In this document: in pieces, positions 1-64,000 of the stretch
How positions within the stretch are numbered: the first letter of the stretch is position 1
Layout: every line of letters starts with the position of its first letter
Sequence record: PZ386964.1
Origin: a phage
Reading direction: 5' to 3' (one strand)
DNA length: 64,000 bases
The notes under the pieces: generated by a model
The model's input: the letters and a program-made list of their open reading frames with translations, nothing else
Databases searched by the model: none
What the model was told of the DNA's origin: nothing
Program-made: the position numbers and the translations under genes

Positions 1-24
1 GATGGATACCCGAAAAACGCCATC

Positions 25-1533
25 GTGGTAAGCAACTCTGGAACTCCTTCAGCGCCTGAGTGGCGCATTTTCCAGAGCGTGGTTGACGGCAACACCAGCG
101 CCGTCCCAGCCAACGGCGAAACGGAATCTTGGCAGGAATTGACGCTGCCTAGCGAAGCGCGAAAATATATTCCTATGCCTGCTGGCGGCGATGCGCAAAA
201 CCCGTATTTTGTTCGCGGACTGATTTCAAACTTTGTGGACTTTGATAATATCACGACTTCCACAACTATTGTTATTCAATCTGACGCAGTCGCCGCTCTC
301 TGCTCTAACATCCCGAACGCGGTTGGTGCGACGAAGGTTGCAGGTCGTCTCCAGGTTTGCGCTTGGCAGGTTGATGCACAGACTTTCGCCCTGCAACAAT
401 ACACGTCAATGAACGGATATGTTTTCACCCGCTCTTATACTTCTGGTGCTTGGAGTGCTTGGATTCAAAATGCCACTGTTCAAGATGTGCAAATTGGAAC
501 GCCGAATCTTGCATCAGGTAAAGGCGCGCAAGATATAATTCTCACCGTTCCAGCAGGGTATTCATGGCCTCCGTCAGCAGGTAGTCGCCTGACAATCGTC
601 AATGATGTAACGACTACCGGACCTGTCACCGTGACCATTGGTGTAAACAAAGTTGCCGTTCTTGGATTCGACGGCGGCGAGTTGCCAGCTGGCGCTATCG
701 TAGGATTGCTGCCATTCACCATCATTTATGACGGAACTGTTTGGCGTCTCCTTCAGGCGTTTGGCGCGGCGCAAATCGGCGTTGATGCTACTGAGCCGCA
801 ACAGTTTGTTACAAAGCGCCAACTCGATGCTTTGGCTGCGAAGTTGATCACTATGGGTGATGTGTTCGAAGTCGGTGAGACTCGATTCCTCACCAACGGG
901 ACCAACCCGAATACTAAACTGGGCGCTTACGGCCAGGTATGGACACGACTGCCTGATAACATGGTGATTCGCACGTCCGGCGCTGCACGAAACGGTCTTG
1001 ATACAGGCGGAGCAGACTCTGTTACCCTTACCGCCGCCATGCTTCCTCTCCACAATCACAGCGTGAACATTACCACGCGACAAAGTGGTCCATGGTCCAA
1101 TACCACTGGAGACGCAGGCAACCACAACCACACAGGCGATACCAGTCAAAACGGCGCTCACGTGCACGGAATGGACACGGCAGGCAACCACCACCATGAC
1201 AGTAGCTGGGGTGAAGCCAATACTAGCGATGCGCGGTACGGCGTTTATGATGGGACACACAACAACTTCGGAAGTCGCAAAGGCGGCGACTGGGATAACT
1301 ACAAATACAATACGTCAACTAATGGCAACCACGTTCATAATATTCAATCTTCTGGATCACACACCCATGGGTTGAATATAAATTACGCTGGCAATCACAG
1401 CCACAGCTATACCCTTCCCGCTCACACTCACGATGTGGTCGGTAACACTGGCAATGCAGGGCAGTCGGTGCCAACGGCTGTTGCGACTTTGCCGCGATAC
1501 GTTGTTTTGAATGGCTGGTACAGAAGCGCATAA
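25..1533 (+). CDS. Tail fiber protein, distal receptor-binding part with His-rich HxH repeats; 5' end probably cut by the window edge
   Basis: Reading frame is open back to position 1. Translation has repeated HxH motifs (NHNHTGD, AHVHGMD, NHHHD, NHVHN, SHTHG, NHSHS, AHTHD), as in metal-binding tips of long tail fibers. Lies just upstream of the endolysin. Confidence 0.6.
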   Translation: MVSNSGTPSAPEWRIFQSVVDGNTSAVPANGETESWQELTLPSEARKYIPMPAGGDAQNPYFVRGLISNFVDFDNITTSTTIVIQSDAVAALCSNIPNAVGATKVAGRLQVCAWQVDAQTFALQQYTSMNGYVFTRSYTSGAWSAWIQNATVQDVQIGTPNLASGKGAQDIILTVPAGYSWPPSAGSRLTIVNDVTTTGPVTVTIGVNKVAVLGFDGGELPAGAIVGLLPFTIIYDGTVWRLLQAFGAAQIGVDATEPQQFVTKRQLDALAAKLITMGDVFEVGETRFLTNGTNPNTKLGAYGQVWTRLPDNMVIRTSGAARNGLDTGGADSVTLTAAMLPLHNHSVNITTRQSGPWSNTTGDAGNHNHTGDTSQNGAHVHGMDTAGNHHHDSSWGEANTSDARYGVYDGTHNNFGSRKGGDWDNYKYNTSTNGNHVHNIQSSGSHTHGLNINYAGNHSHSYTLPAHTHDVVGNTGNAGQSVPTAVATLPRYVVLNGWYRSA

Positions 1534-1541
1534 GGTGATTT

Positions 1542-2186
1542 ATGATTAATGCAAACGTAATATCTAAAGGGACAGGATGCAGCACGGATGTTGCAGAAAA
1601 TTGGGTGGACCCTTTCAAGCAGGCTTGTGAGCACTACGGAATAAAAAGCAAGAATGCCATTGCAGCATTCCTTGCAAACGTAGGAGTAGAGACGGGCGGC
1701 TTGAAGACCTTTGTGGAAAATCTCAACTACTCTGCACAGGGCCTTGCCAATACATGGCCTAGTCGTTACAGCGTCAACGGTCGTGCTGGAAGCGCCCCGA
1801 ACTCATTGGCCCTGTCGATTGCACGTAAACCTATGGAAATCGCCAATAATACATACGCAAACCGCATGGGCAACGGTTCGGTAGCATCTGGCGACGGTTG
1901 GAAGTACCGTGGCCGTGGTGCCATTCAGCTGACTGGCAAAGCGAACTATGCTGAATATACGCGTCAATCAGGCTATGATGCATTGAACAATCCTGATATT
2001 CTGACTGAACCAAAATACATTGCCGACAGCGCGGCATGGTTCTTTAAGAATAGTGGTTGTATTCCTCTTGCGGATGCAGGGAATTTTGATTCAACCGTTA
2101 AGCGGATTAATGGGGCCGCGCCGAACGCAGCGAACCACGGTGAGTTGCGAAGAAAGCGTTACAAGGATGCACTAGCAGTCATGTAA
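1542..2186 (+). CDS. Endolysin, glycoside hydrolase family 19 (chitinase-like) type
   Basis: 214 aa with the motif YRGRGAIQLTGKANY and overall GH19-like pattern; no signal peptide; followed by a strong terminator hairpin. Confidence 0.8.
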   Translation: MINANVISKGTGCSTDVAENWVDPFKQACEHYGIKSKNAIAAFLANVGVETGGLKTFVENLNYSAQGLANTWPSRYSVNGRAGSAPNSLALSIARKPMEIANNTYANRMGNGSVASGDGWKYRGRGAIQLTGKANYAEYTRQSGYDALNNPDILTEPKYIADSAAWFFKNSGCIPLADAGNFDSTVKRINGAAPNAANHGELRRKRYKDALAVM

Positions 2187-2192
2187 GAAAAA

Positions 2193-2218
2193 GGCCCATA
2201 TGGGCCTTTGTTTATTTT
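2193..2218 (+). terminator. Rho-independent terminator after the endolysin gene
   Basis: Perfect palindrome GGCCCATATGGGCC followed by TTTGTTTATTTT; A-run upstream, so it could also act on the minus strand. Confidence 0.7.
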
Positions 2219-2424
2219 ACGGCTTCAACTTGGACGGGCGGAGCGGAACTTGTATCAATGTCTGGCAAGTCGAAGTAATACCCCGCCATACCAATCACAC
2301 CTACAATCGCGGCCCGTGCCACCTTGTTGCTAATTGACTCCCCAATAAGCTTTACCAACAGGGACAAGATTTGAGACGTCAAAGCCTTTTTCAGCCTTTT
2401 GTTTTCTTCCAAATCTTTCTGCAT
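2212..2424 (-). CDS. Small membrane protein with one predicted transmembrane helix, next to the endolysin
   Basis: In-frame ATG preceded by GGTGG; hydrophobic segment AAIVGVIGMAGYYF; start lies just past the stop of the upstream minus-strand gene. The track's longer 2442 start is a TTG. Confidence 0.4.
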   Translation of the reverse strand: MQKDLEENKRLKKALTSQILSLLVKLIGESISNKVARAAIVGVIGMAGYYFDLPDIDTSSAPPVQVEAVK

Positions 2425-2438
2425 AACTACCACCCATG

Positions 2439-2981
2439 TCAACGCACTTCCTGTGTCTTAACATTACCTGAAGCATCTCTCAAGGGCAGTGGATAGTAGG
2501 CCATTTGGTAGTCTGATACGCCTTCAATGTGATAAAACACGATTACGTCTTTGCTGTTGATGAGCATGTTAACGACATCTGATTTATCTTCTGGAGTGAG
2601 TATTAGTGCGCCGCCTGTCCTGCTGTCTACTGCAACAGGGTATGTCTTGTCGACAAGGCCGCTGTCCAATGTATTATACCTGACAACGATTTCAGGGGCA
2701 TCAACTTTTGCCATCGACATTCCGAACACAAACGACACGACCTGCCGACCGCGATCATTCATTACGCACATCTTTTCTTTGTCAAATCTTTCTTTTATTA
2801 CGTCGTATTTATTCCAGCAAAACTCAAATGACTGCCCATTGTTGAAATATCTTGTCAAAACTTTTGCACTTCCATTCGGCGGCGTGAACATATTTTCAGC
2901 CGATGCAGTCTTGGTGAAGAATATAACTGTCAGCATAGCCATGATGATGATCAAAACAATCTTTAAGTTTTTCGATTTCAT
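2439..2981 (-). CDS. Secreted or periplasmic protein of unknown function
   Basis: N-terminal signal-peptide-like sequence (MKSKNLKIVLIIIMAMLTVIFFTKTASA); a sigma70-like promoter (TTTACT, 16 bp, TATACT) lies upstream on the minus strand. Confidence 0.5.
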   Translation of the reverse strand: MKSKNLKIVLIIIMAMLTVIFFTKTASAENMFTPPNGSAKVLTRYFNNGQSFEFCWNKYDVIKERFDKEKMCVMNDRGRQVVSFVFGMSMAKVDAPEIVVRYNTLDSGLVDKTYPVAVDSRTGGALILTPEDKSDVVNMLINSKDVIVFYHIEGVSDYQMAYYPLPLRDASGNVKTQEVR

Positions 2982-3012
2982 TATAATTCACCTTTTGATT
3001 ACGAATATTAAT

Positions 3013-3040
3013 AGTATAGGCCGAAGGTTTTGAAAGTAAA
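3013..3040 (-). promoter_or_regulatory. Sigma70-like promoter for the 2439-2981 gene
   Basis: On the minus strand: -35 TTTACT (plus 3035-3040), 16-bp spacer, -10 TATACT (plus 3013-3018). Confidence 0.45.
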
Positions 3041-3050
3041 TAAGGCGAAA

Positions 3051-3085
3051 GGTAAATAAAAGAAAAGCCGGAAATTTCCGGCTTT
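3051..3085 (-). terminator. Rho-independent terminator ending the ligase / MazG / spanin transcription unit
   Basis: Palindrome GCCGGAAATTTCCGGC (3067-3082) followed on the minus strand by TTTTCTTTTATTT. Confidence 0.65.
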
Positions 3086-3157
3086 ATGTATACACTGTAT
3101 ATTAAATTCTATAAAACGGCGCGATAGATTATACGCAACAATTATTTATCCAGTGTG

Positions 3158-4132
3158 TTAAAAATACTCCATATCGGTAATATCACGGAAGCATTTATAA
3201 AGCGCAGAGCGCGGCACGTCAACGATGCCAAAGTTAAAGAATTTATACGTCAAGTATTTGTGGCGATAATTTTCGCGATTATCCCAAAGCATCTTCCGCT
3301 CTGCCATAGGCATTGAACCTGCGGACACACGGAAAGGAATCATCTCACCCTTCTCATCTACATACTTTGGATTGACTACGACAAATGATCCGAGATAACC
3401 CTTGGCAACGAGTCCTTCAGCTTCCTTTGATCGTTTTGTGCGACCAAGCTCATCAATGAACGCTTCGTTGTTATTCTCCATCATCTCGACGAAATCTATG
3501 ATCTGTCCTTCTTCGTCGGTCCACGGCTTGTCTTTCCATACATCACGCGACTTCGGCGTTGCGCGACCATGCTTGTATTTGCCCGTCCACGATTTGCCGT
3601 ATAAGCCTTCATATCCAAGCTGGTCCGCTTCGACTTGCATTGCCGCGTATTGATCCATATTCTCAATGTTTCGGTATTCAAGGGCGCGAAGGAATGGTCT
3701 GTGGCCATGGTCCAAGAGATACTGATTGACCTCAGCAACTCTAGCCCGATAGTTCGCATAACGCTTTTCAAAAGGTAAATCGGGGTCGCTGAAGTCATCA
3801 AACACCCACCATGTAAAGTTAGTTATTGCATCAGTATTCATGCACGCAGTATATGCCTGCTGCATGACGTTCTTGTCATTAGGATTGCCGTCGATGAGTT
3901 CACCATCAAGGCCGTAAATCAAATCGCCCAAGAAAAGGAACTCTTTCTTGATTTGAACGTTTCGCAGCGGCATTCCAGACGTACCCATAGGAAGCTTGTC
4001 ATAAGCCATAGCACGTATGCCATCAACCTTAAATGACAATCCGCAAGGTAACGGAACGTCTTCACCGCGTTCGATGATTTGCTTACGTTGACAGCCTTTC
4101 ATTGGCTTAAGCGCTTTGATCTCTCCTGCCAT
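3158..4132 (-). CDS. ATP-dependent DNA ligase
   Basis: Adenylation motif KVDGIR (KxDGxR), LDGELI and EGLYGK motifs typical of ATP-dependent ligases; ATG at 4132 overlaps the stop of the upstream gene. Confidence 0.75.
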   Translation of the reverse strand: MAGEIKALKPMKGCQRKQIIERGEDVPLPCGLSFKVDGIRAMAYDKLPMGTSGMPLRNVQIKKEFLFLGDLIYGLDGELIDGNPNDKNVMQQAYTACMNTDAITNFTWWVFDDFSDPDLPFEKRYANYRARVAEVNQYLLDHGHRPFLRALEYRNIENMDQYAAMQVEADQLGYEGLYGKSWTGKYKHGRATPKSRDVWKDKPWTDEEGQIIDFVEMMENNNEAFIDELGRTKRSKEAEGLVAKGYLGSFVVVNPKYVDEKGEMIPFRVSAGSMPMAERKMLWDNRENYRHKYLTYKFFNFGIVDVPRSALYKCFRDITDMEYF

Positions 4133-4725
4133 CACTCTTTCCCCTCATTCATTACTTGTTCCAGCGCATAGGCGTAAGCCTGATCAGTCGATTTGATAAA
4201 CGTGCCGTTGTACATGACACCTTTGCGGTCCTTGATGTCTTCGTAGGCCGCTTGCGCACAGTCGGATAAGCGAAGGCCATAATCATGAGCTACGCCGGAA
4301 AGGTAATCGACTGCGACCATGATGGTGACATCAATATCCATGCTCTGATTTTTAGCAATGGCGTCACCAAGCCGTCCGAGAGTCTTTGCCAAGCGAAGGA
4401 TAAACGAGTGAGGGTGGGTACCTTTGTCAGCGCAACCGCCGCCGTTGATGTCTTCGATTTTTGCACCATTTTGCGCGGCAAGGATAGTCAATACAACAAG
4501 ACAATCACCAATGTCGTCCTTGATTGCGGCCTGCAGGTCACAGATGGCCTGCTCTGTATATCCAATTTCAGGGTCAAAGAACACAAGGTCATGGAGTTGA
4601 TCAACGTGGTCGGTTAACTCCCCAAACTCGCTGATAAGCTTCGGGTATTGGTCCTTAAGGTCGCAACCTTGGATGATGTTACGGTCAGAAGCCCACTGGC
4701 GAATGTTTGCATAAATCTGTTTCAT
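4132..4725 (-). CDS. MazG-like nucleoside triphosphate pyrophosphohydrolase (putative)
   Basis: All-alpha-looking protein with an EFGELTDH acidic helix motif resembling MazG-type NTP pyrophosphatases; translationally coupled to neighbours. Confidence 0.45.
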   Translation of the reverse strand: MKQIYANIRQWASDRNIIQGCDLKDQYPKLISEFGELTDHVDQLHDLVFFDPEIGYTEQAICDLQAAIKDDIGDCLVVLTILAAQNGAKIEDINGGGCADKGTHPHSFILRLAKTLGRLGDAIAKNQSMDIDVTIMVAVDYLSGVAHDYGLRLSDCAQAAYEDIKDRKGVMYNGTFIKSTDQAYAYALEQVMNEGKE

Positions 4726-5240
4726 TTATTTTCCTTTGATGCATTGAATTGATCGATTTTTATTTTAGCCTGATTATAAGTATCAATCAAGCTATTAACT
4801 TTATCTTTTAATCGGTTTGTTTCTGCGGCGAACTGAACAAGAAATCTGACATCTTCTTCTGATAGTCCACAGTTTCCTTCTGGGATAGAGAGGCGTCCAG
4901 TGGTCGCAGAGTCGGGCACACTCCTGAGTAACTCACGGGAGCAGCTGAGTTGCTCGCGCAACTTGATATTCCCAGACTTGTAACGAGCAATAGTGTCATC
5001 AGCAACCAGTTGCGCTTCCTGGCGACCTTTCTCATATGCCGATGCCGATTCAACCTGTAAAGATGCAATTTGCTCTTCGAGTGCATTTATCTTGTCCTTA
5101 CGCTCATTAAGCGATGTCAGATATTGGTTATCCTTGGCCAGTGATGCGTTGGTTTGCTGCAGGTCTTCAACGTATGATCCAGCGGCAAACGCGCCAACAA
5201 GGGCCATAATCTTCAGGAGTGGTACAATTCTTTCTATCAT
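4722..5240 (-). CDS. Rz: Inner-membrane spanin (Rz-like)
   Basis: N-terminal transmembrane helix (IVPLLKIMALVGAFAAGSYV), coiled-coil body, overall Rz-like architecture; contains an embedded +1-frame lipoprotein ORF. Confidence 0.65.
   Translation of the reverse strand: MIERIVPLLKIMALVGAFAAGSYVEDLQQTNASLAKDNQYLTSLNERKDKINALEEQIASLQVESASAYEKGRQEAQLVADDTIARYKSGNIKLREQLSCSRELLRSVPDSATTGRLSIPEGNCGLSEEDVRFLVQFAAETNRLKDKVNSLIDTYNQAKIKIDQFNASKENK
4808..5035 (-). CDS. Rz1: Outer-membrane lipoprotein spanin (Rz1-like), embedded within Rz
   Basis: Alternate-frame ORF wholly inside Rz; basic N-region, hydrophobic core and lipobox ISSC; short Pro-containing mature part. Confidence 0.55.
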   Translation of the reverse strand: MRKVARKRNWLLMTLLLVTSLGISSCASNSAAPVSYSGVCPTLRPLDASLSQKETVDYQKKMSDFLFSSPQKQTD

Positions 5241-5250
5241 GATGCACCAG

Positions 5251-5279
5251 ATAAATAAAAGGCCGCCAATCGGCAGCCT
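5251..5279 (-). terminator. Terminator-like hairpin between the SSB-like gene and Rz
   Basis: Minus-strand RNA GGCUGCC-GAUU-GGCGGCC followed by UUUUAUUUAU. Confidence 0.5.
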
Positions 5280-5297
5280 TGTTGATTTGATTGTCGA

Positions 5298-6158
5298 TTA
5301 AAACTCTTCTGCGTCGGTCGGAGTTTCATTAACAGGGCCAGCGGCACCGCTTGCTTCTTCCTGCTTGCTGCGGTCAATGTTAACGTTGCCGCCAACTACA
5401 TCGTTGTGGAATGCTTTGGCGACTTCATACAGACCTTTGTCCTGCACCAGACCTTCCAGCTCAAACTTCAGAACTGACCAGGTGTTGCCATCTTTGGACT
5501 GAGACGCAGTACCCATGCGAACGATGTTCATGAAGGTCGGCGGAGTTTTCAGGCCCTGCGGAGTCTGAACTTTCTTCTGCTGCAGCGCGGTCATCAGCAT
5601 GCGAGACGGCTTGATCATGGAAGAAGTCAGAGACAGCATTGCGCTACCAAATTCACCAGTTTCTTCGTTCAACAGAATCACGAAGTGGTTACGTGTATCT
5701 GCGTAGTAAGGTGATTTCTTCTCGTGCACCTTGCCGTTCTCGTCTGGCACAAACACCTTACCGTTGATTTCAACAGCGCGGCCTGCTGCGACTTCTGCAT
5801 CAACGTGCTCTTTGGTGAATTCACCTTTAAAGCCTTTATCGTCGGACTCGCGACCGCCCCAAAGGATGAAGGTGCGTTTGAATGCGCAGGGGATGATCTG
5901 CACACCTTTCTTGCCGTCATACAATTCACCAGTAACGGTGTTGTACAACATGCCAGCTTTTGCGCCAGGAACGTGTTTTGGATCATCTTCGTCGACCATC
6001 GGAGACATCTTTTGCAGCACGACGATAAAAGGAATGGCATAAGCGTCGGCATCGGCACCTTCAAAGCCAGCGCCAAAATCGGTCATGTCGACAAAATCAG
6101 CCATAGCGGACATCTGGGTGTTTTTCACTGCAACTTCGGTAGTTTCTTTCTTAGACAT
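5298..6158 (-). CDS. Putative single-stranded-DNA-binding protein
   Basis: 286 aa ending in an acidic tail with terminal Phe (ETPTDAEEF), reminiscent of T7 gp2.5-type SSBs; sits in the replication block; terminator hairpin downstream. Confidence 0.4.
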   Translation of the reverse strand: MSKKETTEVAVKNTQMSAMADFVDMTDFGAGFEGADADAYAIPFIVVLQKMSPMVDEDDPKHVPGAKAGMLYNTVTGELYDGKKGVQIIPCAFKRTFILWGGRESDDKGFKGEFTKEHVDAEVAAGRAVEINGKVFVPDENGKVHEKKSPYYADTRNHFVILLNEETGEFGSAMLSLTSSMIKPSRMLMTALQQKKVQTPQGLKTPPTFMNIVRMGTASQSKDGNTWSVLKFELEGLVQDKGLYEVAKAFHNDVVGGNVNIDRSKQEEASGAAGPVNETPTDAEEF

Positions 6159-6217
6159 TTGATGTTTTCCTATAGTATCAAGTTTCGTGGCAACCTGATT
6201 TCAAGATAAAGGTTAAA

Positions 6218-6775
6218 TTACTTTTTGCTTTTAGGCAAGGTTATTTTAGCTTCTTTATACTCAAAAACGCTAATATCTTCACTAACTGGATTACCCGCTT
6301 CCAGCTGTTCTTTTACAAATGACTTCAGTGTAGCAGAATGAATGCCTTGTTTCAACGTGGCTTCAACACCATCTTCACGCAGCGCGGCAACAATCTCTTG
6401 CGCTTGCTCGATTTCTTCGCGACCGAACTCAGCCGTGACGCTGGACTTGATCAAGCCGCCGTAACCGTTGTTGACAAGCCAATCGAATACCTTCAATTCA
6501 TTTTCTTTCTTGATTGAAGCATTTACTTTTGACTCGACCTTGATTTTGGTCTTGTCTTCAAGCTTGATTTCGGACACGCCAAGCTCATCCATAACGCCAG
6601 GAAGCAGAACAGTTTTGATTTCACTGATGCGCTGCTTTTGCATATCAGCTTCATCTTCAAGCTCTGTCAAAGCTTCTTGGCGCTCTGCCAATTCCGATAC
6701 TAAGCGCGCAAGACGCTCCTGAATGCTCTCAGGAGCAACCTGCGGCAAATCATCTTCCCAATTAATATTGCTCAT
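6218..6775 (-). CDS. Hypothetical protein with N-terminal coiled coil
   Basis: 185-aa ORF coupled to the upstream gene; charged coiled-coil N-terminus; no confident family assignment. Confidence 0.5.
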   Translation of the reverse strand: MSNINWEDDLPQVAPESIQERLARLVSELAERQEALTELEDEADMQKQRISEIKTVLLPGVMDELGVSEIKLEDKTKIKVESKVNASIKKENELKVFDWLVNNGYGGLIKSSVTAEFGREEIEQAQEIVAALREDGVEATLKQGIHSATLKSFVKEQLEAGNPVSEDISVFEYKEAKITLPKSKK

Positions 6776-7035
6776 ATTTTACCTTCTTGCATTAGCCCTT
6801 CAACACGGGTCATTTGATAACGTTCAGGTTTCCAAGCCGCCAAAGCCTTCTCAGCGCCTTTTAAAGTCTTATATGCCTTGATGCCAGGCATAATGACGGT
6901 ATTCACCCCAGCACCGTTGCCATAATCAAACTCTTTTACAACGCGGAACATGCCGTCAATTTCTTTGACCAAAAGACGTTTGAACGCGATTGCGCCAGTA
7001 GCTTCATTTTTGTAACGTTCAAGGATGCGTACCAT
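6772..7035 (-). CDS. Hypothetical protein
   Basis: 87-aa ORF with an upstream sigma70-like promoter (TTGACT, 17 bp, CATAAT) and AGAGGA ribosome-binding site. Confidence 0.5.
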   Translation of the reverse strand: MVRILERYKNEATGAIAFKRLLVKEIDGMFRVVKEFDYGNGAGVNTVIMPGIKAYKTLKGAEKALAAWKPERYQMTRVEGLMQEGKI

Positions 7036-7067
7036 TTTGTATTCCTCTATTTCGTTTCGATGAAGTA

Positions 7068-7096
7068 ATTATGACTCATCTTCCGTGACAAGTCAA
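7068..7096 (-). promoter_or_regulatory. Sigma70-like promoter with conserved leader motif (upstream of the 6772-7035 gene)
   Basis: Minus strand: -35 TTGACT (plus 7091-7096), 17-bp spacer, -10 CATAAT (plus 7068-7073); leader contains CATCGAAACGAA, shared with the promoter near 14.0 kb. Confidence 0.45.
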
Positions 7097-7111
7097 ATTA
7101 TTTTTTTGATA

Positions 7112-8635
7112 TTAATTCATCTTTTTGCCGTCGAGGATGTGATCAGCAAGCATTGACTTCATACTGAGTGAACGCTGAATTTCTTCGTCGATGGTATCAA
7201 CACCAATAAAATCAACATACAACACGCTTGATTTGGTGCCGATGCGGTGATTTCGGTCTTCGGATTGTTTGCGCAGCTCGTTGTCGTAGTTGCAAGAATA
7301 ATAAATTGCCAAGTCAGCGGCGGTAAGCGTGATTCCGATGCCTGCCGCGGCTGCGTGACACACCAACACTTGCGTTCCACCGTTCTCGACTGTGTTTTTC
7401 TGGAAGTCATCAATCAAGAACTCGCGCTGCTCTTTTGATGTTTCACCGTTGTACACACCAGTGACCACGCCTTCAGACTCAAGCCAGTCCTTAATCTGGT
7501 TCATCTCTTCCTTAAAGATGGCCCAAACAATGAATTTGCGCTCTGGGTCGTCTTCCAGCACCCCTTCCACATAATCCTTAAAGGCTGTGAATCGTGGGTT
7601 GTCTTCCATGTAGACCATCTCATCATACACCTTAACAAAGCCTGATGTCACCTGCTTCATCTTGGTGCGAGATGCGATCATCTCAAACTTAACGTTTTCT
7701 TCTTCGCCTTTATACTCCATCAGATAATTGTACTCATTCTTGAGTTCATCATAGACATCGCGCTGCTTAGGCGACAACTCGAAGTCGATAAACTTGTACA
7801 CCTTCTCTGGAAGGTCCGGCAGGTATTCCGCTTTTGTCGCGCGGAAATAGTGCGGCTCCATCAGCCGGATAAGCTTGTCAAGGTTTTTGTACATCGGTCG
7901 GCCAAACTGGTCTTTGCGCGGCACTTGCGGAATGCCATAACCGTTGCCGCCGATTTTCTTGAGAATGGCCTGCATCTCTGGGTCGTGCGCTTCAAGCAGC
8001 ACTGTAAATTCAGAGTTAAATGCGCGGAACGATTTGGTGCCAAGCAAACCTGCTTCAAGGAAGTGATACTGCATGTAAATATCAGCAGGCGAGCGCGGCA
8101 GCGGCGTACCGGAAAGGATTCGACGGGCCTTTGCCAGCCGTCCCAATTCCACAACCTTGATGGAGCGTTTGGCTGTGTTATTTTTGATACGCGTCGATTC
8201 ATCAATGATCATCAAACAGCGGTACTTCTTCAGTACGGACTCAATGTGTTGATAACCGACTGGCGTGTTCACCGTGTCAATGTTGAATGAGAAGATTCGT
8301 GCAGGCACTTCGCCTTCAGGATAGTGATCAGCAAACATCTTCTCCCAAAGTGCCTTGCCCTTTTTAGTTTTCATTTTGTCATTGCCGCGCCAGTAATGAC
8401 CAATCCATTTAATGGAAAGGTGCTCTGGTGCTTCACGACGAATCCAGTTTGAGTGTACACCGTTAGGAGCGATTACAACCATGGCATCAAATGCGCCAGC
8501 GGTAAAATGCTTTTCAAACTCTGCCAAAGCGGTCCAGGTTTTGCCAAGACCCTGCTCCATGAAATAAGCAAAGTATTTTCTGCGGCCTGCTTTATCAAGC
8601 GCCAATAATTGGTGGCGCATTCCTTGTGTTTTCAT
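7112..8635 (-). CDS. SNF2-family DNA helicase / ATPase
   Basis: Walker A GLGKT, DExx box IIDEST, and a C-terminal helicase domain pattern. Confidence 0.8.
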   Translation of the reverse strand: MKTQGMRHQLLALDKAGRRKYFAYFMEQGLGKTWTALAEFEKHFTAGAFDAMVVIAPNGVHSNWIRREAPEHLSIKWIGHYWRGNDKMKTKKGKALWEKMFADHYPEGEVPARIFSFNIDTVNTPVGYQHIESVLKKYRCLMIIDESTRIKNNTAKRSIKVVELGRLAKARRILSGTPLPRSPADIYMQYHFLEAGLLGTKSFRAFNSEFTVLLEAHDPEMQAILKKIGGNGYGIPQVPRKDQFGRPMYKNLDKLIRLMEPHYFRATKAEYLPDLPEKVYKFIDFELSPKQRDVYDELKNEYNYLMEYKGEEENVKFEMIASRTKMKQVTSGFVKVYDEMVYMEDNPRFTAFKDYVEGVLEDDPERKFIVWAIFKEEMNQIKDWLESEGVVTGVYNGETSKEQREFLIDDFQKNTVENGGTQVLVCHAAAAGIGITLTAADLAIYYSCNYDNELRKQSEDRNHRIGTKSSVLYVDFIGVDTIDEEIQRSLSMKSMLADHILDGKKMN

Positions 8636-9054
8636 GACAATTCCTCTAAATACTTGATGATGTGATGAATAGTTCCCTTCACGATTATCTCACGTTGAAC
8701 GTCTGCAGTATTATAACGCTTTAATTCAATAGAAGGGTGGACTAAATAAAACATCTTCTCAGAATCAACCTTAAGCAGAACAAATGATGGGTATTTCCAA
8801 TCATTCCACGAAGAAAGAAAGCTGCATTGACCTTTCTCAAATGCATTTCTGAAAGGTGCAGTGGTGACCCTTGCAGGCCACGATTCAAAGAACTTCATTT
8901 CAAGCCAAAAGCCGCGCCCTTTCCGGTTGGTGCCGATTACGTCCGGCACGCCATCACCAGTCATCGACTCGATTCGTTGAAGCTTCAATACTGACTCTGA
9001 ATGCTTCTTTAAAGGTACGAATATGTATTTCTGCTCACGGTTATTTGTTGCCAT
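8632..9054 (-). CDS. VRR-NUC-like nuclease (PD-(D/E)xK fold)
   Basis: GVPDVIG and WLEMKF motifs consistent with VRR-NUC; immediately downstream of the SNF2 helicase, a common pairing. Confidence 0.55.
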   Translation of the reverse strand: MATNNREQKYIFVPLKKHSESVLKLQRIESMTGDGVPDVIGTNRKGRGFWLEMKFFESWPARVTTAPFRNAFEKGQCSFLSSWNDWKYPSFVLLKVDSEKMFYLVHPSIELKRYNTADVQREIIVKGTIHHIIKYLEELS

Positions 9055-11938
9055 CTGGATACACCTGTTTGATAACGTCGACTATGAACATGTCAATGCC
9101 TTCAAGCTTGCGACCTTTCATCAGGAAGAATGCGCCGTTCCCGACGTTTTCAGCAATGTATTTCCCGTACTTCTGGAACTTTTCTGGACGAATCCTGAAG
9201 CGCATTGGCGAGTCGGTCGAGTCGTCTTTGCACATAAGGTCGATGAACTGAGTCTCAAGCTTGTTTCCGTACTGGTCAAACTCTGCGTAGCGGCCATCAG
9301 CTTGAAGACCTTTTTTAAGCTTGCCGTGCTTTGTATAGATGCCGCGCTCAAGTCGTTTACGGATGCGTGTCGCTTCGTTCTCGTCTGCAAGCACTTTCTT
9401 TGTCAACTTGCCGATTACTATTGCACGCTCGTCATCACCGACTTCCTTCATCTGGCGTATTGAAGCGCCGGACGTCACGCCAATAAGATAAGGGTCATTA
9501 TACGCCCAGCCAAACTTTGTGTGCATCTCTGTAAGGTCGCCGTATTTGACTTCAGCATTGGCCAATGCATCCTTTTGCTTTTGCGTTAAGGTTCCGGCTT
9601 CACGTGCTTCGATATACTTCATCGCCTTCACCATTCCGTATCCTTTCGCGTTCATGATGCCGCCGATTAGCTTTCCGTTCGCGATGGTCCAGTTCATCGA
9701 AGAGTGATCAGGGTCGATTGGCACATAATCCACGCCTTCTTTCGCAAGTTCACGTAGTATCGCAATCGTCTGGTCTTCGTCCTTAGCAGCGCGTAAGCAG
9801 GCAGCGGCAAATTCCAACGGGTAGTGTCGCTTAAGCCACAAAGTCCAGTAGGTCACGACCGCGTATGACACGGAGTGTGACTTGTTAAAGCCCCATGACC
9901 CGAACGTGGCCATCGCTTGCCAAAGCTTTCTTGCATCCGCTTCCGGTACACCGTTATTTATTGCTCCTGCAACGAAGTCTTCGCCAAGCTTGTTAAAGTA
10001 TTCTTCACCCTTACGGCCTGACATCGCCTTACGTACAGCGGACGTTTTCGCCCAGTCAAATGAACCAATCTCTTTAACCACGGCCATGATTTGCTCTTGG
10101 TAAAGAAACACGCCGTAAGTCTCTTTTAAGTACGGCTCAAGCTGCGGCACGTCGTATTCAATCGGCGCACGCCCTGCCGCGCGTTCAATGTATTTCTGGG
10201 CCATACCGGACGACAACGGGCCAGGTCGACCCAAAGCTGTCAGGTTGTCGATTTTGTTAAAGTTATCGACGTGAACAAAGTTTGTTACTGAGCGTACAGC
10301 ATCACCTTCAAACTGGAAGATGCCTGACATCTTGTTTTCGTTAAGAATGTCAAGGACGCTTTGATCATCAAGCTTGATTCCGTAGAGCGTTTCAGCATCA
10401 ATAACGCCTGTATCAGAAATAATGCCGAGAGTACGAAGGCCCAGCGCATCAAGCTTCAAAAGGTTTAGGTATTCGCTGTCAGGCTTATCGATTTGCGCAA
10501 TCCCTTCTGCAGTTACAGTACAGTAATCAGAGATTGGGTCATTACACACAATGATTCCCGCTGCGTGAACACCTGTGTGAGACGGGTGAATCTCAAGGTC
10601 ACCCATGCAACGCGCGGCGTCAGGATATTTCGCCACGAACTCTTGACCCGTGGTCGTTGTTGCAAAGGTATCCTCCAGGCCGTGACCATAACGGGCGTCA
10701 CCGGATGAGTATTCAAGCAGTGCGTTTTTAATGTTGGCTGTTTCGTGGTATCCAATGTTGAACTTCTTACCAACTTGAGCCATTACTGAGTTGGCCTTAA
10801 GCGTGTTGATGTTGCCAAGCTTTGCAACGTTCATTTCGCCGTATTTCTCTTTAAGATAATCAAACACCATATAGCGTTTGGTATCTTCAAAGTCGATGTC
10901 GATGTCAGGAAGGTCGGCGCGGCTTACGTCAATGAATCTGGCAAACAGCAGCTTATACGGGATTGGGTCCACTTCCGTGATGCCGAGGCAATAGCAAACA
11001 AGTGAACCGGCTGATGAGCCGCGCGCAGGACCGACGAGCATTTTTGTTTTTGCGAATCGTACAAGGTCCGCTACTACCAGAAAGTATGAGTCGAAATCTT
11101 TCAGCTGAATCTGGTGAATTTCTTCGTTGAAGCGGTCCTCATATTCCTGAGTCCATTCTTTGATGTGACCTGCTTTTAGACGGTACTCCATCCCCTCACG
11201 CGCAAGCTTTACCATGTCACCAGCAAGGTGAATAATCGGTGCCTTACGCAATTTCAGGTCAAGTCCGACTATGCCGTTTGCTATGTCAACAGCATTGGCC
11301 GTTGCCTGATTGAGCTCATCTTCAGTCAAGATGCCTTTAAGCTGTTTGCGCAAGTCTTCCGCGTCAACGATGCAGTGCGGCTTGACCGTGTCGCGCACTT
11401 CCCAAGCATAAGCGAAGTCAACGTGCTCAGGAGAAGGCATGTGATTGTATCCGGTTAAAACCAGCGGCCTTCCACTGCTACGATGAGCCAATGCCTGGCG
11501 CTTTGCCAAAAGGAACGACGATGGGTTGACGTCTATATAGTCGTAGTCCTCTGGCCGCAGCAACTCCACAGCACCGCCACAGAATTTAACGACGCCATCG
11601 AGCGCACCGAACTCTGAACGGGTAAGTCCACCGCGCTGCGTTGCAAGTGTTGTAGCATTGTAAAAAGATTTTAAGTCAAGGGCCAATATCCAAGCCTTCG
11701 GTTTGAATCCCTTTTTAGGGTCCGCATCAGGGTCGATGATTGGAATCTCCATCCCAAACATAGGCTTAATATCATTTTTCTGGCATTCCTTTTCCCAGCG
11801 AACGTGACCCCATGTATTGTTATCAACTAATGCCGCGACTTCGCAACCCAACTCTTTGAGCCGTGCTATAATTTCAGGATGCCGTCCATATACTTCTTTG
11901 AACGTGTAACCGCTGCGAACTCTCAATTGTGGAAACAT
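9041..11938 (-). CDS. dnaE: DNA polymerase III alpha subunit-like replicative polymerase (DnaE type)
   Basis: 965 aa; N-terminal PHP-like region and the motif GSSAGSLVCYCLGITEVDP matching the DnaE signature. Confidence 0.85.
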   Translation of the reverse strand: MFPQLRVRSGYTFKEVYGRHPEIIARLKELGCEVAALVDNNTWGHVRWEKECQKNDIKPMFGMEIPIIDPDADPKKGFKPKAWILALDLKSFYNATTLATQRGGLTRSEFGALDGVVKFCGGAVELLRPEDYDYIDVNPSSFLLAKRQALAHRSSGRPLVLTGYNHMPSPEHVDFAYAWEVRDTVKPHCIVDAEDLRKQLKGILTEDELNQATANAVDIANGIVGLDLKLRKAPIIHLAGDMVKLAREGMEYRLKAGHIKEWTQEYEDRFNEEIHQIQLKDFDSYFLVVADLVRFAKTKMLVGPARGSSAGSLVCYCLGITEVDPIPYKLLFARFIDVSRADLPDIDIDFEDTKRYMVFDYLKEKYGEMNVAKLGNINTLKANSVMAQVGKKFNIGYHETANIKNALLEYSSGDARYGHGLEDTFATTTTGQEFVAKYPDAARCMGDLEIHPSHTGVHAAGIIVCNDPISDYCTVTAEGIAQIDKPDSEYLNLLKLDALGLRTLGIISDTGVIDAETLYGIKLDDQSVLDILNENKMSGIFQFEGDAVRSVTNFVHVDNFNKIDNLTALGRPGPLSSGMAQKYIERAAGRAPIEYDVPQLEPYLKETYGVFLYQEQIMAVVKEIGSFDWAKTSAVRKAMSGRKGEEYFNKLGEDFVAGAINNGVPEADARKLWQAMATFGSWGFNKSHSVSYAVVTYWTLWLKRHYPLEFAAACLRAAKDEDQTIAILRELAKEGVDYVPIDPDHSSMNWTIANGKLIGGIMNAKGYGMVKAMKYIEAREAGTLTQKQKDALANAEVKYGDLTEMHTKFGWAYNDPYLIGVTSGASIRQMKEVGDDERAIVIGKLTKKVLADENEATRIRKRLERGIYTKHGKLKKGLQADGRYAEFDQYGNKLETQFIDLMCKDDSTDSPMRFRIRPEKFQKYGKYIAENVGNGAFFLMKGRKLEGIDMFIVDVIKQVYPDGNK

Positions 11939-12480
11939 TATTTACTCCATATGTCATATACGCCAATTTGCTGGCAGACTTTGTGCAGTAATATTACGTC
12001 GTCTAATGCACGGTGCTTCTGTTCATATTTTCCGAAATATAATTCATACAACTCTTGAAGCTTAACTCTTCGACCAAAAATAGGCAAGGTTTGCTCGACC
12101 GTACAAATGTTTATATCTGGAAATGATACATCACTTAATGTAAGTCCTTCGCGCTGTAGTGCATAATCAAGAATGTTTTTATCGAACGCATGGTTGTGCG
12201 CGATAGTTGCATCAGTCTTCTTGAAGATTTCTTTTAGCTGCGGGACGAAATTGATGAACGGTGGATTGCACTCAAGGTCTTCATTTGTTAATCCGGTAAT
12301 CTTTGTGATAATTTCTTCAATCACGATTTCAGGATTAATTATGAATTCAAACGTTTCAAGAATCTCTTTGCCGTCTGTCAACAGACCTGCAAATTCAATA
12401 GGGCGCGGCTGCATCCCAAGCGGCGCTTTCGGGTGCACGGTCAATCCGGTTGTTTCGAAGTCATAAGGGAGAAATAACAC
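11938..12480 (-). CDS. dnaQ: 3'-5' proofreading exonuclease, DnaQ/epsilon-like (DEDDh)
   Basis: Exo motifs YDFETTGL, HNHAFD and HRALDDV; immediately upstream of and coupled to dnaE. Confidence 0.8.
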   Translation of the reverse strand: MLFLPYDFETTGLTVHPKAPLGMQPRPIEFAGLLTDGKEILETFEFIINPEIVIEEIITKITGLTNEDLECNPPFINFVPQLKEIFKKTDATIAHNHAFDKNILDYALQREGLTLSDVSFPDINICTVEQTLPIFGRRVKLQELYELYFGKYEQKHRALDDVILLHKVCQQIGVYDIWSK

Positions 12481-12491
12481 ATTAGCCTCCT

Positions 12492-12518
12492 ACAAAAAGG
12501 CCGCCCATTAGGACGGCC
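12492..12518 (-). terminator. Terminator-like hairpin in the leader of the dnaQ-dnaE pair (possible attenuator)
   Basis: Minus-strand RNA GGCCGUCC-UAAU-GGGCGGCC followed by UUUUUGU, ending only ~10 nt before the AGGAGG site of dnaQ. Confidence 0.45.
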
Positions 12519-12534
12519 ACAGATTCACGATTCG

Positions 12535-13086
12535 TTATACAGTGTACGGAGTACCGTCTTGATTCAAGCGCACGATGAACTTCAAATCGACGCCGATGAT
12601 ATCGCGCGTGTCAAAGATCACGTAATTGTAGCGACGTTGACCAGCAATGTTTGGATTGGTGTGGGAGTCGGTGATGACTTCCTGCGCAACCTGAATGCCT
12701 TCTTCGCTAAAGAACTTACGCCATTCAGCAAGTTCAGCGGCAGTTACGTGCATGCCAAGATGGCTAACCTGATTGTCGTGTGCATCGATATATTCGATGT
12801 TTTCGTTGATCCAGTTGCAGCCCATTGTGTAGTCAAGGATTTCAAGCTCAAGAGGCTTACCAGCGTCGCCATCAGTACCATTGCCAGCCTGATAGTTGAA
12901 GCGCAAGTCAGCTTCATTGGTGCAATCGTCGCGACGACCTTTAAAGTCATCAGCTTCAAATACGCGACCAGTAGCAACAACATGATCATGGAACCATTCT
13001 GTCAGGCCGATTTTAGCCAAGAAATCCTGTGCGCGCTGAGCATCTGGAATTGACAGGGCGATTTGTTCAATTTTAAAATGTGGCAT
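12535..13086 (-). CDS. Hypothetical protein, possibly glyoxalase/VOC-fold
   Basis: 183-aa ORF; weak resemblance to the VOC superfamily (HLGMHV); assignment tentative. Confidence 0.4.
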   Translation of the reverse strand: MPHFKIEQIALSIPDAQRAQDFLAKIGLTEWFHDHVVATGRVFEADDFKGRRDDCTNEADLRFNYQAGNGTDGDAGKPLELEILDYTMGCNWINENIEYIDAHDNQVSHLGMHVTAAELAEWRKFFSEEGIQVAQEVITDSHTNPNIAGQRRYNYVIFDTRDIIGVDLKFIVRLNQDGTPYTV

Positions 13087-13106
13087 TTTGTTTCCTTAAT
13101 TAAATA

Positions 13107-13277
13107 TTATTGATTAATTACTGTGTTGCCTTCGATGGAATAAGTCTCAATGGAACCGACGCGCTCGTGGTTAATCTTTGCGTTTTCGATTCTTATTACT
13201 TCAAATCCAACGCCTTCTTGATCAATCTTCACTTCTGCCACGTCGCCAATCACTTCTACAACAACTTTGATAGTCAT
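13107..13277 (-). CDS. Small hypothetical protein (56 aa), absent from the ORF track
   Basis: ATG-initiated minus-strand ORF (MTIKVVVEVIGDVAEV...) filling the gap between two genes. Confidence 0.3.
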   Translation of the reverse strand: MTIKVVVEVIGDVAEVKIDQEGVGFEVIRIENAKINHERVGSIETYSIEGNTVINQ

Positions 13278-13280
13278 GAT

Positions 13281-13964
13281 TTATTTCCCAAATGGAATAT
13301 CAGTACCAGACATAAAGCGCCATGCGCCCGTAATTAAGATATGGCGAATGAAGTCAGCAATTACTTGCGGCTCAGTTTCCAATCCATTCATCAACGCCTT
13401 TTTCTGGTATTCAGCAGCATACTCAGGAGTCCAGCCGCGAGTCGCGCAAACAGCATCTTCAATCTGTTTGGACATGCCAGTACCGCGTAGCTTGTTAGGA
13501 CTAATAGAGAATACCGTGATCCCGTATTTAGGCGTAAGCTCGTGAGCCATCTGCTTGCTAATCATGAGCGCAGCAGCCTTGGAAGCATTATAACACAAGC
13601 TGGACGTCATAGGAATATGCGCAGCGTTGGAAACGATATTGATCACAAAACCTTTGTTGTCAATAAGACTTTTCAGCGCGGCCTGAGTCGTGTTGACGAA
13701 AGAGAAGGCGTTGGTGTGCATAACGCGATTGAACTCTTCGTAGTTAACATCTTCGAACCAGTTGTTGGAGTTGACGCCAGCGCAGTTGATCAAGCCTTCT
13801 ACATCATATGGGCTTAAAATTTCTTTCATCTGTTTAGCGTCGCGGACGTCATATCCGTATGCTGAATCGATGCCAAGCACGTTATGACCGTAAGCGCCAA
13901 GGGTGTCGAAAATAGATTTACCAAGACCGGAATTGGAACCTGTTACAACAATTACTTTTTTCAT
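13281..13964 (-). CDS. Short-chain dehydrogenase/reductase (SDR) family oxidoreductase
   Basis: N-terminal VTGSNSGLG (TGxxxGxG) and catalytic YNASK (YxxxK) motifs; own promoter upstream. Confidence 0.75.
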   Translation of the reverse strand: MKKVIVVTGSNSGLGKSIFDTLGAYGHNVLGIDSAYGYDVRDAKQMKEILSPYDVEGLINCAGVNSNNWFEDVNYEEFNRVMHTNAFSFVNTTQAALKSLIDNKGFVINIVSNAAHIPMTSSLCYNASKAAALMISKQMAHELTPKYGITVFSISPNKLRGTGMSKQIEDAVCATRGWTPEYAAEYQKKALMNGLETEPQVIADFIRHILITGAWRFMSGTDIPFGK

Positions 13965-14000
13965 TTATTTATCCTTTTTGGACTTCGTTTCGATGAGATA

Positions 14001-14029
14001 AATATAACTCATCGAAACGCACAAGTAAA
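14001..14029 (-). promoter_or_regulatory. Sigma70-like promoter with conserved leader motif and inverted repeat across the -10 (upstream of the SDR gene)
   Basis: Minus strand: -35 TTTACT (plus 14024-14029), 17-bp spacer, -10 TATATT (plus 14001-14006); 12-bp inverted repeat CGTTTCGATGAG / CTCATCGAAACG flanks the -10. Confidence 0.45.
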
Positions 14030-14902
14030 CTATTTATTGAAATTAATATTATGGGTGTTAACAAGACGTTCACACATGGCGCTGTAAACACCATCATCGT
14101 GTATAGAGTCTTCGTGCTTCAGGCCGCTGATTGCAAAGCGTGTAAGCTTGACAATCTTAAGCTCGAACAGATGCCACATGTGGTAGTCTTCCGGCGTTTT
14201 CAACGTTACTCCATTAGGGAAAAGCACCTGCATAACCTGGCCAACCATCACGGCGTTATCGCCATAGACAGCGTTGCGCTCACGGAAGGTTGCTGCCATT
14301 GCATCAAGAATATCGGCGGCAGTTGCCGGAGATTGTTCAACTTTCACAGCCTTAGTCTCTTCTTGCCCTGTTGCACTTGGATCAATTGCTAATTGTTGCA
14401 CCACTTCACCTGCCTTGCAAAGATTAAATGTAAAAGCGATTTTATTTTGAGCAACGGAATTATAATACAATGCTTCATCTTGCATCCGCGCGAGTACGTC
14501 TTGTCGGTCGTCGAATACGTTGATGATTCGATAATCGCCGTGCCGCAATGCGTGCGATAGCCATGCAGATTTCATAATAGTTGATGGACGTTTGTCGCCA
14601 TAGTCTCTCATCTTGATTGTAAATTCATCAAAAGGAAAAACATTGTCCAGACGTTCAAAAGTCGCTTGTCTGTATTTTTCTGGCCTTGCAGTCCAATATT
14701 CAACCGCCTCACCGCGAAGAGATGCCGACTCTACTGCTGATGCAATGTGAGGATAGAACTGATCATAACCAATACCGCTGTGATAGTCATCATAGTCTGA
14801 CAACGGACCTGCCACCTTGATGCGGTCTAAGCGCCAACGGTCATCAAACAGCGTTCCGTCAAGGTCGAATACGTTTAAGATTTCGCTGTTTTTAATACTC
14901 AT
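14030..14902 (-). CDS. HAD-superfamily phosphatase fused to a C-terminal alpha-helical domain (possibly NTP-pyrophosphatase-like)
   Basis: N-terminal FDLDGTL and later VFDDRQD motifs; C-terminal ~140 aa with paired acidic helices (FELKIVKL, HEDSIHDDG). Confidence 0.55.
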   Translation of the reverse strand: MSIKNSEILNVFDLDGTLFDDRWRLDRIKVAGPLSDYDDYHSGIGYDQFYPHIASAVESASLRGEAVEYWTARPEKYRQATFERLDNVFPFDEFTIKMRDYGDKRPSTIMKSAWLSHALRHGDYRIINVFDDRQDVLARMQDEALYYNSVAQNKIAFTFNLCKAGEVVQQLAIDPSATGQEETKAVKVEQSPATAADILDAMAATFRERNAVYGDNAVMVGQVMQVLFPNGVTLKTPEDYHMWHLFELKIVKLTRFAISGLKHEDSIHDDGVYSAMCERLVNTHNINFNK

Positions 14903-15729
14903 CCTTTTGATACTCCATCTTTAGCAACTGGATTGTTGGTGATTGGCATCGCACTCCAAAACTGGATGCGCAACTCTTCTTGCTGTGCCGTTGTATCCAT
15001 CCAATCACGATACCAAGGGCAATGGGCTTTGCCATGACGAGGAAACGCGCATTTACCCATACCGATGCATTGCGGCTGTAATAATGGATTTGCCCACGGG
15101 TGCACCTTGAGGACTTCCGCAACCATTGCGCGGAATACTTCTTGATACTCGCCTTGAGTGCGCGTGCACAAGCGGTTTGACGCCATCTGCTGCAGCGTGC
15201 GCAAGTTGAACTTTGCCATGATATGCGTTTGCATATTAGAAGGCAACACGGCACGTGCATCTTGAATCTCTGCACCAGCCGCGCGAAGTTCTTGATACAA
15301 AGCATCGATAGTCGCCATCGCATCATCCCACTTCTCTGCTAAGTATTGCTTTTGAAGTAAAGATTGGTGCTCTTCATCAGTCCCAAATGCTTCACATTGA
15401 TCAATCAACTCTGGATTTTGGTGTGAGAATGCCTTCGGACGAATCGCATCAAATGCAGACGACTCCTGAGCGCGGCTGGTGCGTTCTTGATATGCGCCTG
15501 TGCGTGTGCGTACCATCTGATGGGTCATGTTCTTTGATACAGCTGTGATATCAAAGATATAGTCCACAAAGTCAAAAGGAGACTTGATTGTATCAAGCAT
15601 GTAGCGCCAATGCTCTTGCTTCTCTGATTCCGTCATCTCAGAGACAGGCTTACCAGTCATGCGCGTGTTCTTTGTTTCCAGCAAAAGGTCAAGTGCATCT
15701 TGGGTGTATCGAATTAATTCAACTTTCAT
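14899..15729 (-). CDS. thyX: Flavin-dependent thymidylate synthase (ThyX)-like protein with a divergent motif
   Basis: Segments THQMVRTRTGAYQERTSR and ARAVLPSNMQTHIMAKFNLRTL align to ThyX motifs (THELIRHRH...SQRY; ARAVLPNATETR), but RHR is replaced by RTR; Cys/His-rich C-terminal extension. Confidence 0.6.
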   Translation of the reverse strand: MKVELIRYTQDALDLLLETKNTRMTGKPVSEMTESEKQEHWRYMLDTIKSPFDFVDYIFDITAVSKNMTHQMVRTRTGAYQERTSRAQESSAFDAIRPKAFSHQNPELIDQCEAFGTDEEHQSLLQKQYLAEKWDDAMATIDALYQELRAAGAEIQDARAVLPSNMQTHIMAKFNLRTLQQMASNRLCTRTQGEYQEVFRAMVAEVLKVHPWANPLLQPQCIGMGKCAFPRHGKAHCPWYRDWMDTTAQQEELRIQFWSAMPITNNPVAKDGVSKG

Positions 15730-15742
15730 TTTAATTGTCCTA

Positions 15743-16189
15743 TTAACGGTAATTCACTAGTTGCTGATCACCAGAGAAGGTGCAATGATAAACGAATTGT
15801 GCGTTATAAAGCAACTGAAAACTTTTCTTTGGTTCACTATTAGAACTCATTGATGTAAAGATTTCTGCACCAGAACGGTTTTCACCAATCAGATTGATAA
15901 AGCCGCCAGTTGAACGAGGCTGGACGAAAGTGAAACGTTGCATCCACGGAGTACGGTTGGCACCTTTCCCTGTGAATCCCTGAATCTGAATATTCAAACC
16001 TTCTTGCTCATTCACACCGATGTAAGTGGTAATCTTCGCACCAGTCGTTGCTGCGGTCTTACCGTCCATCGCTTCGCAATCATAAACAGCGATTGAATCG
16101 GAAGTGCGGATGGCAGCTTCAGTCGCTTCCATATACATGGTGCCGAGAATAGCAGTTGCGGCAAGCGTGATTCCAGTGATTCGTTTCAT
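15743..16189 (-). CDS. Putative secreted protein (signal peptide), unknown function
   Basis: Hydrophobic N-terminus MKRITGITLAATAILG; two cysteines in the predicted mature part; embedded between enzyme genes. Confidence 0.5.
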   Translation of the reverse strand: MKRITGITLAATAILGTMYMEATEAAIRTSDSIAVYDCEAMDGKTAATTGAKITTYIGVNEQEGLNIQIQGFTGKGANRTPWMQRFTFVQPRSTGGFINLIGENRSGAEIFTSMSSNSEPKKSFQLLYNAQFVYHCTFSGDQQLVNYR

Positions 16190-16254
16190 TTTCGTTTCCT
16201 CTATGAGTTCTGCTTCAATGATTAAAGTATACGCCCATTGAAGCAGAAAGCAAA

Positions 16255-17250
16255 TTATTTATTAGCAATATAAGCAAATTTTTGATAGTTATTTGCTTTG
16301 ATGAGTTTTTCAACTTCAACAAGGTCATGAGCGACGTCATCAAGCAAAATGTTGCGCCAGGTAGCAAATCGACCGACACTAAACACGTTCAAATCCATGG
16401 TCAGCTGCAGGAGTAGGGCGTGTCGCAAGTCTTTCGGAATGTCGACAATCTTGCCATATTTCTGGTCGACCTTTTCAACTTCTTCAAGAGCGATGTCGCT
16501 CCATGAGAGGCCAAATGCCGTCAGCACTTCGTCAACTTCTGCGCGCAACTTGATGTCACGGTAACGAGTGATGCCGCCAGCGGCTTCAACTGCAGCTTCA
16601 CTTACGCTGACCAAAGGAATTGTTTCAATGATAAGCGTGTCACCAGTAATTGATGCGCGGTAAGTTCTGACGGAGTAGTCAGGGAAGTAAATTGTCTGAT
16701 ACAAATCACACTTACGTTTAATCTTAAAGCGGTAAACGCGAATGTTTGCTTTATCAAATGAGAAATCAAGCTTTTGATCAATTCCAGCAAGCTTCATCAT
16801 GACTGGCAGCGGCGACGTGTTGATGATTGGCGTCTCGCTATAGCCGCAAAGAGTATCAACCGGAGTATTAAAGAATATGCGGTCACCCAGTTTGTCGACA
16901 AGCTGATCATAAAAGTCATCAGGTGCAATATAACGCGTTGCAGTTTTAAGCTTCATGATTGAACGACTGCCAAACTGATTGGTGACCTTCATGGAATACA
17001 TATTGGCAAGGTTGATTGGGCAATGGTCGTGATAGTAGTTGCCGCGAAAATACACAGCCTTGTCAACTGTCACGGCCTTAAAGGGGATTCCGGTAATACG
17101 GCTTACTTCTTCGCCGCGAAAGCGTAGCAGCGCCTTGTGCTGTTGCGCTCGTTCCCCTGCTTCGTACACAATAGAGTTCGGGAAGTGACACGCGGTGATA
17201 AGTCCTGCCAGTCCGCCGCCGATAATCATTACAGGTTGTTTCATGTTCAT
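16255..17250 (-). CDS. FAD/NAD(P)-binding oxidoreductase
   Basis: N-terminal dinucleotide-binding motif VMIIGGGLAGL; ~331 aa; specific family not resolvable by eye. Confidence 0.6.
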   Translation of the reverse strand: MNMKQPVMIIGGGLAGLITACHFPNSIVYEAGERAQQHKALLRFRGEEVSRITGIPFKAVTVDKAVYFRGNYYHDHCPINLANMYSMKVTNQFGSRSIMKLKTATRYIAPDDFYDQLVDKLGDRIFFNTPVDTLCGYSETPIINTSPLPVMMKLAGIDQKLDFSFDKANIRVYRFKIKRKCDLYQTIYFPDYSVRTYRASITGDTLIIETIPLVSVSEAAVEAAGGITRYRDIKLRAEVDEVLTAFGLSWSDIALEEVEKVDQKYGKIVDIPKDLRHALLLQLTMDLNVFSVGRFATWRNILLDDVAHDLVEVEKLIKANNYQKFAYIANK

Positions 17251-17327
17251 TTGTCCTTTGTGGGTGATATGAGAAGTATAATAGCTAAATTATTTTACAG
17301 CAACAAGTCATTTCTATTTAGTACAGA

Positions 17328-17357
17328 CGAAAAAAAGACCCACAACAAGTGTGGGTC
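17328..17357 (-). terminator. Rho-independent terminator after the KEA-rich protein gene
   Basis: Minus-strand hairpin GACCCACA-loop-UGUGGGUC followed by a run of seven U. Confidence 0.65.
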
Positions 17358-17385
17358 AATTACCGCTATATAACCGTCCTACAGG

Positions 17386-18231
17386 TTATTCCGCTTGATC
17401 ACCGTCTTCGGCATCGTCGTTGGATTCAACATCGACAAACTCGATGTGGCCCATCTCTTCCAGCTTGCTCAGGTAGGAGCGAACGGAAGCGCCAAACAGT
17501 TGATCTTTAACTTTCTCTCCCAGCTCATCGATAGACTGCGCCACGCCAACTTCGCCTTCTTTGATCGCCGCCAGAACGCGCCCACGGGTGGAGTGCTCTT
17601 GCGGCTGGCTCAGGCCATTGCCAGTGTAGATGAAGTGAGTAGCTTTTGCACGACGCTGACCGTTTGCCTTTTTAGCAGCCTTGCGCTCTGCGATGGCTTT
17701 GCGACGTTCTTCAGCTTCTTTCTTACGCTGTTCTTTCTGCTGTTCTGCAGCTTCTTTCGCCGCAATCTTAGCAGCTTCACGCTCTGCCTTGCGTTTCGCT
17801 TTAGCTTCTTCTTTGGCCTTCTCTTTTTCGGCCTTCGCTGCAGCACGGGCCTGATCACGTTCGGCCTTTTTCGCCGCAGCTTGTTCAGCTTTCAGGCGCT
17901 TGGCTTCTTCTTTCGCCTTTGCCTTTTCAATTTCTTTAGCGGCTTTAGCGGCTTCACGCTCTGCCTTCTTAGCGGCAGCCTTTTCTGCACGCTCTTTAGC
18001 TTTCTTAGCTGCTTCTTCAGCACGCTTCTGAGCCTTCTCATCAGCAGCTTGCTTGCGTTTCAGCGCAGCTTCTTCACGCTTGGCTTGTTTTTCCTGCTCA
18101 CGCTTCTGGCGTTTTTCTTCGGCTTCTTTCTTTTTAGCCAGGCGTTTTTCTTCAGCCACGCGACGACGTTCTGCTGCGGCTGCTTGTTTTTCTTCTTTAG
18201 ATAATACTTTGATTGCTTCGGCCATATTCAC
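17386..18231 (-). CDS. Lysine/alanine/glutamate-rich low-complexity protein with C-terminal globular (possibly winged-helix) domain
   Basis: ~200 aa of KEA repeats (AAKKAEREAAKAAKEIEKAKAKEEAK) followed by ...VRSYLSKLEEMGHIEFVD and an acidic tail; terminator downstream. Confidence 0.55.
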   Translation of the reverse strand: MNMAEAIKVLSKEEKQAAAAERRRVAEEKRLAKKKEAEEKRQKREQEKQAKREEAALKRKQAADEKAQKRAEEAAKKAKERAEKAAAKKAEREAAKAAKEIEKAKAKEEAKRLKAEQAAAKKAERDQARAAAKAEKEKAKEEAKAKRKAEREAAKIAAKEAAEQQKEQRKKEAEERRKAIAERKAAKKANGQRRAKATHFIYTGNGLSQPQEHSTRGRVLAAIKEGEVGVAQSIDELGEKVKDQLFGASVRSYLSKLEEMGHIEFVDVESNDDAEDGDQAE

Positions 18232-18384
18232 AGTCCTTAAATAAATTAGTTTATTTTATATTCCCCGTTTGGGATAACTTAATTATGCCTTCAGTTGCCG
18301 CCAGTAGCAACTAAAAACTATGGCGGCAATGCCACTTTAATTAAACTGATTTTCAGTTTTATTTTTCGTAAATTTACGTCAACA

Positions 18385-19569
18385 TTAACGCGCTTTCAAA
18401 TCACGGTACACGGTCAGATTCTTCTTAGCACGGGTGATAGCGGTGTACATCATCTTGGAGTACGGAACGCCGCGCAAGATTTCTTCCAGCACGCACACAT
18501 TGTCCCACTCGCTGCCTTGCGATTTGTGCACCGTGATGACATAGCCATAGTCCATGCCTCCAACAGCGCGTTGCGCTTCTTTGCGCACTTCCTGATCAGT
18601 AGAGAAGGAAAGAGGATTGATCTTCACCTTTATATCTTTACCATCAGTTAATGAACGTAAGTTGACATACATTATTTCATTCGACTCATCTTCATCCCTT
18701 TCAAAGTCCGGCACTGGCTCATAGCTAATAACAATCCCTTGCTCGCCATTACAGAATCCTGGCCCGTGTTGGTTGAAGGTGCAAATAACCTTCTCACCGA
18801 TTCCTGGCATTGGCGTTATACGTCCGCTCACTTGCCGTAATAATGAATTCCATTTATCTTTGGTGCTATTATAGGAGCAAATAATTTGATCATCTTCGCC
18901 CATGAATTTCTTCAACGCAGTAACGCGCGGCGATTCTGCCAATACTTTGACGTCATCGTATTCACGCGGAGGAAGTCGGTTGCCTTGGCGCACGAAGAAG
19001 GAGGCACGGATGATGTTGGACTCTTTCCCTTGCCGCATGATTTCTGTTAACAGAACGTCAACGGCATCTTCAGTAAAGTAGGCGGCGGCTTTTACCGGAG
19101 GGACTTGTCCAATGTCGCCTAATGCCAGCACAGGGATGCGGTGATCAAGAAGGCGCTCTGTGTCCCACTCGCCAACCATCGACGCTTCATCGAGTACAAC
19201 AAGGTGCGGCCTTTCATCCAGCTTTGACTTTCTCGAAAAGATTGGCTCATTGTCGTCATTTACGCCGCGCACGTTATAGATGAACTGGTGAAGGGTCTTA
19301 GCGCCACGACAGCCTTTTTGCTTTAATCGGCTTGCAGCCTTTCCGGTCGGCGCAATATAGATAGCGCCGTACTCACCGACACAGCGACGCACAATCTCGC
19401 GAGCAATAGAGGTTTTACCAGTCCCTGCATAGCCAGCAATGAAAAACACACGCTTCGTCGTTTTACCGTCCTGCAATCGCTTGTACCATGCAACGGCCTT
19501 CTCGATGGCATTGATTTGTTGCGCGTTAAACTGAATCACTGGCTCATCATTAAATTCTGGAATGTTCAT
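18385..19569 (-). CDS. Superfamily 1 DNA helicase, Dda/RecD-like
   Basis: Walker A GYAGTGKT, Walker B VLDEASMV, C-terminal motif ITVHKSQGSEWD. Confidence 0.8.
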   Translation of the reverse strand: MNIPEFNDEPVIQFNAQQINAIEKAVAWYKRLQDGKTTKRVFFIAGYAGTGKTSIAREIVRRCVGEYGAIYIAPTGKAASRLKQKGCRGAKTLHQFIYNVRGVNDDNEPIFSRKSKLDERPHLVVLDEASMVGEWDTERLLDHRIPVLALGDIGQVPPVKAAAYFTEDAVDVLLTEIMRQGKESNIIRASFFVRQGNRLPPREYDDVKVLAESPRVTALKKFMGEDDQIICSYNSTKDKWNSLLRQVSGRITPMPGIGEKVICTFNQHGPGFCNGEQGIVISYEPVPDFERDEDESNEIMYVNLRSLTDGKDIKVKINPLSFSTDQEVRKEAQRAVGGMDYGYVITVHKSQGSEWDNVCVLEEILRGVPYSKMMYTAITRAKKNLTVYRDLKAR

Positions 19570-19895
19570 TATAACTCCACTACGCTGTCAAGGTCCAGAT
19601 ATACTGGAATAAAATGGCAATCTTCTTTTCGTTCAAACATCTCACCATCAACATGGCTGAAGAAAACAGTTGTGTTTGGTATCTTCCATCCTTTCTCGTC
19701 GCGCACTAAGTACGCCATGGATTCAACAGGGATGTACAGCGATACCGGATTTGCGGCAAAAATAAATTTGATTCTGTCTGGTTGACCCAGGAATCGCATG
19801 ATTGTTAGGCTTGAATTCAATCTTGTATTAAGGAAGGACTCAACGATTCCGACGTGTGTTGCACGTTCGCGTTGCTTCGTCTCTTTTTCGTTCAT
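19569..19895 (-). CDS. Hypothetical protein
   Basis: 108-aa ORF, first gene of the minus-strand block; coupled to the helicase gene. Confidence 0.5.
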   Translation of the reverse strand: MNEKETKQRERATHVGIVESFLNTRLNSSLTIMRFLGQPDRIKFIFAANPVSLYIPVESMAYLVRDEKGWKIPNTTVFFSHVDGEMFERKEDCHFIPVYLDLDSVVEL

Positions 19896-19998
19896 TTCAG
19901 GCGACCTTTGTTAGTGCGGAAATATTTTCTGATAGTATAATTGCAGATATAGTATAAAGCAAAGTAAATCGAAATTGTGAACTAAATGGTAAATATTG

Positions 19999-20026
19999 TT
20001 GACTTTGTATCACTCAATATTATACT
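19999..20026 (+). promoter_or_regulatory. Sigma70-like promoter for the plus-strand primase / early-gene block
   Basis: -35 TTGACT (19999-20004), 16-bp spacer, -10 TATACT (20021-20026), in the divergent intergenic region. Confidence 0.55.
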
Positions 20027-20055
20027 GCAGGTATTGATCACCGAAGGAAAGAAAG

Positions 20056-21138
20056 ATGGCTAGTTTAAGAGAAGAAGCAAAAATAATCGAAGAGTTTTTA
20101 ACAGAACTCCAAAGAGGCATTCCAGAAGATGAGCGCGTCATGACGGTGTTTGCGCCTGAAGCAACGGTACAGACTGACGAGCGCGGCAAGAAGATTAACA
20201 GCAGCTTCTGGCCTAAGCCTTGGAAGTTGGGAAAGCCGCTGATGCAACATCAGAACGGTTACGCCTGCATAAGTTCAATGCGTAAGTCTCCCAACCCAAA
20301 GACGGGTGAGATGCGATACTGGCGTACAGAGTCGGCCTTTGGTCACGGCATGGCGATGATGGTCGACGACATCGGTCACGGTAAAGGGTCCAAAGGCGAT
20401 TTAGATTTGGAATTCTTTTTTGAGCGACTGAAGCCGACTGTCATCGTCGAGACTTCACCGAACAACCACCAGCTTTGGTACTTCTTTAAAGAACCGATTG
20501 ACCATCTTATTCAGTTCAAAGCGTTCCTTGGGTCTTTCGTTAACATGGTACTCAAGAAGGGCGGCGACAACACGATTAAAGACGTAACGCGCGTGGGCCG
20601 TGTTCCTGGGTGCATCAACAACAAGCGTGTGACTCACGACGGCCCCTATAAATATGTCGATGAGAACGGCGACCCGTTCCGCTGCCGACTTGTCCATGCA
20701 GACTACTCATTGCGCTACACCATCGAAGACATTTGTCAGGCATTTGGCTTTCACGTCGTCATGCCGCAAAAGCGTGAGATTCAAATTGACGTCGATGAAT
20801 ACAAGTATGATGCTGTTTGGTATAAAATAGCCCAGCAGATTCTATCGCGCAGCAAAATGGGTGAAGGGTCTGATGGTGACGTCATCGAGAACATGTCAGG
20901 CAAGTGCCGCATAATCTGTCCTTGGGGTGAAGAACACACCAACGGCGACCCGTATGGCGCTTACTTTCGCGGCCCTATTCCTGGTGCAGAACATGAGTTT
21001 GTGTTCGGTTGCGCCCACGACTGTCACCGGAAAGGGGAAGGCAAGAAAGGTTGGACTGCTTTTGTTGAAGCAATCGTCATGCCTTATATTGAGAATCAAC
21101 TTGACATGATAAATCGTCGTGCAGGTGGCATAAAATAG
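20056..21138 (+). CDS. Putative DNA primase / primase-polymerase-like replication initiation protein
   Basis: Motifs MVDDIGHGKG and VIVETSPNNHQLWYFF resemble primase-polymerase catalytic motifs; C-terminal Cys/His cluster; upstream of a P-loop helicase. Confidence 0.4.
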   Translation: MASLREEAKIIEEFLTELQRGIPEDERVMTVFAPEATVQTDERGKKINSSFWPKPWKLGKPLMQHQNGYACISSMRKSPNPKTGEMRYWRTESAFGHGMAMMVDDIGHGKGSKGDLDLEFFFERLKPTVIVETSPNNHQLWYFFKEPIDHLIQFKAFLGSFVNMVLKKGGDNTIKDVTRVGRVPGCINNKRVTHDGPYKYVDENGDPFRCRLVHADYSLRYTIEDICQAFGFHVVMPQKREIQIDVDEYKYDAVWYKIAQQILSRSKMGEGSDGDVIENMSGKCRIICPWGEEHTNGDPYGAYFRGPIPGAEHEFVFGCAHDCHRKGEGKKGWTAFVEAIVMPYIENQLDMINRRAGGIK

Positions 21139-21139
21139 T

Positions 21140-21168
21140 TTGCTTTTATTTTCATAGCAACTATAATC
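21140..21168 (+). promoter_or_regulatory. Sigma70-like promoter
   Basis: -35 TTGCTT (21140-21145), 17-bp spacer, -10 TATAAT (21163-21168). Confidence 0.45.
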
Positions 21169-21196
21169 ATTTTATGAACTGAAGCAGAGGTGATTC

Positions 21197-21343
21197 ATGC
21201 AAAGCGAAGAATTGAACATCGAGGTTGAATGTCTGTTAAAGTCGTTAGAACCTAAACCAGCAGAGCTTCCGACCCTTCAAGGAGTCATGGCTCACCATCA
21301 AGCGGCTGCGGCCCAACACTACTCTGAATTTGTTAAGGAATAA
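21197..21343 (+). CDS. Small hypothetical protein (48 aa), absent from the ORF track
   Basis: ATG preceded by GAGGTG; promoter-like TTGCTT, 17 bp, TATAAT upstream. Confidence 0.35.
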   Translation: MQSEELNIEVECLLKSLEPKPAELPTLQGVMAHHQAAAAQHYSEFVKE

Positions 21344-21345
21344 AA

Positions 21346-21636
21346 ATGAACGAACCAAAAATGATGACCGTTGAAGAAGCACAAAATCTTCGTGTTGAAA
21401 ACGAGCTTAAGCTTGTCAACCAGATTCTTCCTTTGTTTGCGGGCTACGCAGTGGAGGAAGTTGTTGGGGCAATCCTTAACGTATCCACGCATGTCGCTAT
21501 GAATCTTCAGGCCGAACGATTCAATACGCTGCTGACTATTAAAAACCTTACGGTCAGTGCAACGTTCACCGTTGAGCCAGTCAATTTTGACGAAGCTTCA
21601 GCCGCGATTCAACAGCAAAGAGATCAAGAGGTGTAG
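21346..21636 (+). CDS. Hypothetical protein
   Basis: 96-aa ORF in co-oriented array. Confidence 0.5.
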   Translation: MNEPKMMTVEEAQNLRVENELKLVNQILPLFAGYAVEEVVGAILNVSTHVAMNLQAERFNTLLTIKNLTVSATFTVEPVNFDEASAAIQQQRDQEV

Positions 21637-21637
21637 C

Positions 21638-21901
21638 ATGGGTGCTTTCCGTAACGAGTTCACCTGGAACGTTACCAGCAATCTCTCGACTTGTCCTAAC
21701 TGTGCGAGCGATGTTATCAAGGTGCGGCAGCATCGCAACGCGGAGGAAGGTGCCTGGGAAGATGGCGACCTTGTAGAGTGCCAGTGCTGCTCTCATGAAG
21801 GCGTTGTGGAGCTTTACGCTGGCGAAGGTTGCCCACCAGCAGAGCGCACAGCACGCGTTGAATGGGATGCAACAGACTCCATTGGTGATCCTCAACAGTA
21901 A
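21638..21901 (+). CDS. Small zinc-ribbon-like protein
   Basis: Internal ATG with GAGGTG site; CPNC ... CQCC cysteine pairs. Confidence 0.45.
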   Translation: MGAFRNEFTWNVTSNLSTCPNCASDVIKVRQHRNAEEGAWEDGDLVECQCCSHEGVVELYAGEGCPPAERTARVEWDATDSIGDPQQ

Positions 21902-21919
21902 ATTTAGGTATAGATACTT

Positions 21920-22024
21920 ATGAAAGCCGTAAAGAAATACACATTAATCATTTCCCTTGTCATCATCCTGGGGCTATTATACATATTGGATATGACATAT
22001 TATTTGGCAGGGGTGAGTGGATGA
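21920..22024 (+). CDS. Small hydrophobic peptide (34 aa), absent from the ORF track
   Basis: Single predicted transmembrane helix (LIISLVIILGLLYIL); stop overlaps the next start (ATGA). Confidence 0.3.
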   Translation: MKAVKKYTLIISLVIILGLLYILDMTYYLAGVSG

Positions 22025-22311
22025 ATATTGTAATTCTTTATGGTGAAAATATCAGCGATGACGACATCGAAGTTGCCGTTGATGTTTACGGTATCGATGA
22101 GGTGAAACGTGTTGAAGAAATTAGTGGCGCAAATCTCAATGAGATTGTCAAAGAAGCTGGCTGTCCTTCGGAAGAGATTCTGGTGGTTACTAACGATGAC
22201 CTGTCTTCTATGGATCATTTGCGCCGCATCTTCACCGATTGCCAATACCTTCATGCTGTTCAATCAGTAAACAAATTGAGAAAGGCATACGCCAACCAAT
22301 TTCCTTGTTGA
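22021..22311 (+). CDS. Hypothetical protein
   Basis: 96-aa acidic ORF; followed by a terminator hairpin. Confidence 0.5.
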   Translation: MNIVILYGENISDDDIEVAVDVYGIDEVKRVEEISGANLNEIVKEAGCPSEEILVVTNDDLSSMDHLRRIFTDCQYLHAVQSVNKLRKAYANQFPC

Positions 22312-22352
22312 TAGTTCACCAGTTATATTGCTTTAAATTGAGTTTTACTATA

Positions 22353-22376
22353 TTAATATACAACGCCAGAAATCTG
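22353..22376 (+). terminator. Rho-independent terminator upstream of the helicase gene
   Basis: Hairpin ACGCCAGA-AA-TCTGGCGT followed by TTATTT. Confidence 0.6.
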
Positions 22377-22447
22377 GCGTTTATTTACCGCACCCTGAAA
22401 GGATATATCCATGCAACAATATAACAAAGCCGTATCAGGAGGATTAA

Positions 22448-24118
22448 ATGTCAATTGAACATGACAATCTTCCAGAGGATACAGGTGATGAATTTGGTGC
22501 AATCTTTGACGAAATTCAAGACGCTGGTGTTTCAGAAGAGATGCAAGCGGCAGAGCAGCAAGGCACCAGAGCTAAAATCAGCCTCCAGCATAAGGCTGTT
22601 GAGAAAGATGCAGAGCGCATGGAATGCTACGGTGAAGAAGACTTGGTTGAAAGAGCACGCTTGCTCGCCTCACTTCAGGTAATCAAGTTCCCTCACTACA
22701 AGCCTACCAAAGATGACTTCGTTCTACAGGCAGACCGGACGAGTGACATGAACCGTTATGCGGTTTTCGACGCGTTGTTTGATAAGGGAAGTGGCATTGT
22801 TCCATTCCCTCACAAAGATACTTTTCGTGGGCGCTTAGTCGACCATCGCGGCGAAACATTCACTGACCGTACCTTGGAAGTCACAGAGATAGTTGCCGCT
22901 GTCGACGCAGCAGGACTGTCTAACCCAAACTCACGTCAGGTCGCTCAATCCTATAAGGAATGGGCCATGCGTTATCAGCGCGACGACCTGATGGACTTCT
23001 TCTACAAGAAGCTTCCTGAATGGGACGGTACTGCGCGCATTGAAAAATACCTTATCGAGCTATTCCGACCGTTCGATACAGAGTTAAACCGACAAATCGG
23101 TGTGTATTTTTGGCTATCGCTCTACAACCGCCTGACAAACCCTGGATGTCAAGCGCCAATCTCCATCGCGCTCATCGGCGGCCAGAACGCAGGGAAGAGT
23201 TATTTTAGTAAGCTACTTTGCGAAGCTATTATGAACGACCGCCACGCAACACCGATTCCGTTGAACTTGGCCGCGCAGAACTTCAACCCGTTCTTGCGAG
23301 CTATTACGGGTCGCTCAATTATCGCGAACGTTGGCGAGATGACAGGCTTTAAAAAGGCTGACATCGAAAACATGAAAGCATTCCTGACTAAGACGGAAGA
23401 TGACCTGGACTTCAAATTTGAAGATACGCAGGTTAAACCACGCCAGTGGATTGCTATCATGGACGGCAACGAATACGCAGGTATGCAGCGTGATGACACG
23501 GGCAACCGTCGTGTGTATCCTATCTTTGTTGGCCAACTCGCCGACAAGGACGGGCAACCGAACTGGTCGAAAGATTTCCAAGCCGACCTTTCCACTTTGA
23601 AAGAAGACGTTTGGCAGTTGATGGCTGAGTGCGCTGCATGGATGGAGAAGCACGGCGAAGCAGGTTACAACGCATTTGTCGGTGAAACATCTCGCATGCT
23701 TACTGAGTTCAGCAAGAACGAAATGGAACGTGCACGCGGCGTTATCCGTGATGAGATGGTCGACAACGACCTTGTTGAAGTAGTCATCACCGCGCCTTAT
23801 GACCGACATCACAGCGGACGCTGGCACATCACCAGTGGTGCAATCGCTATGGGATTCAGAGCTAAGTGCGGCAAGTCGCCTTTCTCACGTACCCTTGCGC
23901 CGCACATGTCGAAGCTTGGATTTGAGCCTGCAACCTATCGCAACCAGCGTGGTTACTTTACGCCGCTGATTAAGAATGAAGCAGGGGAATACATTTCTGA
24001 CTTGATGACCATCTTAGCGTATCTTATTCGCGATGAGTCTGACCCTGAAGATATTGACTTCTTGAAGAAGGTTATTGAACGCAAACGTTCTTTAGGAAGA
24101 GATAAGGATGAATTCTGA
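22448..24118 (+). CDS. P-loop NTPase / helicase of the phage-plasmid primase-associated (VirE/D5-like) type
   Basis: Walker A IALIGGQNAGKS and a Walker B-like IAIMDGNE; 556 aa; CAGGAGG ribosome-binding site. Confidence 0.6.
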   Translation: MSIEHDNLPEDTGDEFGAIFDEIQDAGVSEEMQAAEQQGTRAKISLQHKAVEKDAERMECYGEEDLVERARLLASLQVIKFPHYKPTKDDFVLQADRTSDMNRYAVFDALFDKGSGIVPFPHKDTFRGRLVDHRGETFTDRTLEVTEIVAAVDAAGLSNPNSRQVAQSYKEWAMRYQRDDLMDFFYKKLPEWDGTARIEKYLIELFRPFDTELNRQIGVYFWLSLYNRLTNPGCQAPISIALIGGQNAGKSYFSKLLCEAIMNDRHATPIPLNLAAQNFNPFLRAITGRSIIANVGEMTGFKKADIENMKAFLTKTEDDLDFKFEDTQVKPRQWIAIMDGNEYAGMQRDDTGNRRVYPIFVGQLADKDGQPNWSKDFQADLSTLKEDVWQLMAECAAWMEKHGEAGYNAFVGETSRMLTEFSKNEMERARGVIRDEMVDNDLVEVVITAPYDRHHSGRWHITSGAIAMGFRAKCGKSPFSRTLAPHMSKLGFEPATYRNQRGYFTPLIKNEAGEYISDLMTILAYLIRDESDPEDIDFLKKVIERKRSLGRDKDEF

Positions 24119-24765
24119 TGAATAAAGCAATCAACATCGCTAAATTCTTTCAACATCTTGGTGAACTGAACAAAGAAAGTGACGTTCACGGCGAAGAAAT
24201 GAACCGAATGATCTCAACCGTGTTGCGCGGCTTTGGTTATGATAAGGACTCGATCACTTGCAAGCGTACAAAGCTTGTCGATGAGTCTTATCTTTACTAT
24301 GTAGAGCTTCGCATCGGGAAAGATGTGATGATCATTGACCCTAAACTGGAAGGGGCGCACTGTTTTGGCGCTCACCCTCGTGCGAGTGAATTCAAGGGTC
24401 GCGGTCGCAACCGAATCCAAAAGCTTGATGATGCAGGCGACTTGAACATTGCTATGTTCCTCAAAGAGTTCCTTGCTCTTCCAAAGGTTGCATCATCCAC
24501 GGGTCGCGATGACCCTTGCAAGATTGGCTTCAGAACTAAAGATTTGCGCAATGCGCTACGCAAGAAGGGATTTGTGCCTTCTTATGACAACGTCGCCGCG
24601 CTGATGGCTTCAATGGAGGAAGCTGAAGCGATGGACAAGGTGCGCGGCTATTTCCTGAATACAGGCTTCACCATGTATGAATGGCACACGAAGGGATTGA
24701 CTGTCGCCGACTTCATCTATTCATTAGAGCAGAAGTATGTACGCAATATGCAGGCCACAGGATAA
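24118..24765 (+). CDS. Hypothetical protein
   Basis: 215-aa ORF coupled (ATGA) to the helicase gene. Confidence 0.55.
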   Translation: MNKAINIAKFFQHLGELNKESDVHGEEMNRMISTVLRGFGYDKDSITCKRTKLVDESYLYYVELRIGKDVMIIDPKLEGAHCFGAHPRASEFKGRGRNRIQKLDDAGDLNIAMFLKEFLALPKVASSTGRDDPCKIGFRTKDLRNALRKKGFVPSYDNVAALMASMEEAEAMDKVRGYFLNTGFTMYEWHTKGLTVADFIYSLEQKYVRNMQATG

Positions 24766-24804
24766 TCATCATCAAAATATTTGCTTTTCTGACGAGGTGA
24801 TATT

Positions 24805-25029
24805 ATGATTAATTTAGACAGGATTGAGTTAGCACTTAGTACCTTAATCAAATATTACCAGTTTGCTTTTAAGGCTAGTTTGTTTGGCTTGTTCAATCCT
24901 CATCAAGCAGCAAAGGCGCGAAGCAATGCCAACCGCCTGCGCTGCACTGGTATAGTTATCCACGACCGGATATTGACAGAGGGTAGATTCAGCCATGAAT
25001 ACACAAGGGAGAATAACAAAGCAACGTAG
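24805..25029 (+). CDS. Hypothetical small early protein
   Basis: ORF with GAGGTG ribosome-binding site; first of the small-gene array. Confidence 0.45.
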   Translation: MINLDRIELALSTLIKYYQFAFKASLFGLFNPHQAAKARSNANRLRCTGIVIHDRILTEGRFSHEYTRENNKAT

Positions 25030-25204
25030 GGCTTTACAAGTCCTCATCCACTACCTGTCACGCCTTTATCCAACGGCGCACGAGCAGAATCCAGCAACTG
25101 GTCATCTGTTTAAGCGCCGTAACCTTTCGTTAAAAACATTCGCTTTAATCCAATATGACCGCTACCTGGACGGGCGCTACTGCGGCCCGAAGGATTCTCT
25201 ATGA
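24995..25204 (+). CDS. Hypothetical small protein (overlaps the previous ORF in another frame)
   Basis: 69-aa ORF, weak ribosome-binding site; uncertain. Confidence 0.3.
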   Translation: MNTQGRITKQRRALQVLIHYLSRLYPTAHEQNPATGHLFKRRNLSLKTFALIQYDRYLDGRYCGPKDSL

Positions 25205-25479
25205 TTACTACATACAAAGTATTCTTTGTCAAGTGCACATCATCTATTGATGACCAATTTACTGCTGGCAAGAATTATCCCGTGATTTCTGAGTCAAAGC
25301 TAGATATAATCTTGAACGATCACGAAATCTATGAGCCGATGCCAGCGACTGCGTTTGATGTTATCGGTCACGTTCGGATTAAGACGAATGTTGAAACGAT
25401 GCACGACCCGTTGTTCAAGAAGCAAATCAAGAATGCCATGCAAGACTTTTGCGCGGCCATGTTTAAATATTATAAGTGA
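25201..25479 (+). CDS. Hypothetical small early protein
   Basis: 92-aa ORF, ATGA-coupled. Confidence 0.5.
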   Translation: MITTYKVFFVKCTSSIDDQFTAGKNYPVISESKLDIILNDHEIYEPMPATAFDVIGHVRIKTNVETMHDPLFKKQIKNAMQDFCAAMFKYYK

Positions 25480-25486
25480 GTTGAAG

Positions 25487-25708
25487 ATGAGCAAGAAAAC
25501 CCTTAAGGCTGGCGACCGTATCCGTTGGGTGTCAGGACAGCACATGCGTGCGGGCACCATCCTTGAGTTGGACCAATACCTTACTGATTCACGCGGTCGC
25601 AATCACTACCGCGTTCGAATCGATACGGTAAAAGAAGATGACAAGTCACTTGTTGGTGAAGTGGTCATCGTTACTCCACGTCAAATCAAGGCGGCTTGTG
25701 AAGCATGA
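25487..25708 (+). CDS. Hypothetical small early protein
   Basis: Internal ATG (MSKKTLKAGDRIRW...) preceded by GAAG; the track's longer N-terminus overlaps the previous gene. Confidence 0.5.
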   Translation: MSKKTLKAGDRIRWVSGQHMRAGTILELDQYLTDSRGRNHYRVRIDTVKEDDKSLVGEVVIVTPRQIKAACEA

Positions 25709-25860
25709 ATAAATATCAGTTTAGCGATAATAAAATCAGTAAGGCAGATGCAATCAAGCAGCTTCGCCGCGTACTTGAAGCCAGCGGTCATACGAAAGAG
25801 CGCGCACGCGTCCTAGCCAAAGAACATTATAAACGTTTTGTGTCACAAATCAGAGGTTAA
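25705..25860 (+). CDS. Small hypothetical protein (51 aa), absent from the ORF track
   Basis: ATGA-coupled ORF filling the gap between neighbours. Confidence 0.4.
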   Translation: MNKYQFSDNKISKADAIKQLRRVLEASGHTKERARVLAKEHYKRFVSQIRG

Positions 25861-25862
25861 TT

Positions 25863-26345
25863 ATGATCATCCATCGCCCTTTAATGTTAAGTAAATCAGA
25901 AGCCGCAATTATTTTAGCGGCAGCCAGTCAATGTGACGTTCCAATTTCATTAAGGATGAAAATAAATAAATTCATCGACAGAGAGTTTGCGGATGTTGAG
26001 TCATTCGATATTTTGCCGCCAACCAAAAGGCATGTTGAAAGAACTGTGTATCACCAATCACGTTGCGTAAAAGTTCCTATTAAAACTTATGTAGATCAAA
26101 AGCCGCGCCTTAAGCCTGTTCCGGCTGATAAAATAGAAGTCGGTGATGTTATCGTCTGCGTATATTACGGCAGTCAGATTTTCAATGCTGTTGTAGTAAG
26201 ACGATACAGCATAAACGGCTGCCAATACATGGAAGTGACAAACGCAAAGAAAGAACCTGGCAGCTTGAACGTGGCTTACGCATTAAGGGAATTCAGCAGC
26301 CCTTCTTGCACTCTTTATAAGGTACTCGACCATGGCTCATGTTAA
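25863..26345 (+). CDS. Hypothetical protein
   Basis: 160-aa ORF in co-oriented array. Confidence 0.5.
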   Translation: MIIHRPLMLSKSEAAIILAAASQCDVPISLRMKINKFIDREFADVESFDILPPTKRHVERTVYHQSRCVKVPIKTYVDQKPRLKPVPADKIEVGDVIVCVYYGSQIFNAVVVRRYSINGCQYMEVTNAKKEPGSLNVAYALREFSSPSCTLYKVLDHGSC

Positions 26346-26679
26346 AGACGAAGTGCTGTTTGGCGCAGAGATTAAGAAGCGTGTCAGAGAAATGGCAGGA
26401 GAAGAAAGAATGAAACCACTGCGAAAAGGTTTTGATCACATCAATGGTGTATCCGGCACTAAGGAGATGGGCGTGTTGGTGAAAGACATCCGCGTTGGCG
26501 ATGTCATGGTCATCGACCGACAAGCGCGAGTCGTTATCCAGGTGCAACCGAACGATGATGAAGGGTGTGTCCTATTGAAGCTGAAGAAGCTTTCATCCAG
26601 CCCAGCAAAAGCCGTCATCAAGAAGGTCTGGCCCAAAGGATTACGCAAACTCATTCGTCGACCCGTGGAGAATGTGTGA
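26332..26679 (+). CDS. Hypothetical protein
   Basis: 115-aa basic ORF. Confidence 0.5.
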   Translation: MAHVKDEVLFGAEIKKRVREMAGEERMKPLRKGFDHINGVSGTKEMGVLVKDIRVGDVMVIDRQARVVIQVQPNDDEGCVLLKLKKLSSSPAKAVIKKVWPKGLRKLIRRPVENV

Positions 26680-26915
26680 TGGAAGATTATATCAATTCTA
26701 TGTACATGGCATTCTATGTCGTACAACTTCCCAATGGCGCGGTATTTTATGGCGAGTATACCTTTGACGTTCAATATGACGTATCAGAGCGTACAGTGTT
26801 AACAAGGGAGTTGATTACGGACCTTAAGGACGACATCAAGCGCGTCGCGCGGCAGCAGTTCAATTTAGATGACACCGTAATCGTTCGTATCACCGGAATA
26901 ACAGAGGTGCAGTAA
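26679..26915 (+). CDS. Hypothetical protein
   Basis: TGATG-coupled start; 78 aa. Confidence 0.5.
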   Translation: MEDYINSMYMAFYVVQLPNGAVFYGEYTFDVQYDVSERTVLTRELITDLKDDIKRVARQQFNLDDTVIVRITGITEVQ

Positions 26916-27244
26916 TGACCCGTGATCAGATACTCGCCGCGCATGAGCGTGGATTGATAAAAGAAGTATGGAAGAAGGCCAATGCCTTTGCTGATTCTTA
27001 TTACTTCTTAAAGAAGTGCATCAAGCAAAACGCAAAGATGGATAACACTGTATTGACATTCAACCTTTTGTCTAACGGAGCGAAGCTTGATGCAATATGC
27101 GGTTGCAGAATTGCCAGTGTGATGTTTGAACGAGGTGCTCACAAAGACTCTTTCTTCTATCAATTCTCTCACCGGACGGGTGATACAAAGATAACAAGGA
27201 CAAGGCACGAGATAGAGATTGACCTACTCCACTATGTAAAATGA
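26915..27244 (+). CDS. Hypothetical protein
   Basis: 109-aa ORF, TAATG-coupled; followed by a terminator-promoter cassette. Confidence 0.5.
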   Translation: MTRDQILAAHERGLIKEVWKKANAFADSYYFLKKCIKQNAKMDNTVLTFNLLSNGAKLDAICGCRIASVMFERGAHKDSFFYQFSHRTGDTKITRTRHEIEIDLLHYVK

Positions 27245-27254
27245 ATATCAAAAA

Positions 27255-27297
27255 GGTGAGCTAAATGCTTGCCTTTTCTTTTATCAATACTTATACT
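27255..27297 (+). promoter_or_regulatory. Terminator-promoter cassette, copy 1
   Basis: Hairpin GGUGAGC-UAAAU-GCUUGCC (two G-U pairs) plus U-run, overlapping a promoter: -35 TTGCCT (27269-27274), 17 bp, -10 TATACT (27292-27297). Confidence 0.5.
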
Positions 27298-27329
27298 CTT
27301 TTCATCAAGACGAACAAGTGAGGTGAATT

Positions 27330-27647
27330 ATGATTTACTTAGGCATGGACGAAGACGCGAACAAAGACCTTTCAAGGGTGCCAAACGTTAAGTTAGACAC
27401 AGCTGTACACATCAAGCCTTGGCCAATCGCCCACCCCGACGTAGTTGTACCAGTCGCGCCTGGCACGCGTTACGTGGCCATTGATGACGACGGAGTAATT
27501 CACTGTTATTCGGAAAAACCAAAGTATATAAAGCAATATCACGGTTGGTTTTTGGACGAGCACGCAATGGCGCGTTACTGCGGCGAAGTCGGGCTGGAAG
27601 GCTGGAGCTTCAAGGCTAGTGAATCGTGTGTCGAGGTGCAATTATGA
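27330..27647 (+). CDS. Hypothetical protein
   Basis: 105-aa ORF with GAGGTG site downstream of the promoter at 27269-27297. Confidence 0.55.
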   Translation: MIYLGMDEDANKDLSRVPNVKLDTAVHIKPWPIAHPDVVVPVAPGTRYVAIDDDGVIHCYSEKPKYIKQYHGWFLDEHAMARYCGEVGLEGWSFKASESCVEVQL

Positions 27648-27862
27648 ACGCCGCGCTGGGTAAGTTGCCATTCAATAAGCGTAATGAGTTGCGCATGGTA
27701 TCGCGCTTTCAACAAACGCATTTATCACTAATCAAGATTGCAAACAAGGCATACTCTCTAAATTGTCCTGAAGAAGAATGGAAAGAATTGAATGAGCGTC
27801 GTAAACAATTACAAAAGGCTGCATTTAAGCTGCAGCAATATGCTATGGAGTATGCGAAATGA
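27644..27862 (+). CDS. Hypothetical small protein
   Basis: ATGA-coupled internal start (MNAALGKL...). Confidence 0.45.
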   Translation: MNAALGKLPFNKRNELRMVSRFQQTHLSLIKIANKAYSLNCPEEEWKELNERRKQLQKAAFKLQQYAMEYAK

Positions 27863-28242
27863 GAATGAAACGCTGTCCTTATTGTCATGACGTCATGCAC
27901 CTTCCGCATGAAGAGTTTGTGCAGCACATGACTAATTGTGATAAGAATCCTAAGAGCGAAAGCCAGCTTGAAGAAAGAATGTTTCTTGTGTCATTCAAAG
28001 CTTCTGCTTATGAAGTGCAACGGGCTTACGGCGCACCAAGTACGATTTACTGTCCAACAACATTGAGAAGTGACATCGACTCAATTCAGCTTGCGGCCTG
28101 GATTAACGTTAAGGAAGGAATCACGCCGCACTTTATTGCGCGCATCCAATCTCAGATTCTACAAATCAAGCGCGAATACAACCGTGACATTACTGAAGTG
28201 AAGGTGTTGTCTATCACGCCTATGAATAAGGAGTTGCCGTGA
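27859..28242 (+). CDS. Hypothetical protein with N-terminal Cys/His cluster (zinc-finger-like)
   Basis: CPYCHDVMHLPHEEFVQHMTNC near the N-terminus; ATGA-coupled. Confidence 0.5.
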   Translation: MRMKRCPYCHDVMHLPHEEFVQHMTNCDKNPKSESQLEERMFLVSFKASAYEVQRAYGAPSTIYCPTTLRSDIDSIQLAAWINVKEGITPHFIARIQSQILQIKREYNRDITEVKVLSITPMNKELP

Positions 28243-28499
28243 ACAAGGGTCCGATGACGAAGTTGGCTGTTGCCGCGCGGAAGCTTCGACAAGCCGTTAA
28301 TGGGTCGCGGCCCGTGGCGTTAACACTCGACGACGCAAAGGCACTGGTAGAGCTACTCGACGAGCACAACCGACGCAAGAATCTGGAGAACACATTACGC
28401 TGGCGCGTTACTCCGAAAGGGCGGGAGAGTGAAAAGAAAGCTTACTTGCGACGCAAACTAAGGTCGGTCGGCCTCCACGAAGAGGCAAAGAATATTTAA
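28239..28499 (+). CDS. Hypothetical basic protein
   Basis: 86-aa ORF; followed by the second terminator-promoter cassette. Confidence 0.5.
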   Translation: MNKGPMTKLAVAARKLRQAVNGSRPVALTLDDAKALVELLDEHNRRKNLENTLRWRVTPKGRESEKKAYLRRKLRSVGLHEEAKNI

Positions 28500-28507
28500 T
28501 TCAAAAA

Positions 28508-28549
28508 GGTGAGCTATATGCTTGCCTTTTTATTTGCCTGTATTATACT
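28508..28549 (+). promoter_or_regulatory. Terminator-promoter cassette, copy 2 (near-identical to copy 1)
   Basis: Same AAAAAGGTGAGCTA-ATGCTTGCCTTTTT element; -35 TTGCCT (28522-28527), 16 bp, -10 TATACT (28544-28549). Confidence 0.5.
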
Positions 28550-28577
28550 TAGTTCATCAAGCAAAGGAGATTTGATT

Positions 28578-28880
28578 ATGAGTTACGACGAAAGGTTTGG
28601 CAGAAGCGGATTATTCCACGACGCTGTATACAAAGACAGCAAAGATGTTGTCTGCGCATTCAAGGTTGATTCTTACGGTACGCTGAAACCTTTTAAGGTC
28701 GGCGAAACATACAAGCTGTTTCACGGCTGGTTGACGCGTCGCAACAACTTGCCTGACATGGAAGTTTGGTGGATAGAACACAAGGGTCAGGCTCATCGGT
28801 GCAAGGTTGTAGAGGTGCGCGGCGTGAACTACTATCAATCTGTTATCAGCGGATTTGTTTTTAAAGAGGGTGAGCTATGA
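28578..28880 (+). CDS. Hypothetical protein
   Basis: ATG preceded by AAGGAG at an 8-nt spacing; the track's longer N-terminus runs through the terminator-promoter cassette. Confidence 0.5.
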   Translation: MSYDERFGRSGLFHDAVYKDSKDVVCAFKVDSYGTLKPFKVGETYKLFHGWLTRRNNLPDMEVWWIEHKGQAHRCKVVEVRGVNYYQSVISGFVFKEGEL

Positions 28881-29182
28881 GTACCGAAGCAATGAAGAAA
28901 AAGATTTTGAACGCTTTGCAAGAAGCCGTGAACTGTGGTGCCATTAAAGTATTTCATGAATTGCAATTTGGTGAAGGTGACGCGGTAGAATTTTACAGCA
29001 ATAAAGACGGTCTTGCGACAATTTTCTTTTCAGAGCAAAGGGTTGGTGAGTGTATCCTGCAAATTGGTGGATATAGGCTTGTCGTCGACGATGCATTCAT
29101 CACCTGCGCTGATGGCCTTGATCCGATGTTGACGCTTGAGCGTCGCGGCATCCGTGTTGCAACATTTGGAGGGAAGTTATGA
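28877..29182 (+). CDS. Hypothetical protein
   Basis: 101-aa ORF, ATGA-coupled. Confidence 0.5.
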   Translation: MSTEAMKKKILNALQEAVNCGAIKVFHELQFGEGDAVEFYSNKDGLATIFFSEQRVGECILQIGGYRLVVDDAFITCADGLDPMLTLERRGIRVATFGGKL

Positions 29183-29364
29183 GCACTGAAGTCCATAACG
29201 CATCAGCATTGGTCAGCTTCTACCGTAACAAAGGTGTGTCGCTCGTTAAAACGCCGCAAGGGATGTTGTTCTTTGGAACGCGATTCCTTAAGGCTTCGGA
29301 GCGTGAAACGCTGTCCAAGTTCGACCAGAAAACATTACACGCAGTATGGAGAAGACAGCAATGA
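29179..29364 (+). CDS. Hypothetical small protein
   Basis: 61-aa ORF, ATGA-coupled. Confidence 0.45.
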   Translation: MSTEVHNASALVSFYRNKGVSLVKTPQGMLFFGTRFLKASERETLSKFDQKTLHAVWRRQQ

Positions 29365-29597
29365 CATCCAACCTTAAAGCCCGTTTGTTATTCATCAAGC
29401 CGCATGTGCCGTATAAGATTAGCAAGCGCACCTGGCTGAACATCTACAACCGCAGTGGCGACCGCTGCTTGTACAAGGCAAAGCGACGCAAGAAGGTCTA
29501 TTTAAAAGCGGTAATGTCGCAGCCCGTCGATGCATTTAACATCGGCGAAAATGAATTGTCAATCGGCTATCAAATTGAACTCGGAGTAAAGAAATGA
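29361..29597 (+). CDS. Hypothetical small basic protein
   Basis: ATGA-coupled internal start (MTSNLKARL...). Confidence 0.45.
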   Translation: MTSNLKARLLFIKPHVPYKISKRTWLNIYNRSGDRCLYKAKRRKKVYLKAVMSQPVDAFNIGENELSIGYQIELGVKK

Positions 29598-30100
29598 AAA
29601 TCGAACAACTCGAAGCAGTATTGGAAATGGCCGTAAAGGCAGGCGCAATCAAAAGCTATCGTCGCGAGAAGTCCGACGATGCTGCGCACTTTTGTCGCAA
29701 CTTCTATATCGTCGGCAACCTTAACGACCACTACACTATCGAGTGGTATATAAATATAATGACGCTTAAGTCGCGCACCATGGAGCTTTGGTGTGATGAC
29801 ATTTGCTTATCCAACACCCATCCATCCTACGACGTTGCGTTAGCATTCTATTACGGAAGCCGTCAACCTGTCGCCCACATCGGTGAGAAGTATGAGCACT
29901 TGAAGGAGAAGCCAACGAAAAATGACGGATGGATTGATTGGGACAGCGGCGAGAATCCGGTGCCTGGTAAGAAGGTCATGTATAAGTTGCGCGACGGCGA
30001 TGAATCAAGAAAGCCTGTTCTTTCAGATGATTTGAGATGGGAGATGGTTGACGATTCTTATGCAGCTGACATCATTGCTTATCGGGTCGTGGAGGAATAA
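29594..30100 (+). CDS. Hypothetical protein sharing a C-terminal ~50-aa domain with the product of 31270-31689
   Basis: C-terminus ...GENPVPGKKVMYKLRDGDESRKPVLSDDLRWEMVDDSYAADIIAYRVVEE is paralogous to the C-terminus of the 31270-31689 product. Confidence 0.55.
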   Translation: MKIEQLEAVLEMAVKAGAIKSYRREKSDDAAHFCRNFYIVGNLNDHYTIEWYINIMTLKSRTMELWCDDICLSNTHPSYDVALAFYYGSRQPVAHIGEKYEHLKEKPTKNDGWIDWDSGENPVPGKKVMYKLRDGDESRKPVLSDDLRWEMVDDSYAADIIAYRVVEE

Positions 30101-30441
30101 TGAAAGAGCAAGAAGGCCGTGAGCTGACATTCGATGAACAGATGGCCGAACTTCAGCGCACATCGCCGCTGCGCGGTAAGGTTGTTGACATCGAGGCAAG
30201 CGAATCCAATCTCACCCAGTGGCGGCTCAAGTGCACCAGCACAAGCAAGGATATGTTAAGCTTCAAAGTCGGTCAGACTTATTTGCTTTATGAGGCAAAA
30301 GGACTTATTATTGATGGAAGGCAAATTGTCTTCACAGTCGTCAACGGCACGCGTTGGTTTGTGAAGCGTGGTGTCGAGGGTCGTGACATTTTTGTCGCAG
30401 GCTTTCCAGAAACAAGATTCCAATTGGAGAAGGTTAAATGA
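30100..30441 (+). CDS. Hypothetical protein
   Basis: 113-aa ORF, TAATG-coupled. Confidence 0.5.
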   Translation: MKEQEGRELTFDEQMAELQRTSPLRGKVVDIEASESNLTQWRLKCTSTSKDMLSFKVGQTYLLYEAKGLIIDGRQIVFTVVNGTRWFVKRGVEGRDIFVAGFPETRFQLEKVK

Positions 30442-30770
30442 AATTGAAATGGTACGTGGACCCTGAGCCGACAGGCTCATACAGGTCATTCCAACGTCGC
30501 GGCTGGCCGATTTGTTACAGCGGCAATCCCGATAAAGAAGATTGCGAGATGATCGCCGCGATAGTAAGTCTTAACCATGACGGCTATGAAGGCCACTACG
30601 CGAGAGCAACCAACCTTCGGCTCAAGGTGCGCATTCATTTCAAGGTCGCAGGCGAGGACCGCACCGGACTCTCCAAGGAAGAGTTCAGCAGCATCGCTGA
30701 AGCAAAGGCATGGCTCAAGGCGTTCTATAAGAACAACCCTAAATTCTATCCAACTAAGGGTGCATCATGA
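30438..30770 (+). CDS. Hypothetical protein
   Basis: 110-aa ORF, ATGA-coupled. Confidence 0.5.
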   Translation: MKLKWYVDPEPTGSYRSFQRRGWPICYSGNPDKEDCEMIAAIVSLNHDGYEGHYARATNLRLKVRIHFKVAGEDRTGLSKEEFSSIAEAKAWLKAFYKNNPKFYPTKGAS

Positions 30771-31273
30771 CTAACAAAACGCAACGCATCAATTTTGAAG
30801 GCAAAGAATATGAAATAGATGCTCGTGCAAAGTTTATCGCACGGGATTCTAACGGCACCGTCTGGACGTATGAAGAGAAGCCTGCATGGAACGAGCGACA
30901 TGGCCAGTGGGTTGGCCAGTGGGGATATGCAATCGGCGATTCACTTTGGTGCAAGCAAATTGGCGATGGTAAAATTTTCGAAGAAAACAGACCAGCGTCA
31001 CGTGATTCATTAAAAGAAGTCGCAACAATCAAGGTGCAAGAACGAATGGCATCGACCAACCAATACTACGCAGTCGGGCAGCGTGACATCGAGCAACTCG
31101 ACGAGGGCGGCTATTATACGCGCCACATCTATGCCATAACGCATGAAGGACTCTACAGCAAGTCGGACATCGCCGCTGAACTGGCCCATCGTGACTTGCA
31201 AATTGACATGTTGCGTCTAGCTCTTGAGAAGCAAACACAAATCGCTATTGGAATTTTGGAGAAGTTAAAATGA
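30767..31273 (+). CDS. Hypothetical protein
   Basis: 168-aa ORF, ATGA-coupled. Confidence 0.5.
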   Translation: MTNKTQRINFEGKEYEIDARAKFIARDSNGTVWTYEEKPAWNERHGQWVGQWGYAIGDSLWCKQIGDGKIFEENRPASRDSLKEVATIKVQERMASTNQYYAVGQRDIEQLDEGGYYTRHIYAITHEGLYSKSDIAAELAHRDLQIDMLRLALEKQTQIAIGILEKLK

Positions 31274-31689
31274 TCCAACGTTATGATGTAGACTATTGCA
31301 CGCAGCACGCCTGCACTTGTGAAATGGAAAAGGATGATGAAGGCGGTTACGTTGAGTATGAAGCTTATGCCGCGCTGGAAGCGAAATACAGTGAAGCGCA
31401 ACGCGAGTTGGTTGCATTACGCTCACAGGTCCGTGATGCGTCGGCGCTCGTTAAGCAGTTGCACGACGTTGTTGCTACTATAGGCGTGGATGATGATGCG
31501 CCGAAGGAGGAAGCGTGGACCGTGTGGTTTGGTGGCGCGAATCCGGTGCCTGGGAAGATGGTTGAGTTTGAATTACTCAACGGTTATAAATCAAAAGAGG
31601 CCGTTCCTTCGGATAGTTTGACATGGGATAAAGTCACAAGCCCGACTGGTGCAAAGATCATTGCTTATCGGGTCGTTAAGGAGGGGTGA
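31270..31689 (+). CDS. Hypothetical protein, paralogous C-terminal domain (NPVPGK ... IIAYRVV)
   Basis: C-terminus ...GANPVPGKMVEFELLNGYKSKEAVPSDSLTWDKVTSPTGAKIIAYRVVKEG matches that of the 29594-30100 product. Confidence 0.55.
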   Translation: MIQRYDVDYCTQHACTCEMEKDDEGGYVEYEAYAALEAKYSEAQRELVALRSQVRDASALVKQLHDVVATIGVDDDAPKEEAWTVWFGGANPVPGKMVEFELLNGYKSKEAVPSDSLTWDKVTSPTGAKIIAYRVVKEG

Positions 31690-32225
31690 TGGGCGGCTTT
31701 TGGCGTAAAGCGAAATACTCTAAAGAGTTGCATTACTTCTTAAAAGATGAAGGCATAAGCATTTGCGGCAGGTATAAAAGGGATGGCAATTCAACTTTGC
31801 AAATTGACAAGAAGGCCGATTGGTTGCTCAAGGAAGAGTGCACCGTTTGCCGCGAGCGTTTAGATAGAAAAGTGAAAACGGTTGACTACATAAAGGAGCT
31901 TCAAAGCAGGTGCAAAAGTCCGCAGGAGTTCGCCATTGCTCTTTGGGGTGATCACCCTGAATTAAGAAAGGAATGGTTAAAGACTGATGCGATCAACTCT
32001 ATTTTTAAAATGAAGTATATGACTACCGCCAGATATAAAATGGAAAAATCAGTCATTAAGAAGGTATTATCTTATTGGAGGGATACGGTTGACATTGTAA
32101 AAATAAAGAAATACCAAAAGGAAGTATTGCTGGAATTGGAAAGGATTGGTTATAAAGTCACCAATAAAATGATAGAGGAAGAGATAAAAAGACGGACTGA
32201 CAAAGGATTGATGCCTAAATTGTAG
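31686..32225 (+). CDS. Hypothetical Lys-rich protein with a Cys cluster; AT-rich 3' half
   Basis: 179-aa ORF; CGRYKRDG ... CTVCRERL cysteines; the last ~230 nt are visibly AT-rich compared with neighbours; last gene before the repeat locus. Confidence 0.5.
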   Translation: MMGGFWRKAKYSKELHYFLKDEGISICGRYKRDGNSTLQIDKKADWLLKEECTVCRERLDRKVKTVDYIKELQSRCKSPQEFAIALWGDHPELRKEWLKTDAINSIFKMKYMTTARYKMEKSVIKKVLSYWRDTVDIVKIKKYQKEVLLELERIGYKVTNKMIEEEIKRRTDKGLMPKL

Positions 32226-32299
32226 CTAATAAACGGACGCTGCTTTACGTGTTTTGAATAATGGGATGTGTACAATGGGTCGCTTTATGCGGCCTTTTG

Positions 32300-32530
32300 T
32301 CGTTTTTGTTGGAAATTTTGAAGTGAGTGGCGTGGACCGTGGTGGTTTGAGGCTTGGTTGATACGTATGGAATTTAGGATATTGTGGATGAAAATAATAA
32401 ATAAAATGGAAATTTGTATTTATTTTTGGAGTATGAGCATTTGATTTTGGATTTTAGTGTGCGGATTTTGGAGAGTGAACCGTGGTGTGTGGTGGCGAAA
32501 GCCGCGCCGTGCCTGGATTCTATGGTTGAA
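32300..32530. repeat. Strand-skewed (GT-rich top strand) repeat region upstream of iteron locus A
   Basis: Repeated GGA(A)ATTTTG-like units and two direct copies of (G/A)ACCGTGGTG (32338-32350, 32478-32490), with an inverted copy at 32893-32905; TGTGGATGA at 32383-32391 is one mismatch from a DnaA-box complement. Confidence 0.4.
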
Positions 32531-32539
32531 GAGTACACT

Positions 32540-32812
32540 CTTACGGATAGGTTTTTATCCGTATCATGGCGCTAGGGTGCGCCGCGCCTGGATTTGTACA
32601 CTGAATCTTACGGATGATACGGATGATACGCCATTTTTCCTTATTGTAACCAGAATTATTTCAAAAATTAATTAACTCCATTTTGAATTAATTTAAATTA
32701 ATTTTTTCTACATCCTCATACTTATGTTAATTTATATATTTAACGTATTATCCGTAAGATATAAGTAAAAACAAAGACTTGCGGCAATACGGATGATACG
32801 TCATGATACGCT
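32540..32812. repeat. Iteron locus A: TACGGATGA-type repeats in both orientations flanking a ~100-bp AT-rich core
   Basis: Hairpin TACGGATA-6 nt-TATCCGTA (32542-32563); tandem ACGGATGAT twice (32610-32627); AT-rich 32641-32745 containing AATTAATTTAAATTA; inverted copy TATCCGTA (32749-32756); further TACGGATGATACG (32788-32800). Confidence 0.6.
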
Positions 32813-33024
32813 TCAACCAGCCAACTGCGGCTAAGTCATTGATTTGCATAACAAGCGGCGAAAGGGATGGATTTCTTTTATACGTATCAAACAGTACACC
32901 ACGCACCACGGTCCGTTATCCATTCAGCACTATGATTTGTGTACGTTTATAGCCATAATGAACATCAATCTGCACTTGAATATAATGTCCATCCATTGTA
33001 TAATTCACACTATTAATTTGCACT

Positions 33025-33513
33025 ATGGGATTTTGCACTATGAGTCAAGATTATGTAGCGATGCCTGAAGACTTTGAAGACCCGCGATTTGCAGAGCACA
33101 ATCAGGCTTTATTCGATGAGTTCATTGACCTTGTTATTCAGGGCCATGACATGCGCGCAGCTTTTGCACTAGTATTTGGAATGGAAGTTGCAACGGATAA
33201 CTACACTGGCCAGCGAATCCTTTGCGCGCAACGCAATCCATACTACAAGATGCGCTTCAAAAAGCGTATGGAAGAGATGCCACTCAAGGATTTGTGGAGC
33301 GTAAAAGGTGCAATTCACAATTTGGTCAAGCTTGTGCGTGATCCAGAAGTCGCGGCATCAGCCAAGCTTAATGCTATTCGTGAACTGAATATCATCTACG
33401 GCATCACGATGATTGATGAAAACGGCAATAGTAAAATGGGCCGTTCTATGGACGATTTCTACAAGGATTTTGGAGAGGCGGCCAAAGAAGGTGAGCAATT
33501 CTCCCGCCACTAG
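33025..33513 (+). CDS. Hypothetical protein, possibly DNA-binding; small-terminase-like at low confidence
   Basis: 162-aa ORF whose start codon sits inside the AATTTGCACTAT motif; helical N-terminal region then charged coiled coil; hairpin after the stop. Confidence 0.45.
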   Translation: MGFCTMSQDYVAMPEDFEDPRFAEHNQALFDEFIDLVIQGHDMRAAFALVFGMEVATDNYTGQRILCAQRNPYYKMRFKKRMEEMPLKDLWSVKGAIHNLVKLVRDPEVAASAKLNAIRELNIIYGITMIDENGNSKMGRSMDDFYKDFGEAAKEGEQFSRH

Positions 33514-33627
33514 CCAATTTGCACTATAAAACGGCCCTAGAACACATTTTCTCCACTTCTAGGGCCATCGGTAATACGACGGGGAAGGTTACAACCATAA
33601 ACGCGTTAGAAAGTGTATTATTATAAG

Positions 33628-33891
33628 TCATCTTTTAGTCACTTTCCGTAACAATTTACGACCTTCAACCGTCCAATCGAACGACTCCACCAGCAGATTT
33701 GCACCATAACCCAAGACGATGCGCCCTTTCTCGTTATCGACCCGCCAACAAGTCTCGAATAGCATTCGATTTGCACTATTAACTATTGCCGCAACGCGCG
33801 TTGGGTAAGCGCAATTTGCACTATGGTCATAAAGGGATAAGGTGCGACCACTTCCGATGGACAACGTAGCAATGAGAATAAGCGTATTCAT
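33628..33891 (-). CDS. Hypothetical small protein with hydrophobic N-terminus
   Basis: 87-aa ORF; C-terminal region paralogous to the C-terminus of the 33942-34568 product; carries two copies of the DNA motif (encoding SAN). Confidence 0.4.
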   Translation of the reverse strand: MNTLILIATLSIGSGRTLSLYDHSANCAYPTRVAAIVNSANRMLFETCWRVDNEKGRIVLGYGANLLVESFDWTVEGRKLLRKVTKR

Positions 33892-33941
33892 AAGCCACCA
33901 ATTTGCACTATGAAAAGCGACCCCGAAGGGCCGCCATTCAA

Positions 33942-34568
33942 TTAGATGATTTGGAATGTGTAGGATTTATTACCGAACTCGAAGTTCAAGCGCCCAGCTT
34001 CCTTAAGCTTCATGCGGAAGCGAATATGCTTGCTATCCGGTAGGCCCAGCGCGGCGAACGCTACGCGGACCGATTTGAACTCTCCTACACCCTCGACCAT
34101 AACGCCGTTACGGGTGAGACGCTTTTGCGCCACTTCCTTATTGTCCCAACTTTTTGCAATGCCTTCGCTATTCGAACGGCGATGGGAAGGAGTTCCATTT
34201 TGCACTACGCAATTTGCACTATCGTTTAAACCGCTCTTAACGAAGGCTTCATACTCTTCGTCGGTCATCGCGTCGAGTTCTTCCTGAGTCGGCTCGGCCT
34301 TTTTAACTACCGCACGCGCCTTATGCGTTTTTACATCGCTGGACACTTCCTCGCGCGGCTTCGCGTCGGGGATGGGCGATTCGTTGGACGGCTCATCGAG
34401 CGCGTTTAAGGACTCGATTAACGCGATTACGCGAGTCTCGGCGGTCCGGCGGTCCGCAAACTTCTTAATCGGCTTCGAACCGGAATTTGCATTATAAAAT
34501 GCAACGAGGTCGGCGGTCTTAGTTGCGATAACGTCGCCGCTAGTCGAGAAACGATTTAAGCTAACCAT
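33942..34568 (-). CDS. Hypothetical protein
   Basis: 208-aa ORF with TAGGAG site; C-terminal part (DSANC...WDNKE...NGVMVEGVG) paralogous to the 33628-33891 product. Confidence 0.5.
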   Translation of the reverse strand: MVSLNRFSTSGDVIATKTADLVAFYNANSGSKPIKKFADRRTAETRVIALIESLNALDEPSNESPIPDAKPREEVSSDVKTHKARAVVKKAEPTQEELDAMTDEEYEAFVKSGLNDSANCVVQNGTPSHRRSNSEGIAKSWDNKEVAQKRLTRNGVMVEGVGEFKSVRVAFAALGLPDSKHIRFRMKLKEAGRLNFEFGNKSYTFQII

Positions 34569-34648
34569 AATAAACTCCTATTTGTTAGGGCGCTAGGCGC
34601 GAAAGAATTTTATTAAAGCGCCGCGCACGACGCTCTAAAAATCCTCTC

Positions 34649-34933
34649 TTACGCTTCGACGAGGGAGAAGGTCTCAAATTCTTCTTCGCCCATAACGAGT
34701 AAGATATTACCGATTTCGACCGCTTCGAAGAAGTATCCGTTAACGTTTACTTCGAAGGCTTCGCGGTCCGATTCCGGTAGCGCCGCGTAAAGTTTAAAAG
34801 CCTCGGCGACCGTTACCCCACCCGCCTCGATAGTTTGGTCTACGTTCGCGGCGTAGACTTCGGATAAATTTTGTTTAACGCCGTAGTTCTCGACGATAGC
34901 GTTACGAATAGAAGAAACGTTAAGAATAGCCAT
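34649..34933 (-). CDS. Small acidic protein, paralog A
   Basis: 94 aa, strongly acidic (net about -12); TAGGAG site; paralogous to the 35568-35858 product. Confidence 0.55.
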   Translation of the reverse strand: MAILNVSSIRNAIVENYGVKQNLSEVYAANVDQTIEAGGVTVAEAFKLYAALPESDREAFEVNVNGYFFEAVEIGNILLVMGEEEFETFSLVEA

Positions 34934-35002
34934 TTTAAACTCCTAGTTGGGAGAGGCGTTAACGACCTATTCGTTAACTCATCCCGTCCCGATATGAGTA
35001 CA

Positions 35003-35029
35003 TTATAATATAGTGTAGAAAAAAGTAAA
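35003..35029 (-). promoter_or_regulatory. Possible minus-strand promoter for acidic paralog A (divergent from the 35157 gene promoter)
   Basis: Minus strand: -35 TTTACT (plus 35024-35029) within an inverted copy of the AAAGTGCTTTACT element; -10 TATAAT (plus 35003-35008) at a short 15-bp spacing. Confidence 0.3.
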
Positions 35030-35072
35030 GCACTTTTTCGATAAAAATGAGATAAATTATTTTATCTTTTTC

Positions 35073-35100
35073 TTTACTTCTTCGTACACTCGCATATACT
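35073..35100 (+). promoter_or_regulatory. Sigma70-like promoter for the 35157-35459 gene
   Basis: -35 TTTACT (35073-35078), 16-bp spacer, -10 TATACT (35095-35100); shares TTTACTTCTTCGTACACT with the next promoter. Confidence 0.5.
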
Positions 35101-35156
35101 TGTTTATATCGAGACGGGCGATGTCCCTTCCTTCTACTAGCATCGGGAGCTTTATT

Positions 35157-35459
35157 ATGACTACTTTAATCTCTTCCATCCTTACTTACGACGAAGACCG
35201 CTTAACCGTTCGCTCTCTTATCGCCGCCGTTAACGCGGAACTAGAATCTAGCGCCATTAAGGTCCGCGCGGTCGCCTTCATCGGCCTTTCCTTCGACGAT
35301 ATGAAGTATGCCGAACGTAGCGCTATCCGCTTCGCGAAGACCGACGACGAAGCCGTTACCCTTATCGAGACGGTTACGCCGCGCGGCGAAGCGTTAATTA
35401 TCGTCGAGTATATCGACGTAGAAGGCGATAAGGCTTATAAATATTTTATCGCAGAATAA
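35157..35459 (+). CDS. Small acidic protein, possibly a third member of the same family
   Basis: 100 aa; GGGAG site; promoter TTTACT, 16 bp, TATACT upstream; acidic composition similar to the flanking paralogs. Confidence 0.5.
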   Translation: MTTLISSILTYDEDRLTVRSLIAAVNAELESSAIKVRAVAFIGLSFDDMKYAERSAIRFAKTDDEAVTLIETVTPRGEALIIVEYIDVEGDKAYKYFIAE

Positions 35460-35470
35460 CGAAAAAGTGC

Positions 35471-35499
35471 TTTACTTCTTCGTACACTAAGACTATAAT
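35471..35499 (+). promoter_or_regulatory. Sigma70-like promoter for acidic paralog B
   Basis: -35 TTTACT (35471-35476), 17-bp spacer, -10 TATAAT (35494-35499). Confidence 0.55.
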
Positions 35500-35567
35500 G
35501 TTTTATATCGAGAGGGGGATGAGGTAGCGAATAGGTCGCTACCCTCCCGACCAACTAGGAGATTATT

Positions 35568-35858
35568 ATGATTACTTTAGCCGCTATCCGTAACGCTCGC
35601 GCCGAAACTTCCGAAAACTCTAACGTATTTGGCGAAAAACTTAAAAACGTTTATCTCTTTAACGTAGATGCGACTATCGAGGAGCTTCATAGTCCTATCG
35701 ATTTTAGCGAATTTACGGAACTCGAAGAGGAAGATATTTCTACCTTCCGCGTTACTATCGAAGGCAAGGTTTATTTTGCTACGGAGTTCGGCGGCGAATA
35801 TCTCGCGGTATCCGAAGGCGAAGGCCGTTACTCTTTCTTTAAAATCGTCTCCTTATAA
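35568..35858 (+). CDS. Small acidic protein, paralog B
   Basis: 96 aa; AGGAG site; promoter TTTACT, 17 bp, TATAAT upstream; terminator downstream; N-terminal and FxV...G...F.A.E.G motifs shared with paralog A. Confidence 0.55.
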   Translation: MITLAAIRNARAETSENSNVFGEKLKNVYLFNVDATIEELHSPIDFSEFTELEEEDISTFRVTIEGKVYFATEFGGEYLAVSEGEGRYSFFKIVSL

Positions 35859-35878
35859 TACCCTTCCGTTATTAATAG

Positions 35879-35903
35879 GCCGCGCTTAGTCGCGGCTTTT
35901 CTT
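35879..35903 (+). terminator. Rho-independent terminator after acidic paralog B
   Basis: Hairpin GCCGCG-CTTAGT-CGCGGC followed by TTTTCTT. Confidence 0.6.
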
Positions 35904-35905
35904 CG

Positions 35906-36557
35906 TCCCTATCTCGATGCGCTTCTCCGCGAAAACTCCTTTATCCTTCCCTTCTTCGTCGCATAATCTTCATCGAGATGCGCCTTAGTTCGCATAACAG
36001 GTATTACGTTAAATGGAGAACATCGCGTAAGTCCTTGTTTTATATAGACACCTATATCGGACCGTTAGGGCGGGTCGCGTAAGTCGTTGTTTTATAAAGG
36101 CGCAAAACTTTCCCTTCGTTCCGAACTAAAACGAGAAATATGCCGACCCTTCGCCGGAAAATAGTACGCATGCGAAATTACATGCATCTAGAATAATCCC
36201 CACCGATATTATCCTACACGCAATCATTCGCTTTCGAATCATTATGCTTCATATTATTATGCGTCGAATCATTCGCTTTCGAATTGTAACGCTGGAAACT
36301 GTAACGTCGATTGATTATTGCGTTCGTGTGGTTTTTATGGCATGGGTCTTTTGGTGCGTTTTGCTACTTGATGGAATTTGCAGTACACTAATCAAAATAC
36401 GACACATTTGGTCCACTAACTTTTCAAAGAAAAAGTCCTAGACAGTACCGTACTATTTTGTACCCACAGGAAATTTGCAGTACACTCCTGTGCGGCAGGC
36501 AAAATAAAGGGCCGCACCAAGCGACCCACGATTCACGGTTAAATCAACAAGCACCCA
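35906..36557. repeat. ORF-free, repeat-rich ~650-bp region
   Basis: Direct repeat CGCGTAAGTC(C/G)TTGTTTTATA (36014 and 36076); palindrome ATTCGCTTTCGAAT twice (36225, 36270); AATTTGCAGTACACT twice (about 36366 and 36470); hairpin GTGCGGC-14 nt-GCCGCAC. Confidence 0.5.
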
Positions 36558-36938
36558 CTATTCACTCTTATGGGCATCACCAAAGCCATCCGCAATCTGG
36601 CTGATCAGCGATTCAATGGACACAGTTTTACCAATTGATCGAGCGGTAATAGCAAGCATATTATCAATCAAACCGCGATTGACTTCACATGTTCCAGGCT
36701 TTGATTCATCTCCAGGACAACCAAAAAGCTGGTCGCGCAAACTTTCGAGGGAACGCTCAATATTTTCCAGCTTCTCTTCTAAATCGGATTGGCGACGTAA
36801 AACCCATGTTAAGTCGCGGTTGCCGACTTCCAATCCATTATAATCGCAAGATGGAACGTCAATTTTGATACTGGAACCAAAAGCAGTACCGCTGCCTTTA
36901 GTATATGTGTGGCTAATAGAATCATTTTTATTTGACAT
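36558..36938 (-). CDS. Hypothetical protein with coiled-coil segment
   Basis: Internal ATG (MSNKNDSISHTY...) with AAAGG site; last gene of the minus-strand block. Confidence 0.45.
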   Translation of the reverse strand: MSNKNDSISHTYTKGSGTAFGSSIKIDVPSCDYNGLEVGNRDLTWVLRRQSDLEEKLENIERSLESLRDQLFGCPGDESKPGTCEVNRGLIDNMLAITARSIGKTVSIESLISQIADGFGDAHKSE

Positions 36939-37117
36939 ATCATTACCTTTAATATTTGGGTGATTAACAATAACTATAATAAAGCCGCATAGCGCGGCAT
37001 TCAAATCGATTTATTAATCGTGACGATTGGATTTACTTATCCAACCAATCAATAAGCGCAATCATGGCTACAACAAATACTGCACTTATTGCTAATATGA
37101 TCAAAAACATCACGAAA

Positions 37118-37354
37118 TCAACGTTCATCAATCGATACCAATTGTGCAGGGTCGCCGGATACCGTTGCGCCGATGATACCCATCTGAGAGAAAAATTCTG
37201 AATAAACTTCCTTCCAGTACTTGCGCGCAGCTTTCTGGGCTTGACCTTTTCGCTTGTAGCTTTTACCTTGAAAGATGAAGCGGTCTTTTGGAGCGTAATA
37301 CTCCACCACACCTTCCAGCCATTGTAAGAATGCTACTGATTCATTTTGATTCAT
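37118..37354 (-). CDS. Hypothetical protein
   Basis: 78-aa ORF with GAGGT site. A 31-aa hydrophobic ORF (37033-37128, MNVDFVMFLIILAISAVFVVAMIALIDWLDK) overlaps its end and may be a separate small membrane peptide. Confidence 0.45.
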   Translation of the reverse strand: MNQNESVAFLQWLEGVVEYYAPKDRFIFQGKSYKRKGQAQKAARKYWKEVYSEFFSQMGIIGATVSGDPAQLVSIDER

Positions 37355-37361
37355 GTCAACC

Positions 37362-37829
37362 TCAATATTTTAATAAGAAAGCACCCAACCAACTTTCCTC
37401 AACCTCGCGACCAGTAGCCACACGGTCGGTCTTGGCTATGGGTCTGGATTCGCCGCAGGGCAATCCGTCTTGTAGCTGTGTACTATTGCCAATTCTCACC
37501 ATGACCTTTCCATCAGGGTCGATATAAGCGCGACAACCCATTATTTCGAGACGTTGTAGACACTGGCGAATCGTTTTCAGCCTTTCACCGGACCGGATAG
37601 AGCGTGGTCGCGACCGCTGACCGTTCTTATTCACTGTCCGCTTCACAACCGGAATCTCATTGGTGCGTTGCGCTTTCGGTCGGTAGTAGGCTTCTTCTCC
37701 AGGAGTCGCACCTGGTGTCAATTCGCGCTTGAGAGCCTTTTCAATATCGATGATCATAATTATGCCGCTGCAGCGTAAACAATTGCATAAGCGATTCCAA
37801 ACAGCGCGACGATGCATACCGTGCCCCAA
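37362..37829 (-). CDS. Hypothetical basic protein (start codon uncertain)
   Basis: The track's start is a TTG; in-frame ATGs at 37817 and 37757 lack strong ribosome-binding sites. Confidence 0.4.
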   Translation of the reverse strand: MGHGMHRRAVWNRLCNCLRCSGIIMIIDIEKALKRELTPGATPGEEAYYRPKAQRTNEIPVVKRTVNKNGQRSRPRSIRSGERLKTIRQCLQRLEIMGCRAYIDPDGKVMVRIGNSTQLQDGLPCGESRPIAKTDRVATGREVEESWLGAFLLKY

Positions 37830-37850
37830 AATGCAAAGCGTCGTGATTCT

Positions 37851-38060
37851 TTATCCATTGTCCACCGCCCCAATATCAATTAAGAACTTGTGCAAGTCGC
37901 CTTTCTTATTAAGCTTTTGCATAGTTTTGATATCATCAAGTGATATGCCTTGATTGCTTTGTTGTTTGTCAATGCAGACAATGCCGCCTTTCTTAGCCTT
38001 GATTGTCATGCCTTTGGCTTCAATACTTTTTACAAAATCGGACAACACTTTAATTTCCAT
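37851..38060 (-). CDS. Hypothetical small protein
   Basis: ATG (MEIKVL...) preceded by GAGGTG; 69 aa. Confidence 0.45.
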   Translation of the reverse strand: MEIKVLSDFVKSIEAKGMTIKAKKGGIVCIDKQQSNQGISLDDIKTMQKLNKKGDLHKFLIDIGAVDNG

Positions 38061-38141
38061 AAAACACCTCACTTGTTAACGTATAATGAGTATAACTTAA
38101 TAGCGCATAAAGTAAAGGCGCTTTTCAGCGCCTTGAGTGAA

Positions 38142-40424
38142 TTATTTTGCTGCTTTCAGCGCGGCTATCTCTGCCTTGAGTTCATCAATCTGATCCATCA
38201 ATGCGAGAATAGCCTCGTGGTGCAATGCCGCTGCCACTCCGTAAGTGTCGACTGACTTGACATCCTTGACCACGGTCCCATCAGCCAGTTCCATATCACC
38301 TGAAACAGAAACGGCTTCTGGGAAATCAACCTCAACATCTTGAGCCACGAATCCAAAACCTACTTTCGCGCCGTCAGTTTTCAATCGCCATGACACGCCA
38401 TTAATCCTTTTCATCTTGGTCAATGGGTCTTGAATCTTGACAATCTCATCCTTGATTCTGACGTCTGAAGAAGTACCCCAACCGCCAGCGCAAACAGCAT
38501 TACCTGCTTGCAGGAATTGGAAATACTTGTTGGTGCCTGCACCGCCAGCAGTAGTGGTCATTATGGTTACATCGCCATTACGCTCAGAATATACCCGACC
38601 ATACGTTGCTGTGTTGGCACTGTTCTTAAAATCGATGAACGATTGGTTGTTGGTGTTCCCAATGAACGTCGCTTGACCACCACGCGATATAAGCTGCCCT
38701 CTTGCATCAACGTTTCCAGAGCTAGTGATCAAGTTACTTGGAACAATCAAGTTGCCGTTGTCGACAAAATCGAATGCCTGGCTGGCGGCAGTAGTTAAAT
38801 TGGTAACTGTCAATCGCATATAATAATTGCCACCGATAACAGCGCGAATGCGCATGCGACCTTCAGCCTCGACAGCAGTCCCCACTCGATACTCCGACAT
38901 GACGCTGCCGCCGTCAGCGGTCGTGCCTGGACCCGGAATTGCCGCATCACCGTTTATAACAGACCATTGCGTATTCGCGGCAACAAACCCACCCGATGCA
39001 CGAATAACCCAAACGCCAACAAAGTTACGCGGAAGTATGTTGTCAGTTATTGAGTTGCGACCGTAAACAGGACTTGATCTTGAAGCCCTAAAATTTATGT
39101 CGAATGACGCGCTTACTCCAGGGTGACTTGAGTTCCATTGGTTCATAGGAGTTGATTCAGACTTGCCATTCATCCCTAATGCGCCTGACGCATTGTCATA
39201 TGCAGCGGCTTGGAATCCATAAAAACTAGGGATTTCACCAATTATGTTAGGTGCCGCTGCAGCGAATATCAGCCCATCGTCACCAGAGTTGCCGCCATCA
39301 CCTCTTCCAAACAATGCTTGGATAGAACCAGTTTGAACGCCGTTCTTATCAGGCACGCGAAATGTCGTTGTGCCGTTACCCAGAGAATACTTGCCGCGCT
39401 TTGTAGGGTCCGCAAGCCAGTCAGAATCGGCAATAGGGGAAAGCATTTGAGCATATGCCCAAAGCTCAGGCCAGTCTGCACGGTTAAGCAATTGCCCATC
39501 GGCAACAACTTCGTATGGTTGAATATAAGCGCGACTGTCACGCAGATGGAAATCACCTACACCATAGTTCATGACGCCGTTCATGCTTGGTCCAACGGTG
39601 CCTGTGTTTACTAAGTTCTCAACCCAACGCTTGGTTGCAGCATCATAATCGTTAACAGGATCACCAGCCAGCGGAGTTGAACCTTGTGGACGAATGTTTA
39701 ACCATGCTTGAGCATTATCCGCCGAACCAGTGCCGCCCATGGAAGTTGGAACGATGTTTTGATCAGCGACAGAACCAAACCCAAATGTTGTTTTCATTCC
39801 CTGAACTGTCGTTTGCCCTGTTCCGCCGTTGGCAATTGGAATTACATCCTTATCTGTATATATTTTGCGCCACTGAAACCAAGTCTGAGATTCGGCAGAG
39901 TATGCGCGCGCATATATTATTCCACTATCCCAAACGGAATATCTTTGAACGCAAGATTCAGTCAACACTCCTGTTTGTAACACTTCTAAAACGCCAGCCT
40001 TCTGAACAGGATAATTTAAAGAAGGTGAAGCATTCGCATTGCCCTCCTGAAAATACTTACCGAACCATGAACCAGTCAAAGCATTAAGGTTTATCCCAGA
40101 TGGAATTGCTCCAAAATTCCTCTCAGTATTAGTAAGAGTTGCGGCAGTGGTTCGAATAGAAAGCAAATCGCCAGCCGCCCATGCACGCGCTGCAGTACCT
40201 TCCTGTGCACGCTGCACGGTTAGAACGTTCCCAACCACGGCTGTTACTGTGACGATTTCGAATTGGAGGCCTGTTGCAGCGTCGACAATTGTCGCCACTA
40301 CACGCTCGTTTGCGCCCAAAGTCGGAAAGCCCGACCCTGAGCGAATTGTGATTGTGGTGTCTGAAGTCGTCGTTGGTTGAGCCAGCGCGACCTCAAAGTT
40401 GTTTTTGAATATTAGCCTTGGCAT
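38142..40424 (-). CDS. Tail fiber / tailspike protein with C-terminal intramolecular-chaperone (S74-type) domain
   Basis: 760 aa; C-terminus SSDVRIKDEIVKIQDPLTKMKRINGVSWRLK ... ending in a coiled coil resembles the self-cleaving chaperone domain of endosialidase-type fibers. Confidence 0.7.
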   Translation of the reverse strand: MPRLIFKNNFEVALAQPTTTSDTTITIRSGSGFPTLGANERVVATIVDAATGLQFEIVTVTAVVGNVLTVQRAQEGTAARAWAAGDLLSIRTTAATLTNTERNFGAIPSGINLNALTGSWFGKYFQEGNANASPSLNYPVQKAGVLEVLQTGVLTESCVQRYSVWDSGIIYARAYSAESQTWFQWRKIYTDKDVIPIANGGTGQTTVQGMKTTFGFGSVADQNIVPTSMGGTGSADNAQAWLNIRPQGSTPLAGDPVNDYDAATKRWVENLVNTGTVGPSMNGVMNYGVGDFHLRDSRAYIQPYEVVADGQLLNRADWPELWAYAQMLSPIADSDWLADPTKRGKYSLGNGTTTFRVPDKNGVQTGSIQALFGRGDGGNSGDDGLIFAAAAPNIIGEIPSFYGFQAAAYDNASGALGMNGKSESTPMNQWNSSHPGVSASFDINFRASRSSPVYGRNSITDNILPRNFVGVWVIRASGGFVAANTQWSVINGDAAIPGPGTTADGGSVMSEYRVGTAVEAEGRMRIRAVIGGNYYMRLTVTNLTTAASQAFDFVDNGNLIVPSNLITSSGNVDARGQLISRGGQATFIGNTNNQSFIDFKNSANTATYGRVYSERNGDVTIMTTTAGGAGTNKYFQFLQAGNAVCAGGWGTSSDVRIKDEIVKIQDPLTKMKRINGVSWRLKTDGAKVGFGFVAQDVEVDFPEAVSVSGDMELADGTVVKDVKSVDTYGVAAALHHEAILALMDQIDELKAEIAALKAAK

Positions 40425-40462
40425 TTTACGGTCCTCGTTTTGTCGACAACCGTATTATAACC

Positions 40463-40804
40463 TTAATTTCTTTTGAGAGGAATATGACGGTGGCTGCCAT
40501 TATTTGGTTTAATAATGAGCATAAAAACGATTAGAAAGATGATGGCTGATATACTTAATTCAATCAGCGCGGCTTGAGATATAGATTGATCTTCATGATA
40601 CTGCTTTTGCATTTCTGCTTTCTTCTGAGCGCAAACTTCAGGCGATATATAATCACCTTTTGAGTTGCCATAATAAATTTCGCCGTTTTCAGAAATCAGT
40701 CTGCCACAAATATCCGTTTCAGCCTGTGCGCTTGACATCATAATAACAGTTCCGATGATAGCGGCGATAGTCCAGATTAACAGTTGTGATAAAGTGTCGT
40801 TCAT
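40463..40804 (-). CDS. Membrane-associated protein: signal peptide plus C-terminal transmembrane helix
   Basis: Internal ATG with AAGAGG site; MNDTLSQLLIWTIAAIIGTVIMMSSAQA signal-like N-terminus; C-terminal hydrophobic helix SISAIIFLIVFMLII. Confidence 0.5.
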   Translation of the reverse strand: MNDTLSQLLIWTIAAIIGTVIMMSSAQAETDICGRLISENGEIYYGNSKGDYISPEVCAQKKAEMQKQYHEDQSISQAALIELSISAIIFLIVFMLIIKPNNGSHRHIPLKRN

Positions 40805-41000
40805 AATAACCTCTTTAAATTCCCTTCCCATTTCGGGAAGGGTGATGATTATTTTACGCGAAAGAATAGGCGCGTGCCACACAGCGAGTCCCAACGGCCC
40901 TCACCATCCCATATCGACCCAACACCAGCAGCGATTGGGCCAGCAGAATTGGCGGCATTGGCCCAAGCAAGACGTTTCAACTTCCAACTGCACCAACGAT

Positions 41001-41234
41001 TCACAGTTCATCTCCAGATTGCAGAACAAGTCCCGCATAGAGGATTGCCAAGGCCAAAGGTGCACCACCACCAGCCTCTCTATTCTCTTTGATTTGAAGA
41101 GTATCCTTAAGGAATTGCAACTGAACGTTGAATTCATTTTCAATTCCAAGAACCCCAGCCAATTCTTTTACAGAATCTGCACATGCCTTATCTAGCACTT
41201 CTTTTGGTACTTTTAAAGTTAATTCACTTACCAT
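41001..41234 (-). CDS. Hypothetical small protein
   Basis: ATG (MVSELTL...) with GGAG site; the track's longer start is a TTG. Confidence 0.4.
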   Translation of the reverse strand: MVSELTLKVPKEVLDKACADSVKELAGVLGIENEFNVQLQFLKDTLQIKENREAGGGAPLALAILYAGLVLQSGDEL

Positions 41235-41445
41235 TTTCTTTCCACTCCACAAATGTGCTGCCGCTCGCTTCTCTGTTTAGCAGGTATCTGCCGCGCATAC
41301 CATGAAGGCTGAATTCAGCCGTCGATGGATTAGATTTTGAAAGCCATATAGGCTGCCCGTCGAATGGACCGCCTACGCATGTATATTTCGCTTTTGGCTC
41401 ACTCCTTTTGGGCCGTTTTGCCCTCTCTTTTATTGATAGTCTCAT
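41224..41445 (-). CDS. Hypothetical small basic protein
   Basis: 73-aa ORF coupled to the upstream membrane protein gene. Confidence 0.45.
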   Translation of the reverse strand: MRLSIKERAKRPKRSEPKAKYTCVGGPFDGQPIWLSKSNPSTAEFSLHGMRGRYLLNREASGSTFVEWKENGK

Positions 41446-41660
41446 CAGTCTTCACCTTGAGATTCCAGACAAGTAAGGACAAGCCACGTCATCGGAAGAA
41501 TCAAAACCAGAGAAATGAGGGACCAGATAGACCAGCACAAGATGACAGACTTGAATGTGTGAACGTCGCCAAACGCAGCAGTAAAACAGAATCCCATTAC
41601 AAATGCAATAGCTGTGGAATGGTTATCTATGGCTTTGATGGCACGGTCGATGAGTTTCAT
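41445..41660 (-). CDS. Small two-transmembrane-helix membrane protein, holin candidate
   Basis: 71 aa; two hydrophobic helices; GGAGGT site; promoter TTGCCT, 16 bp, TATAAT upstream on the minus strand. Confidence 0.45.
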   Translation of the reverse strand: MKLIDRAIKAIDNHSTAIAFVMGFCFTAAFGDVHTFKSVILCWSIWSLISLVLILPMTWLVLTCLESQGED

Positions 41661-41686
41661 ATTACCTCCGGTTTTGAGTTAATATG

Positions 41687-41714
41687 ATTATAACGCAGAC
41701 TTTCAGAAAGGCAA
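41687..41714 (-). promoter_or_regulatory. Sigma70-like promoter for the holin-candidate / minus-strand fiber block
   Basis: Minus strand: -35 TTGCCT (plus 41709-41714), 16-bp spacer, -10 TATAAT (plus 41687-41692). Confidence 0.5.
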
Positions 41715-41837
41715 ACTTTTTGTGAATTTTAATCAAAAAAATGGCCAGAAAAAATCTGGCCGAAAGATCACCCTTTATCCACTACTAAGCTGGAATCATA
41801 ATTTTACTTGATATAGCTTGTACAAGCAAACTATAAT

Positions 41838-43298
41838 ATGAATAAAATATTAACACATAATTGGAAATTCATGTACCAGTTGAATCCTGCTTTAAAAGAA
41901 GTCTGGAAGACAAAAGCGCGATACAAAGTAATATACGGCGGTCGTGCATCTTCCAAATCGCACGATGCCGCTGGTTTTGCTATTTATTTGGCGGCAAACT
42001 TCAAATTAAAATTCCTTTGCGTTCGACAATTCCAGAACAAGATTTCTGAATCTGTATATACTCTATTAAAAGATAAAATAGAGATTTCTGATTTTAAAGA
42101 TGAGTTCAATTTATTAAAGAACTCTATCGAGCATAAAAGAACTAAATCTGAATTTCTATTTTACGGTATCGCACGTAACGTTGATGAAATTAAATCAACG
42201 GAAGGCGTTGATGTTCTTTGGCTGGAAGAAGCGCACGCACTTACTGAAGAACAGTGGGACATTATTGAGCCGACAATCCGTAAAGAAGGGTCAGAAATAT
42301 GGATCATCTTTAACCCTGATGAAGAGGCCGATTTCGTCTACCAAAACTTTGTTATGCGACCGCCGAAGAATGCCATAGTTAAAAAGATAAACTGGCAAGA
42401 CAACCCATTCTTGTCGCAAACAATGCTGGATGTTATCGCAGGCATGTACGAGCGCGACCCGAAAAAGGCAGAGCACGTTTATGGCGGCGTGCCGAAGACT
42501 GGTGGCGATAAATCTGTAATCAACCGTGCATTCGTTAAGGCCGCGCTAAATCTCCACAAACATCCTACGCTGGGGTGGAGTTTGTCAGGGTCCAACCGTA
42601 TAGGCTTTGACGTAGCGGACGATGGCGACGACCTTAACGCCACTGCATTCGTCACAGGAAACGTATTGCGCGGCATCAAGACGTGGGAAGGTCTGGAAGA
42701 TGAATTGTTGAAATCGGCAAGCGGAGTTTGGAAAGATGCGCTTACATTTGGCGCTTCTATAACTTATGACGCCATCGGTGTCGGCGCTTTTGCTGGTTCA
42801 AAATTTGATGAACTGAACGAGTATGCAATACATGAAAATCCATCATTTCCAAGAATCGAATTTAATGCGTTCAATGCGCAAGGGTCTGTTGATGATCCTG
42901 ATGACGTTTTTCTTGAATTACCACACGTTGAAATACTCAATAAAGACCATTTCGCAAACATAAAAGCGCAAAAGTGGACTGAAATTGCAGAGAGATTCAG
43001 AAAGACATACGAATATGCAACTGGGCAAGCCGTATATCCGACTGATGAATTGATTTCAATCGACACCGATGGCATACCGGAACTTGGGATTCCAGCTTGG
43101 ACTACTGAAGAGATTGAGACGTTTCTTTTTGAGATGTCAGCGCCGCGCAAAGACACTTCTGTTCTTGGCAAGTTCAAAGTTGAATCCAAAAAGGATATGG
43201 CAAAGCGTGGAGTCAAATCACCTAACAAAGCGGACGCAGCAATCATGGCATTGATGAAACCAATCGTTGCAGCATCCGGCTTCTTCTCTAACCTTTAA
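41838..43298 (+). CDS. terL: Terminase large subunit
   Basis: Walker A-like GGRASSKS, Walker B VLWLEEA, C-terminal nuclease motif IGFDVADDGDD; 486 aa. Confidence 0.8.
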   Translation: MNKILTHNWKFMYQLNPALKEVWKTKARYKVIYGGRASSKSHDAAGFAIYLAANFKLKFLCVRQFQNKISESVYTLLKDKIEISDFKDEFNLLKNSIEHKRTKSEFLFYGIARNVDEIKSTEGVDVLWLEEAHALTEEQWDIIEPTIRKEGSEIWIIFNPDEEADFVYQNFVMRPPKNAIVKKINWQDNPFLSQTMLDVIAGMYERDPKKAEHVYGGVPKTGGDKSVINRAFVKAALNLHKHPTLGWSLSGSNRIGFDVADDGDDLNATAFVTGNVLRGIKTWEGLEDELLKSASGVWKDALTFGASITYDAIGVGAFAGSKFDELNEYAIHENPSFPRIEFNAFNAQGSVDDPDDVFLELPHVEILNKDHFANIKAQKWTEIAERFRKTYEYATGQAVYPTDELISIDTDGIPELGIPAWTTEEIETFLFEMSAPRKDTSVLGKFKVESKKDMAKRGVKSPNKADAAIMALMKPIVAASGFFSNL

Positions 43299-43301
43299 CA
43301 A

Positions 43302-43541
43302 TCAAAGCATTCCGTGCTGAAGGTCAAGCTTTCTTGCGGCAAACGACCTGGCACGGAATCGCTTACCCGCTCTTACCGCCTGCCGAATCTTCTTTTGCAT
43401 ACACTTACGGTCAAAATCGTTGCGGTCAACGGCTTCGAGTAAATCCCGACGCAAAGCACCTAGTGTCGCCTTTTCGGATAATTCTACGCCCAGCGCGGCT
43501 GCAACGTCTTTCAAAACATCGAGTTCGGTTAACGTTCTCAC
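43302..43541 (-). CDS. Hypothetical small basic protein
   Basis: 79-aa ORF convergent with terL, between terminase and portal genes. Confidence 0.45.
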   Translation of the reverse strand: MRTLTELDVLKDVAAALGVELSEKATLGALRRDLLEAVDRNDFDRKCMQKKIRQAVRAGKRFRARSFAARKLDLQHGML

Positions 43542-43954
43542 TTGATAATCCCCTTGATGTCTGATTCTGCCATAAAGATTGGAGTGCCGCCGCCAGGAAC
43601 AATCGAGCGCGTTACTTTGTCGAACATATCGTTTTCTTCAACTTGAATACGATAAAATTTATTCTTGGATGAAGATGGGCACAATCCCATGAATTTACCA
43701 ATGCCGCGAACGCATTCATCTTCAAAGTATACTGTTTCACCTTGAATGGATTCGATGTTTTCAACCGGATACACCTTGCGACCTAAAAGCCACTCATCCA
43801 TGGTCGCCTGCAACACGTTTCGCGCATCCAAAATCCAAGGGTCAACTGTGGCACCTTCATATCGCGCAGCAGTGGCTTTTGCCAGCTCTTCATATTCGCA
43901 TACGTTTACTACTTCGCCTTGATGAAGGACGACAAATACAATTGTTGTGCTCAT
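43538..43954 (-). CDS. Hypothetical protein
   Basis: 138-aa ORF coupled to the previous one. Confidence 0.5.
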   Translation of the reverse strand: MSTTIVFVVLHQGEVVNVCEYEELAKATAARYEGATVDPWILDARNVLQATMDEWLLGRKVYPVENIESIQGETVYFEDECVRGIGKFMGLCPSSSKNKFYRIQVEENDMFDKVTRSIVPGGGTPIFMAESDIKGIIK

Positions 43955-44049
43955 TTCAATCTCCTTTCGTTTGGTTAACTAAAATATAACTCAAAATGAT
44001 ACAAAAGCAAAATATTTTATGAACTATTTATGATTACTATACATATCAT

Positions 44050-44078
44050 TTGCTTACAAACACATGAATATTTATAAT
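44050..44078 (+). promoter_or_regulatory. Sigma70-like promoter upstream of the portal gene
   Basis: -35 TTGCTT (44050-44055), 17-bp spacer, -10 TATAAT (44073-44078). Confidence 0.5.
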
Positions 44079-44116
44079 ATAGATTGATTCCCTTTCACTG
44101 TCAGGTGGCGTTAACA

Positions 44117-46492
44117 ATGAAAATTCTTGGCATAAAACTCTGGGAGAAGACGCAACCAGAAGCCGAACCAGCGGAGATGCCGCCAGGCGACCCATTGGCA
44201 CCGTTTGAACGCCTTGAAAGGCGCGGCAGCGGTCAACGCTGGGAAAAGACTGAAAGCAATCGACCGACCTTTAAAACGGTTGATGACTTCCCTTTATATG
44301 AGCCTGATATTAACGGGGACGGTGTTGCAATCATCAAAGGTCGCTCAGTAGATTCAGCAACCGTATCCAAAAAAGTTATGGATAATGCCTTAAAGAACAT
44401 CAGTTCAGAAGGGCAGGTGAATCCATACACAGTGCCTATTCAGTTGCAAAACTGGTACTTATCGCAATCATTTATCGGATATCAAGCTTGCGCAATTATC
44501 GCGCAGCACTGGCTGGTGAACAAGGCTTGTTCCATGGTAGGCCGCGATGCGGTCCGTAAAGGCTGGGAAGTCAAATCCAGTTCTGAGTCGGAATTGTCAG
44601 TACAGGCCAGCGAACGCCTAAAGCAAATTGATAAAGAATTTAATATCAAAGAGCACTTAGTTGAAGCCGAACGATTCAAGAATATTTTTGGCATTCGCGT
44701 CATCATATTTGACGTGCGCAGCGATGACCCAGAATATTATAGCAAACCTTTTAACATCGATGGTGTGACAAAAGGGTCTTATAAGGGAATTATTCAGGTT
44801 GACCCTTATTGGATGATGCCATTCTTGACGTCTGAAAACACCGCCGACCCTGCATCACAGCACTTCTATGATCCAGAATACTGGGTGATCAGCGGACAAC
44901 GTTATCACCGCAGCCACCTCATCATCTTGCGCAATGATGAGCCAGCTGATATTCTCAAGCCGACTTATATTTACGGCGGCATTCCTCTGACTCAGCAGAT
45001 TTATGAACGCATCTATGCCGCTGAGCGTACCGCCAACGAAGCGCCATTGCTGGCGATGTCCAAGCGTACAACCACGCTGCGGACCGACGTTGACAAGGCG
45101 ATTGCCAATGAGAGGTCTTTTGCTGAACGTCTGATGATGTGGATTAAGTACCGCGACAACTATGCAGTCAAAGTGCTTGGTCAAAAAGAAGAGATGGACC
45201 AGTTCGACATCAACTTGTCAGACTTCGATAGCATCATCATGAACCAGTACCAGCTGGTGGCTGCAATCGCAAAAGTTCCGTCAACCAAACTGCTTGGGAC
45301 TTCGCCAAAAGGCTTTAACGCCACTGGTGAATTTGAGATGGTCAGCTATCACGAAGAGTTGGAAACGTGCCAGCAACATGACCTGACAAAAATTCTCGAC
45401 CGCCATTATAAAATCCTTCTCAAATCAGAAGGGGTGGAAGTCGATGTTAAGGTTGCATGGGAACCAGTTGGCTCACTTACTGCCACTCAACTTGCAGAAA
45501 TCAACGACAAGCGAGCTAACACTGGCAAAACTCTCATTGATGCTGGAGTCATTTCTCCTGATGAAGAGCGCGACCGCATCAAAGACGACAAAAACAGCGG
45601 CTACAACCGTCTGCCGGAAGACGCAGCAGAAGAAACCCCAGGGATGTCTCCAGAGAATATGGCATTGCTTGGCAAGTCTGCTGGTGAAGTCTTGCAAGGT
45701 AAGGCCGATATTGAACAGGCGAAAGCTGATGTCGTTAAGATGGGCGGCCAGTTCTATAGCGAAACAGGTATCATGCCAGAAGGTGCCGCGCGTGGTGAGT
45801 TGGCGGAAAACCCTGACAGAGCGCCTGTCGAAATCAACATGGACGATACCGATGATGAATCAAGCCATCAGGTTGATGTCCTAATGCAGTTGAAAGAAGG
45901 TCTGGAGGGTATTGCTGATTACTACCTAAAAGAAGGTCAGGATGTGGATTTTGACCCTCAAAAAGATTCAAGGTCGGTGCAACCGTCTACCCTTCCAAGC
46001 GTCAAAGGTAATGTCGTTAACTTACGACACAACGTTGGAAAGATGGACGCAGCATCATTACCTAAGATGAAGTTGCACGGGCTGATTCTTGGCATTGAGA
46101 ATCCTCGCAACAGCATTCGTAGAGGTAACAGTCTTGACGGTGAATGGGCCGTGAAGATGCCGCACCATTACGGATTCATCAAGGGCACCAAGGGCGCGGA
46201 CGGCGATGAAGTAGACTGCTTTGTGGGTCCAAATATGAAGTCGCCGAAAGTCTTTATCGTTAACCAGAACGATAACTACTCTGGCGAGTTTGATGAACAC
46301 AAGTGCATGCTTGGATTCGATTCAGCAGAAGAAGCGAAAGAAGCTTATCAAGCATCATTTGGTAACGGTTGGAACGGATTCGACTCAATCCACGAATTGG
46401 ATGTTAACTCATTCAAAGAGTGGTTGAAGGGTGATTGCTCTCAAGCATACGGAGCACTCAATAATCCTACTAATTCACCGAAGCAAGGTTGA
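44117..46492 (+). CDS. Portal protein with a C-terminal inorganic-pyrophosphatase-like domain
   Basis: ATG preceded by AGGTGG. N-terminal ~480 aa portal-like, between terL and a MuF-like gene. C-terminal ~130 aa contains DGDEVDC (family I pyrophosphatase signature pattern) and segments alignable to E. coli Ppa. Confidence 0.6.
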   Translation: MKILGIKLWEKTQPEAEPAEMPPGDPLAPFERLERRGSGQRWEKTESNRPTFKTVDDFPLYEPDINGDGVAIIKGRSVDSATVSKKVMDNALKNISSEGQVNPYTVPIQLQNWYLSQSFIGYQACAIIAQHWLVNKACSMVGRDAVRKGWEVKSSSESELSVQASERLKQIDKEFNIKEHLVEAERFKNIFGIRVIIFDVRSDDPEYYSKPFNIDGVTKGSYKGIIQVDPYWMMPFLTSENTADPASQHFYDPEYWVISGQRYHRSHLIILRNDEPADILKPTYIYGGIPLTQQIYERIYAAERTANEAPLLAMSKRTTTLRTDVDKAIANERSFAERLMMWIKYRDNYAVKVLGQKEEMDQFDINLSDFDSIIMNQYQLVAAIAKVPSTKLLGTSPKGFNATGEFEMVSYHEELETCQQHDLTKILDRHYKILLKSEGVEVDVKVAWEPVGSLTATQLAEINDKRANTGKTLIDAGVISPDEERDRIKDDKNSGYNRLPEDAAEETPGMSPENMALLGKSAGEVLQGKADIEQAKADVVKMGGQFYSETGIMPEGAARGELAENPDRAPVEINMDDTDDESSHQVDVLMQLKEGLEGIADYYLKEGQDVDFDPQKDSRSVQPSTLPSVKGNVVNLRHNVGKMDAASLPKMKLHGLILGIENPRNSIRRGNSLDGEWAVKMPHHYGFIKGTKGADGDEVDCFVGPNMKSPKVFIVNQNDNYSGEFDEHKCMLGFDSAEEAKEAYQASFGNGWNGFDSIHELDVNSFKEWLKGDCSQAYGALNNPTNSPKQG

Positions 46493-46493
46493 T

Positions 46494-47345
46494 ATGGCTT
46501 TTAAAGCTTCGAGAAAACGTGAACGCCGCTCACCCGATAGAATCGGGCGCGGCAGTCCGATAGTACCATCAAATGCTATTGCGATGGCCTACCGTCGTGA
46601 GATGAAAGGTCTTTGCTATGCGATGATTGATGACTATCAGGAAGGCATTTCAGAATGGCTTGACAAGAAGCAGGTGCAAAAGTTTTTTGCGCAAGACTCT
46701 GCTGATTCGACATTCCAGACCCTTATGAAAAGGCTGCAGCTGAAATGGGCAAAGGCTTTTGCACGTGTTGGGTCAAAGATTGCCGCCGATTTTATCAAAT
46801 CGGTCGAAAAGGGCGCTACTTCTGCTACATTCGCCAGCCTTAAGTCAGCAGGCATAGAAGCGCCAAAGGCCACATATAACAAATTCGTTGAGAACACTCT
46901 TAGAACAAGCGAGACGTTCAACACGACTCTAGTGACTAAGGTCGGCGAGGACATTCACAACAGAGTGTACGAAGCAGTCATGCTTTCGTTGACTTCGCCC
47001 GACCCAGCCCAGCAAGGAACGTCAGGCATTCAGGCGGCGTTGCGAAACGTAAAACACTTCTCTGCAAAGAGAGTCGACTTAATCGCTAAAGACCAAACGA
47101 GCAAATTGTATTGCGTTCTAAGCGATGAAAGGATGCGCCAGAATGGAGTCGAAGAATTTGAGTGGGCGCACTCAGGAGCAGGAAAGGAGCCGCGAATCTC
47201 TCATGAGCACGTCGACGGAATGAGATTCAAACTTGATGACAAGCGCCTATGGGAAGTTGGCGGCGAATTGAAGTTCAAAAAGGGTGACATCGGTCCTCCT
47301 GGATGGGCAATACACTGCAAGTGCAGAAAAATACCAATCATTTGA
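46494..47345 (+). CDS. Head morphogenesis protein, MuF / SPP1 gp7-like
   Basis: Position right after the portal; C-terminal PGWAIHCKCR motif. Confidence 0.6.
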   Translation: MAFKASRKRERRSPDRIGRGSPIVPSNAIAMAYRREMKGLCYAMIDDYQEGISEWLDKKQVQKFFAQDSADSTFQTLMKRLQLKWAKAFARVGSKIAADFIKSVEKGATSATFASLKSAGIEAPKATYNKFVENTLRTSETFNTTLVTKVGEDIHNRVYEAVMLSLTSPDPAQQGTSGIQAALRNVKHFSAKRVDLIAKDQTSKLYCVLSDERMRQNGVEEFEWAHSGAGKEPRISHEHVDGMRFKLDDKRLWEVGGELKFKKGDIGPPGWAIHCKCRKIPII

Positions 47346-47352
47346 GGTCATT

Positions 47353-48273
47353 ATGACGATACCAATCAGCACGTTTCCTCTATCTGGACAAACGCCAGTA
47401 TTGCCTGCTGTATATGCTAACGGTTTGGCGATTGTTTCAGATTTTACATCCGACAAAAACTTGATTGTTCCATTGAGTCCGCCATTGGCGTCTGGATACA
47501 ATTCAGTTGGTCAATTCTTTATGATCGGTAATGACGGCGATTCTACCAGCAAGCCGAATCTGACACTTTCAGTTCCCAAAATGAACATAACAGACGTGCA
47601 GAGTGGTTTAACTGCATCTACAATCACCATCGCTTTTGGCGAAGCAGTGATTATAGGCATGGAGTCTGGAGGGTCCAAGAATGCTGTCGCCGTTAAGGTA
47701 GTCAAATCCAGTGGAAACCAATACACGCTACCAGCGGCAACGGCTTCTGTTCTTGGAGGCGTCAAAATAGGAAGTGGCATAAGCGTTGCAGGTGACGGCA
47801 CAATTAGCGTGACTCAATACTCGTTACCGATTGCATCAGCGTCAACCTTGGGCGGCGTAAAGGTAGGTACGACACTATCAATTGATGGTTCTGGTGTTCT
47901 TAATGCAGCAGCAAGCAACGTCCAGAATGCCACTAATGGTGTCAGCAATCCTCCAACAACTTTGGTAAATCTGGCAACCTTAAACCTTCCTGCAGGAAAG
48001 TGGCTGGTCACGGCAAGTCAGTTGACTGTCGCGACAGCAGGAATTCAAGCGAATACCGGAATTACAGTCAAATTGTCAACAAGTAATTCAGATATTACGG
48101 ATGATGCATTTACGATGTCGGCTGGCATTCGGGCTGCAGGTCGTTTCGGCGGCAATATTCCAACAAAGATAATTACTCTTGCCGCGCCTGGCAACGTGTA
48201 TCTAAACTATCAATGCACAGACGCATTGACATCTACCGTTTACGGACAGATCACTGCAATTAAGTTGAACTAA
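47353..48273 (+). CDS. Fiber-like structural protein with tandem ~30-aa repeats
   Basis: ATG with GAGGT site; repeats YTLPAATASVLGGVKIGSGISVAGDGTISVTQ / YSLPIASASTLGGVKVGTTLSIDGSGVLNAAAS resemble phage fiber repeats. Confidence 0.5.
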   Translation: MTIPISTFPLSGQTPVLPAVYANGLAIVSDFTSDKNLIVPLSPPLASGYNSVGQFFMIGNDGDSTSKPNLTLSVPKMNITDVQSGLTASTITIAFGEAVIIGMESGGSKNAVAVKVVKSSGNQYTLPAATASVLGGVKIGSGISVAGDGTISVTQYSLPIASASTLGGVKVGTTLSIDGSGVLNAAASNVQNATNGVSNPPTTLVNLATLNLPAGKWLVTASQLTVATAGIQANTGITVKLSTSNSDITDDAFTMSAGIRAAGRFGGNIPTKIITLAAPGNVYLNYQCTDALTSTVYGQITAIKLN

Positions 48274-48283
48274 AGAGGAAGTT

Positions 48284-48421
48284 ATGCAAAAGATTATTCA
48301 GTCACGTTACGTTAAAGTGCGAAATATTAATTGCAACTCTTTGCTTTCTTGGAAATGGGCTGTTTACGACTCGATGCTGATTGGCGTTTTAGTTGCTGGA
48401 GTGCTTTTTAATATTCACTGA
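48284..48421 (+). CDS. Small membrane peptide (45 aa), absent from the ORF track
   Basis: Strong AAGAGGAAG site 6 nt before the ATG; hydrophobic helix SMLIGVLVAGVLF. Confidence 0.4.
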   Translation: MQKIIQSRYVKVRNINCNSLLSWKWAVYDSMLIGVLVAGVLFNIH

Positions 48422-48461
48422 ATCGCCTGGCAATGGATTGCCGCAGGATTTTACGCGTATA

Positions 48462-48723
48462 ATGACGTATCATCCGTATCAAGTAAGTAGTTGTTTTCGA
48501 AAGAATCTTACGGGTGATACGGATGATACGCGTTGCCGCGATACTTTATAGGAATTCAAATAAATTAATTTAAAATTATATATCTAATTTAATTTTATTT
48601 TTTTATAAACTCTTATATATGAAAAGTATCCGTATCATCCGTATCATCCGTAGCACACCAGTGATAGCGCGGCTTATACACCGATACGGATAAAAATACG
48701 CCTCATTTTATCCGTATCATCCG
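48462..48723. repeat. Iteron locus B: long inverted repeat of GATACGGATGATACG-type units around an AT-rich core, plus a 13-bp-arm hairpin
   Basis: Left arm CTTACGGGTGATACGGATGATACGCG (48506-48532); AT-rich 48533-48618 containing AATTAATTTAAAATTA; right arm GTATCCGTATCATCCGTATCATCCGTAGC (48618-48646); hairpin GATACGGATAAAA-10 nt-TTTTATCCGTATC (48675-48710). Confidence 0.6.
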
Positions 48724-48785
48724 TATCACACTAATTAAGTCGCGGCTATATCGGTTGTTATACATATTCAAACCATAATTATTGT

Positions 48786-48814
48786 TTGCCTAAGTTTTTT
48801 TCATTAGATATAAT
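48786..48814 (+). promoter_or_regulatory. Sigma70-like promoter for the head-gene operon
   Basis: -35 TTGCCT (48786-48791), 17-bp spacer, -10 TATAAT (48809-48814), just downstream of iteron locus B. Confidence 0.55.
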
Positions 48815-48837
48815 ACACAATACTTATTTGAGGGTGG

Positions 48838-50259
48838 ATGCGAATGCAAACGGCACGCGAAATTGACAAAAATGGATTCTTGACGATTGTGGGTTGTCCC
48901 ATTTCGTCATTTGGCATTTTTGATTATTCTGCAGGTCAGGTTGGACTTGATGGTGATCCGAATCGCATCGTAAAAGTTTATCGCCCAGAGTCAGCGGTGA
49001 AAGACCCCGAAGCGATAGATTCATTCAAAAATATCCCTTTCATCGACAATCACGAAATGCTTTCTGGATTCGAAGGTGATGAGGATAACACAGCACCCGA
49101 AGAGTATGGCGTTGATGGCGTTCTAACTGGCAATGTTTATTATGACAAGCCATGGATGCGCGGCGACCTTAAAGTGTTTAGCCGTCGTCTTAAGAAGGCC
49201 ATTGATTCTGGAAAGGCTGATTTGTCTTTGGGCTATGACTGTGAATTCATCATACAGTCTGGAGAGTTTGACGGGCAGCCGTATGAAGTGGTACAAACAA
49301 CTCTTCGCGGCAACCATATTGCTCTCGTGGACGTTGGTCGAGTACCAGGTGCACGGGTGCTGGATGGTCGTTGCTTTGACCATCTTTGTTTGACGACTGT
49401 AACACCATCCAACGAGGATTTAGACATGCCAAAACCGTTAAAAGGTAAAGCGCGTGATAATGCTGTTGAACAGCTGAAATCACTGATCCCTGCGCTCGAA
49501 CAATTTCTGAATGAAGAGAGCACCGAAGCTGCTCATCAGGACGAAGTTGAAGTGAAAGCAGAAGAGAAGGATTCAACCGAAGAACGTGAAGAAGTGATGG
49601 TTGATCCAGAAGTTAAAGCAGAAGCTGAAGAGACTCCAGAAGGTGAAGAGAAGTTTGAAGTTGAAACTGAATCTCACGCTGGCGGCGAACTTCCGCAACT
49701 GATCAGCCAAATCGAAGCACTTATTGCAAAACTGAAAGGTGGCGCGGTAGGTGATGAAGAAGAAGTTGAAGCCGAAGTCAAAGACGAAGAAGAAATTGAA
49801 GTCAAGGCTGAAGATGTATCACCTTGCGACAAAGCTGAAGATGTGGTTAGCGGCCTGCAAAACAGCAACGTAAAGGGGGCTTCGGTCGAAAAAGATGACA
49901 AACCGACAAAAGCGGCGAAAGCGTCGCCAGGTCCAGCAAAAGGGGAACACTCAATGGCATCTGATTCAGCAGTTGCTGCTTTCTACGCTGATTCTGCTCG
50001 TAAGAATAGCCTCTACCAGCGCCTGTCTAAAGTTGTTGGTGCCTTTGATCATGCAACTATGGACTCCAAGTCCGTAGCGAAATATGGCGCTAAAAAGTTA
50101 GGCTTGAAGTGCGTTGATGGTGCTGAGTTTGACGTTGTGGATAATTATCTGCGCGGCGTTGAACACGGTCAAAAACAGCGTGTAGTCGCAAAACAAAAGG
50201 CCGCTGCGGATTCTGCAGCAACTGACGAAGCATTTGAAGCTTGGTTGAAAGGGGAATAA
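48838..50259 (+). CDS. Head scaffolding / prohead-protease-like protein (putative)
   Basis: N-terminal domain with LRGNHIALVDVGR motif, long Glu/Lys-rich acidic linker, C-terminal domain; promoter TTGCCT, 17 bp, TATAAT upstream. Start may be the ATG at 48844. Confidence 0.45.
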   Translation: MRMQTAREIDKNGFLTIVGCPISSFGIFDYSAGQVGLDGDPNRIVKVYRPESAVKDPEAIDSFKNIPFIDNHEMLSGFEGDEDNTAPEEYGVDGVLTGNVYYDKPWMRGDLKVFSRRLKKAIDSGKADLSLGYDCEFIIQSGEFDGQPYEVVQTTLRGNHIALVDVGRVPGARVLDGRCFDHLCLTTVTPSNEDLDMPKPLKGKARDNAVEQLKSLIPALEQFLNEESTEAAHQDEVEVKAEEKDSTEEREEVMVDPEVKAEAEETPEGEEKFEVETESHAGGELPQLISQIEALIAKLKGGAVGDEEEVEAEVKDEEEIEVKAEDVSPCDKAEDVVSGLQNSNVKGASVEKDDKPTKAAKASPGPAKGEHSMASDSAVAAFYADSARKNSLYQRLSKVVGAFDHATMDSKSVAKYGAKKLGLKCVDGAEFDVVDNYLRGVEHGQKQRVVAKQKAAADSAATDEAFEAWLKGE

Positions 50260-50261
50260 AC

Positions 50262-50879
50262 ATGACTTTCCAAACTAGTGTAGGCCGTCAATATACAACT
50301 GGCTTTCCTGGCGACATCGTTCGCGACGGCCCACAGCGTGGGAAGCCAGGTCGAATCGTTAGCGCCAACGAAGGGGCAAACGTAAACGCCATCAGCCGTG
50401 TGTTCGGTTTTAAGGCTGACGTATCTTTAATGGGTACTGGTCAAACCAAAACCTTGGGCGCGCAGGACTTTGAAGTTGAACTGGGCGGCACCAATTACTA
50501 CGGCGTCCTCGGCAACAGCAAGCGTTACGCTCTGTATGGCAACTCTACTGGTCCTTTGGGCGCCAGCATGGTTCTGCCTCAATATAGCGAAGGCGAGTTC
50601 TACGACATGTGCACGGGCCTCGTAGTTGAAGTATTCAACCCAAGCACCAGCCCGCAGACGCTTAACTATGGCGATTTGCTCGCTTATGTACCTAAAGGCA
50701 TCTCCAGCACGGATAACCCGAACAACTTGCCTATCGGTGCAATTATCGCCTATACTGGCTCACTGCCAACTGGCATGGTTGCCATTCCAGGCGGTATCGT
50801 GATTGACCCGACTGCTATTGCCCTTTCCGGCCCAAGCGTCCAGTCTTCCACTTATACCATTGTACAATTGACTCGTTAA
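50262..50879 (+). CDS. Hypothetical structural protein (decoration or scaffold candidate)
   Basis: ATG with AAGGGG site; 205 aa, Gly/Ser-rich; between scaffold-like and capsid genes. Confidence 0.45.
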   Translation: MTFQTSVGRQYTTGFPGDIVRDGPQRGKPGRIVSANEGANVNAISRVFGFKADVSLMGTGQTKTLGAQDFEVELGGTNYYGVLGNSKRYALYGNSTGPLGASMVLPQYSEGEFYDMCTGLVVEVFNPSTSPQTLNYGDLLAYVPKGISSTDNPNNLPIGAIIAYTGSLPTGMVAIPGGIVIDPTAIALSGPSVQSSTYTIVQLTR

Positions 50880-50893
50880 TAGGCAGGTGAATA

Positions 50894-52033
50894 ATGACTC
50901 GCATTAGCCAAACACACTCTCGCCTCCCAGCGAGCAAGGTGCGCCCTTTTGATATGCAATCCGTTACCGACGCGGCTGTTTCCCAGCTTGCTCGTATCGG
51001 TATTGTGTTTGATTCCGCGATTGTGCGTGATCAGATTGAGCACTTAAACCGTGCAGGCGCTTTCCGCGTAGGTGACGCCGCGTTTACCGCGCCGCAGACC
51101 ACGCCATCAATCCCGACCCCGCTGCAGTTCCTGCAACAGTGGCTGCCTGGCTTCGTCAAAATCATGACCGCTGCCCGTAAAATTGACGAGCTGGTTGGTA
51201 TTGACACCGTTGGTCAGTGGGAAGATGCAGAAATCGTTCAGGGCATCGTTGAACCAGCTGGCACCGCAGTTGAATATGGTGATTTCACCTCTATTCCTCT
51301 GGCAAGTTGGAACGTGAACTTTGAACGTCGTTCCATCGTTCGCGGTGAAATGGGCATGGCAGTCGGCATGCTGGAAGAAGGCCGCGCGTCTGCGATGCGT
51401 CTGAACTCCGCAGAGACCAAGCGCCAGCAGGCTGCTGTATCTCTGGAAATCATGCGTAACGCAATCGGCTTCTATGGTTGGTACAACGGGAACAACCGCA
51501 CGTTCGGCTTCCTGAATGATCCAAACCTGCCAGCGGCGATGACTTCAAACACCACTTCCGGCTGGGCTACTGCGACCTTCCAACAGGTGACTGCAGACAT
51601 CCGTTTGATGGTTCGTCAAATTCGTGTAAACTCTCAGGATCAGATTGATCCAGAGAAGGTTGACATGACTCTGGCGTTGCCGACCAACTCTATTGATTGG
51701 CTGTCAAACACCACCGACTTCGGTATTTCTGTACGTGACTGGATCACCCAGACTTATCCGAAGATGAAGATCAAATCTGCACCGGAACTCAACGGCGCAC
51801 TTGGCAGTGACCCGACTTTCCTGAACGTGGCATATCTGTACGCTGATCACATCGATTCCTCAATTGATGGCTCAAGCGATGATGGTTCCGTATTCAGTCA
51901 GCTGGTCCAGACTAAGTTCATGACTCTGGGCGTTGAGAAACGTGCCAAGAGCTACGTTGAAGACTACGCAAACGCAACAGCAGGCGTTCTGCTCAAGCGT
52001 CCTTTCGCAGTCGTCCGTATGACTGGTATCTAA
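50894..52033 (+). CDS. Major capsid protein (putative)
   Basis: 379-aa ORF in the expected position after the scaffold-like gene; followed by a strong stem-loop. Confidence 0.55.
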
Positions 52034-52058
52034 TTGCTGTGATTACACAGTAAAACAC

Positions 52059-52088
52059 ATGGGGCGTGGTCGAAAGGCTTCGCCCCAT
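52059..52088 (+). terminator. Stable stem-loop after the major capsid gene (terminator-like, no clear U-tract)
   Basis: ATGGGGCG ... CGCCCCAT 8-bp stem with a 14-nt loop. Confidence 0.4.
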
Positions 52089-52148
52089 ATCAATAGACCT
52101 CAAGGGCTGTAGGGGCTTATCTGAGGCTTATATAAATAGGACTACAAA

Positions 52149-52613
52149 ATGCCAAAATACATCGTTTCAACTATGTCTATGTCAGTCAACTACACTTTCT
52201 ATACGGAAGTGAAAGAAAACCCGAACGCAAAAGCTGGTTCAGGCGCTCTTCCAAACATTCGCAAACAGATTCTGATTAAAGGCGGCGCTGGCCTTACTTC
52301 GGCAACCTCCGGCTTTGGTGAAATGGCAAAAGGCGCTGATGGTGCACCTTTGTGGACTCCTGAAGGAATCGTCACCGTTGTAAGCGATGCTGATTTTGAA
52401 CATTTAAAAGATCATCACGTATTCAAGCAACACCTTGAAAAAGGTCTGGTTAAAGTCGTGAACCACGACATTGTTGGCAATCACAAAGCTGTCGCTAAAG
52501 AAGTGCGCGGCATGTCAGATGACCCATTCGCACCTATGACGCGTGAGACGGCTGACAAGCGCATTAAGGTTAAATTGAGCGGCGACCAAGAAGATGATTT
52601 GTTCCGCGTTTAA
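52149..52613 (+). CDS. Hypothetical structural protein
   Basis: 154-aa ORF downstream of the capsid gene. Confidence 0.5.
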   Translation: MPKYIVSTMSMSVNYTFYTEVKENPNAKAGSGALPNIRKQILIKGGAGLTSATSGFGEMAKGADGAPLWTPEGIVTVVSDADFEHLKDHHVFKQHLEKGLVKVVNHDIVGNHKAVAKEVRGMSDDPFAPMTRETADKRIKVKLSGDQEDDLFRV

Positions 52614-52627
52614 ATAAGGTGAATGCC

Positions 52628-53083
52628 ATGTCATTAGATTACGAAAAGTTCAGAATAAAATTTCCACAGTTTGCTGATCAGGTGAAATTCCCTGACGCAA
52701 CGCTTCAAGTATTCTATGACATGGCATGTGAATTTATTGAATCACAAGACAGTCCTTGTCGTGTTTTAAATGGCAGTAAATTGGAGCTGGCATTGGAATA
52801 TATGACGGCTCATCTTTTATGCATAGCCGCAGACCAACAGGTGTCTGTGTCTTCTGGCGACGGAGTTGAACAAGGCGGCTTCGTGACTGGTGCAACAATC
52901 GGTGACATCACCGTGAATAAGGTAGCGCCGCCTGCGAGTGATGGTTGGGAATACTGGCTGTCAAGCACTCCTTATGGTATGGCGCTTTGGGCGCTTCTGC
53001 AAGCACTGGCTGTCGGCGGCTTGTCGTTTGGCGGTCTTCCAGAGCGCGAAGGATTCCGTAAAATTGGTGGGGTATTCTGGTGA
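52628..53083 (+). CDS. Head-tail connector / adaptor-like protein (putative)
   Basis: ATG 6 nt after AAGGTG; position between head and tail genes. Confidence 0.4.
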   Translation: MSLDYEKFRIKFPQFADQVKFPDATLQVFYDMACEFIESQDSPCRVLNGSKLELALEYMTAHLLCIAADQQVSVSSGDGVEQGGFVTGATIGDITVNKVAPPASDGWEYWLSSTPYGMALWALLQALAVGGLSFGGLPEREGFRKIGGVFW

Positions 53084-53466
53084 GGATTCCTGGCGTAAAC
53101 TTATATCGAGTTGCGACAAAGGTCATCGGTCGCCAACCGATTCAATATTACATGTACAAGGGGCGCACTCTTGATAAAATGCGCAACTACGTTACCACTT
53201 ATGAAGAACCAATCACCCTGCTTGCTTCGGTGCAGGCTGTACTTCGAAATCAATACGTTGAGCTTGGATTAGAGCTTCAAAAGAACTATGTCAAAATCTG
53301 GGTAGACAAAGACATTGTTGACCTTGACCGCGACGCTTCCGGCGACTATTTTGTGTTTGGTGGGAAAACGTATAAAATGGAAGATGAAACGACATGGTTT
53401 GACCAAGATGGTTGGACGTCTTGCCTTGCCGTGGAAGTAAAACAAAGCTTTCCAGTGTCTACTTGA
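53080..53466 (+). CDS. Hypothetical structural protein (neck/head-closure candidate)
   Basis: 128-aa ORF, ATGA-coupled. Confidence 0.45.
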   Translation: MRIPGVNLYRVATKVIGRQPIQYYMYKGRTLDKMRNYVTTYEEPITLLASVQAVLRNQYVELGLELQKNYVKIWVDKDIVDLDRDASGDYFVFGGKTYKMEDETTWFDQDGWTSCLAVEVKQSFPVST

Positions 53467-53467
53467 G

Positions 53468-54049
53468 GTGCATATGACAGATGTCGACCTGATTGACATG
53501 CTGGCAACGCGAATTGAAGAAGGTCTGGCGGCGTATAGTCGTGCAGACCTTTCTGCTGTTCCGGTCCAGAAAAAGTATCAACCGACTCAACAGGGTATTC
53601 CGACTGGTGACCAAATTTGGTTTAACCTTTTATTCTCAGTTCCGTTTGGATGGTCCATGAGGAAAAGTGAATTTGTCAATGATGAGTCTCAATTTGTAAA
53701 CGGAAAATTCAAAGATATTGAAGATCAAATATACGCTACACGTTTTCAAATCAGCGGCTTATTTCCAGAAGTTCCTGGCAATCCAGAAAAGCCTACTGCT
53801 AATGACGTGTTGACTTATTTGGCAAGATTTATAACTCATAAAGCTAATCTGAGAGATTGGTTCAAAAAGCACCAAGCTTCAGTATATCGAATCGACATGA
53901 ATAATAATGAAAAGTTTTATGATGACATGTCTCAATTCGAATCATTCCCTTCTTTTGATTTAGTAATACTTCACAGAAACGCAATTTCAATTGATACTCC
54001 TGCAGTGGCAAGAGCTGTTAATAATGATTTGGGTGACGTTCCGGTGTAA
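53468..54049 (+). CDS. Hypothetical structural protein
   Basis: 193-aa ORF in the co-oriented structural array. Confidence 0.45.
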   Translation: MHMTDVDLIDMLATRIEEGLAAYSRADLSAVPVQKKYQPTQQGIPTGDQIWFNLLFSVPFGWSMRKSEFVNDESQFVNGKFKDIEDQIYATRFQISGLFPEVPGNPEKPTANDVLTYLARFITHKANLRDWFKKHQASVYRIDMNNNEKFYDDMSQFESFPSFDLVILHRNAISIDTPAVARAVNNDLGDVPV

Positions 54050-54050
54050 T

Positions 54051-54536
54051 ATGACAAAATCAAAAATGATAGAAAAACAGATTAAGGCACTTCAATCTAT
54101 GAAGGGTCTTACTGTTGAGGCAGGATGGTTTGATTCTACCAGATACCCTTCAGAAACTGGTGGAGAAGGCATACTGGTGTCAGAAGTCGCGCGGCTTAAC
54201 GAGTTTGGTCACATAGCCGTTTTGAACTTTGGACAAGGCCCAGTCAGGGTAGAAGTGCCACCCAGACCATTCATGAGATATGCCTATGAATTATTCGTTA
54301 GTGAGCGCAGTGAAATAGAGAATAAAATTGCTAAAAAAATTTTTTCCGGTAAAATAGACGCTAGACAGGCATTGGGTCAAATTGGGCTTGCGATGGAAGC
54401 AAAGATTGTCGAATCAATTAAAAACGGACCGTGGCAACCAAACGCCAGATATACTGTCCGTGTGAAGGGATTCGACAAGCCTTTGATTCACACTAGCCTC
54501 ATGTGGCAATCTGTCAGCAGCCAAGTCATTAAATAA
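54051..54536 (+). CDS. Hypothetical structural protein (tail completion candidate)
   Basis: Internal ATG right after the previous stop; 161 aa. Confidence 0.45.
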   Translation: MTKSKMIEKQIKALQSMKGLTVEAGWFDSTRYPSETGGEGILVSEVARLNEFGHIAVLNFGQGPVRVEVPPRPFMRYAYELFVSERSEIENKIAKKIFSGKIDARQALGQIGLAMEAKIVESIKNGPWQPNARYTVRVKGFDKPLIHTSLMWQSVSSQVIK

Positions 54537-54548
54537 GAGGACACCGAC

Positions 54549-56087
54549 GTGATCAGTCAATCTCGTTATATTAAAATTGTATCAGGGGTCGGAGCAGGCG
54601 CGGCTGTTGCAGTTCGCAAACTGTCGCTTCGCGTCATGACTTCTAATACAGTTCTGCCGCCCGGCATTGTAGCAGAATTTTCAACGGCTGATGCTGTTGG
54701 ATCATATTTCGGTTATTCTTCCGAGGAATATAAGCGCGCAGCATTATATTTTGGATTCATCAGCAAGCAAATTAACTCGCCTGATTCAATCAGCTTCTCG
54801 CGTATTGTTTCAACTGCGATTCCAGCAATGGTAATCGGTGATACTGAGCCTAAAGTGCTTGCTACGTTTCAAGCATTCACTGGCGCTATCTTAAGCATCA
54901 CTTACGATGGCACAGACTACCTGACTGACGCAATTAACCTTTCAGCGGCGACAAGTCTGGCGAATGTTGCTGAACTTCTGGAGACGGCAATCAATACTAA
55001 ATTTGCAGCAGAAGGTGGCACATCGGTGCCTGCACTTGCTGATGCAGAAGTGTATTGGAACGCTAACACTCAGCAGTTCACGCTGGAAGCAGCGCCGTCG
55101 ACCGCTGGTGCAGGAAATCTGTCTATCAACGTCACAGGCCAACCGACCGACCCGTCTCAAGCATTGGGTTGGACCACCACTGGAACCGTAACTGTTGCAG
55201 GCCAGGGCGTTTCAAGTCCGGTAGAAGCAATCGCAGCATCTGTGGAAATCTCCAACAACTTTGGCTCATTCCTTTTTGCTGGGGCTGACCGAACTCTGGA
55301 AGAAATTACCGCTGTGGCAGCGTGGACTCATTCGCAGAATAATATGTACATGTATTTATTCTCGACTTCGTTCGCCAATATCGGGTCATACTACACCGCT
55401 CTGAAAGGGTACTCAGGTGTTGGCATGATGATTCGCGCAACTAACCTTGCCAACGATTACATCGACCAAGCGCCTGCTGAAATCCTCGCGGCAACAAACT
55501 ATAATACTGTGAATGCAACTCAAAACTACATGTATTATCAGTTTGACACTCGCAACGTGACTGTTTCAACTGACTCTCGCGCAGATACTGCTGATCAAAA
55601 CCGTGCCAACTACATCGGCGCTACTCAGCAGGCCGGACAAACATTGGCGTTCTTCCAGCGCGGTGTATTGATGGGCGGGTCAACTGCAGCAGTTGATATG
55701 AACACTTATGCCAACGAAATGTGGCTCAAGTCTGCTATTACATCTCAGCTGTTTAGCATGTTCTTGAATCTGGGTCGCGTGCCTGCTAACGAAGAAGGGA
55801 AAGCGACTGTACAAGCCATGATTCAGGTTGCTGTGGATAACGCAAAAGTAAACGGCACCATCTCTGTTGGCAAGGCGCTGACTGAGATTCAGAAACAATA
55901 CATCACGCAAACTTCCGGTGACAACACTGCTTGGCGACAGGTTGAAACTATCGGTTACTGGCTGACTGTAGATTTTGATACTGAAACCACTTCCGATGGG
56001 CGCACCGAATACTATGCAACATACACGCTAATCTACTCTAAAGATGATGCTGTGCGTCGCGTTGAAGGTCGTGACGTTCTTATCTAA
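54549..56087 (+). CDS. Tail sheath protein (putative)
   Basis: 512-aa protein (GTG start, AAGAGGA site) immediately upstream of tube-like genes. Confidence 0.5.
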   Translation: MISQSRYIKIVSGVGAGAAVAVRKLSLRVMTSNTVLPPGIVAEFSTADAVGSYFGYSSEEYKRAALYFGFISKQINSPDSISFSRIVSTAIPAMVIGDTEPKVLATFQAFTGAILSITYDGTDYLTDAINLSAATSLANVAELLETAINTKFAAEGGTSVPALADAEVYWNANTQQFTLEAAPSTAGAGNLSINVTGQPTDPSQALGWTTTGTVTVAGQGVSSPVEAIAASVEISNNFGSFLFAGADRTLEEITAVAAWTHSQNNMYMYLFSTSFANIGSYYTALKGYSGVGMMIRATNLANDYIDQAPAEILAATNYNTVNATQNYMYYQFDTRNVTVSTDSRADTADQNRANYIGATQQAGQTLAFFQRGVLMGGSTAAVDMNTYANEMWLKSAITSQLFSMFLNLGRVPANEEGKATVQAMIQVAVDNAKVNGTISVGKALTEIQKQYITQTSGDNTAWRQVETIGYWLTVDFDTETTSDGRTEYYATYTLIYSKDDAVRRVEGRDVLI

Positions 56088-56134
56088 ATAATTGCCGCCG
56101 TCACTGGCGGCCATCTCTCTGAGAGGAATCTGTA

Positions 56135-56602
56135 ATGATTAACGTTTCCGGTTTTGGCGCTTCGATTCGTTTAGTGGCATCAAACACTTTTCCAAATGGT
56201 GTAACTCTTTCTGATTTCGCAGATGATGCTGATCCGATTGACGCGCCTGATCTTCAAATCTCTGAAGCAGCAATGGGATTGAACGGTGACCTGGTAGTCT
56301 GGAACCGTGCCAACCCTCTTGAAGTAGGCGTCAACATCATCCCTACTTCTGAAAGCGATGTGAACTTAGATGTTCTGGCAGCGGCTAACCGTGTAGGCAA
56401 GCGCAAGAACTCTGCGAAAGACGTGATCACCCTTATTCTGACCTATCCTTCTGGCATGGTCATCACACTGAACAAGGGCACTTTGACGACTGGTTCAGTG
56501 ATTCCTGGCATCCAGTCTCAGGGTCGTGTAAAAACACGTCAATATCGCTTTAAGTTTGAGAACGTAGTCAAAACTGGCGTGAGCAACCAAGAGATTTTAT
56601 AA
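56135..56602 (+). CDS. Tail tube protein (putative), paralog 1
   Basis: 155 aa; clear paralog of the 57553-58050 product (MINVSGFGASIRLVA... vs MVNISGFGTSIRIVA...). Confidence 0.5.
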   Translation: MINVSGFGASIRLVASNTFPNGVTLSDFADDADPIDAPDLQISEAAMGLNGDLVVWNRANPLEVGVNIIPTSESDVNLDVLAAANRVGKRKNSAKDVITLILTYPSGMVITLNKGTLTTGSVIPGIQSQGRVKTRQYRFKFENVVKTGVSNQEIL

Positions 56603-56931
56603 TGTATCAAATACCACTTGACAGCGTACCTAACCAGAATATCAGCTTTAACGTTGACGGTGCTTATTGGCAGCTGCACATATTCGCCGCAATTGAGCAC
56701 ATGTGCGCAGATGTTTACCGCAATGGCGAACTGTTGATTCAGGGGGTGCGTTGTTTTGGTGGTATACCAATGGTGCCTTATAAATATCTCATGATTGGGT
56801 ACGGCAACTTTATTTTTGACAGCGTACCCGATTATGAGAATTTTAACTCTGGCGGCTGTAATTTATATTACATGTCAGAATCTGAGTTGGCTGAATTCCA
56901 GAAGACTGCTGAAGCGGAGTTTGCAATTTGA
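56602..56931 (+). CDS. Hypothetical tail protein
   Basis: 109-aa ORF, TAATG-coupled. Confidence 0.45.
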   Translation: MYQIPLDSVPNQNISFNVDGAYWQLHIFAAIEHMCADVYRNGELLIQGVRCFGGIPMVPYKYLMIGYGNFIFDSVPDYENFNSGGCNLYYMSESELAEFQKTAEAEFAI

Positions 56932-57284
56932 CAACTCTAACGATTGAAGTTAATGATAACAACGACCTGTTTCTGCCTGATGGAAGAAATTTGAATATTC
57001 TGTCAGGAGAGAAGGCTATGGTACAAGTCATCAAGGCGGCGCATCAAATGCGACTTGGTGAAGACTTGTACGATGTTGAAAACGGAGTCGATTATTTAGG
57101 CACTGTTTTCAAATCGCCCGTTGATGAAGACGGTGCGAGAAAGTCGATTGCAGATGCTATTCTGAAGAAAGCAGACGTTGCCGGAATCGACTCATTGACT
57201 GTCACCATCCAAAACGGTATTCTTGGATTCACCGCTGAAGTGGTGACTATTTATGGCGAACGTATAAAGGTGAGTAATCAATAA
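56928..57284 (+). CDS. Hypothetical tail protein
   Basis: 118-aa ORF, ATGA-coupled. Confidence 0.45.
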   Translation: MTTLTIEVNDNNDLFLPDGRNLNILSGEKAMVQVIKAAHQMRLGEDLYDVENGVDYLGTVFKSPVDEDGARKSIADAILKKADVAGIDSLTVTIQNGILGFTAEVVTIYGERIKVSNQ

Positions 57285-57550
57285 TGGCACAAGTAATTCA
57301 TTTTGCTAATGGCGTCATGAAATTTGGCGAAAAATTTGAAGACGCATCGGAATTATTCAACAAGACTTCAAAGCCTGTTGCGGAGAAGAAAGAACAGGTC
57401 GAAGAGAAGACATTAGAGTCAAAAGTTGATTTTGATTCAATGAGCGTCTCTGAATTGAAGGCTTATGCAAAGGAACATGAGATTGACATCAAAGGTCTTT
57501 CTTATAAGGATGAAATTCTTGCGGCAGTTAAATCTGCATCTGCGGAGTAA
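57284..57550 (+). CDS. Hypothetical small protein
   Basis: 88-aa charged ORF. Confidence 0.45.
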   Translation: MAQVIHFANGVMKFGEKFEDASELFNKTSKPVAEKKEQVEEKTLESKVDFDSMSVSELKAYAKEHEIDIKGLSYKDEILAAVKSASAE

Positions 57551-57552
57551 AT

Positions 57553-58050
57553 ATGGTCAATATTAGTGGATTTGGCACAAGCATTAGAATTGTCGCTCTT
57601 CAATCTTTTCCTGTTGGGCTGAATATCAGTTCTTTGTCTGATGACCAGGATTCGCTAATTATTGAGGAAGTTGAATCAGTAGGCTATCAACTTACTTATG
57701 ACGGCGGCATTTGTATTTACGACAAGGCCGCCGTCGTTCGCGTATCCATTGCGGTGATCCCAAACACTGAAGACGACATAAACCTAAAGCTTTTGCTTTC
57801 CGCTCGTAAAGGCGGATTCAAGTGGCTTCCTATACAGGATGTCACGTCAATGCTTATTACATATCCTGATGGCGGCAGAGTGGCATTCTCTAACGGAACG
57901 ATAATCAGCGGTCCGCTTGGCGACTCCATTGAGCAATCAGGCCGTCGCAAGACAAACCGATACACATTTGTGTTTGCCAGCTACGGCGGCGCACAGAGCA
58001 CATCGCAAATTGCAAAAGGCGTGGTGCAGAGCATATTGGGGTCAATTTAA
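57553..58050 (+). CDS. Tail tube protein (putative), paralog 2
   Basis: 165 aa; paralogous to the 56135-56602 product along its length. Confidence 0.5.
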   Translation: MVNISGFGTSIRIVALQSFPVGLNISSLSDDQDSLIIEEVESVGYQLTYDGGICIYDKAAVVRVSIAVIPNTEDDINLKLLLSARKGGFKWLPIQDVTSMLITYPDGGRVAFSNGTIISGPLGDSIEQSGRRKTNRYTFVFASYGGAQSTSQIAKGVVQSILGSI

Positions 58051-58583
58051 TGGCTATCGATTTATTGTCATATAGTCTTTCCAACAGAAGCTTCACAATA
58101 AGAAGCTTCAACCTTGGGGAAGTGTCAACGCTTGGTTGGGCAATTGTTAACGTTAAAATAAGACTCCAAGCAAAGATATTCAAGAACCAAAGGGAAGATG
58201 GAAGCTATATTGTCGATGGCAGAGTCAAAATGCCTAGAATATTGACTGTGACTGTAATAGCACAGACAAAAAGCGCATCCGACGCAATCGCAAAGATGTT
58301 GCAGAACAGGTCCACGATATACACAATAAATTCTCGTGGGCTAATATTTGAACGTATGGTGCTGCAAAATAACAATTTCAGCCAAGATGCTGACAATATA
58401 ACTTCACAACCCATACAACTGGTATTCCACGAGATATTAACACAGCAGGATGTGTCTATTCAAACAGCGCAAGCAGCCGACTCTACTGTCATTGAGCGCG
58501 GCATCGCTTATATAAAAGAAACTACTGCCAGCGTCACTGGCGTTGCAACAAAGGTGATGAATGGCATCAAGGGGATGTTCTGA
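58050..58583 (+). CDS. Hypothetical tail protein
   Basis: 177-aa ORF, coupled. Confidence 0.45.
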   Translation: MAIDLLSYSLSNRSFTIRSFNLGEVSTLGWAIVNVKIRLQAKIFKNQREDGSYIVDGRVKMPRILTVTVIAQTKSASDAIAKMLQNRSTIYTINSRGLIFERMVLQNNNFSQDADNITSQPIQLVFHEILTQQDVSIQTAQAADSTVIERGIAYIKETTASVTGVATKVMNGIKGMF

Positions 58584-59143
58584 TGGACTTTGTTTCGATT
58601 CTGCTTTCTGGTCAATCTCTGACCATAACGAATGAGTCGACAGGGCTTCCTGTCTGGACAAGGCTTTCTCCAGTGTCTGCAGAAATAACATCACCAGCAG
58701 AAACTACTCAATTTCCACTTGCTGGAACGGCGATGCAGGTGGTGGAAGTATCAAGCACATCCTCAGTAAGCAATTTACAGGCGGCAAAAGTTATTATGCC
58801 AGCGCACATGGCGCTAAACGTAATTTGCAATGACCAATCGACTATTGAAAACATAATTAATGCATTCGACAATGATGAAGTTACATTTTCAATAACTTCT
58901 CGAAGCATAATTGCAAGCAAAATGTCGATGTCTGATGTTGAAATAACTCAGTCAGAAGAAAACCTGAATGGAGTCTCAATTGTAATAACATTTGAACAGA
59001 CGTCATTTAGTATTCAAGGAAGCTTTGACCCTAAACAGTCCGCAGACGAATCGTCAAATGGAGTTGCTATTAAAGAACCAGTCAGTTTGACTACAACTGT
59101 GAGTTCGTTATATAATAAAATAAAATCAACGGTAGGAATATAA
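58583..59143 (+). CDS. Hypothetical tail protein
   Basis: 186-aa ORF, coupled. Confidence 0.45.
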   Translation: MDFVSILLSGQSLTITNESTGLPVWTRLSPVSAEITSPAETTQFPLAGTAMQVVEVSSTSSVSNLQAAKVIMPAHMALNVICNDQSTIENIINAFDNDEVTFSITSRSIIASKMSMSDVEITQSEENLNGVSIVITFEQTSFSIQGSFDPKQSADESSNGVAIKEPVSLTTTVSSLYNKIKSTVGI

Positions 59144-59144
59144 A

Positions 59145-59561
59145 ATGAAGATCACCAATAAACAAACTGGTCGTAAAGTAGAAATTAAAATCAGCAAAAT
59201 GACTGCGATGGAAGGTTGGAACATACAGCGCCGATTCATCGAATTTGCGATGTCAAAAGACCCTGCCTTTCGTTCAGAATACACAATGGAAGTATTAAGC
59301 TTTGCGAAGGTTGAACTTGATGTCGGGCAAGAAATTCCTCTGAGCACTGGCGCACTTATTGACAACCATCTTGGCGACTGGGAAAACTTAAAATTGGTTT
59401 TCGAAGCAGTGTTGATGGAAAACGGAATCAACCCAGAGACTCACGCTGAACGTGAAGGATACTGGGAACAAGCCGGCGGCGAAATGGCTGCAGCATTTAT
59501 TGGCGAATCGATGCGATTAATCGCGCCATTCCTCAGCGGCGAGACTCCAAACAAGGGGTAA
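59145..59561 (+). CDS. Tail assembly chaperone (putative)
   Basis: 138-aa ORF immediately upstream of the tape measure gene. Confidence 0.4.
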   Translation: MKITNKQTGRKVEIKISKMTAMEGWNIQRRFIEFAMSKDPAFRSEYTMEVLSFAKVELDVGQEIPLSTGALIDNHLGDWENLKLVFEAVLMENGINPETHAEREGYWEQAGGEMAAAFIGESMRLIAPFLSGETPNKG

Positions 59562-59564
59562 ACT

Positions 59565-61745
59565 GTGTCTGACTCATTAGAAAAATTTGTTCTTCAATAT
59601 ACGGTGGACTTGAAAGAGTCCATCAATCGTCTTGAGCAATTGCAAGATAAGGTTGATCAGACAAACAAAAAGGCAAAGGCCGCTGGTAAGGACTTCACCG
59701 GAGCATTCAAAGATGTGTTTGGTGAGTTGAAGCCTCTCACAGCTGAACTGGGGTCTATTGACGGAATCCTTGCGCGGCTTACTTATCGCTTTGCCGCGCT
59801 TGTGCCTGTTGTCGCAGGATTGGCTGTCGTTGTCAAATCCATTGTTGATGTTCGAAAAGAATATGAAGCGCAAAGGAAGCTGGGATTTGAAGCAGGTCTT
59901 TCACCAATCGGAGTGGAACAACTACAGCGACAATTGAATGAAAGTTCAGGCGGAGTTCTTGGTGCGCAAGGGTCAAGGGATTTGATCAGCAAAGCTTCTA
60001 ATCTCGCATTCAACGCATACACCAACCCAGATGTGATGAACAAGGACAACTTGTTGCTGAACAAGATGGGCACCAGTCCTTTCAACAGTAACGGCGGCAT
60101 CAAAGACACAAACCAGCTTCTTGATGAAATTGGCACAAAGCTGAGAAGTGTGAATGAGCAAACCGCTCGTGCTATTGGTGCTCTGGCAGGTTTTACCGCC
60201 GATGAAGTCCGTGCGCTTCGTGAGCGAAATCAATCAGTCAAAGAAAGTACCCGTATAAGCGACGAAGAAACCGCGAAGCTGCAAAGACAGCAGGCCGCGC
60301 TTGAAACGATACGAAACAGCATGGGCCAAATTCAAGAAGACTGGCGACGCATTGAACTGGTAATCGGTGAGAACGTGATGCCTGCATTCTCGACGCTTGT
60401 CAGCAAAACCGCCGATACAGTCGAAGGATTCCAGATGATGTTCCAAAGAATGTCTGATGGATGGTCCGAATTTGTCGACAATTTCATTGCTGACTTGAAG
60501 CACCCGTTTGATAAACAGGCGGCTGTCAACGAGCGCCACGAGCGTGCCGTTGACAGATGGATCACACAGATGGCAGACGGCGATGTGAAACGTCAGAGGA
60601 ACCAGGAGCAAAACGCGGCTGAACAACGTTCTGCGCAAGCACTTTTCACTCGCGACATCAACCTGTTTTCAAGTGCTGTTTCAACTTTTGCTGGCGTCAT
60701 TGATGAGCGACAAGCGTGGGCTGCATGGGCTGGTGAGATAGGACGAAGTGCAGGCCAATCCGCGATGCCTGGAACGCCAGCACTAAGCACTGGTGCGACC
60801 GTAGGCAACAACTTGGGGTCAGGCAATCCGACTGCATATGACTCAATCTATGAGGAAGCCTCCAAGCGTTATGGAATCCCTGTTGCAATGATGAAGGCCG
60901 TCACAGAAGTCGAATCTGGATTCAACCCTAATGCTGTGAGCGGAGCAGGCGCGACCGGATTGATGCAGATAATGCCTTCCAACTTCAAGGGACTTGGCAT
61001 CACAGACGGTAACGACCCAAGGCAAAACATTATGGGCGGCGCTCAACTTCTCAAGGAATATTTAACCGCTGCCAATGGCGATTGGAATCTTGCTCTGACT
61101 ATGTATCACGGTGGATATGACCGAAGCGGATGGGGAAAGAACACTCGTGCATATCCTGGCAAGGTGATGGCCGCTCTCGACCGACAGGCGAATGGAGAAT
61201 ACGCCACGGGAGCGCCGCAAGGTGCACCAGTGACTCCAGTCCTTAGCGGTAGCGGAGCAGAAGTGCCGAAAGGCAGCTACGCACCAGTACAAGGCCAATC
61301 CCGCCAAACGGTGCAATACCGACAGTTGCAAGAAGCAATTGCAGGATACCTCAACGTGCCAGTTGAGCAGTTGATGCAAGGGCAAGTTAACAAAGGTGAT
61401 ATTGACTTTGCTCAAACTTACCTTAAACTTGGAACGCAAAGGGATTATATTAAAAACATGCAGCTGGCTTCAACCCCAGGTGTAAGACCGAACATTCAGG
61501 CCGAAGCGATGAAGAACGCTCGTCTTGCGGCGTTCCAGCTTGAGGCATTCCAAAAATACGGCGGCGACCTTTCCGCGAATAGTCGACCTGGTGGGCGTGA
61601 TATTACTATGGGTCAGAAAAACGTTGTCATCAACGTCAACGGCGCTCAAGACCCACGCAGCACGGCATTCGAGACAAAACGAGTGCTTGAACAAGATGAT
61701 ATCAACGACATAAACAACCTTACTGCTACACCTTTGAAGTGGTGA
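59565..61745 (+). CDS. Tape measure protein with C-terminal lytic transglycosylase domain
   Basis: 726 aa, GTG start with AAGGGG site; helical N-terminal two thirds; C-terminal motifs TEVESGFNPNAVS, GATGLMQIMPSNF and GGAQLLKEY typical of soluble lytic transglycosylases. Confidence 0.7.
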   Translation: MSDSLEKFVLQYTVDLKESINRLEQLQDKVDQTNKKAKAAGKDFTGAFKDVFGELKPLTAELGSIDGILARLTYRFAALVPVVAGLAVVVKSIVDVRKEYEAQRKLGFEAGLSPIGVEQLQRQLNESSGGVLGAQGSRDLISKASNLAFNAYTNPDVMNKDNLLLNKMGTSPFNSNGGIKDTNQLLDEIGTKLRSVNEQTARAIGALAGFTADEVRALRERNQSVKESTRISDEETAKLQRQQAALETIRNSMGQIQEDWRRIELVIGENVMPAFSTLVSKTADTVEGFQMMFQRMSDGWSEFVDNFIADLKHPFDKQAAVNERHERAVDRWITQMADGDVKRQRNQEQNAAEQRSAQALFTRDINLFSSAVSTFAGVIDERQAWAAWAGEIGRSAGQSAMPGTPALSTGATVGNNLGSGNPTAYDSIYEEASKRYGIPVAMMKAVTEVESGFNPNAVSGAGATGLMQIMPSNFKGLGITDGNDPRQNIMGGAQLLKEYLTAANGDWNLALTMYHGGYDRSGWGKNTRAYPGKVMAALDRQANGEYATGAPQGAPVTPVLSGSGAEVPKGSYAPVQGQSRQTVQYRQLQEAIAGYLNVPVEQLMQGQVNKGDIDFAQTYLKLGTQRDYIKNMQLASTPGVRPNIQAEAMKNARLAAFQLEAFQKYGGDLSANSRPGGRDITMGQKNVVINVNGAQDPRSTAFETKRVLEQDDINDINNLTATPLKW

Positions 61746-61749
61746 TAAT

Positions 61750-62622
61750 TTGAAAAAGAGAATCCTTAAAGTCACCTTATCTATGCCGGATGGCACAAGC
61801 CAAGTGCTTGATGAAGGATTGATGCTTAGGTGCCGAATCAAAAAGGCAGCACTTTCCGTTCAGAATAAGGCCACGATTGAAGTCGCAGGATTGACAGGGT
61901 ACTTGAGAGAGTACCTGCTTTCCAACTTTACGGCATTCAACAAACGTCTGCGTGATCAAGGTCAGCTGGAGGCGAACTACGTCAATGTGACTATTGAAGC
62001 TGGATACAGAGAGGGGAACGTAATCAGCAGCAACTTGGTATACAAGGGACAGGTGACGACAGTTGAGATAACAGCGCCGCCGCCGAATATAGTCATCAGA
62101 ATCACTTGTTACACCAACCAAATAAACAGAACTAAGTTCATTACTCAAGCTGCACCATCCAACCCGACTTTCAAAGAGTTCGTGGAGTGGTCGGCAAAGC
62201 AAATGGATATTGATACTGTTATATGCGATACTTCGATTAACAATCAGCGTCTTGTTAACCCAGGCCGCACAACATATGTTGCAGCAGCGTTGCTTCTTGA
62301 GATTCAGAACTATCAAAGGAACTCTATTGCGGCATATATCGATGATGATACGCTCATCGTTAAGGATAAAGACAAAATTCTTAATCCAGAACAGATCACG
62401 GTCATTGAGGAATTTGTCGGAATACCGATGTGGAACGAGTGGGGTGCAGACTTCACTTGTATGTATAACGCAGATTTGAAGCTTGCACAAGGTGTTAAAT
62501 TCAAATCAGTCTTAAACCCAAGCTTGAACGACACCACATTTGTCATCATGCAACTTGAATATGATTTAGCAAGTCGTGATGATATATTTACGGTGACGGG
62601 CGGCGTTGCACCATCGGCATAA
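61750..62622 (+). CDS. Hypothetical baseplate / distal tail protein
   Basis: 290-aa ORF (TTG start) right after the tape measure gene. Confidence 0.45.
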   Translation: MKKRILKVTLSMPDGTSQVLDEGLMLRCRIKKAALSVQNKATIEVAGLTGYLREYLLSNFTAFNKRLRDQGQLEANYVNVTIEAGYREGNVISSNLVYKGQVTTVEITAPPPNIVIRITCYTNQINRTKFITQAAPSNPTFKEFVEWSAKQMDIDTVICDTSINNQRLVNPGRTTYVAAALLLEIQNYQRNSIAAYIDDDTLIVKDKDKILNPEQITVIEEFVGIPMWNEWGADFTCMYNADLKLAQGVKFKSVLNPSLNDTTFVIMQLEYDLASRDDIFTVTGGVAPSA

Positions 62623-62624
62623 AT

Positions 62625-63146
62625 ATGAGAAAGAATAAAATAATCGACTTGTTTGGCGTGACTTATGAAATTCATCAATTCAGCGCAATAGACGCGTTTG
62701 AAATGGTTGATGCTATAAGCATATTAACTCCACTTGAATTATTAAGTGAATGTCATGTTATTAAATATGACGGAACTAAAGTCAGATTAAACTCTGAGAA
62801 GGCCATCAGTGAAGAAGTGAAAAGTGTGCCAAATCACTTGCCGCCAAACCTTGTATTGAAAGTTCTAATGGAAGCGGTAAAGAAGCACAATTTTGGATTC
62901 CTCAGTGATTGGAAAGGCACTAAGATTCCGAATAGATTCTTGGCTGACGTTCCGACCGTAGAGCCTAATTATCTTGAGCCGATGGTTGCAAGCCTAATAA
63001 ACAATGGTCTTGCTTCGTTAAAAGAATTGGAAGAATATTATTCATTGCGTGATGCATTCGCTATGTTTGATGGACTAATAGCAAAATCACTTAATGAAGC
63101 CTACTCAAACGAAGCTGCCATTAAAGAATCAAAGTCAAATCGCTAA
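62625..63146 (+). CDS. Hypothetical baseplate protein
   Basis: 173-aa ORF in the baseplate position. Confidence 0.45.
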   Translation: MRKNKIIDLFGVTYEIHQFSAIDAFEMVDAISILTPLELLSECHVIKYDGTKVRLNSEKAISEEVKSVPNHLPPNLVLKVLMEAVKKHNFGFLSDWKGTKIPNRFLADVPTVEPNYLEPMVASLINNGLASLKELEEYYSLRDAFAMFDGLIAKSLNEAYSNEAAIKESKSNR

Positions 63147-63203
63147 AATATTGCTTATAGACTCCTTATAGATTATAATTTGTTGATCAGATATAAGGAG
63201 TCT

Positions 63204-63932
63204 ATGATGGCAGAAAAGTTAACCCAACTTACAAGCCCCAACCAAACTGACAAATCAAGTATGTTTGCCGCGCTGCAGGGAATGCTGGACCGTGGCAAGT
63301 ATACCACTGACGGCATGATTCCTGCACAAGTAATATCTTATGACCGCAAACAGAATTTAGCAGTCATAAAGCCTGTTATTCATTTCGTAAGTCTTGATGA
63401 TAAACCAATAGAACGTCAACCATTGGTGTCAATTCCTGTATTGGCAATCGGCGGCGGCGGCTTCGTAATCAACTTCCCTTTGAAAGAAGGTGATTTGGGC
63501 TGGATATTCGCTGGCGACCGCGAGTTGTCGACATTCCTTGAAGAATTGAAGCCGACCGCGCCTACCAATGGTCGCGTGAAAACTTTCGCTGATGGACTGT
63601 TCATACCAGATGTATTCCGAAAATACACCATAAGCGGAGAGGATGCAGACTCAATGGTAATCCAGTCACTCAGCGGCGCTGTCCGAATCGCATTAAGTGA
63701 TGACTCGATAAACATAACCGCATCAGCTGGGGTAAACGTGAAAACACCAATTACCACTATCGACCAACAATTGATAGTGAATGGAAAGGCAACATTTAAT
63801 GGTGGTATAGAAGGGAAAGAAGGAACGACGGCAACGCTTCCGACTGGCACAACAATCGGCGGCACAAATGTATCCACTCACGGTCACATAGGTAACGGAC
63901 CTGGAAACAGAACTGGGGATATGATAGAATGA
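63204..63932 (+). CDS. Baseplate spike / gpV-like protein (putative)
   Basis: ATG after AAGGAG; small beta-rich N-terminal domain and Gly-rich C-terminus (TIGGTNVSTHGHIGNGPGN). Confidence 0.4.
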   Translation: MMAEKLTQLTSPNQTDKSSMFAALQGMLDRGKYTTDGMIPAQVISYDRKQNLAVIKPVIHFVSLDDKPIERQPLVSIPVLAIGGGGFVINFPLKEGDLGWIFAGDRELSTFLEELKPTAPTNGRVKTFADGLFIPDVFRKYTISGEDADSMVIQSLSGAVRIALSDDSINITASAGVNVKTPITTIDQQLIVNGKATFNGGIEGKEGTTATLPTGTTIGGTNVSTHGHIGNGPGNRTGDMIE

Positions 63933-64000
63933 GTGCACAATATTCTTACATAGTAAGCACTGGTGTAATAACCATCGACACAGCCGATTTGCTGGCTGAT
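63929..64000 (+). CDS. Hypothetical baseplate protein, 3'-truncated at the window edge
   Basis: ATGA-coupled start (MSAQYSYIVSTGVITIDTADLLAD...) running off the end of the window. Confidence 0.35.
   Translation, partial: MSAQYSYIVSTGVITIDTADLLAD

Follow-up and report, generated by a model that had tools for sequence, protein, structure and literature searches.

The 64-kb stretch of DNA analysed here (the window) covers nearly the complete genome (~68 kb) of an E. coli phage of the genus Wifcevirus, 94-98% identical to other members. Wifcevirus myophages of E. coli and Shigella (WFH, FEC19, ECML-117, vB_Eco4M-7 and Bas98-101) match the studied region at 95.5-97.7% identity, and over 9.5 kb the identity to Wifcevirus relatives is 93.4-96.4%. 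According to the well-annotated relative Bas100, the minus-strand block extending from ~19.9 kb to 2.2 kb is a replication and nucleotide-metabolism module. Among its genes are a Dda-like helicase, ThyX, a polynucleotide kinase/phosphatase, a FabG-like reductase, DNA polymerase and its exonuclease subunit, two helicases, spanins, MazG and a ligase. The Bas100 annotation includes neither a phage RNA polymerase nor a sigma factor, so that transcription is expected to rely on the host sigma-70 enzyme.

Three short intergenic regions of this module, designated P7.0, P14.0 and P16.2, are predicted to carry internal promoters of the replication/nucleotide-metabolism operon. Promoters at these sites are annotated neither in the public records examined nor in the literature. 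Likewise, we found no promoter or transcript mapping for Wifcevirus in the literature, where the only published analysis used prediction programs. The transcriptome of a distant relative, 14-1, includes sigma-70-like promoters and a second motif, CTGGG, and no such palindromes as those described below have been reported from it.

The P7.0 cassette occupies positions 7036-7111 on the minus strand (aataaTTGACTtgtcacggaaGATGAGTCATAATtactTCATCGAAACGAAatagaggaatacaaaATG), between the gene for a UvsW-like helicase and an 87-aa ORF. Its -35 hexamer TTGACT (7096-7091) and -10 hexamer CATAAT (7073-7068) are separated by a 17-nt spacer whose last seven bases, GATGAGT (7080-7074), directly abut the -10. 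The leader string CATCGAAACGAA lies at 7062-7051, with a predicted transcription start at A 7061, and is followed by a Shine-Dalgarno sequence and then by the ATG at 7035.

The P14.0 cassette (13965-14029, minus strand; TTTACTtgtgCGTTTCGATGAGtTATATTtatCTCATCGAAACGAAgtccaaaaaggataaataaATG) separates the polynucleotide kinase/phosphatase gene from the FabG-like reductase gene. Here the -35 hexamer TTTACT (14029-14024), a 17-nt spacer and the -10 hexamer TATATT (14006-14001) precede the leader CATCGAAACGAA at 13995-13984, with a predicted start at A 13994 and the ATG at 13964. The original prediction placed a 12-bp inverted repeat astride the -10 box at this site, and the repeat is indeed perfect. 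It spans 13986-14019 on the minus strand and is formed by a 5′ arm CGTTTCGATGAG (14019-14008) and a 3′ arm CTCATCGAAACG (13997-13986), which enclose a 10-nt loop that contains the -10 hexamer. The corresponding hairpin has a computed stability of -18.7 kcal/mol as RNA (z -6.8) and of -12.7 kcal/mol as DNA, and its stem is followed by AAGUCC with no U-tract. If the start is assumed to be at the A of CAT, the 3′ arm covers about -3 to +9 of the predicted transcript, and the hairpin would therefore be possible in read-through RNA only.

P7.0 and P14.0 resemble each other in several respects that had been proposed from inspection of the sequence. The plus-strand block CGTTTCGATGA(A/G)...CTCATC is found at both 7.0 and 14.0 kb, and the leader string CATCGAAACGAA occurs exactly twice in the window, each time 5 nt past a -10 hexamer. 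On the minus strand, both sites have GATGAGT abutting the -10 and TCATCGAAACGAA placed such that CAT begins 5 nt after the -10. At P7.0 the repeat is degenerate, with GATGA/TCATC being all that remains of it. The sole hairpin available there (7100-7066) is weak, pairing the -35 side with GATGAGTCA.TAATT through a helix that includes two G·U pairs. This fold is marginal (z -1.8 to -2.1) and its pairing differs from that at P14.0 and P16.2. P7.0 thus has the common leader without a convincing hairpin, and the shared block and the hairpin are therefore separable features. The shared leader may have a function of its own.

A third site of the same layout, overlooked in the original prediction, is present at P16.2 (16190-16254, minus strand), in the gap from a 331-aa ORF to one of 148 aa. 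It has a -35 hexamer TTTGCT (16254-16249), 17 nt, a -10 hexamer TATACT (16231-16226) and a predicted start at A 16219. The overall anatomy reads TTTGCT-tt-CTGCTTCAATG-ggcg-TATACT-ttaat-CATTGAAGCAG, with CAT again 5 nt past the -10. A perfect 13-bp inverted repeat, unlike the P14.0 repeat in sequence, is formed by TTCTGCTTCAATG (16248-16236) and CATTGAAGCAGAA (16220-16208), and its 15-nt loop has the -10 inside. As RNA this hairpin reaches -18.4 kcal/mol (z -6.75), and its stem is followed by CUCAUA, again with no U-tract.

Other promoter-like sites share some of these features. P18.3 (18282-18329, minus strand; -35 TTGCTA at 18310-18305, -10 CATAAT at 18287-18282) has a 9-bp inverted repeat, TTGCCGCCA (18329-18321) and TGGCGGCAA (18303-18295), that straddles the -35 hexamer. 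P44.0 (43966-44011, minus strand) combines TTTGCT (44011-44006), 17 nt and TATATT (43988-43983) with no hairpin, and it has GAGT-TATATT-T and an in-register AAACGAA (43972-43966) in common with P14.0 and P7.0. P27.3 (27269-27314, plus strand) combines TTGCCT, 17 nt and TATACT (27292-27297), also with no hairpin. At 27303-27314, 5 nt past its -10, it carries CATCAAGACGAA, which is identical to the leader string CATCGAAACGAA at 10 of 12 positions.

We searched the window with the loose promoter pattern TT[GT][AGC]C[TAC], 16-18 nt, [TCG]AT[AT][ACT]T. This yielded 36 matches, of which 18 fall within the 9.4% of the window that is non-coding, and the promoter reading is therefore well supported by sequence. 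It is from such features that we infer promoter activity and start sites at these cassettes.

Relatedness among the sites was assessed by aligning 13 promoter-like sites on their hexamers and counting identities in register for all 78 pairs, with the hexamers themselves left out of the count. P7.0 and P14.0 are identical at 31 of 46 positions, compared to a mean of 16.1 (sd 4.5) for the 78 pairs, which places them at the top of all pairs with a Bonferroni-corrected p of ~6e-4. The two sites thus fit the promoter pattern and form the most similar promoter pair in the window, and the shared promoter-leader architecture originally proposed for them is borne out. The 13-mer that they share is not significant by itself, as shuffled sets reach 11-15 nt when 40 non-coding regions are compared all against all. 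The claim of non-randomness therefore rests on register and not on the word.

A search for the motif at other promoters gave a divided outcome. The exact 12-mer was recovered at P7.0 and P14.0 only, and partial in-register versions are present at 43966-43972 (AAACGAA), 27303-27314 (CATCAAGACGAA) and 16208-16220 (CATTGAAGCAGAA). The in-register pattern used to find leader copies was drawn up after inspection of the data and does not amount to an independent test. At three promoters, P7.0, P14.0 and P44.0, AAACGAA follows the -10 at a distance of exactly 10 nt. Beyond the window, the exact 12-mer CATCGAAACGAA is confined to Wifcevirus genomes, and the arrangement GATGAGT-N10-TCATCGAAACGAA is found in IMG/VR solely in four Wifcevirus contigs, with two sites in each. 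By these comparisons three to five related putative sigma-70-type promoters are present, two of which are wrapped in perfect predicted hairpins with the -10 in the loop.

Hairpins of this quality are rare in the window. Only three perfect inverted repeats with arms of 11 bp or more and a loop of 3-20 nt are present, compared to 0.27 expected, and two of the three are the repeats at P14.0 and P16.2. In a folding survey of the -40 to +15 region of the 13 promoter-like sites, z scores were -5.4 for P14.0, -5.0 for P16.2 and -2.1 for P7.0, and ranged from -1.5 to +1.4 for the remaining sites. Strong structure is therefore found at only two of the 13 sites, both of which are operon-internal. A scan of the whole window against Rfam gave no match at gathering score, and between 6900 and 18500 it returned two chance-level hits, both elsewhere.

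The placement of the two structured promoters is also distinctive. P14.0 and P16.2 lie within a co-directional operon without a terminator ahead of them, and transcripts begun at an upstream position must therefore traverse these sites. The remaining internal promoters (17.3 and 3.0 kb) are located in longer gaps and have a separate canonical terminator just upstream, and operon-head promoters are without a hairpin. This distribution fits a stem-loop that acts on read-through RNA and is laid over the promoter where only 65 nt exist.

We favour, with moderate confidence, the view that these sites are composite cassettes in which a sigma-70 promoter is combined with an RNA stem-loop that acts on read-through transcripts, in the manner of the promoter-early stem-loop (PeSL) elements of other phages. 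Each short gap would carry an internal promoter for the host sigma-70 RNA polymerase. The layout consists of an A/T-rich tract with the upstream stop, a -35 of the form TTKRCT, 17 nt, a -10 of the form YATAWT, 5 nt and CAT, where transcription probably starts; a leader rich in purines, a Shine-Dalgarno sequence and the ATG follow. P7.0 and P14.0, and more loosely P44.0, P27.3 and P16.2, have in common the bases adjacent to the -10 and the first bases predicted to be transcribed (CATCGAAACGAA), and the likeness within this promoter sub-family probably arose when a single cassette was copied.

The spacers of P14.0 and P16.2 show exact complementarity to the predicted 5′ end of the transcript, such that read-through RNA would fold into a 12-14-bp hairpin with the -10 sequence in its loop. 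Internally started RNA would contain part of the 3′ arm only and would stay unstructured. On read-through RNA the hairpin could cause attenuation, mark a site for cleavage or protect the 3′ end of the upstream message, and neighbouring transcription units would thereby be insulated from each other while the promoter restarts expression. We divide our expectation for the role of the hairpin about equally between a 3′-end stabiliser or processing site on the one hand and an attenuator on the other. The original prediction had offered a repressor operator or an RNA processing stem as the purpose of the repeat. An RNA stem is the part of that proposal that gains support, from a second perfect repeat of unlike sequence, from G·U variants and from the lack of a detected DNA-binding domain (see below), and the operator becomes less likely. 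Attenuation or 3′-end protection fit equally well as processing.

PeSL cassettes have been described in the T4-like phages RB49/phi1, PST and nt-1 (Arbiol et al. 2010, PMC2839356; Comeau et al. 2014, PMC4122927). Each is a short intergenic unit with a strong sigma-70-like promoter and a stem-loop that is mostly located between the -35 and -10 or overlaps the -10, flanked on the 5′ side by an A/T-rich tract with the upstream stop codon and on the 3′ side by a Shine-Dalgarno sequence and ATG (PMC2839356). In a reporter assay, one such stem-loop behaved as a terminator or attenuator and lowered the expression of lacZ placed after it to the same extent as rrnB T1 (PMC2839356).

Judged by sequence only, P7.0, P14.0 and P16.2 each have a -35 and -10 with a 17-nt spacer followed by a Shine-Dalgarno sequence and ATG, and A/T-rich tracts with the upstream stop codon (AATTAATATCAAAAAAATAAT, TTTCAATAAATAG and CTAATAAATAA) lie directly 5′ of each -35. 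Stems of 12-14 bp enclose the -10 at P14.0 and P16.2 (z ~-5 to -7), the 9-bp stem of P18.3 surrounds its -35, and P7.0 is marginal in this respect. As with PeSLs, the cassettes of one genome resemble one another. However, the lineage is unrelated to the T4-like phages, as it consists of Wifcevirus and its distant Pbunavirus relatives. Moreover, there are three to five copies here (two to four structured) and they reside in a conserved replication module, whereas PeSLs populate hyperplastic ORFan regions. The stem type differs as well, the helices here being A/U-rich, 12-14 bp long and closed by loops of 10-15 nt, while PeSL stems are short G(n)/C(n) helices. No insertions or deletions bounded by the cassettes were seen in the 18 Wifcevirus genomes compared, and variable small ORFs sit downstream of the FabG-like gene, away from the cassette borders.

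The early region of phage T7 contains intercistronic RNase III processing hairpins (R0.3-R1.3), which are longer, two-tier stems with an internal loop. Like T7 RNase III sites and REP-type 3′ stabilisers, the hairpins of P14.0 and P16.2 are located in an intergenic gap just 5′ of the next ribosome-binding site, would form in polycistronic read-through RNA without a U-tract, and could define stable 3′ ends of the upstream message. The T7 sites differ in their greater length, two-tier architecture and internal loop, and P14.0 and P16.2 match no Rfam family.

As stable intergenic hairpins in a co-directional operon, the two structures also bear a likeness to intrinsic terminators, although the phage's own terminators look quite different. 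A terminator scan identified a canonical example at 12499-12518 on the minus strand, GGCCGTCC-TAAT-GGGCGGCC followed by TTTTT, which closes the P14.0 unit and carries a terminator annotation in the records of Mansfield and WFH. It has a GC-rich stem, a tetraloop and a U-tract, and comparable terminators were found by the scan at 17337-17357, 5259-5280 and 3064-3085. In contrast, the stems of P14.0 and P16.2 are A/U-rich, their loops span 10-15 nt and no U-tract is present. A canonical intrinsic terminator is thus an unlikely identity for these hairpins because they lack the U-tract; their loops are also long, and the scan did not report them. The absence of the U-tract argues against strong intrinsic termination, and the terminator activity seen with one PeSL stem-loop cannot be taken for granted here.

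Beyond the genus, the overlaid stem-loop appears to recur in different forms. In more distant phages (L008-L013) the kinase/phosphatase gene abuts or overlaps the FabG-like gene without an intervening promoter. Since these relatives have both genes adjacent, the 65-nt cassette represents an insertion into a conserved gene order. Serratia MTx-like phages have a 70-nt gap with TTGACT-gcaGGCCAaggaTGGCC-GATAAT and a homologous leader (…AACGAAGTACAGAAAAGGA), and a small GC stem-loop within the spacer takes the place of the 12-bp repeat. This MTx stem-loop is not significant alone (z -0.37), and so we treat it as anecdotal. Another relative, L142, has TTCTCA-GGGCAAcggaTTGCCCt-TATAAT, and small GC-rich stem-loops inside the promoter spacer are present in the related phages L006/L140 and L142. 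From the sequences compared, a putative stem-loop overlaid on the promoter recurs in the group, and its sequence and position are not conserved.

The inverted repeat centred on the -10 hexamer is also what would be expected of a palindromic operator. In this case a dimeric DNA-binding regulator of the phage or host would bind the palindrome over the -10 and shut off or time these promoters, recognizing the core TTCRATG ... CATYGAA. A palindrome that overlaps the -10 has classical operator geometry. The core is common to P14.0 and P16.2, P7.0 retains the downstream half-site, and all three sites belong to one functional gene module. However, P7.0 is without the outer upstream half, and the half-site CATYGAARC is not enriched, with seven matches compared to 4.25 expected and no more copies at other promoters. 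Nor did Pfam and PHROGs reveal a helix-turn-helix or other DNA-binding domain in 40 hypothetical ORFs, which is a weak negative.

Comparison of the two repeats with each other also bears on this possibility. When the P14.0 and P16.2 stems are aligned from the inner end, seven of ten pairs are in common. The other three differ on both sides (G-C versus A-U, U-A versus C-G and C-G versus U-A), although any pair of perfect repeats would by necessity show two-sided differences of this kind. The P14.0 and P16.2 loops measure 10 and 15 nt, respectively, and the upstream arm is offset by 1 nt relative to the hexamers, such that the spacing of the operator core would differ by 1 nt. A palindromic operator has no need of arms that are perfect over 12-13 bp, nor of complementarity at positions that differ between sites, yet at these two sites the sequence and spacing vary while the arms stay complementary.

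Natural variants provide a further distinction between RNA and DNA recognition. Among 29 Wifcevirus records, the P14.0 arms are invariant except for one C to T change in Bas99 and one in Bas101. Both changes convert a G-C pair to G·U on the sense strand, whereas the antisense strand would have A·C. A G to T change that directly flanks the P14.0 stem in SP13/F13 extends it by a 13th pair, U-A, and the loop positions are variable (T/C; TATCTT in TH35). In 28 records the P16.2 arms show no change, with five changes in the TH35 gap that all lie outside the arms, and in the unverified SA1 record a G to T change breaks one P16.2 pair. Ten genomes were compared at P18.3, where one pair varies among them, being U-A in two, U·G in seven and C-G in a single genome, although an alternative P18.3 fold is also compatible with these changes. 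Overall, four of five stem substitutions keep sense-strand pairing, with p values of 0.003-0.045 depending on the neutral expectation. Such variants break DNA symmetry but keep G·U pairing. The different yet perfect repeats, together with G·U pairs on the sense strand only, lead us to favour an RNA hairpin over an operator, which we consider unlikely.

The same genome comparisons leave some room for a neutral origin, in which the promoters are real and related by duplication and the palindromes are by-products of events such as template switching or repair that are conserved only through the youth of the genus. With genomes that are 94-98% identical, the comparison carries little signal, and intergenic conservation is not clearly above that of neighbouring coding sequence. 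No two-sided pair changes were observed among orthologues; six distinct P14.0 variants gave two one-sided changes. When viral contigs and metagenomes were searched with the FabG-like protein, one more Wifcevirus contig was recovered, plus relatives without the intergenic region or with a contig that ends before it, and none of these supplied a diverged orthologue of the hairpin. In addition, P7.0 is a predicted promoter that does without a good hairpin, and the nearest other genus is without a 12-bp repeat at the same position. These observations are offset by the occurrence, at internal promoters only, of two perfect repeats that are independent and unlike in sequence, both of which have a -10 in the loop. 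Stem substitutions are biased to changes that preserve pairing, and TH35 has accumulated its five changes outside the P16.2 arms and none inside. We consider a neutral by-product an unlikely explanation for the hairpins.

It is very improbable that the palindrome serves as a switch that couples two promoters, in which folding of the RNA, or of a cruciform formed under read-through supercoiling, would set the firing of the internal promoter. If true, expression would be handed between transcription units without a protein regulator, and such a switch might relate to the growth cycle of Wifcevirus phages, which is reportedly very fast according to a report cited in PMC11990801.

Also very improbable is a switch in the DNA itself, whereby a cruciform extruded under negative supercoiling from read-through or replication would expose or hide the -10 as single-stranded DNA and couple the internal promoter to upstream activity. 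The -10 hexamer lies exactly in the A/T-rich loop, and the computed folding energy of each DNA strand is ~-12 to -13 kcal/mol (z ~-8), but this idea is weakened by the G·U-type variants, which in a cruciform would give one strand a G·T and the other an A·C mismatch, and by the lack of an N4-like phage RNA polymerase in the annotation of Bas100. The early promoters of phage N4 are a precedent for promoters in hairpin form. Palindromes with 10-15-nt loops and 12-13-bp arms extrude poorly.

The composite promoter and RNA stem-loop reading makes concrete predictions, namely transcription starts at 7061, 13994 and 16219 and two or three RNA stem-loops at which 3′ ends or sites of cleavage should be found. 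The promoter-in-hairpin layout is already known from T4-like phages, and the gain here would be incremental rather than conceptual. Wifcevirus phages are candidates for therapy and biocontrol, and compact, host-independent elements of this kind could serve phage engineering. Our findings suggest that a promoter-within-hairpin design also arises in virulent phages unrelated to the T4-like group. If this is true, such cassettes would represent a general way of packing signals for stopping or processing one transcript and restarting the next into ~65 nt.

Two promoter regions near 35 kb, one on the minus strand (34934-35099, with its -10 at 35002-35007) and one on the plus strand (35460-35567, -10 at 35494-35499), have AAAAAGTGCTTTACTT…TATAATG in common and exact words of 18-19 nt, the longest found among all non-coding regions. 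Their leaders also carry stem-loops that differ in a compensatory manner, with GTTAAC-GAATAGGTC-GTTAAC in one versus GGTAGC-GAATAGGTC-GCTACC in the other. In both leaders a G/C-rich outer stem encloses the stem-loop, which is followed on its 3′ side by CAACTAGGAG and then by the start codon. These two regions look like copies of a paralogous structured 5′ leader.

A possible two-tier hairpin occurs at a predicted internal promoter (TTTGCT-17-TATAAT; 21139-21196, plus strand) downstream of the primase gene. Here the -10 is enclosed by TTCATAG/TTATGAA, and in the second tier the -35 sequence TTTGCTTT pairs through G·U pairs with the leader sequence GAAGCAGA, which is also the 3′ arm at P16.2, a minus-strand intergenic promoter cassette (16190-16254). 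Taken alone, the fold at 21139-21196 is not significant (z of about -1.1 to -1.5).

Repeats are present in two longer non-coding stretches. The 286 nt upstream of the gene starting at 48838 (48552-48837) contain iterated ATCCGTATC units and, at 48683-48718, a perfect 13-bp inverted repeat (GATACGGATAAAA / TTTTATCCGTATC) that is the third long repeat of the window. Candidate roles for this region are those of an origin, a packaging site or a binding site for a regulator. The 385-nt stretch at 35859-36243 carries the direct repeat CGCGTAAGTC(C/G)TTGTTTTATA(T/A)AG as well as several short hairpins.

Among the genes predicted to be driven by P7.0, the minus-strand promoter cassette at 7036-7111, we identified homologues of cyanophage Pam3 proteins at 5298-6775 (minus strand), one of them gp33-like (DUF7307, E 6e-37) and the other gp34-like (E 4e-86). 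Wifcevirus records label both homologues only as hypothetical. Directly downstream of the FabG-like gene, at 13087-13280 and the equivalent positions in the related records L001, L026, L027 and L029, the small open reading frames (ORFs) differ among Wifcevirus genomes, numbering zero, one or two and encoding 56 or 71 amino acids. This pattern marks the site as a local insertion/deletion hotspot, and the promoter cassettes do not bound it.

The polymerase exonuclease gene has its Shine-Dalgarno sequence and its ATG immediately after a terminator at 12499-12518 (within 12481-12534, minus strand). Because no promoter lies between this terminator and that gene in 12481-12534 on the minus strand, the DNA polymerase genes must depend on read-through. 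Expression by this route implies that the terminator must be leaky and would work as an attenuator ahead of the DNA polymerase genes.

Follow-up and report, generated by a model that had tools for sequence, protein, structure and literature searches.

The closest described counterparts of the locus studied here are found in the Pbunavirus phages F8 and 14-1, whose virion DNA contains thymidine derivatives of mass 362 and 390 that replace about a quarter of T; the adducts are sugar-like and located at TG sites, and the DNA withstands digestion by enzymes whose sites include TG (Yee et al. 2025, bioRxiv 10.1101/2025.03.31.646159). Pbunavirus members rank among the phages most often used in therapy against Pseudomonas aeruginosa, and their DNA hypermodification was found only in 2025; no gene assignment is given in Yee et al. 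2025 or elsewhere in the literature searched. Phages phiW-14, M6, ViI, SP10 and PaMx11 (Lee et al. 2018 and 2021; PMC5889632, PMC8989533) are similar in the partial replacement of T by C5-methyl-substituted derivatives that block restriction, and in having a tailoring-enzyme cluster near replication genes. However, their pathways start with a ThyA-type dUMP hydroxymethylase and employ a 5-hmdU DNA kinase and aGPT-Pplase transferases that attach amino acids or polyamines, in contrast to the sugar-like group in the F8 and 14-1 relatives. PaMx11 gp47 sets a precedent for an FAD oxidoreductase whose substrate is a hypermodified base in DNA (PMC8989533). Phage T-dioxygenases (5mYOX) and base J likewise represent post-replicative, sequence-selective thymine modification, with one phage enzyme preferring NTG, but those enzymes are Fe(II)/2-oxoglutarate-dependent and some require ParB (PMC13229309).

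The window, a stretch of 64,000 nucleotides (PZ386964.1), derives from a Wifcevirus, an E. coli myovirus, with approximately 97% identity to FEC19. It includes a seven-gene transcription unit on the minus strand (12535-17250) with a strong terminator on either side (Table 1). The first-pass annotation had proposed five adjacent co-oriented genes with their own promoter and terminator. These genes exist as described, but the VOC and 56-aa reading frames had been overlooked, so that the unit comprises seven genes. The 5’ boundary terminator combines an 8 bp stem (5 GC pairs) with a TTTTTTT tail, and the closing one an 8 bp stem (7 GC pairs) with a TTTTT tail; both are annotated at the same places in the Mansfield record. 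The proposed promoter did not hold up equally well: the sigma-70-like match is tentative because such matches are not more frequent than in shuffled sequence. Within the unit, the start of the HAD gene overlaps the stop of the ThyX-like gene by 4 nt.

Table 1. Features of the Wifcevirus island and its surroundings (positions in the window).
Feature	Position	Strand	Remarks
Intrinsic terminator, 5’ island boundary	17337..17357	-	ends upstream unit (K-rich protein gene)
Weak sigma-70-like promoter match	17289..17316	-	TAGAAA-16-AATAAT, 9/12 matches
Flavoprotein, FAD-type, 331 aa	16255..17250	-	core; virus-restricted, putative UGM/PPO/amine-oxidase fold
Protein with signal-peptide-like N-terminus, 148 aa	15743..16189	-	inside unit
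ThyX-like protein, divergent ThyX-fold flavoenzyme, 276 aa	14899..15729	-	core; Thy1 match
HAD (PNKP-type) phosphatase with C-terminal four-helix domain	14030..14902	-	core; fusion
Classical short-chain dehydrogenase/reductase (SDR), 227 aa	13281..13964	-	accessory tailoring candidate; adh_short
56-aa ORF	13107..13277	-	inside unit; CDS in related records
VOC/glyoxalase-like protein, 183 aa	12535..13086	-	accessory; Glyoxalase_4, IPR029068
Intrinsic terminator closing island	12499..12518	-	just before DnaQ-like exonuclease gene
MazG-like nucleotide pyrophosphatase	4132..4725	-	far from island; phrog_1992 6.6e-63

We compared 52 related viral loci in which the sequence continues for 7 kb or more downstream of the gene for the flavoprotein. 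The ThyX-like gene accompanied the flavoprotein gene in all 52 loci with a median gap of 388 bp, and the HAD domain and the four-helix domain were each present in 48. The island core is the flavoprotein, the ThyX-like protein and the HAD/four-helix phosphatase. The trio is syntenic in phages of Pseudomonas, Serratia, Pantoea, Xanthomonas, Burkholderia, Rhizobium and Cronobacter, including a Cronobacter podovirus and a Rhizobium jumbo phage, and in contigs of unrelated phyla, among them contigs binned with Bacilli and Dehalococcoidia.

Despite their distant relationship, F8 and 14-1 share with the window phage the replication block layout and the three core genes. In both, the core lies between the Dda-like helicase gene and the DnaQ exonuclease/Pol III alpha genes, and the F8 counterparts gp65 (flavoprotein), gp59 (ThyX-like) and gp57 (HAD) follow the same gene order as in the window. 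Identity to the window proteins amounts to 41% for the flavoprotein, 48% for the ThyX-like protein, and 28% and 47% for the N-terminal part and the C-terminal domain of the HAD protein, respectively. Protection is tied to TG in both lineages, as shown by restriction digests in F8, and as indicated by a sequence signature and in vivo restriction phenotypes in Wifcevirus. In contrast, the SDR, the VOC protein, the 56-aa ORF and the secreted protein of Wifcevirus are missing from Pbunavirus, implying that the final adducts may differ. While the Pbunavirus adducts are known by chemistry, the Wifcevirus system is known here from genes, sequence signature and restriction phenotypes, and the literature searched contained no chemical analysis of Wifcevirus DNA. 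Since F8 and 14-1 differ in their adducts despite 80-97% identity between their core enzymes, some determinant must lie elsewhere or in the host.

The ThyX-like protein carries a Thy1 domain (3.4e-29; PF02511, 102.4 bits against a cutoff of 24.8), but it scored below the NCBIfam equivalog cutoff (TIGR02170, 78.3 bits versus 87.9), and the T. maritima and other ThyX structures were matched only at E ~3e-4 by phmmer. It shares the ThyX fold and the equivalents of Q75, R78, R80, R90, R147, N163, R165 and R174 (T. maritima numbering); in an alignment of 67 family members the dUMP- and FAD-binding residues Q75, R78, R80, R90, R147, R165 and R174 were invariant. Retention of all dUMP/FAD-binding arginines points to a mononucleotide substrate. 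However, the ThyX signature residues, i.e. His53, His79 of the RHR motif, Ser88 and Tyr91, are replaced in the window protein (H53 to I48, H79 to T75, S88 to T84, Y91 to A87). Across the family, R74 has given way to His (H70 in the window), position 53 is Ile and position 79 Thr, Ser or Asn in 67/67 members, position 91 is Ala or Val in 65/67, Ser88 is represented by Thr or Ser and His178 by Arg; neither the canonical His53 nor Tyr91 occurs in any of the 67. In canonical ThyX, His53 stacks on the folate, and flavin oxidation becomes about 1000-fold slower when Tyr91 is mutated (PMC11940539). In roughly half of the family a C-terminal extension with four Cys also sets the protein apart from ThyX, and the invariable adjacency of a second flavoprotein gene is a further difference.

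Profile searches for each protein, as suggested by the first-pass annotation, were informative for part of the set: Thy1, HAD_PNKP and adh_short were matched, while the flavoprotein and the signal-peptide-like protein lacked Pfam matches. For the flavoprotein no Pfam family, GLF included, was hit even at E up to 10, and only 20 N-terminal (Rossmann) residues aligned with E. coli K-12 Glf (hhalign probability 3%). Sequence-level membership in the UDP-galactopyranose mutases (UGMs), as judged by the GLF profile and the Glf alignment, was thus not found. The flavoprotein is also shorter than the UGMs (331 aa versus 367-510 aa). The label UDP-galactopyranose mutase appears in the Mansfield record, which reports an HHpred match to 1I8T, and the margin of a UGM fold assignment over PPO and MAO is small.

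The phosphatase matched HAD_PNKP with 34.4 bits (cutoff 27.6) and contains HAD motifs I-IV with the DxDxT nucleophile; D13, D15, T71, K111, D131 and D132 were invariant among 40 sequences. It has no kinase domain, and conservation of its four-helix C-terminal domain is extreme. The SDR (adh_short 2.6e-31, 109 bits) displays the TGxxxGxG motif (T8-G15) and the tetrad N85/S112/Y125/K129 of classical SDRs, but remained far below every named NCBIfam cutoff, including all FabG cutoffs. It was detected in 33 of the 52 loci. The first-pass annotation counted it among the members of the module; we place it outside the conserved core because it is absent from the Pbunavirus phages known to be modified. 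SDR and VOC genes were jointly present or jointly absent in 51 of the 52 loci. The VOC protein matched Glyoxalase_4 below the Pfam cutoff (E 0.0039) and is assigned to IPR029068 in the Mansfield record. The Mansfield, Bas98 and Bas99 records all carry the 56-aa ORF as an annotated CDS; it is weakly similar to F8 gp58 (E 0.006). The 148-aa signal-peptide-like protein had no Pfam, PHROG or NCBIfam match and occurred in only 4 of the 52 loci, all Wifcevirus; this lineage-specific gene, also previously included in the module, is probably not part of the pathway though it lies inside the unit.

The BASEL collection paper described Wifcevirus isolates as restriction-resistant with ‘no known genome protection mechanism’; according to its data, Bas98-101 resist EcoKI (AACN6GTGC), EcoCFT_I (GAGN7GTCA), EcoCFT_II, EcoRI and EcoRV, and are very sensitive only to EcoP1_I (AGACC/GGTCT). 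In the window, each of the 109 GATC sites is preceded by T on one or both strands (T in 72% of flanks versus 31% background, p 2e-36), as are 13 of 14 EcoRI and 5 of 5 EcoRV sites, and T-flanked sites are distributed across the window and coding phases. Palindromic hexamers without TG were absent more often than those with TG (12/48 versus 0/16; Mann-Whitney p 0.001). F8 as positive control showed the same direction, whereas lambda and Bas97 as negative controls lacked the signature; a weaker enrichment of particular bases beside palindromes was also seen with other base combinations and in lambda. The pattern is compatible with alteration of either base of TG/CA.

The published restriction data fit a TG rule, by which resisted sites contain or abut TG. 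The complement of the EcoCFT_I site includes TGAC, the EcoCFT_II site deduced here is CACAG with the complement CTGTG, and the EcoP1_I site is the sole one among these without TG. This rule would explain why five restriction systems were resisted and EcoP1_I was strongly effective, a puzzle of the BASEL collection paper, and extends TG-linked protection to E. coli Wifcevirus phages. In Bas99, 2 of 19 EcoRI sites lack a 5’ T, yet the phage was reported as not sensitive. Judged from flank statistics, palindrome avoidance and the fit to efficiencies of plating, the window phage likely carries a TG-linked DNA modification; this evidence for protection at TG-containing sites, as in the Pbunavirus type, is indirect.

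The initially suggested likeness to known base-hypermodification gene sets was not borne out. Pfam and PHROG searches of the island and about 30 other non-structural ORFs revealed no ThyA-type hydroxymethylase, 5-hmdU DNA kinase, aGPT-Pplase, TET/JBP dioxygenase or glycosyltransferase, and TET_JBP and ParB had no match in the window ORFs scanned. Among the ORFs scanned outside the island, enzyme-family matches were limited to replication genes and a MazG-like protein; several scanned ORFs of 180-286 aa lack characterisation. A TG-reading protein was likewise not identified, nor was any glycosyltransferase or kinase.

Altogether, we consider it somewhat probable, on the basis of these comparisons, that a thymidine hypermodification of the same kind as in F8 and 14-1, protecting DNA at TG/CA, is made by the products of this island, which would be its biosynthetic locus or the conserved core of that locus. 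The operon is the best candidate for the genes decorating thymine at TG sites in this phage family. The core would consist of a flavoenzyme pair and a phosphatase, the ThyX-fold partner having the carbon-donor side of its active site remodelled. The flavoenzymes may activate a uracil or thymine nucleotide at C5 or at the C5-methyl carbon and link this carbon to a sugar-derived unit, probably a sugar-phosphate, from which the HAD phosphatase would then strip the phosphate. In the ‘long’ clusters of the Wifcevirus type, SDR and VOC enzyme might tailor the appended polyol or sugar. We infer the link between operon and modification, the step of each enzyme, and the level, nucleotide or DNA, at which the chemistry would take place. 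Several observations do not sit easily with this assignment: a TG-specific pattern calls for a DNA-level step, yet the arginines of the ThyX-like protein suit a mononucleotide; F8 and 14-1 differ in their adducts but hardly in their core enzymes; and the cluster lies within the replication block, also the expected place for an ordinary ThyX.

The latter position, between helicase and polymerase genes, also agrees with ordinary nucleotide supply, in which dTMP for replication comes from the ThyX-like protein, the flavoprotein is a redox helper (flavin/NAD(P)H), the HAD protein trims nucleotide pools and TG-linked protection, if real, stems from other genes. The Thy1 fold with its dUMP- and FAD-binding arginines would suit such a role, many phages encode ThyX, and records call the gene thymidylate synthase. 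Nevertheless, we regard this explanation as unlikely, given the family-wide loss of His53 and Tyr91 and the score under the equivalog cutoff. Moreover, canonical ThyX acts without a partner, whereas here the flavoprotein is constant and the HAD/four-helix protein nearly so; dTMP synthesis has no role for SDR and VOC, and the ORFs scanned offered no other candidate modification enzymes. The claim of the first-pass annotation that the set exceeds routine dNTP supply gains support from modified relatives, resistance, the TG signature and residue loss in the ThyX-like protein, with the assignment to this operon being the indirect part.

Alternatively, the genes could be auxiliary metabolic or host-takeover functions acting on host metabolites or the envelope, such as a FabG-like reductase acting on lipids, glyoxalase-like detoxification and a UGM-like mutase acting on O-antigen galactofuranose, with a secreted protein as moron. 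The Bas98 and Bas99 records tag the SDR as ‘auxiliary metabolic gene and host takeover; moron’, and besides the Mansfield label for the flavoprotein, glf is encoded in the K-12 O16 antigen cluster and the O16 antigen is required by these phages. However, the alignment to Glf is confined to the Rossmann N-terminus, the SDR scores far below all FabG cutoffs, and conservation of the trio over phages of seven host genera and contigs of unrelated phyla implies that it is independent of any single envelope chemistry, which makes this reading very improbable. Equally hard to sustain, and at best a marginal prospect, is a counter-defence directed at RNA or nucleotides, with a PNKP-type 3’-phosphatase healing cleaved tRNA and flavoenzymes modifying RNA uridines or destroying signalling nucleotides. 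The HAD domain does belong to the polynucleotide kinase-phosphatase family, and TrmFO and MnmEG are flavin/folate uracil methylases acting on RNA (cited in PMC8989533), but the kinase domain is missing, no RNA ligase was matched among the ORFs scanned, related records annotate no ligase other than an ATP-dependent DNA ligase, and the TG-linked DNA signature and restriction phenotypes are left without explanation.

If the assignment to thymidine hypermodification is true, the pathway operates without any known hypermodification enzyme and would add new flavin chemistry on nucleobases. It would provide a genetic marker predicting escape from restriction enzymes and targeting by modification-dependent nucleases, e.g. 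the END family. For Pbunavirus-type modification, it offers a short, testable list of genes that are conserved in hundreds of phages.

As a doubtful but specific elaboration, the two flavoenzymes would catalyse a covalent-flavin route, new to the literature, that leads to C5-substituted pyrimidines in DNA. In one version, an aldose or sugar phosphate would replace the methylene donor, and a UGM-style flavin-N5 iminium would be passed to the ThyX-style site lacking the folate-stacking His and Tyr. Mass arithmetic gives 362, as in F8, for dU (228) plus aldopentose (150) plus 2H minus H2O, and 390, as in 14-1, for dU (228) plus aldohexose (180) minus H2O. In a second version, ThyX's last step would run in reverse on thymine, generating an electrophilic 5-methylene intermediate trapped by a sugar hydroxyl. 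Either version would hypermodify thymine while dispensing with ThyA-type hydroxymethylases, Fe/2OG dioxygenases and glycosyltransferases. The MazG-like protein, which had no Pfam match, might speculatively serve the island pathway as a nucleotide-pool accessory; it is kept in F8 as gp49.

Across 13000-17400, identity to about 29 Wifcevirus genomes is 94-98%, and FEC19 is the best match at 97.4%. Wifcevirus comprises myoviruses of E. coli and Shigella with genomes of 66-72 kb that are distant kin of the Pseudomonas Pbunavirus (PB1-like) phages. All five ORFs claimed by the first-pass annotation as an enzyme island were found, lying next to one another and all read from the minus strand. The proposal that this set has its own promoter and terminator held in part: two convincing intrinsic terminators were located on this strand, but they shift the bounds of the unit, and for the promoter we obtained a weak consensus match only. 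Bounded by these terminators, the unit also takes in a 56-aa ORF and the gene for a glyoxalase-like (VOC) protein, thus extending the five genes to seven.

Features of the island and of other genes discussed in the text
Feature	Position	Strand	Remarks
'TolA protein' of the records (phrog_4765)	17386-18231	-	281 aa, Lys/Ala/Glu-rich; upstream neighbour in a separate terminator-bounded unit
Upstream intrinsic terminator	17357-17337	-	
Flavoprotein	16255-17250	-	
Signal-peptide-like protein	15743-16189	-	148 aa; N-terminus basic then hydrophobic
ThyX-like protein	14899-15729	-	276 aa; ThyX fold; stop codon overlaps HAD start by 4 nt
HAD fusion	14030-14902	-	290 aa; PNKP-type HAD phosphatase, every catalytic motif kept
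Four-helix domain of the HAD fusion	14030-14332	-	
Short-chain dehydrogenase (SDR)	13281-13964	-	classical; cofactor motif and catalytic tetrad intact
VOC/glyoxalase-like protein	12535-13086	-	
Downstream intrinsic terminator	12518-12499	-	
Pam3 gp33-like protein	6218-6775	-	Pfam DUF7307 (6e-37)
Pam3_Gp34 protein	5298-6158	-	Pfam Pam3_Gp34 (4e-86)
MazG-like nucleotide pyrophosphatase	4132-4725	-	phrog_1992 (6.6e-63), no Pfam match; adjoins DNA ligase gene

No family was matched by the 148-aa protein, the SDR scored below every named subfamily cutoff, the VOC protein had no relative in PDB or NCBIfam, and neither the net charge nor the pI of the island's products gave any sign of DNA binding. 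Sequence records (e.g. PQ850618, NC_048073) carry propagated PHROG labels for two of the products: the HAD fusion is called 'polynucleotide kinase/phosphorylase' and the SDR 'FabG-like 3-oxoacyl-ACP reductase, moron/AMG'. We rejected both, as a kinase domain is absent from the former and the score of the latter is far under all FabG cutoffs.

The flavoprotein belongs to a family of about 1950 members (90% clustering), nearly all encoded on phage-size contigs, and a scan of one genome per species across 185,579 species returned just six matches, every one of them on a MAG contig in the size range of phages. Its identity as a UDP-galactopyranose mutase (UGM) was not confirmed at the sequence level, and a role of a UGM-like gene in the host envelope was rejected as unlikely, since its synteny with the ThyX-like gene does not depend on the host. 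For this synteny we surveyed 52 related viral loci in which the sequence extends 7 kb or more downstream from the flavoprotein gene. A ThyX-like gene followed in every one of them, with a median gap of 388 bp; 48 had the HAD domain, 48 had the four-helix domain, and a DnaQ-like exonuclease lay downstream in 50. The SDR and VOC genes, found in 33 and 34 loci, occurred together or were jointly missing in 51 of the 52, and the signal-peptide gene was restricted to four loci, every one from Wifcevirus. The resulting gene order is flavoprotein, ThyX-like, HAD, optionally SDR and VOC, and exonuclease. It is kept in short form, from flavoprotein through ThyX-like and HAD to exonuclease, by the Pbunavirus phages F8 and 14-1, and the order is likewise seen on contigs that had been binned with Bacilli, Desulfocapsa, Elusimicrobiota and Dehalococcoidia. 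In the Cronobacter podovirus Ss1 the flavoprotein/ThyX-like pair is immediately upstream of exonuclease and Pol III alpha genes, and a Rhizobium jumbo phage has these genes in the same order, scattered among other ORFs. This survey points to the two flavoenzymes and the phosphatase fusion as the conserved functional unit; the SDR and VOC make up an optional pair and the putatively secreted protein is a local insertion.

The divergent ThyX-like protein described at first pass does have the ThyX fold with canonical active-site positions replaced, and its 78.3 bits are below the cutoff of 87.9 for the thyX equivalog of NCBIfam. In an alignment of 67 ThyX-like family members with Thermotoga maritima ThyX, the equivalents of Q75, R78, R80, R90, R147, N163, R165 and R174 were essentially invariant, and His53 was replaced by Ile in all 67. 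Other systematic exchanges were His59 to Phe, Arg74 to His/Gln, His79 to Thr/Ser/Asn, Tyr91 to Ala/Val and His178 to Arg. In canonical ThyX, His53 stacks the folate pterin and is paired with Tyr91, mutation of which makes flavin oxidation about 1000-fold slower (PMC11940539). The alignment argues for an active site with the nucleotide and flavin side kept and the carbon-donor side rebuilt, and the window protein is in all probability not a standard ThyX. Four cysteines (C188, C221, C227 and C237, three of them in the C-terminal extension) occur together in 35 family members, the window protein among them, and none is retained in the remaining 32, where they are exchanged or absent, which suggests a putative metal or Fe-S site in one sub-clade.

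As the first-pass annotation had stated, the HAD phosphatase is fused to a helical domain: a PNKP-type HAD part is followed by a low-complexity linker and a C-terminal domain of about 100 residues, predicted to be a four-helix bundle (pLDDT 95). This domain is the most conserved piece of the cluster, remaining about 90-99% identical in proteins that are only 51-59% identical to the window protein over their full length. It is present in 2108 cluster representatives and lies C-terminally in nearly all the best 150 of these matches, some of which are proteins of only 106-200 aa. A MazG-like or NMAD1/DUF1599 identity was rejected, its sole trace being a weak DUF6378 match in F8 gp57, the HAD fusion of that phage.

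F8 and 14-1 contain thymidine derivatives of mass 362 and 390, respectively, detected by LC-MS and replacing about a quarter of T, and their authors stress the absence of known modification genes (Yee et al. 2025, bioRxiv 10.1101/2025.03.31.646159). The adducts are located at TG dinucleotides. If the T of TG is modified, sites containing or abutting TG are shielded and selection is left on other sites. Twelve of the 64 palindromic hexamers (CGATCG, AGATCT, CTCGAG, GCTAGC, CGGCCG, TCCGGA, GGATCC, CGTACG, ACCGGT, GGGCCC, CCCGGG and CCTAGG) are wholly absent from the 64-kb window, with 5-18 copies expected of each, and GAGCTC and GCCGGC occur once each. None of the 16 most avoided hexamers contains TG, and TG palindromes are less depleted than the others (Mann-Whitney p 0.001, 0.015 and 0.003 under third-, first- and fourth-order Markov models, respectively); the HindIII site AAGCTT (53 copies) and TGATCA (49) are over-represented about twofold. 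Each of the 109 GATC sites reads TGATC on one strand or both. Of their flanking bases 72% are T, against a background of 31% (p 2e-36), and the 49 copies of TGATCA compare with none of AGATCT, CGATCG or GGATCC. These sites are dispersed over the entire window, in several coding phases and in intergenic DNA. A 5' T also flanks EcoRI (13/14), EcoRV (5/5), GACGTC (13/14) and GCGCGC (15/15) sites, and the flank result was repeated in the Wifcevirus phages Bas98 and Bas99 of the BASEL collection. The window also has 27 PstI, 21 PvuII, 17 ApaLI, 26 FspI, 9 NdeI, 49 BclI and 18 BsrGI sites, as well as 28 DraI, 38 SspI, 33 AclI and 32 PsiI sites; a 5' T is lacking at 12 of 26 SalI sites, at 10 of 25 HpaI sites and at the EcoRI site at 20410. 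Of all T in the window, a fraction of 0.263 precedes G.

As controls, phage lambda has 56 of 116 GATC sites without a 5' T and no difference between TG and non-TG palindromes (p 0.43), and the restriction-sensitive phage Bas97 has 15 of 41 such sites without it. Experimentally modified F8 shows the palindrome effect in the same direction (p 0.04), with all GTCGAC and GACGTC sites T-flanked. Among 51 module-bearing loci outside Wifcevirus, T before a G-starting palindrome was significantly enriched in 25. This was the top of 16 flank/first-base combinations; since the next two reached 13 and 11, the flank statistic is supportive, not exclusive.

Furthermore, we recounted sites in Bas97, Bas98 and Bas99 (L099; L095 and L096; L002 and L094) against the S2 table of the BASEL paper. 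The counts matched for AGACC, GAATTC, GATATC, EcoKI and GAGN7GTCA. For the type III system EcoCFT_II, whose recognition sequence is given only in a figure of its source paper, CACAG was deduced as the sole pentamer fitting the tabulated counts in all three genomes (115, 93 and 92). TG lies inside the sites of EcoKI (AACN6GTGC), EcoCFT_I (complement TGAC) and EcoCFT_II (complement CTGTG), and nearly all EcoRI and EcoRV sites left in Bas98 and Bas99 are beside a 5' T, with 2 of 19 EcoRI sites in Bas99 as a misfit. EcoP1_I (AGACC/GGTCT) has the sole tested site without TG and is the sole tested system restricting these phages, so that the TG rule explains an exception remarked in the BASEL paper. 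Published digests of Wifcevirus DNA were not found in the literature searched, and the vB_Eco4M-7 characterisation paper has none. A rebuild of that phage using synthetic DNA is reported (abstract of PMC11074155).

On balance, we lean towards the island as the source of a TG-linked thymidine modification. The trio of flavoprotein, ThyX-like protein and HAD fusion is common to both lineages with TG-linked protection shown or inferred, and the TG signature also occurs in unrelated virion backbones carrying it, with 20 of 20 GATC sites T-flanked in Ss1. A supply of dTMP is hard to square with a remodelled ThyX site and an obligatory flavoprotein partner. Other enzyme candidates are few: among about 30 other non-structural ORFs of the window, scanned with Pfam or PHROGs, a MazG-like pyrophosphatase was the only further enzyme-family match, the same scan also giving a VapE-like primase/helicase domain and two Pam3-type families. 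PDB sequence searches of two ORFs added no missing pathway enzymes. Several points stand against the assignment or leave it incomplete. The kept dUMP-binding arginines suggest a mononucleotide as the likely substrate, yet TG specificity requires that the site be read on DNA. The window ORFs scanned contained no glycosyltransferase, kinase or dioxygenase and no TET/JBP match; a phage Fe/2OG T-dioxygenase with NTG preference is known elsewhere (PMC13229309). The F8 and 14-1 adducts differ though their core enzymes are nearly identical, and the strongly divergent neighbour is gp70 (L003 2031-3227 in F8, L004 1931-3235 in 14-1), with 56.5% identity. Other neighbours mostly share 92-100%, four share 78-89%, and the HAD fusion gp57 shares 80% with an indel in the linker. 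For gp70 there was a weak zinc-finger-like match (CXXCXGXG), and the window encodes no counterpart of it. Moreover, the four-helix domain is without recognisable relative. The later Pbunavirus literature searched contained no gene assignment for the modification, nor did we find a literature link between ThyX-like genes and hypermodification.

The mechanistic details are far less certain than this assignment. A covalent iminium between the N5 of reduced flavin and a carbon electrophile has two textbook examples, ThyX and UGM. By flavin chemistry of a covalent or hydride type, the ThyX-like enzyme and its flavoprotein partner may activate C5 or the C5-methyl of a uracil or thymine nucleotide and attach a sugar-derived unit there; the HAD phosphatase would then take off the phosphate brought in by this unit. 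Where present, SDR and VOC could act on the appended chain by reducing, isomerising or otherwise altering it, and the Wifcevirus adduct may therefore differ from that of Pbunavirus. By our own arithmetic, 362 corresponds to dU plus aldopentose plus 2H minus water and 390 to dU plus aldohexose minus water; 5-hydroxymethyl-dU ethers fit equally well, and the arithmetic does not discriminate between structures.

A phage gene cluster hypermodifying a DNA base against restriction is a known kind of system, and the Pbunavirus modification chemistry is already published. The likeness to known base-hypermodification gene sets seen at first pass was not borne out, as the enzyme set shares nothing with characterised thymidine pathways and has nothing in common with T4-type hydroxymethylation/glycosylation or with base J. 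New are the set of candidate genes with its broad occurrence, the finding that the ThyX-like family fails the ThyX signature, sequence-based evidence for a probable TG-linked protection common to Wifcevirus, and the resolution of the EcoP1_I/EcoCFT_II discrepancy. There is a modest chance that the flavoenzyme chemistry is categorically new.

The MazG-like protein is conserved in F8 as gp49 and might adjust the supply of dUTP or dTTP to the modification pathway. The adjacent Pam3_Gp34 and DUF7307 genes, of recently defined families, have no PDB relatives and are kept in the PB1-like replication arm. In PB1-like myoviruses (25/52 loci) the 'TolA' gene stands alongside the island; the C-terminal part of its product is conserved with F8 gp66, and peptides of an ortholog have been seen by mass spectrometry of phage lysate proteins.

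Follow-up and report, generated by a model that had tools for sequence, protein, structure and literature searches.

A non-canonical ThyX-like gene of a Wifcevirus coliphage, paired with a flavoprotein gene, is a leading candidate for the thymine modification of related Pseudomonas phages

The canonical flavin-dependent thymidylate synthases (ThyX, or FDTS), such as those of T. maritima (Tm; TM0449), M. tuberculosis (Mtb; Rv2754c) and H. pylori (Hp), have their fold and Pfam family in common with the ThyX-like protein described here, as well as the dUMP ligands Tm Q75, R78, R80, S88, R90, R147 and R174 and the FAD ligands Tm R78, R80 and R165. An exocyclic methylene is formed in the course of the ThyX cycle, and the capture of such an intermediate by a nucleophile is accepted as the way in which hypermodified thymine and cmnm5U arise (PMC8989533). 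Tyr91 of the T. maritima enzyme is described as strictly conserved, flavin oxidation being ~1000-fold slower when it is mutated, and His53 stacks on the folate/flavin and is hydrogen-bonded to Tyr91 (PMC11940539). ThyX paralogues can be neofunctionalised, as illustrated by PolB, the UMP/dUMP C5-methylase of polyoxin biosynthesis, which is likewise a ThyX-family protein recruited to a pathway of C5-modified uracil nucleotides (PMC5954106). PolB differs, however, in being an enzyme of Streptomyces secondary metabolism. The PDB entry 4p5a ('Thymidylate synthase ThyX'), which we take to be PolB, matches the ThyX-like protein weakly (E 0.03), and we know of no partner flavoprotein or Cys cluster of PolB. 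The ThyA-family dUMP 5-hydroxymethyltransferases (SPO1, ViI, M6 and the PhiW-14 pathway) have the same role as that hypothesised here, namely the entry step to C5-hydroxymethyl pyrimidines, but their fold and cofactor chemistry are unrelated (folate/Cys, against flavin here). Nucleotide-pool hydrolases are encoded nearby both in the 5-hmdU phages (PMC8989533) and in the module described here. The 5-HMUDK kinase, which defines the ThyA-type pathway, was not recognised among ~33 ORFs, a part of those in the window, that were scanned with Pfam, PHROGs or NCBIfam, and neither was a ThyA-type hydroxymethylase, a TET/JBP enzyme or a glycosyltransferase. Finally, MnmEG and TrmFO, which modify C5 of uracil in RNA with the help of flavin and folate, use a flavin-N5 methylene relay as proposed here, and in MnmEG the methylene is not reduced but captured by glycine or ammonium, which corresponds to the reaction that we propose (PMC8989533); these enzymes differ in their protein fold and in acting on tRNA/rRNA polymers, not on mononucleotides.

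In the Pbunavirus phages F8 and 14-1, about one quarter of the thymine was found by LC-MS to be replaced by sugar or sugar-alcohol adducts at TG (PMC12191111). The 2025 preprint that describes them reports no known genes for this thymidine hypermodification, the targeting of the DNA by END nucleases, and O-linked structures proposed for the adducts (PMC12191111). By our own arithmetic, the reported masses fit dU with a C-linked pentitol (362) or hexosyl (390) equally. The phage T-dioxygenases 5mYOX/ParB were also considered and rejected, as the corresponding paper does not concern Pbunavirus (PMC13229309) and no such gene was recognised here. Wifcevirus phages are insensitive to the restriction-modification systems tested, by a mechanism left unexplained (PMC11990801), and a literature search for studies of Wifcevirus DNA modification retrieved none. 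The window, i.e. the whole stretch of 64,000 nucleotides that was analysed, contains 14 EcoRI and 5 EcoRV sites in spite of this insensitivity; the site counts indicate avoidance of the palindromes for some enzymes, although such counts cannot reveal base modification.

The gene under study and its neighbourhood are listed in Table 1. It had been identified as a ThyX homologue in the original prediction, and this identification holds. The Pfam Thy1 profile (PF02511) matched residues 5-212 of the product with an E value of 3.4e-29 and 102.4 bits (cut-off 24.8), and PHROGs returned phrog_85 'thymidylate synthase' (E 4.6e-39). The best Foldseek match of its AF2 model (pLDDT 86) was T. maritima ThyX (1o26, E 9e-11), and all top matches were T. 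maritima ThyX, with a probability of 1.00 and a TM score of ~0.71 (target-normalised). Both segments originally aligned to ThyX were recovered by HMMER against the M. tuberculosis enzyme (SKnltHQlvRTRtGAyQQeTSRA against SRsctHEliRHRhfSySQlSQRY, and dARAiLPsNmaT against aARAvLPNAtET). The ORF starts with ATG, preceded by AGGA 9 nt upstream, and its TGA stop codon shares ATGA with the start codon of the next gene, the HAD/DUF6378-like gene, which is translationally coupled to it by this overlap. The claim that this is not a standard ThyX was also right, given the replacement of the lid Tyr and of the residue equivalent to Tm His53, the adjacent flavoprotein gene, and a score of 78.3 bits with TIGR02170 (thyX), below the cut-off of 87.9 of this NCBIfam equivalog for isofunctional dTMP synthases. 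The gene represents a branch of the ThyX family that is uncharacterised and apparently virus-borne. Members of this non-canonical subfamily were found on phage genomes, on viral contigs and on a small number of MAG contigs whose replication genes are of phage type, and a search of the paper library for functional studies of the subfamily retrieved none.

Table 1. Coordinates of the ThyX-like gene, its notable codons and the surrounding transcription unit
Feature	Coordinates	Strand	Remarks
Intrinsic-terminator-like hairpin upstream of the unit	17337..17357	-	8-bp stem, 5 GC pairs, then T7 run
Partner flavoprotein gene, 331 aa, phrog_4828	16255..17250	-	GxGxxG at residues 11-16; UDP-galactopyranose mutase/protoporphyrinogen oxidase-like fold
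148-aa ORF between the partner and ThyX-like genes	15743..16189	-	Signal-peptide-like N-terminus; Wifcevirus-specific insert
ThyX-like gene, non-canonical member of the flavin-dependent thymidylate synthase family	14899..15729	-	276 aa; Thy1 profile, ThyX fold
Ile48 codon, counterpart of Tm His53	15586..15588	-	Alignment; invariant in clade
R74-T75-R76 codons at the canonical RHR motif	15502..15510	-	Aligns to Tm R78-H79-R80 and Mtb R95-H96-R97
T84-S85-R86-A87 codons, counterpart of the end of the S-x-R-Y motif	15469..15480	-	HMMER alignments; lid Tyr replaced by Ala87
Cys188 codon, fourth invariant Cys	15166..15168	-	Conserved in 121/121; aligned to Tm D176
C-terminal extension, residues 213-276	14902..15093	-	Beyond the Thy1 domain (end at 212)
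HAD (PNKP-type) phosphatase fused to a helical DUF6378-like domain	14030..14902	-	Pfam HAD_PNKP, residues 11-142
Short-chain dehydrogenase/reductase (SDR)	13281..13964	-	Pfam adh_short, 109 bits; same unit
183-aa protein, weakly similar to the glyoxalase/VOC superfamily; final gene of the unit	12535..13086	-	Sub-threshold Pfam Glyoxalase_4 match, E 0.004
Intrinsic-terminator-like hairpin closing the unit	12499..12518	-	8-bp stem, 7 GC pairs, then T5 run

The change noted originally, RTR in place of the RHR motif, was confirmed by alignment. Of the 120 database homologues closest to the protein, 111 have Thr at the middle position and the others RMR or RIR; the His is thus absent from all 120, and both Arg are invariant. 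Across the wider subfamily, however, this position is T, H, S, Q or N, and the members that keep RHR show all the other peculiarities and the same partner gene. The substitution is therefore real, but it was rejected as the key change and is the least diagnostic difference, because the position varies among close relatives. The replacement of Tm His53 by Ile and of Tm Tyr91 by Ala is more telling. The lid/catalytic Tyr (Tm Y91, Mtb Y108, Hp Y87), which is present in nearly all of the 60+ cellular ThyX sequences examined and replaced by Phe in two, is Ala87 in the ThyX-like protein, and A87 and R86 are invariant across 30 diverse clade members. Similarly, almost all cellular ThyX examined have His at the Tm H53 site. 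The Ser and Arg of S-x-R-Y (Tm S88 and R90) are present as T84/S85 and R86.

The nucleotide- and flavin-binding residues are kept. This concerns the dUMP-contacting residues K66 (for Mtb R87), Q71, R74, R76, T84/S85, R86, R159 and R186 as well as the FAD and nucleotide ligands S50, Q71, R74, R76, R86, R159, N175, R177 and R186, the roles of these ligands in ThyX being taken from PMC6514825. The residues that bind and activate dUMP in T. maritima (R78, R80, R147, R174 and Gln75) correspond to R74, R76, R159, R186 and Q71, all of them invariant. We infer that the binding of both dUMP and FAD is retained. The suggestion of the original prediction that the enzyme may act on a different nucleotide is disfavoured, since all dUMP contacts listed above are kept. 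Such an enzyme, acting on dCMP, UMP or dTMP, could be a PolB-like ribonucleotide C5 methylase, a dCMP C5-modifier, or a catalyst of the reversed last ThyX step that oxidises the methyl group of dTMP. PolB, a ThyX paralogue with relaxed sugar specificity (PMC5954106), would be a precedent, but the ribonucleoside-antibiotic context is absent here; a reaction that needs no folate, e.g. dTMP oxidation, would be in keeping with the missing folate-stacking His, but the uracil-reading and -activating R186 (Tm R174) and all phosphate ligands are invariant. As the modified base of the related phages is, moreover, a thymidine derivative and not a cytidine derivative (PMC12191111), we consider a change of substrate very unlikely. 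The other half of the suggestion, a different C5 product, is now more plausible than could be known from the initial observation, since related Pbunaviruses have both this gene and hypermodified thymidine, although the features first cited for it are weak evidence.

The conservation of these residues also bears on whether the protein is active at all. Since Y91 and H53, regarded as essential (PMC11940539), are lost, the protein might be a catalytically dead ThyX relic, serving as a nucleotide- or flavin-binding scaffold or as a regulator of the neighbouring enzymes. The strong conservation of substrate and cofactor residues, with 80+ invariant alignment columns among clade sequences that are just 45-60% identical, makes this highly improbable, as do the size and spread of the family (1510 representatives) and the apparent inteins of some relatives, which are typical of essential active enzymes.

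Compared to canonical ThyX, the protein further possesses a 64-residue tail and a putative four-Cys site. The extension had been estimated at ~50 residues and is in fact ~64 residues long, since the Thy1 domain stops at about residue 212; residues 200-260 of the model have pLDDT >90. It bears C221, C227 and C237 as well as a terminal N-P-V-A-x-x-G tail that is conserved, with P267, A269 and G272 invariant. Within CIGMGKCAFPRHGKAHC the conserved residues are the three Cys alone (121/121 sequences), and the His are variable (H, W, Y or F for H232; H, Q, K or S for H236), so that the tail, described at first as Cys/His-rich, is Cys-rich but not His-rich. The fourth invariant Cys, C188, sits on a core helix two residues past R186 (Tm R174) and probably completes a putative four-Cys metal site together with the tail cysteines. 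The cluster was considered as a marker of new chemistry and rejected. It occurs with a fully canonical active site and without a partner gene in loci L052, L061, L077 and L085, which indicates that it is not tied to altered chemistry, and it is absent from a class that does have the partner gene (L049-L051 and L127-L129).

In contrast to canonical thyX loci, the ThyX-like gene is always paired with a second flavoprotein gene. This partner gene was found directly upstream of it in all 45 non-canonical loci counted, i.e. relatives lacking His53 and the lid Tyr and with at least 1.1 kb of upstream sequence, whereas it was found beside none of 60 canonical cellular thyX genes and in none of 4 mixed loci. 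The association persists in very divergent contigs (L046, L047-L051 and L127-L129), which were reached by the distant alignment A3 on genome contigs and by exact-protein look-ups, and the genes of the module frequently overlap. Most of the 45 loci belong to one phage supergroup and all have a DnaE-type replication module; the association is therefore in part inherited and not independently evolved. A search of viral contigs with the clade alignment returned the same supergroup alone and is uninformative on this independence. Fusions of the two proteins were looked for and none was found, apart from a single doubtful 277-aa chimera (P0213), the long ThyX-like representatives having unrelated N-terminal extensions or intein-like inserts. 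Searches of the partner with Pfam, NCBIfam and PDB profiles gave nothing significant, and the fold search alone was informative. By fold, the closest known proteins are the UDP-galactopyranose mutase (UGM), protoporphyrinogen oxidase (PPO) and amine-oxidase flavoproteins, from which the partner differs in length (331 aa against 390-510), with 10-18% identity and no sequence-level family match.

The HAD phosphatase and DUF6378-like domain usually lie 3' of the non-canonical ThyX-like genes, and in L127 and L129 they are separate adjacent ORFs. The DUF6378 matches of the C-terminal domain are sub-threshold and were obtained in homologues; searches of this domain with Pfam, NCBIfam and PDB profiles gave nothing significant. 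The SDR gene co-occurs in most non-Pbunavirus loci of the supergroup, and the VOC-like gene co-occurs with it. The 148-aa ORF gave no family match and has homologues in L005-L008 alone.

Because two catalytic residues are lost and the flavoprotein gene is always adjacent, the ThyX-like gene may be regarded as a leading candidate for the thymine modification of the related Pseudomonas phages. For the identity of the product, the link to DNA modification and the role of each partner, we infer the following scheme. The ThyX-like protein would be a C5-modifying dUMP enzyme that feeds thymidine hypermodification, a preferred but tentative reading to which we give somewhat less than an even chance. 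Within a conserved phage module it would be the flavin-dependent subunit that binds the nucleotide. The module comprises the UGM/PPO-like flavoprotein, the ThyX-like protein, the HAD phosphatase and the DUF6378-like domain, and in the Wifcevirus phage it is extended by the SDR and the VOC-like protein in one terminator-bounded unit. As the FAD- and dUMP-binding residues are kept, a one-carbon unit would most likely still be placed on C5 of dUMP via a flavin-N5 adduct. In the canonical enzymes, the lid Tyr and the folate/flavin-stacking His protect the C5/N5 centre and promote the reductive half-reaction; since both are lost, we propose for the exocyclic-methylene intermediate a fate other than simple reduction to dTMP. 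Water or another nucleophile might instead capture it, giving 5-hydroxymethyl-dUMP or a bulkier C5 adduct. This product would be the entry to the thymidine hypermodification of the related Pbunaviruses, and it would probably be the reason why Wifcevirus resists restriction. The partner flavoprotein would have a redox or tailoring function, and the HAD/DUF6378 protein would hydrolyse nucleotides of the pool.

Nearly as likely, however, the protein is a genuine dUMP-to-dTMP synthase, i.e. a two-component ThyX. The adjacent flavoprotein would then supply the lost functions of His53 and Tyr91 (NADPH/folate-side gating and acid catalysis), for example as a dedicated reductase or as a methylene supplier, the HAD/DUF6378 protein would act as a source of dUMP or trim the nucleotide pool, and other, DNA-level enzymes would hypermodify the thymidine of the relatives. 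Every dUMP- and FAD-binding residue is conserved, as expected for such an enzyme, but the TIGR02170 score remains below the equivalog cut-off. The substitution of Tyr91 costs ~1000-fold in T. maritima (PMC11940539); on the other hand, one class has Leu at the His53 site and a Phe lid without any partner gene (L130), so that the hydroxyl group of the lid Tyr may be dispensable. ThyX is common in phages (483 phage records) and the module is widespread among those with DnaE-type replisomes, but canonical cellular ThyX enzymes do without the partner, its gene being absent from all 60 loci, and UGM/PPO-like proteins have no known role in thymidylate synthesis. Linkage to a phosphatase would be left unexplained, whereas the dCMP deaminase that adjoins the module in L129 fits plain dTMP synthesis as well.

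The trio of flavoprotein, ThyX-like and HAD/DUF6378 genes is common to Pbunavirus, including F8 and 14-1, Wifcevirus, Carpasinavirus, Serratia and Pantoea phages and many uncultured relatives. The partner proteins of F8 and 14-1 are 97% identical and their ThyX-like proteins 92%, yet their adducts differ, and the pair can therefore not specify the adduct. As about three quarters of the F8 thymine is ordinary and the modification is specific for TG, a DNA-level step is needed which a mononucleotide enzyme cannot supply; this sequence-specific and hence post-replicative modification of a mostly canonical DNA also favours a plain dTMP synthase. A pre-replicative 5-hmdU route would in addition need an extra kinase or transferase and the conversion of residual 5-hmdU to thymine. 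A more far-reaching form of the hypermodification reading, which we consider unlikely, is that the ThyX-like protein and its UGM-like partner together make up a new flavin-dependent route by which the hypermodified pyrimidine is assembled on the nucleotide itself. UGM acts on sugars by flavin-N5 iminium chemistry. In the pathway envisaged, a flavin-N5 iminium derived from formaldehyde, or even from an aldose, would be passed to C5 of dUMP, and the C5 intermediate would be trapped and not reduced, which would yield 5-hydroxymethyl-dUMP or a sugar or sugar-alcohol adduct directly.

Pbunaviruses are among the phages most used in Pseudomonas therapy, and the analysis names a small conserved set of candidate genes for their modification, consisting of the genes for the ThyX-like protein, the UGM/PPO-like flavoprotein and the HAD/DUF6378 protein. 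As a dTMP synthase, the enzyme would be the first ThyX to work without the 'strictly conserved' Tyr91 and His53 and to depend on a second flavoprotein, which would be relevant to the debate about how ThyX works and to its use as a drug target. With a product other than dTMP, the enzyme would be the first of the ThyX family that does not methylate and would reveal a new DNA hypermodification route. Should the nucleotide-level pathway be true, it would be the first hydroxymethylating or alkylating ThyX member, and the missing hypermodification genes of Pbunavirus and Wifcevirus would be identified. The modification reading, if true, would also explain the restriction resistance of the Wifcevirus phages of E. 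coli.

The window spans almost the whole genome of an Escherichia myovirus assigned to the genus Wifcevirus, and the 5.5 kb around the ThyX-like gene are 94-97% identical to FEC19, WFH, ECML-117 and the BASEL isolates Bas98-101. The ThyX-like ORF is a real gene, and its product belongs clearly to the Thy1/ThyX family: it matches Pfam PF02511 (102.4 bits, residues 5-212) and phrog_85, and the best PDB matches of its AlphaFold model (pLDDT 86) are Thermotoga maritima ThyX structures. The location given in the original prediction was correct. The score against the NCBIfam thyX equivalog model (78.3 bits) is below the curated cut-off of 87.9. Alternative-frame ORFs within the gene (14892-15326 on the minus strand and several on the plus strand, 44-144 aa) are without support and probably spurious.

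Features of the window in and around the ThyX-like gene unit
Feature	Coordinates	Strand	Remarks
MazG-like pyrophosphatase gene	4132-4725	-	adjoins ligase; Pfam E 0.01, sub-threshold
Pam3_Gp34 (PF23977) and DUF7307/Pam3 gp33-like (PF23984) genes	5298-6158, 6218-6775	-	
Terminator-like hairpin, other end of unit	12499-12518	-	
ThyX-like gene	14899-15729	-	276 aa; AGGA ribosome-binding site; stop overlaps next start (ATGA)
148-aa ORF	15743-16189	-	signal-peptide-like N-terminus; between partner and ThyX-like genes
Partner flavoprotein gene	16255-17250	-	331 aa; phrog_4828
Terminator-like hairpin, one end of unit	17337-17357	-	
Lys/Ala/Glu-rich low-complexity protein gene	17386-18231	-	281 aa; 'TolA protein' in relatives' annotation

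To obtain residue correspondences, the protein and a clade profile of 30 sequences were aligned with HMMER to solved ThyX structures (PDB copy). These alignments reproduced both segment alignments on which the original prediction was based, and also the replacement of RHR by RTR: R74-T75-R76 corresponds to R78-H79-R80 of the T. maritima enzyme (Tm) and R95-H96-R97 of the M. tuberculosis enzyme (Mtb). The RHR motif contacts the FAD phosphate/ribityl (review, PMC6514825). Of the 120 database homologues closest to the protein, 111 have Thr in place of the motif's histidine and the remainder Met or Ile. The other equivalent positions are T84/S85 (Tm S88), R86 (Tm R90), A87 (Tm Y91, Mtb Y108), I48 (Tm H53), K66 (Mtb R87), Q71 (Tm Q75), R159 (Tm R147), R177 (Tm R165), R186 (Tm R174) and C188 (Tm D176). 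Throughout the clade, all dUMP-contacting residues and the FAD-holding arginines are invariant, and the Tyr91 and His53 sites are invariant Ala and Ile, respectively. The ThyX tyrosine forms a lid above uracil C5 and flavin N5 (PMC6514825). A 2025 structural paper terms Tyr91 and Ser88 'strictly conserved', reports flavin oxidation to be ~1000-fold slower upon Tyr91 mutation, and describes the conserved His53 as stacking on the folate pterin or reduced flavin and hydrogen-bonding Tyr91 (PMC11940539). With the dUMP and FAD contacts invariant and Tyr91 and His53 replaced, the active site is, as read from the alignments, intact on its nucleotide side but rebuilt on the folate/NADPH side and at the lid. 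FAD and dUMP binding and flavin-N5-mediated carbon transfer to C5 are thus very probably retained. This conservation pattern counts against action on a different nucleotide substrate, which is unlikely, and against a dead scaffold, which is more improbable still.

HMMER was run exhaustively against 1.8 billion representatives and gave 1510 relatives. The best 150 of them were aligned to the clade profile, as were 26 distant members and 80 loci obtained by scanning one genome for each prokaryotic species.

Active-site and cysteine patterns of the ThyX classes
Class	His53 site	RHR position	Lid	Cys cluster
i, cellular chromosomal ThyX	His	RHR	S-Q-R-Y	no
ii, canonical active site with Cys	His	RHR	Tyr	yes
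iii, including the ThyX-like protein of the window	Ile	R-[T/H/S/Q/N]-R	aliphatic or small	four Cys
iv	Ile	as class iii	aliphatic or small	no

Class i proteins (~205-212 aa) occur in Spirochaetota, Dehalococcoidia, Hadarchaeota and others, and another group combines Leu at the His53 site with RQR and a Phe lid. Because the RHR histidine site differs among class iii members, the change to Thr falls at a variable position; cysteines are present in class ii and missing from class iv, which makes their cluster separable from the altered active site. What defines classes iii and iv on this alignment is that His53 and the aromatic lid are lost together, in keeping with the hydrogen bond reported between His53 and Tyr91. 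The idea of a non-standard ThyX with altered chemistry is partly supported: it pointed in the right direction, but from the wrong diagnostic residues. In three protein representatives (P0159, P0165 and P0256), inserts of ~165-385 residues, which are probably inteins, divide the ThyX-like match into two parts; inteins are a usual mark of essential active enzymes.

The C-terminal extension had been put at ~50 residues and is in fact ~64, since the Thy1 domain extends only to about residue 212; it is modelled at pLDDT > 90 to about residue 260. Three tail cysteines (C221, C227 and C237) and C188 of the core are invariant in 121/121 sequences, so that the cysteines of the proposed Cys/His cluster stand, but its histidines are not conserved in this set. 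The four cysteines probably bind a metal (Zn or Fe-S), a predicted site with no link to the altered active site. Four loci (L052, L061, L077 and L085) combine a fully canonical site (His, RHR, SQRY) with the core cysteine and the first tail cysteines, are devoid of the partner gene, and may be intermediates in evolution or a class of canonical ThyX that binds metal.

A profile of the 331-aa partner flavoprotein was searched against the six frames of all fetched loci. Its gene lies directly upstream, on the same strand and often overlapping, in all 45 non-canonical ThyX-like loci with at least 1.1 kb of upstream sequence; it was found within 6 kb of none of 60 canonical thyX loci with equal upstream sequence, and in none of the 4 mixed loci. 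The flavoprotein gene is an obligate, hitherto unnoticed partner of the non-canonical ThyX-like gene (45/45 loci). The pairing is also found in Pbunavirus LMA2 and Carpasinavirus FoX6, and is kept in metagenomic contigs with a ThyX-like protein at 35-48% identity and RHR retained (L046), in MAG contigs (L047-L051) and in the no-Cys class (L127-L129); the Phe-lid locus L130 is without the partner gene. All partner-bearing contigs have a DnaE-type polymerase/primase-helicase/ligase replication module in common and 38 loci belong to a single phage supergroup, and the association is therefore partly inherited. It is retained even at partner identities of 25-30%.

The unit runs from the partner flavoprotein through the 148-aa ORF, ThyX-like protein, HAD fusion, SDR and a small ORF to a VOC-like protein. 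The HAD fusion, a PNKP-type HAD phosphatase joined to a helical domain, is translationally coupled downstream of the ThyX-like gene; its helical domain has sub-threshold DUF6378 matches in homologues and forms an ORF of its own in L127 and L129. The 148-aa ORF, an insert specific to Wifcevirus with homologues only in L005-L008, had no family match. Among the window ORFs scanned, no ThyA, 5-HMUDK, TET/JBP, glycosyltransferase or DpdA was recognised. The 281-aa low-complexity gene lies between the Dda-like helicase and partner genes, and its Pbunavirus counterpart at the same place is LMA2 gp66, a 'putative structural protein'. The PF23977 and PF23984 genes accompany the module both here and in the very distant L127-L129, and may be part of the same replication/nucleotide module. 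In L129, the module is followed by a dATP/dGTP-pyrophosphohydrolase-family gene and a dCMP deaminase. The MazG-like gene, annotated as such in Bas99 and 14-1, encodes a further nucleotide-pool enzyme that could contribute to dNTP exclusion or supply.

The window contains 14 EcoRI and 5 EcoRV sites, although Wifcevirus phages are reported to be insensitive to the restriction-modification systems tried on them (PMC11990801). Some other 6-bp palindromes are strongly avoided (BamHI 0, SmaI 0, KpnI 1, SacI 1 and XbaI 1 versus 9-18 expected), HindIII sites are enriched (53 versus 18 expected) and TA dinucleotides are depleted (odds 0.69). According to a 2025 preprint, DNA of the Pbunavirus F8 resists enzymes with TG in their sites, and F8 and 14-1 replace about one quarter of T by novel nucleosides derived from thymidine (362 and 390 Da), read as sugar-alcohol and pentose adducts; the preprint stresses that known modification genes are absent (PMC12191111). 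Both carry the trio of partner, ThyX-like and HAD/DUF6378 fusion genes, with identities of 97%, 92% and 80%, respectively. The fusion is the most divergent member between these two phages with different thymidine adducts, and its divergence could be related to that difference.

Our tentative preference is for a ThyX-like protein whose methylene intermediate would be trapped and not reduced, providing an entry to thymidine hypermodification. In the absence of the lid and of the His53/Tyr91 gate, trapping of the exocyclic methylene would yield 5-hydroxymethyl-dUMP or a bulkier adduct. Capture of such a methylene by a nucleophile is the accepted route to hypermodified T and also the chemistry of MnmEG (PMC8989533), and PolB illustrates that ThyX paralogues can be re-purposed (PMC5954106). 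A two-component but otherwise ordinary dTMP synthase is a nearly equal candidate, whose strongest support is that F8 DNA has mainly canonical T and a TG-specific modification; for the same reason, a DNA-level step by other enzymes is needed either way. No functional study of this ThyX subfamily was found in the literature.
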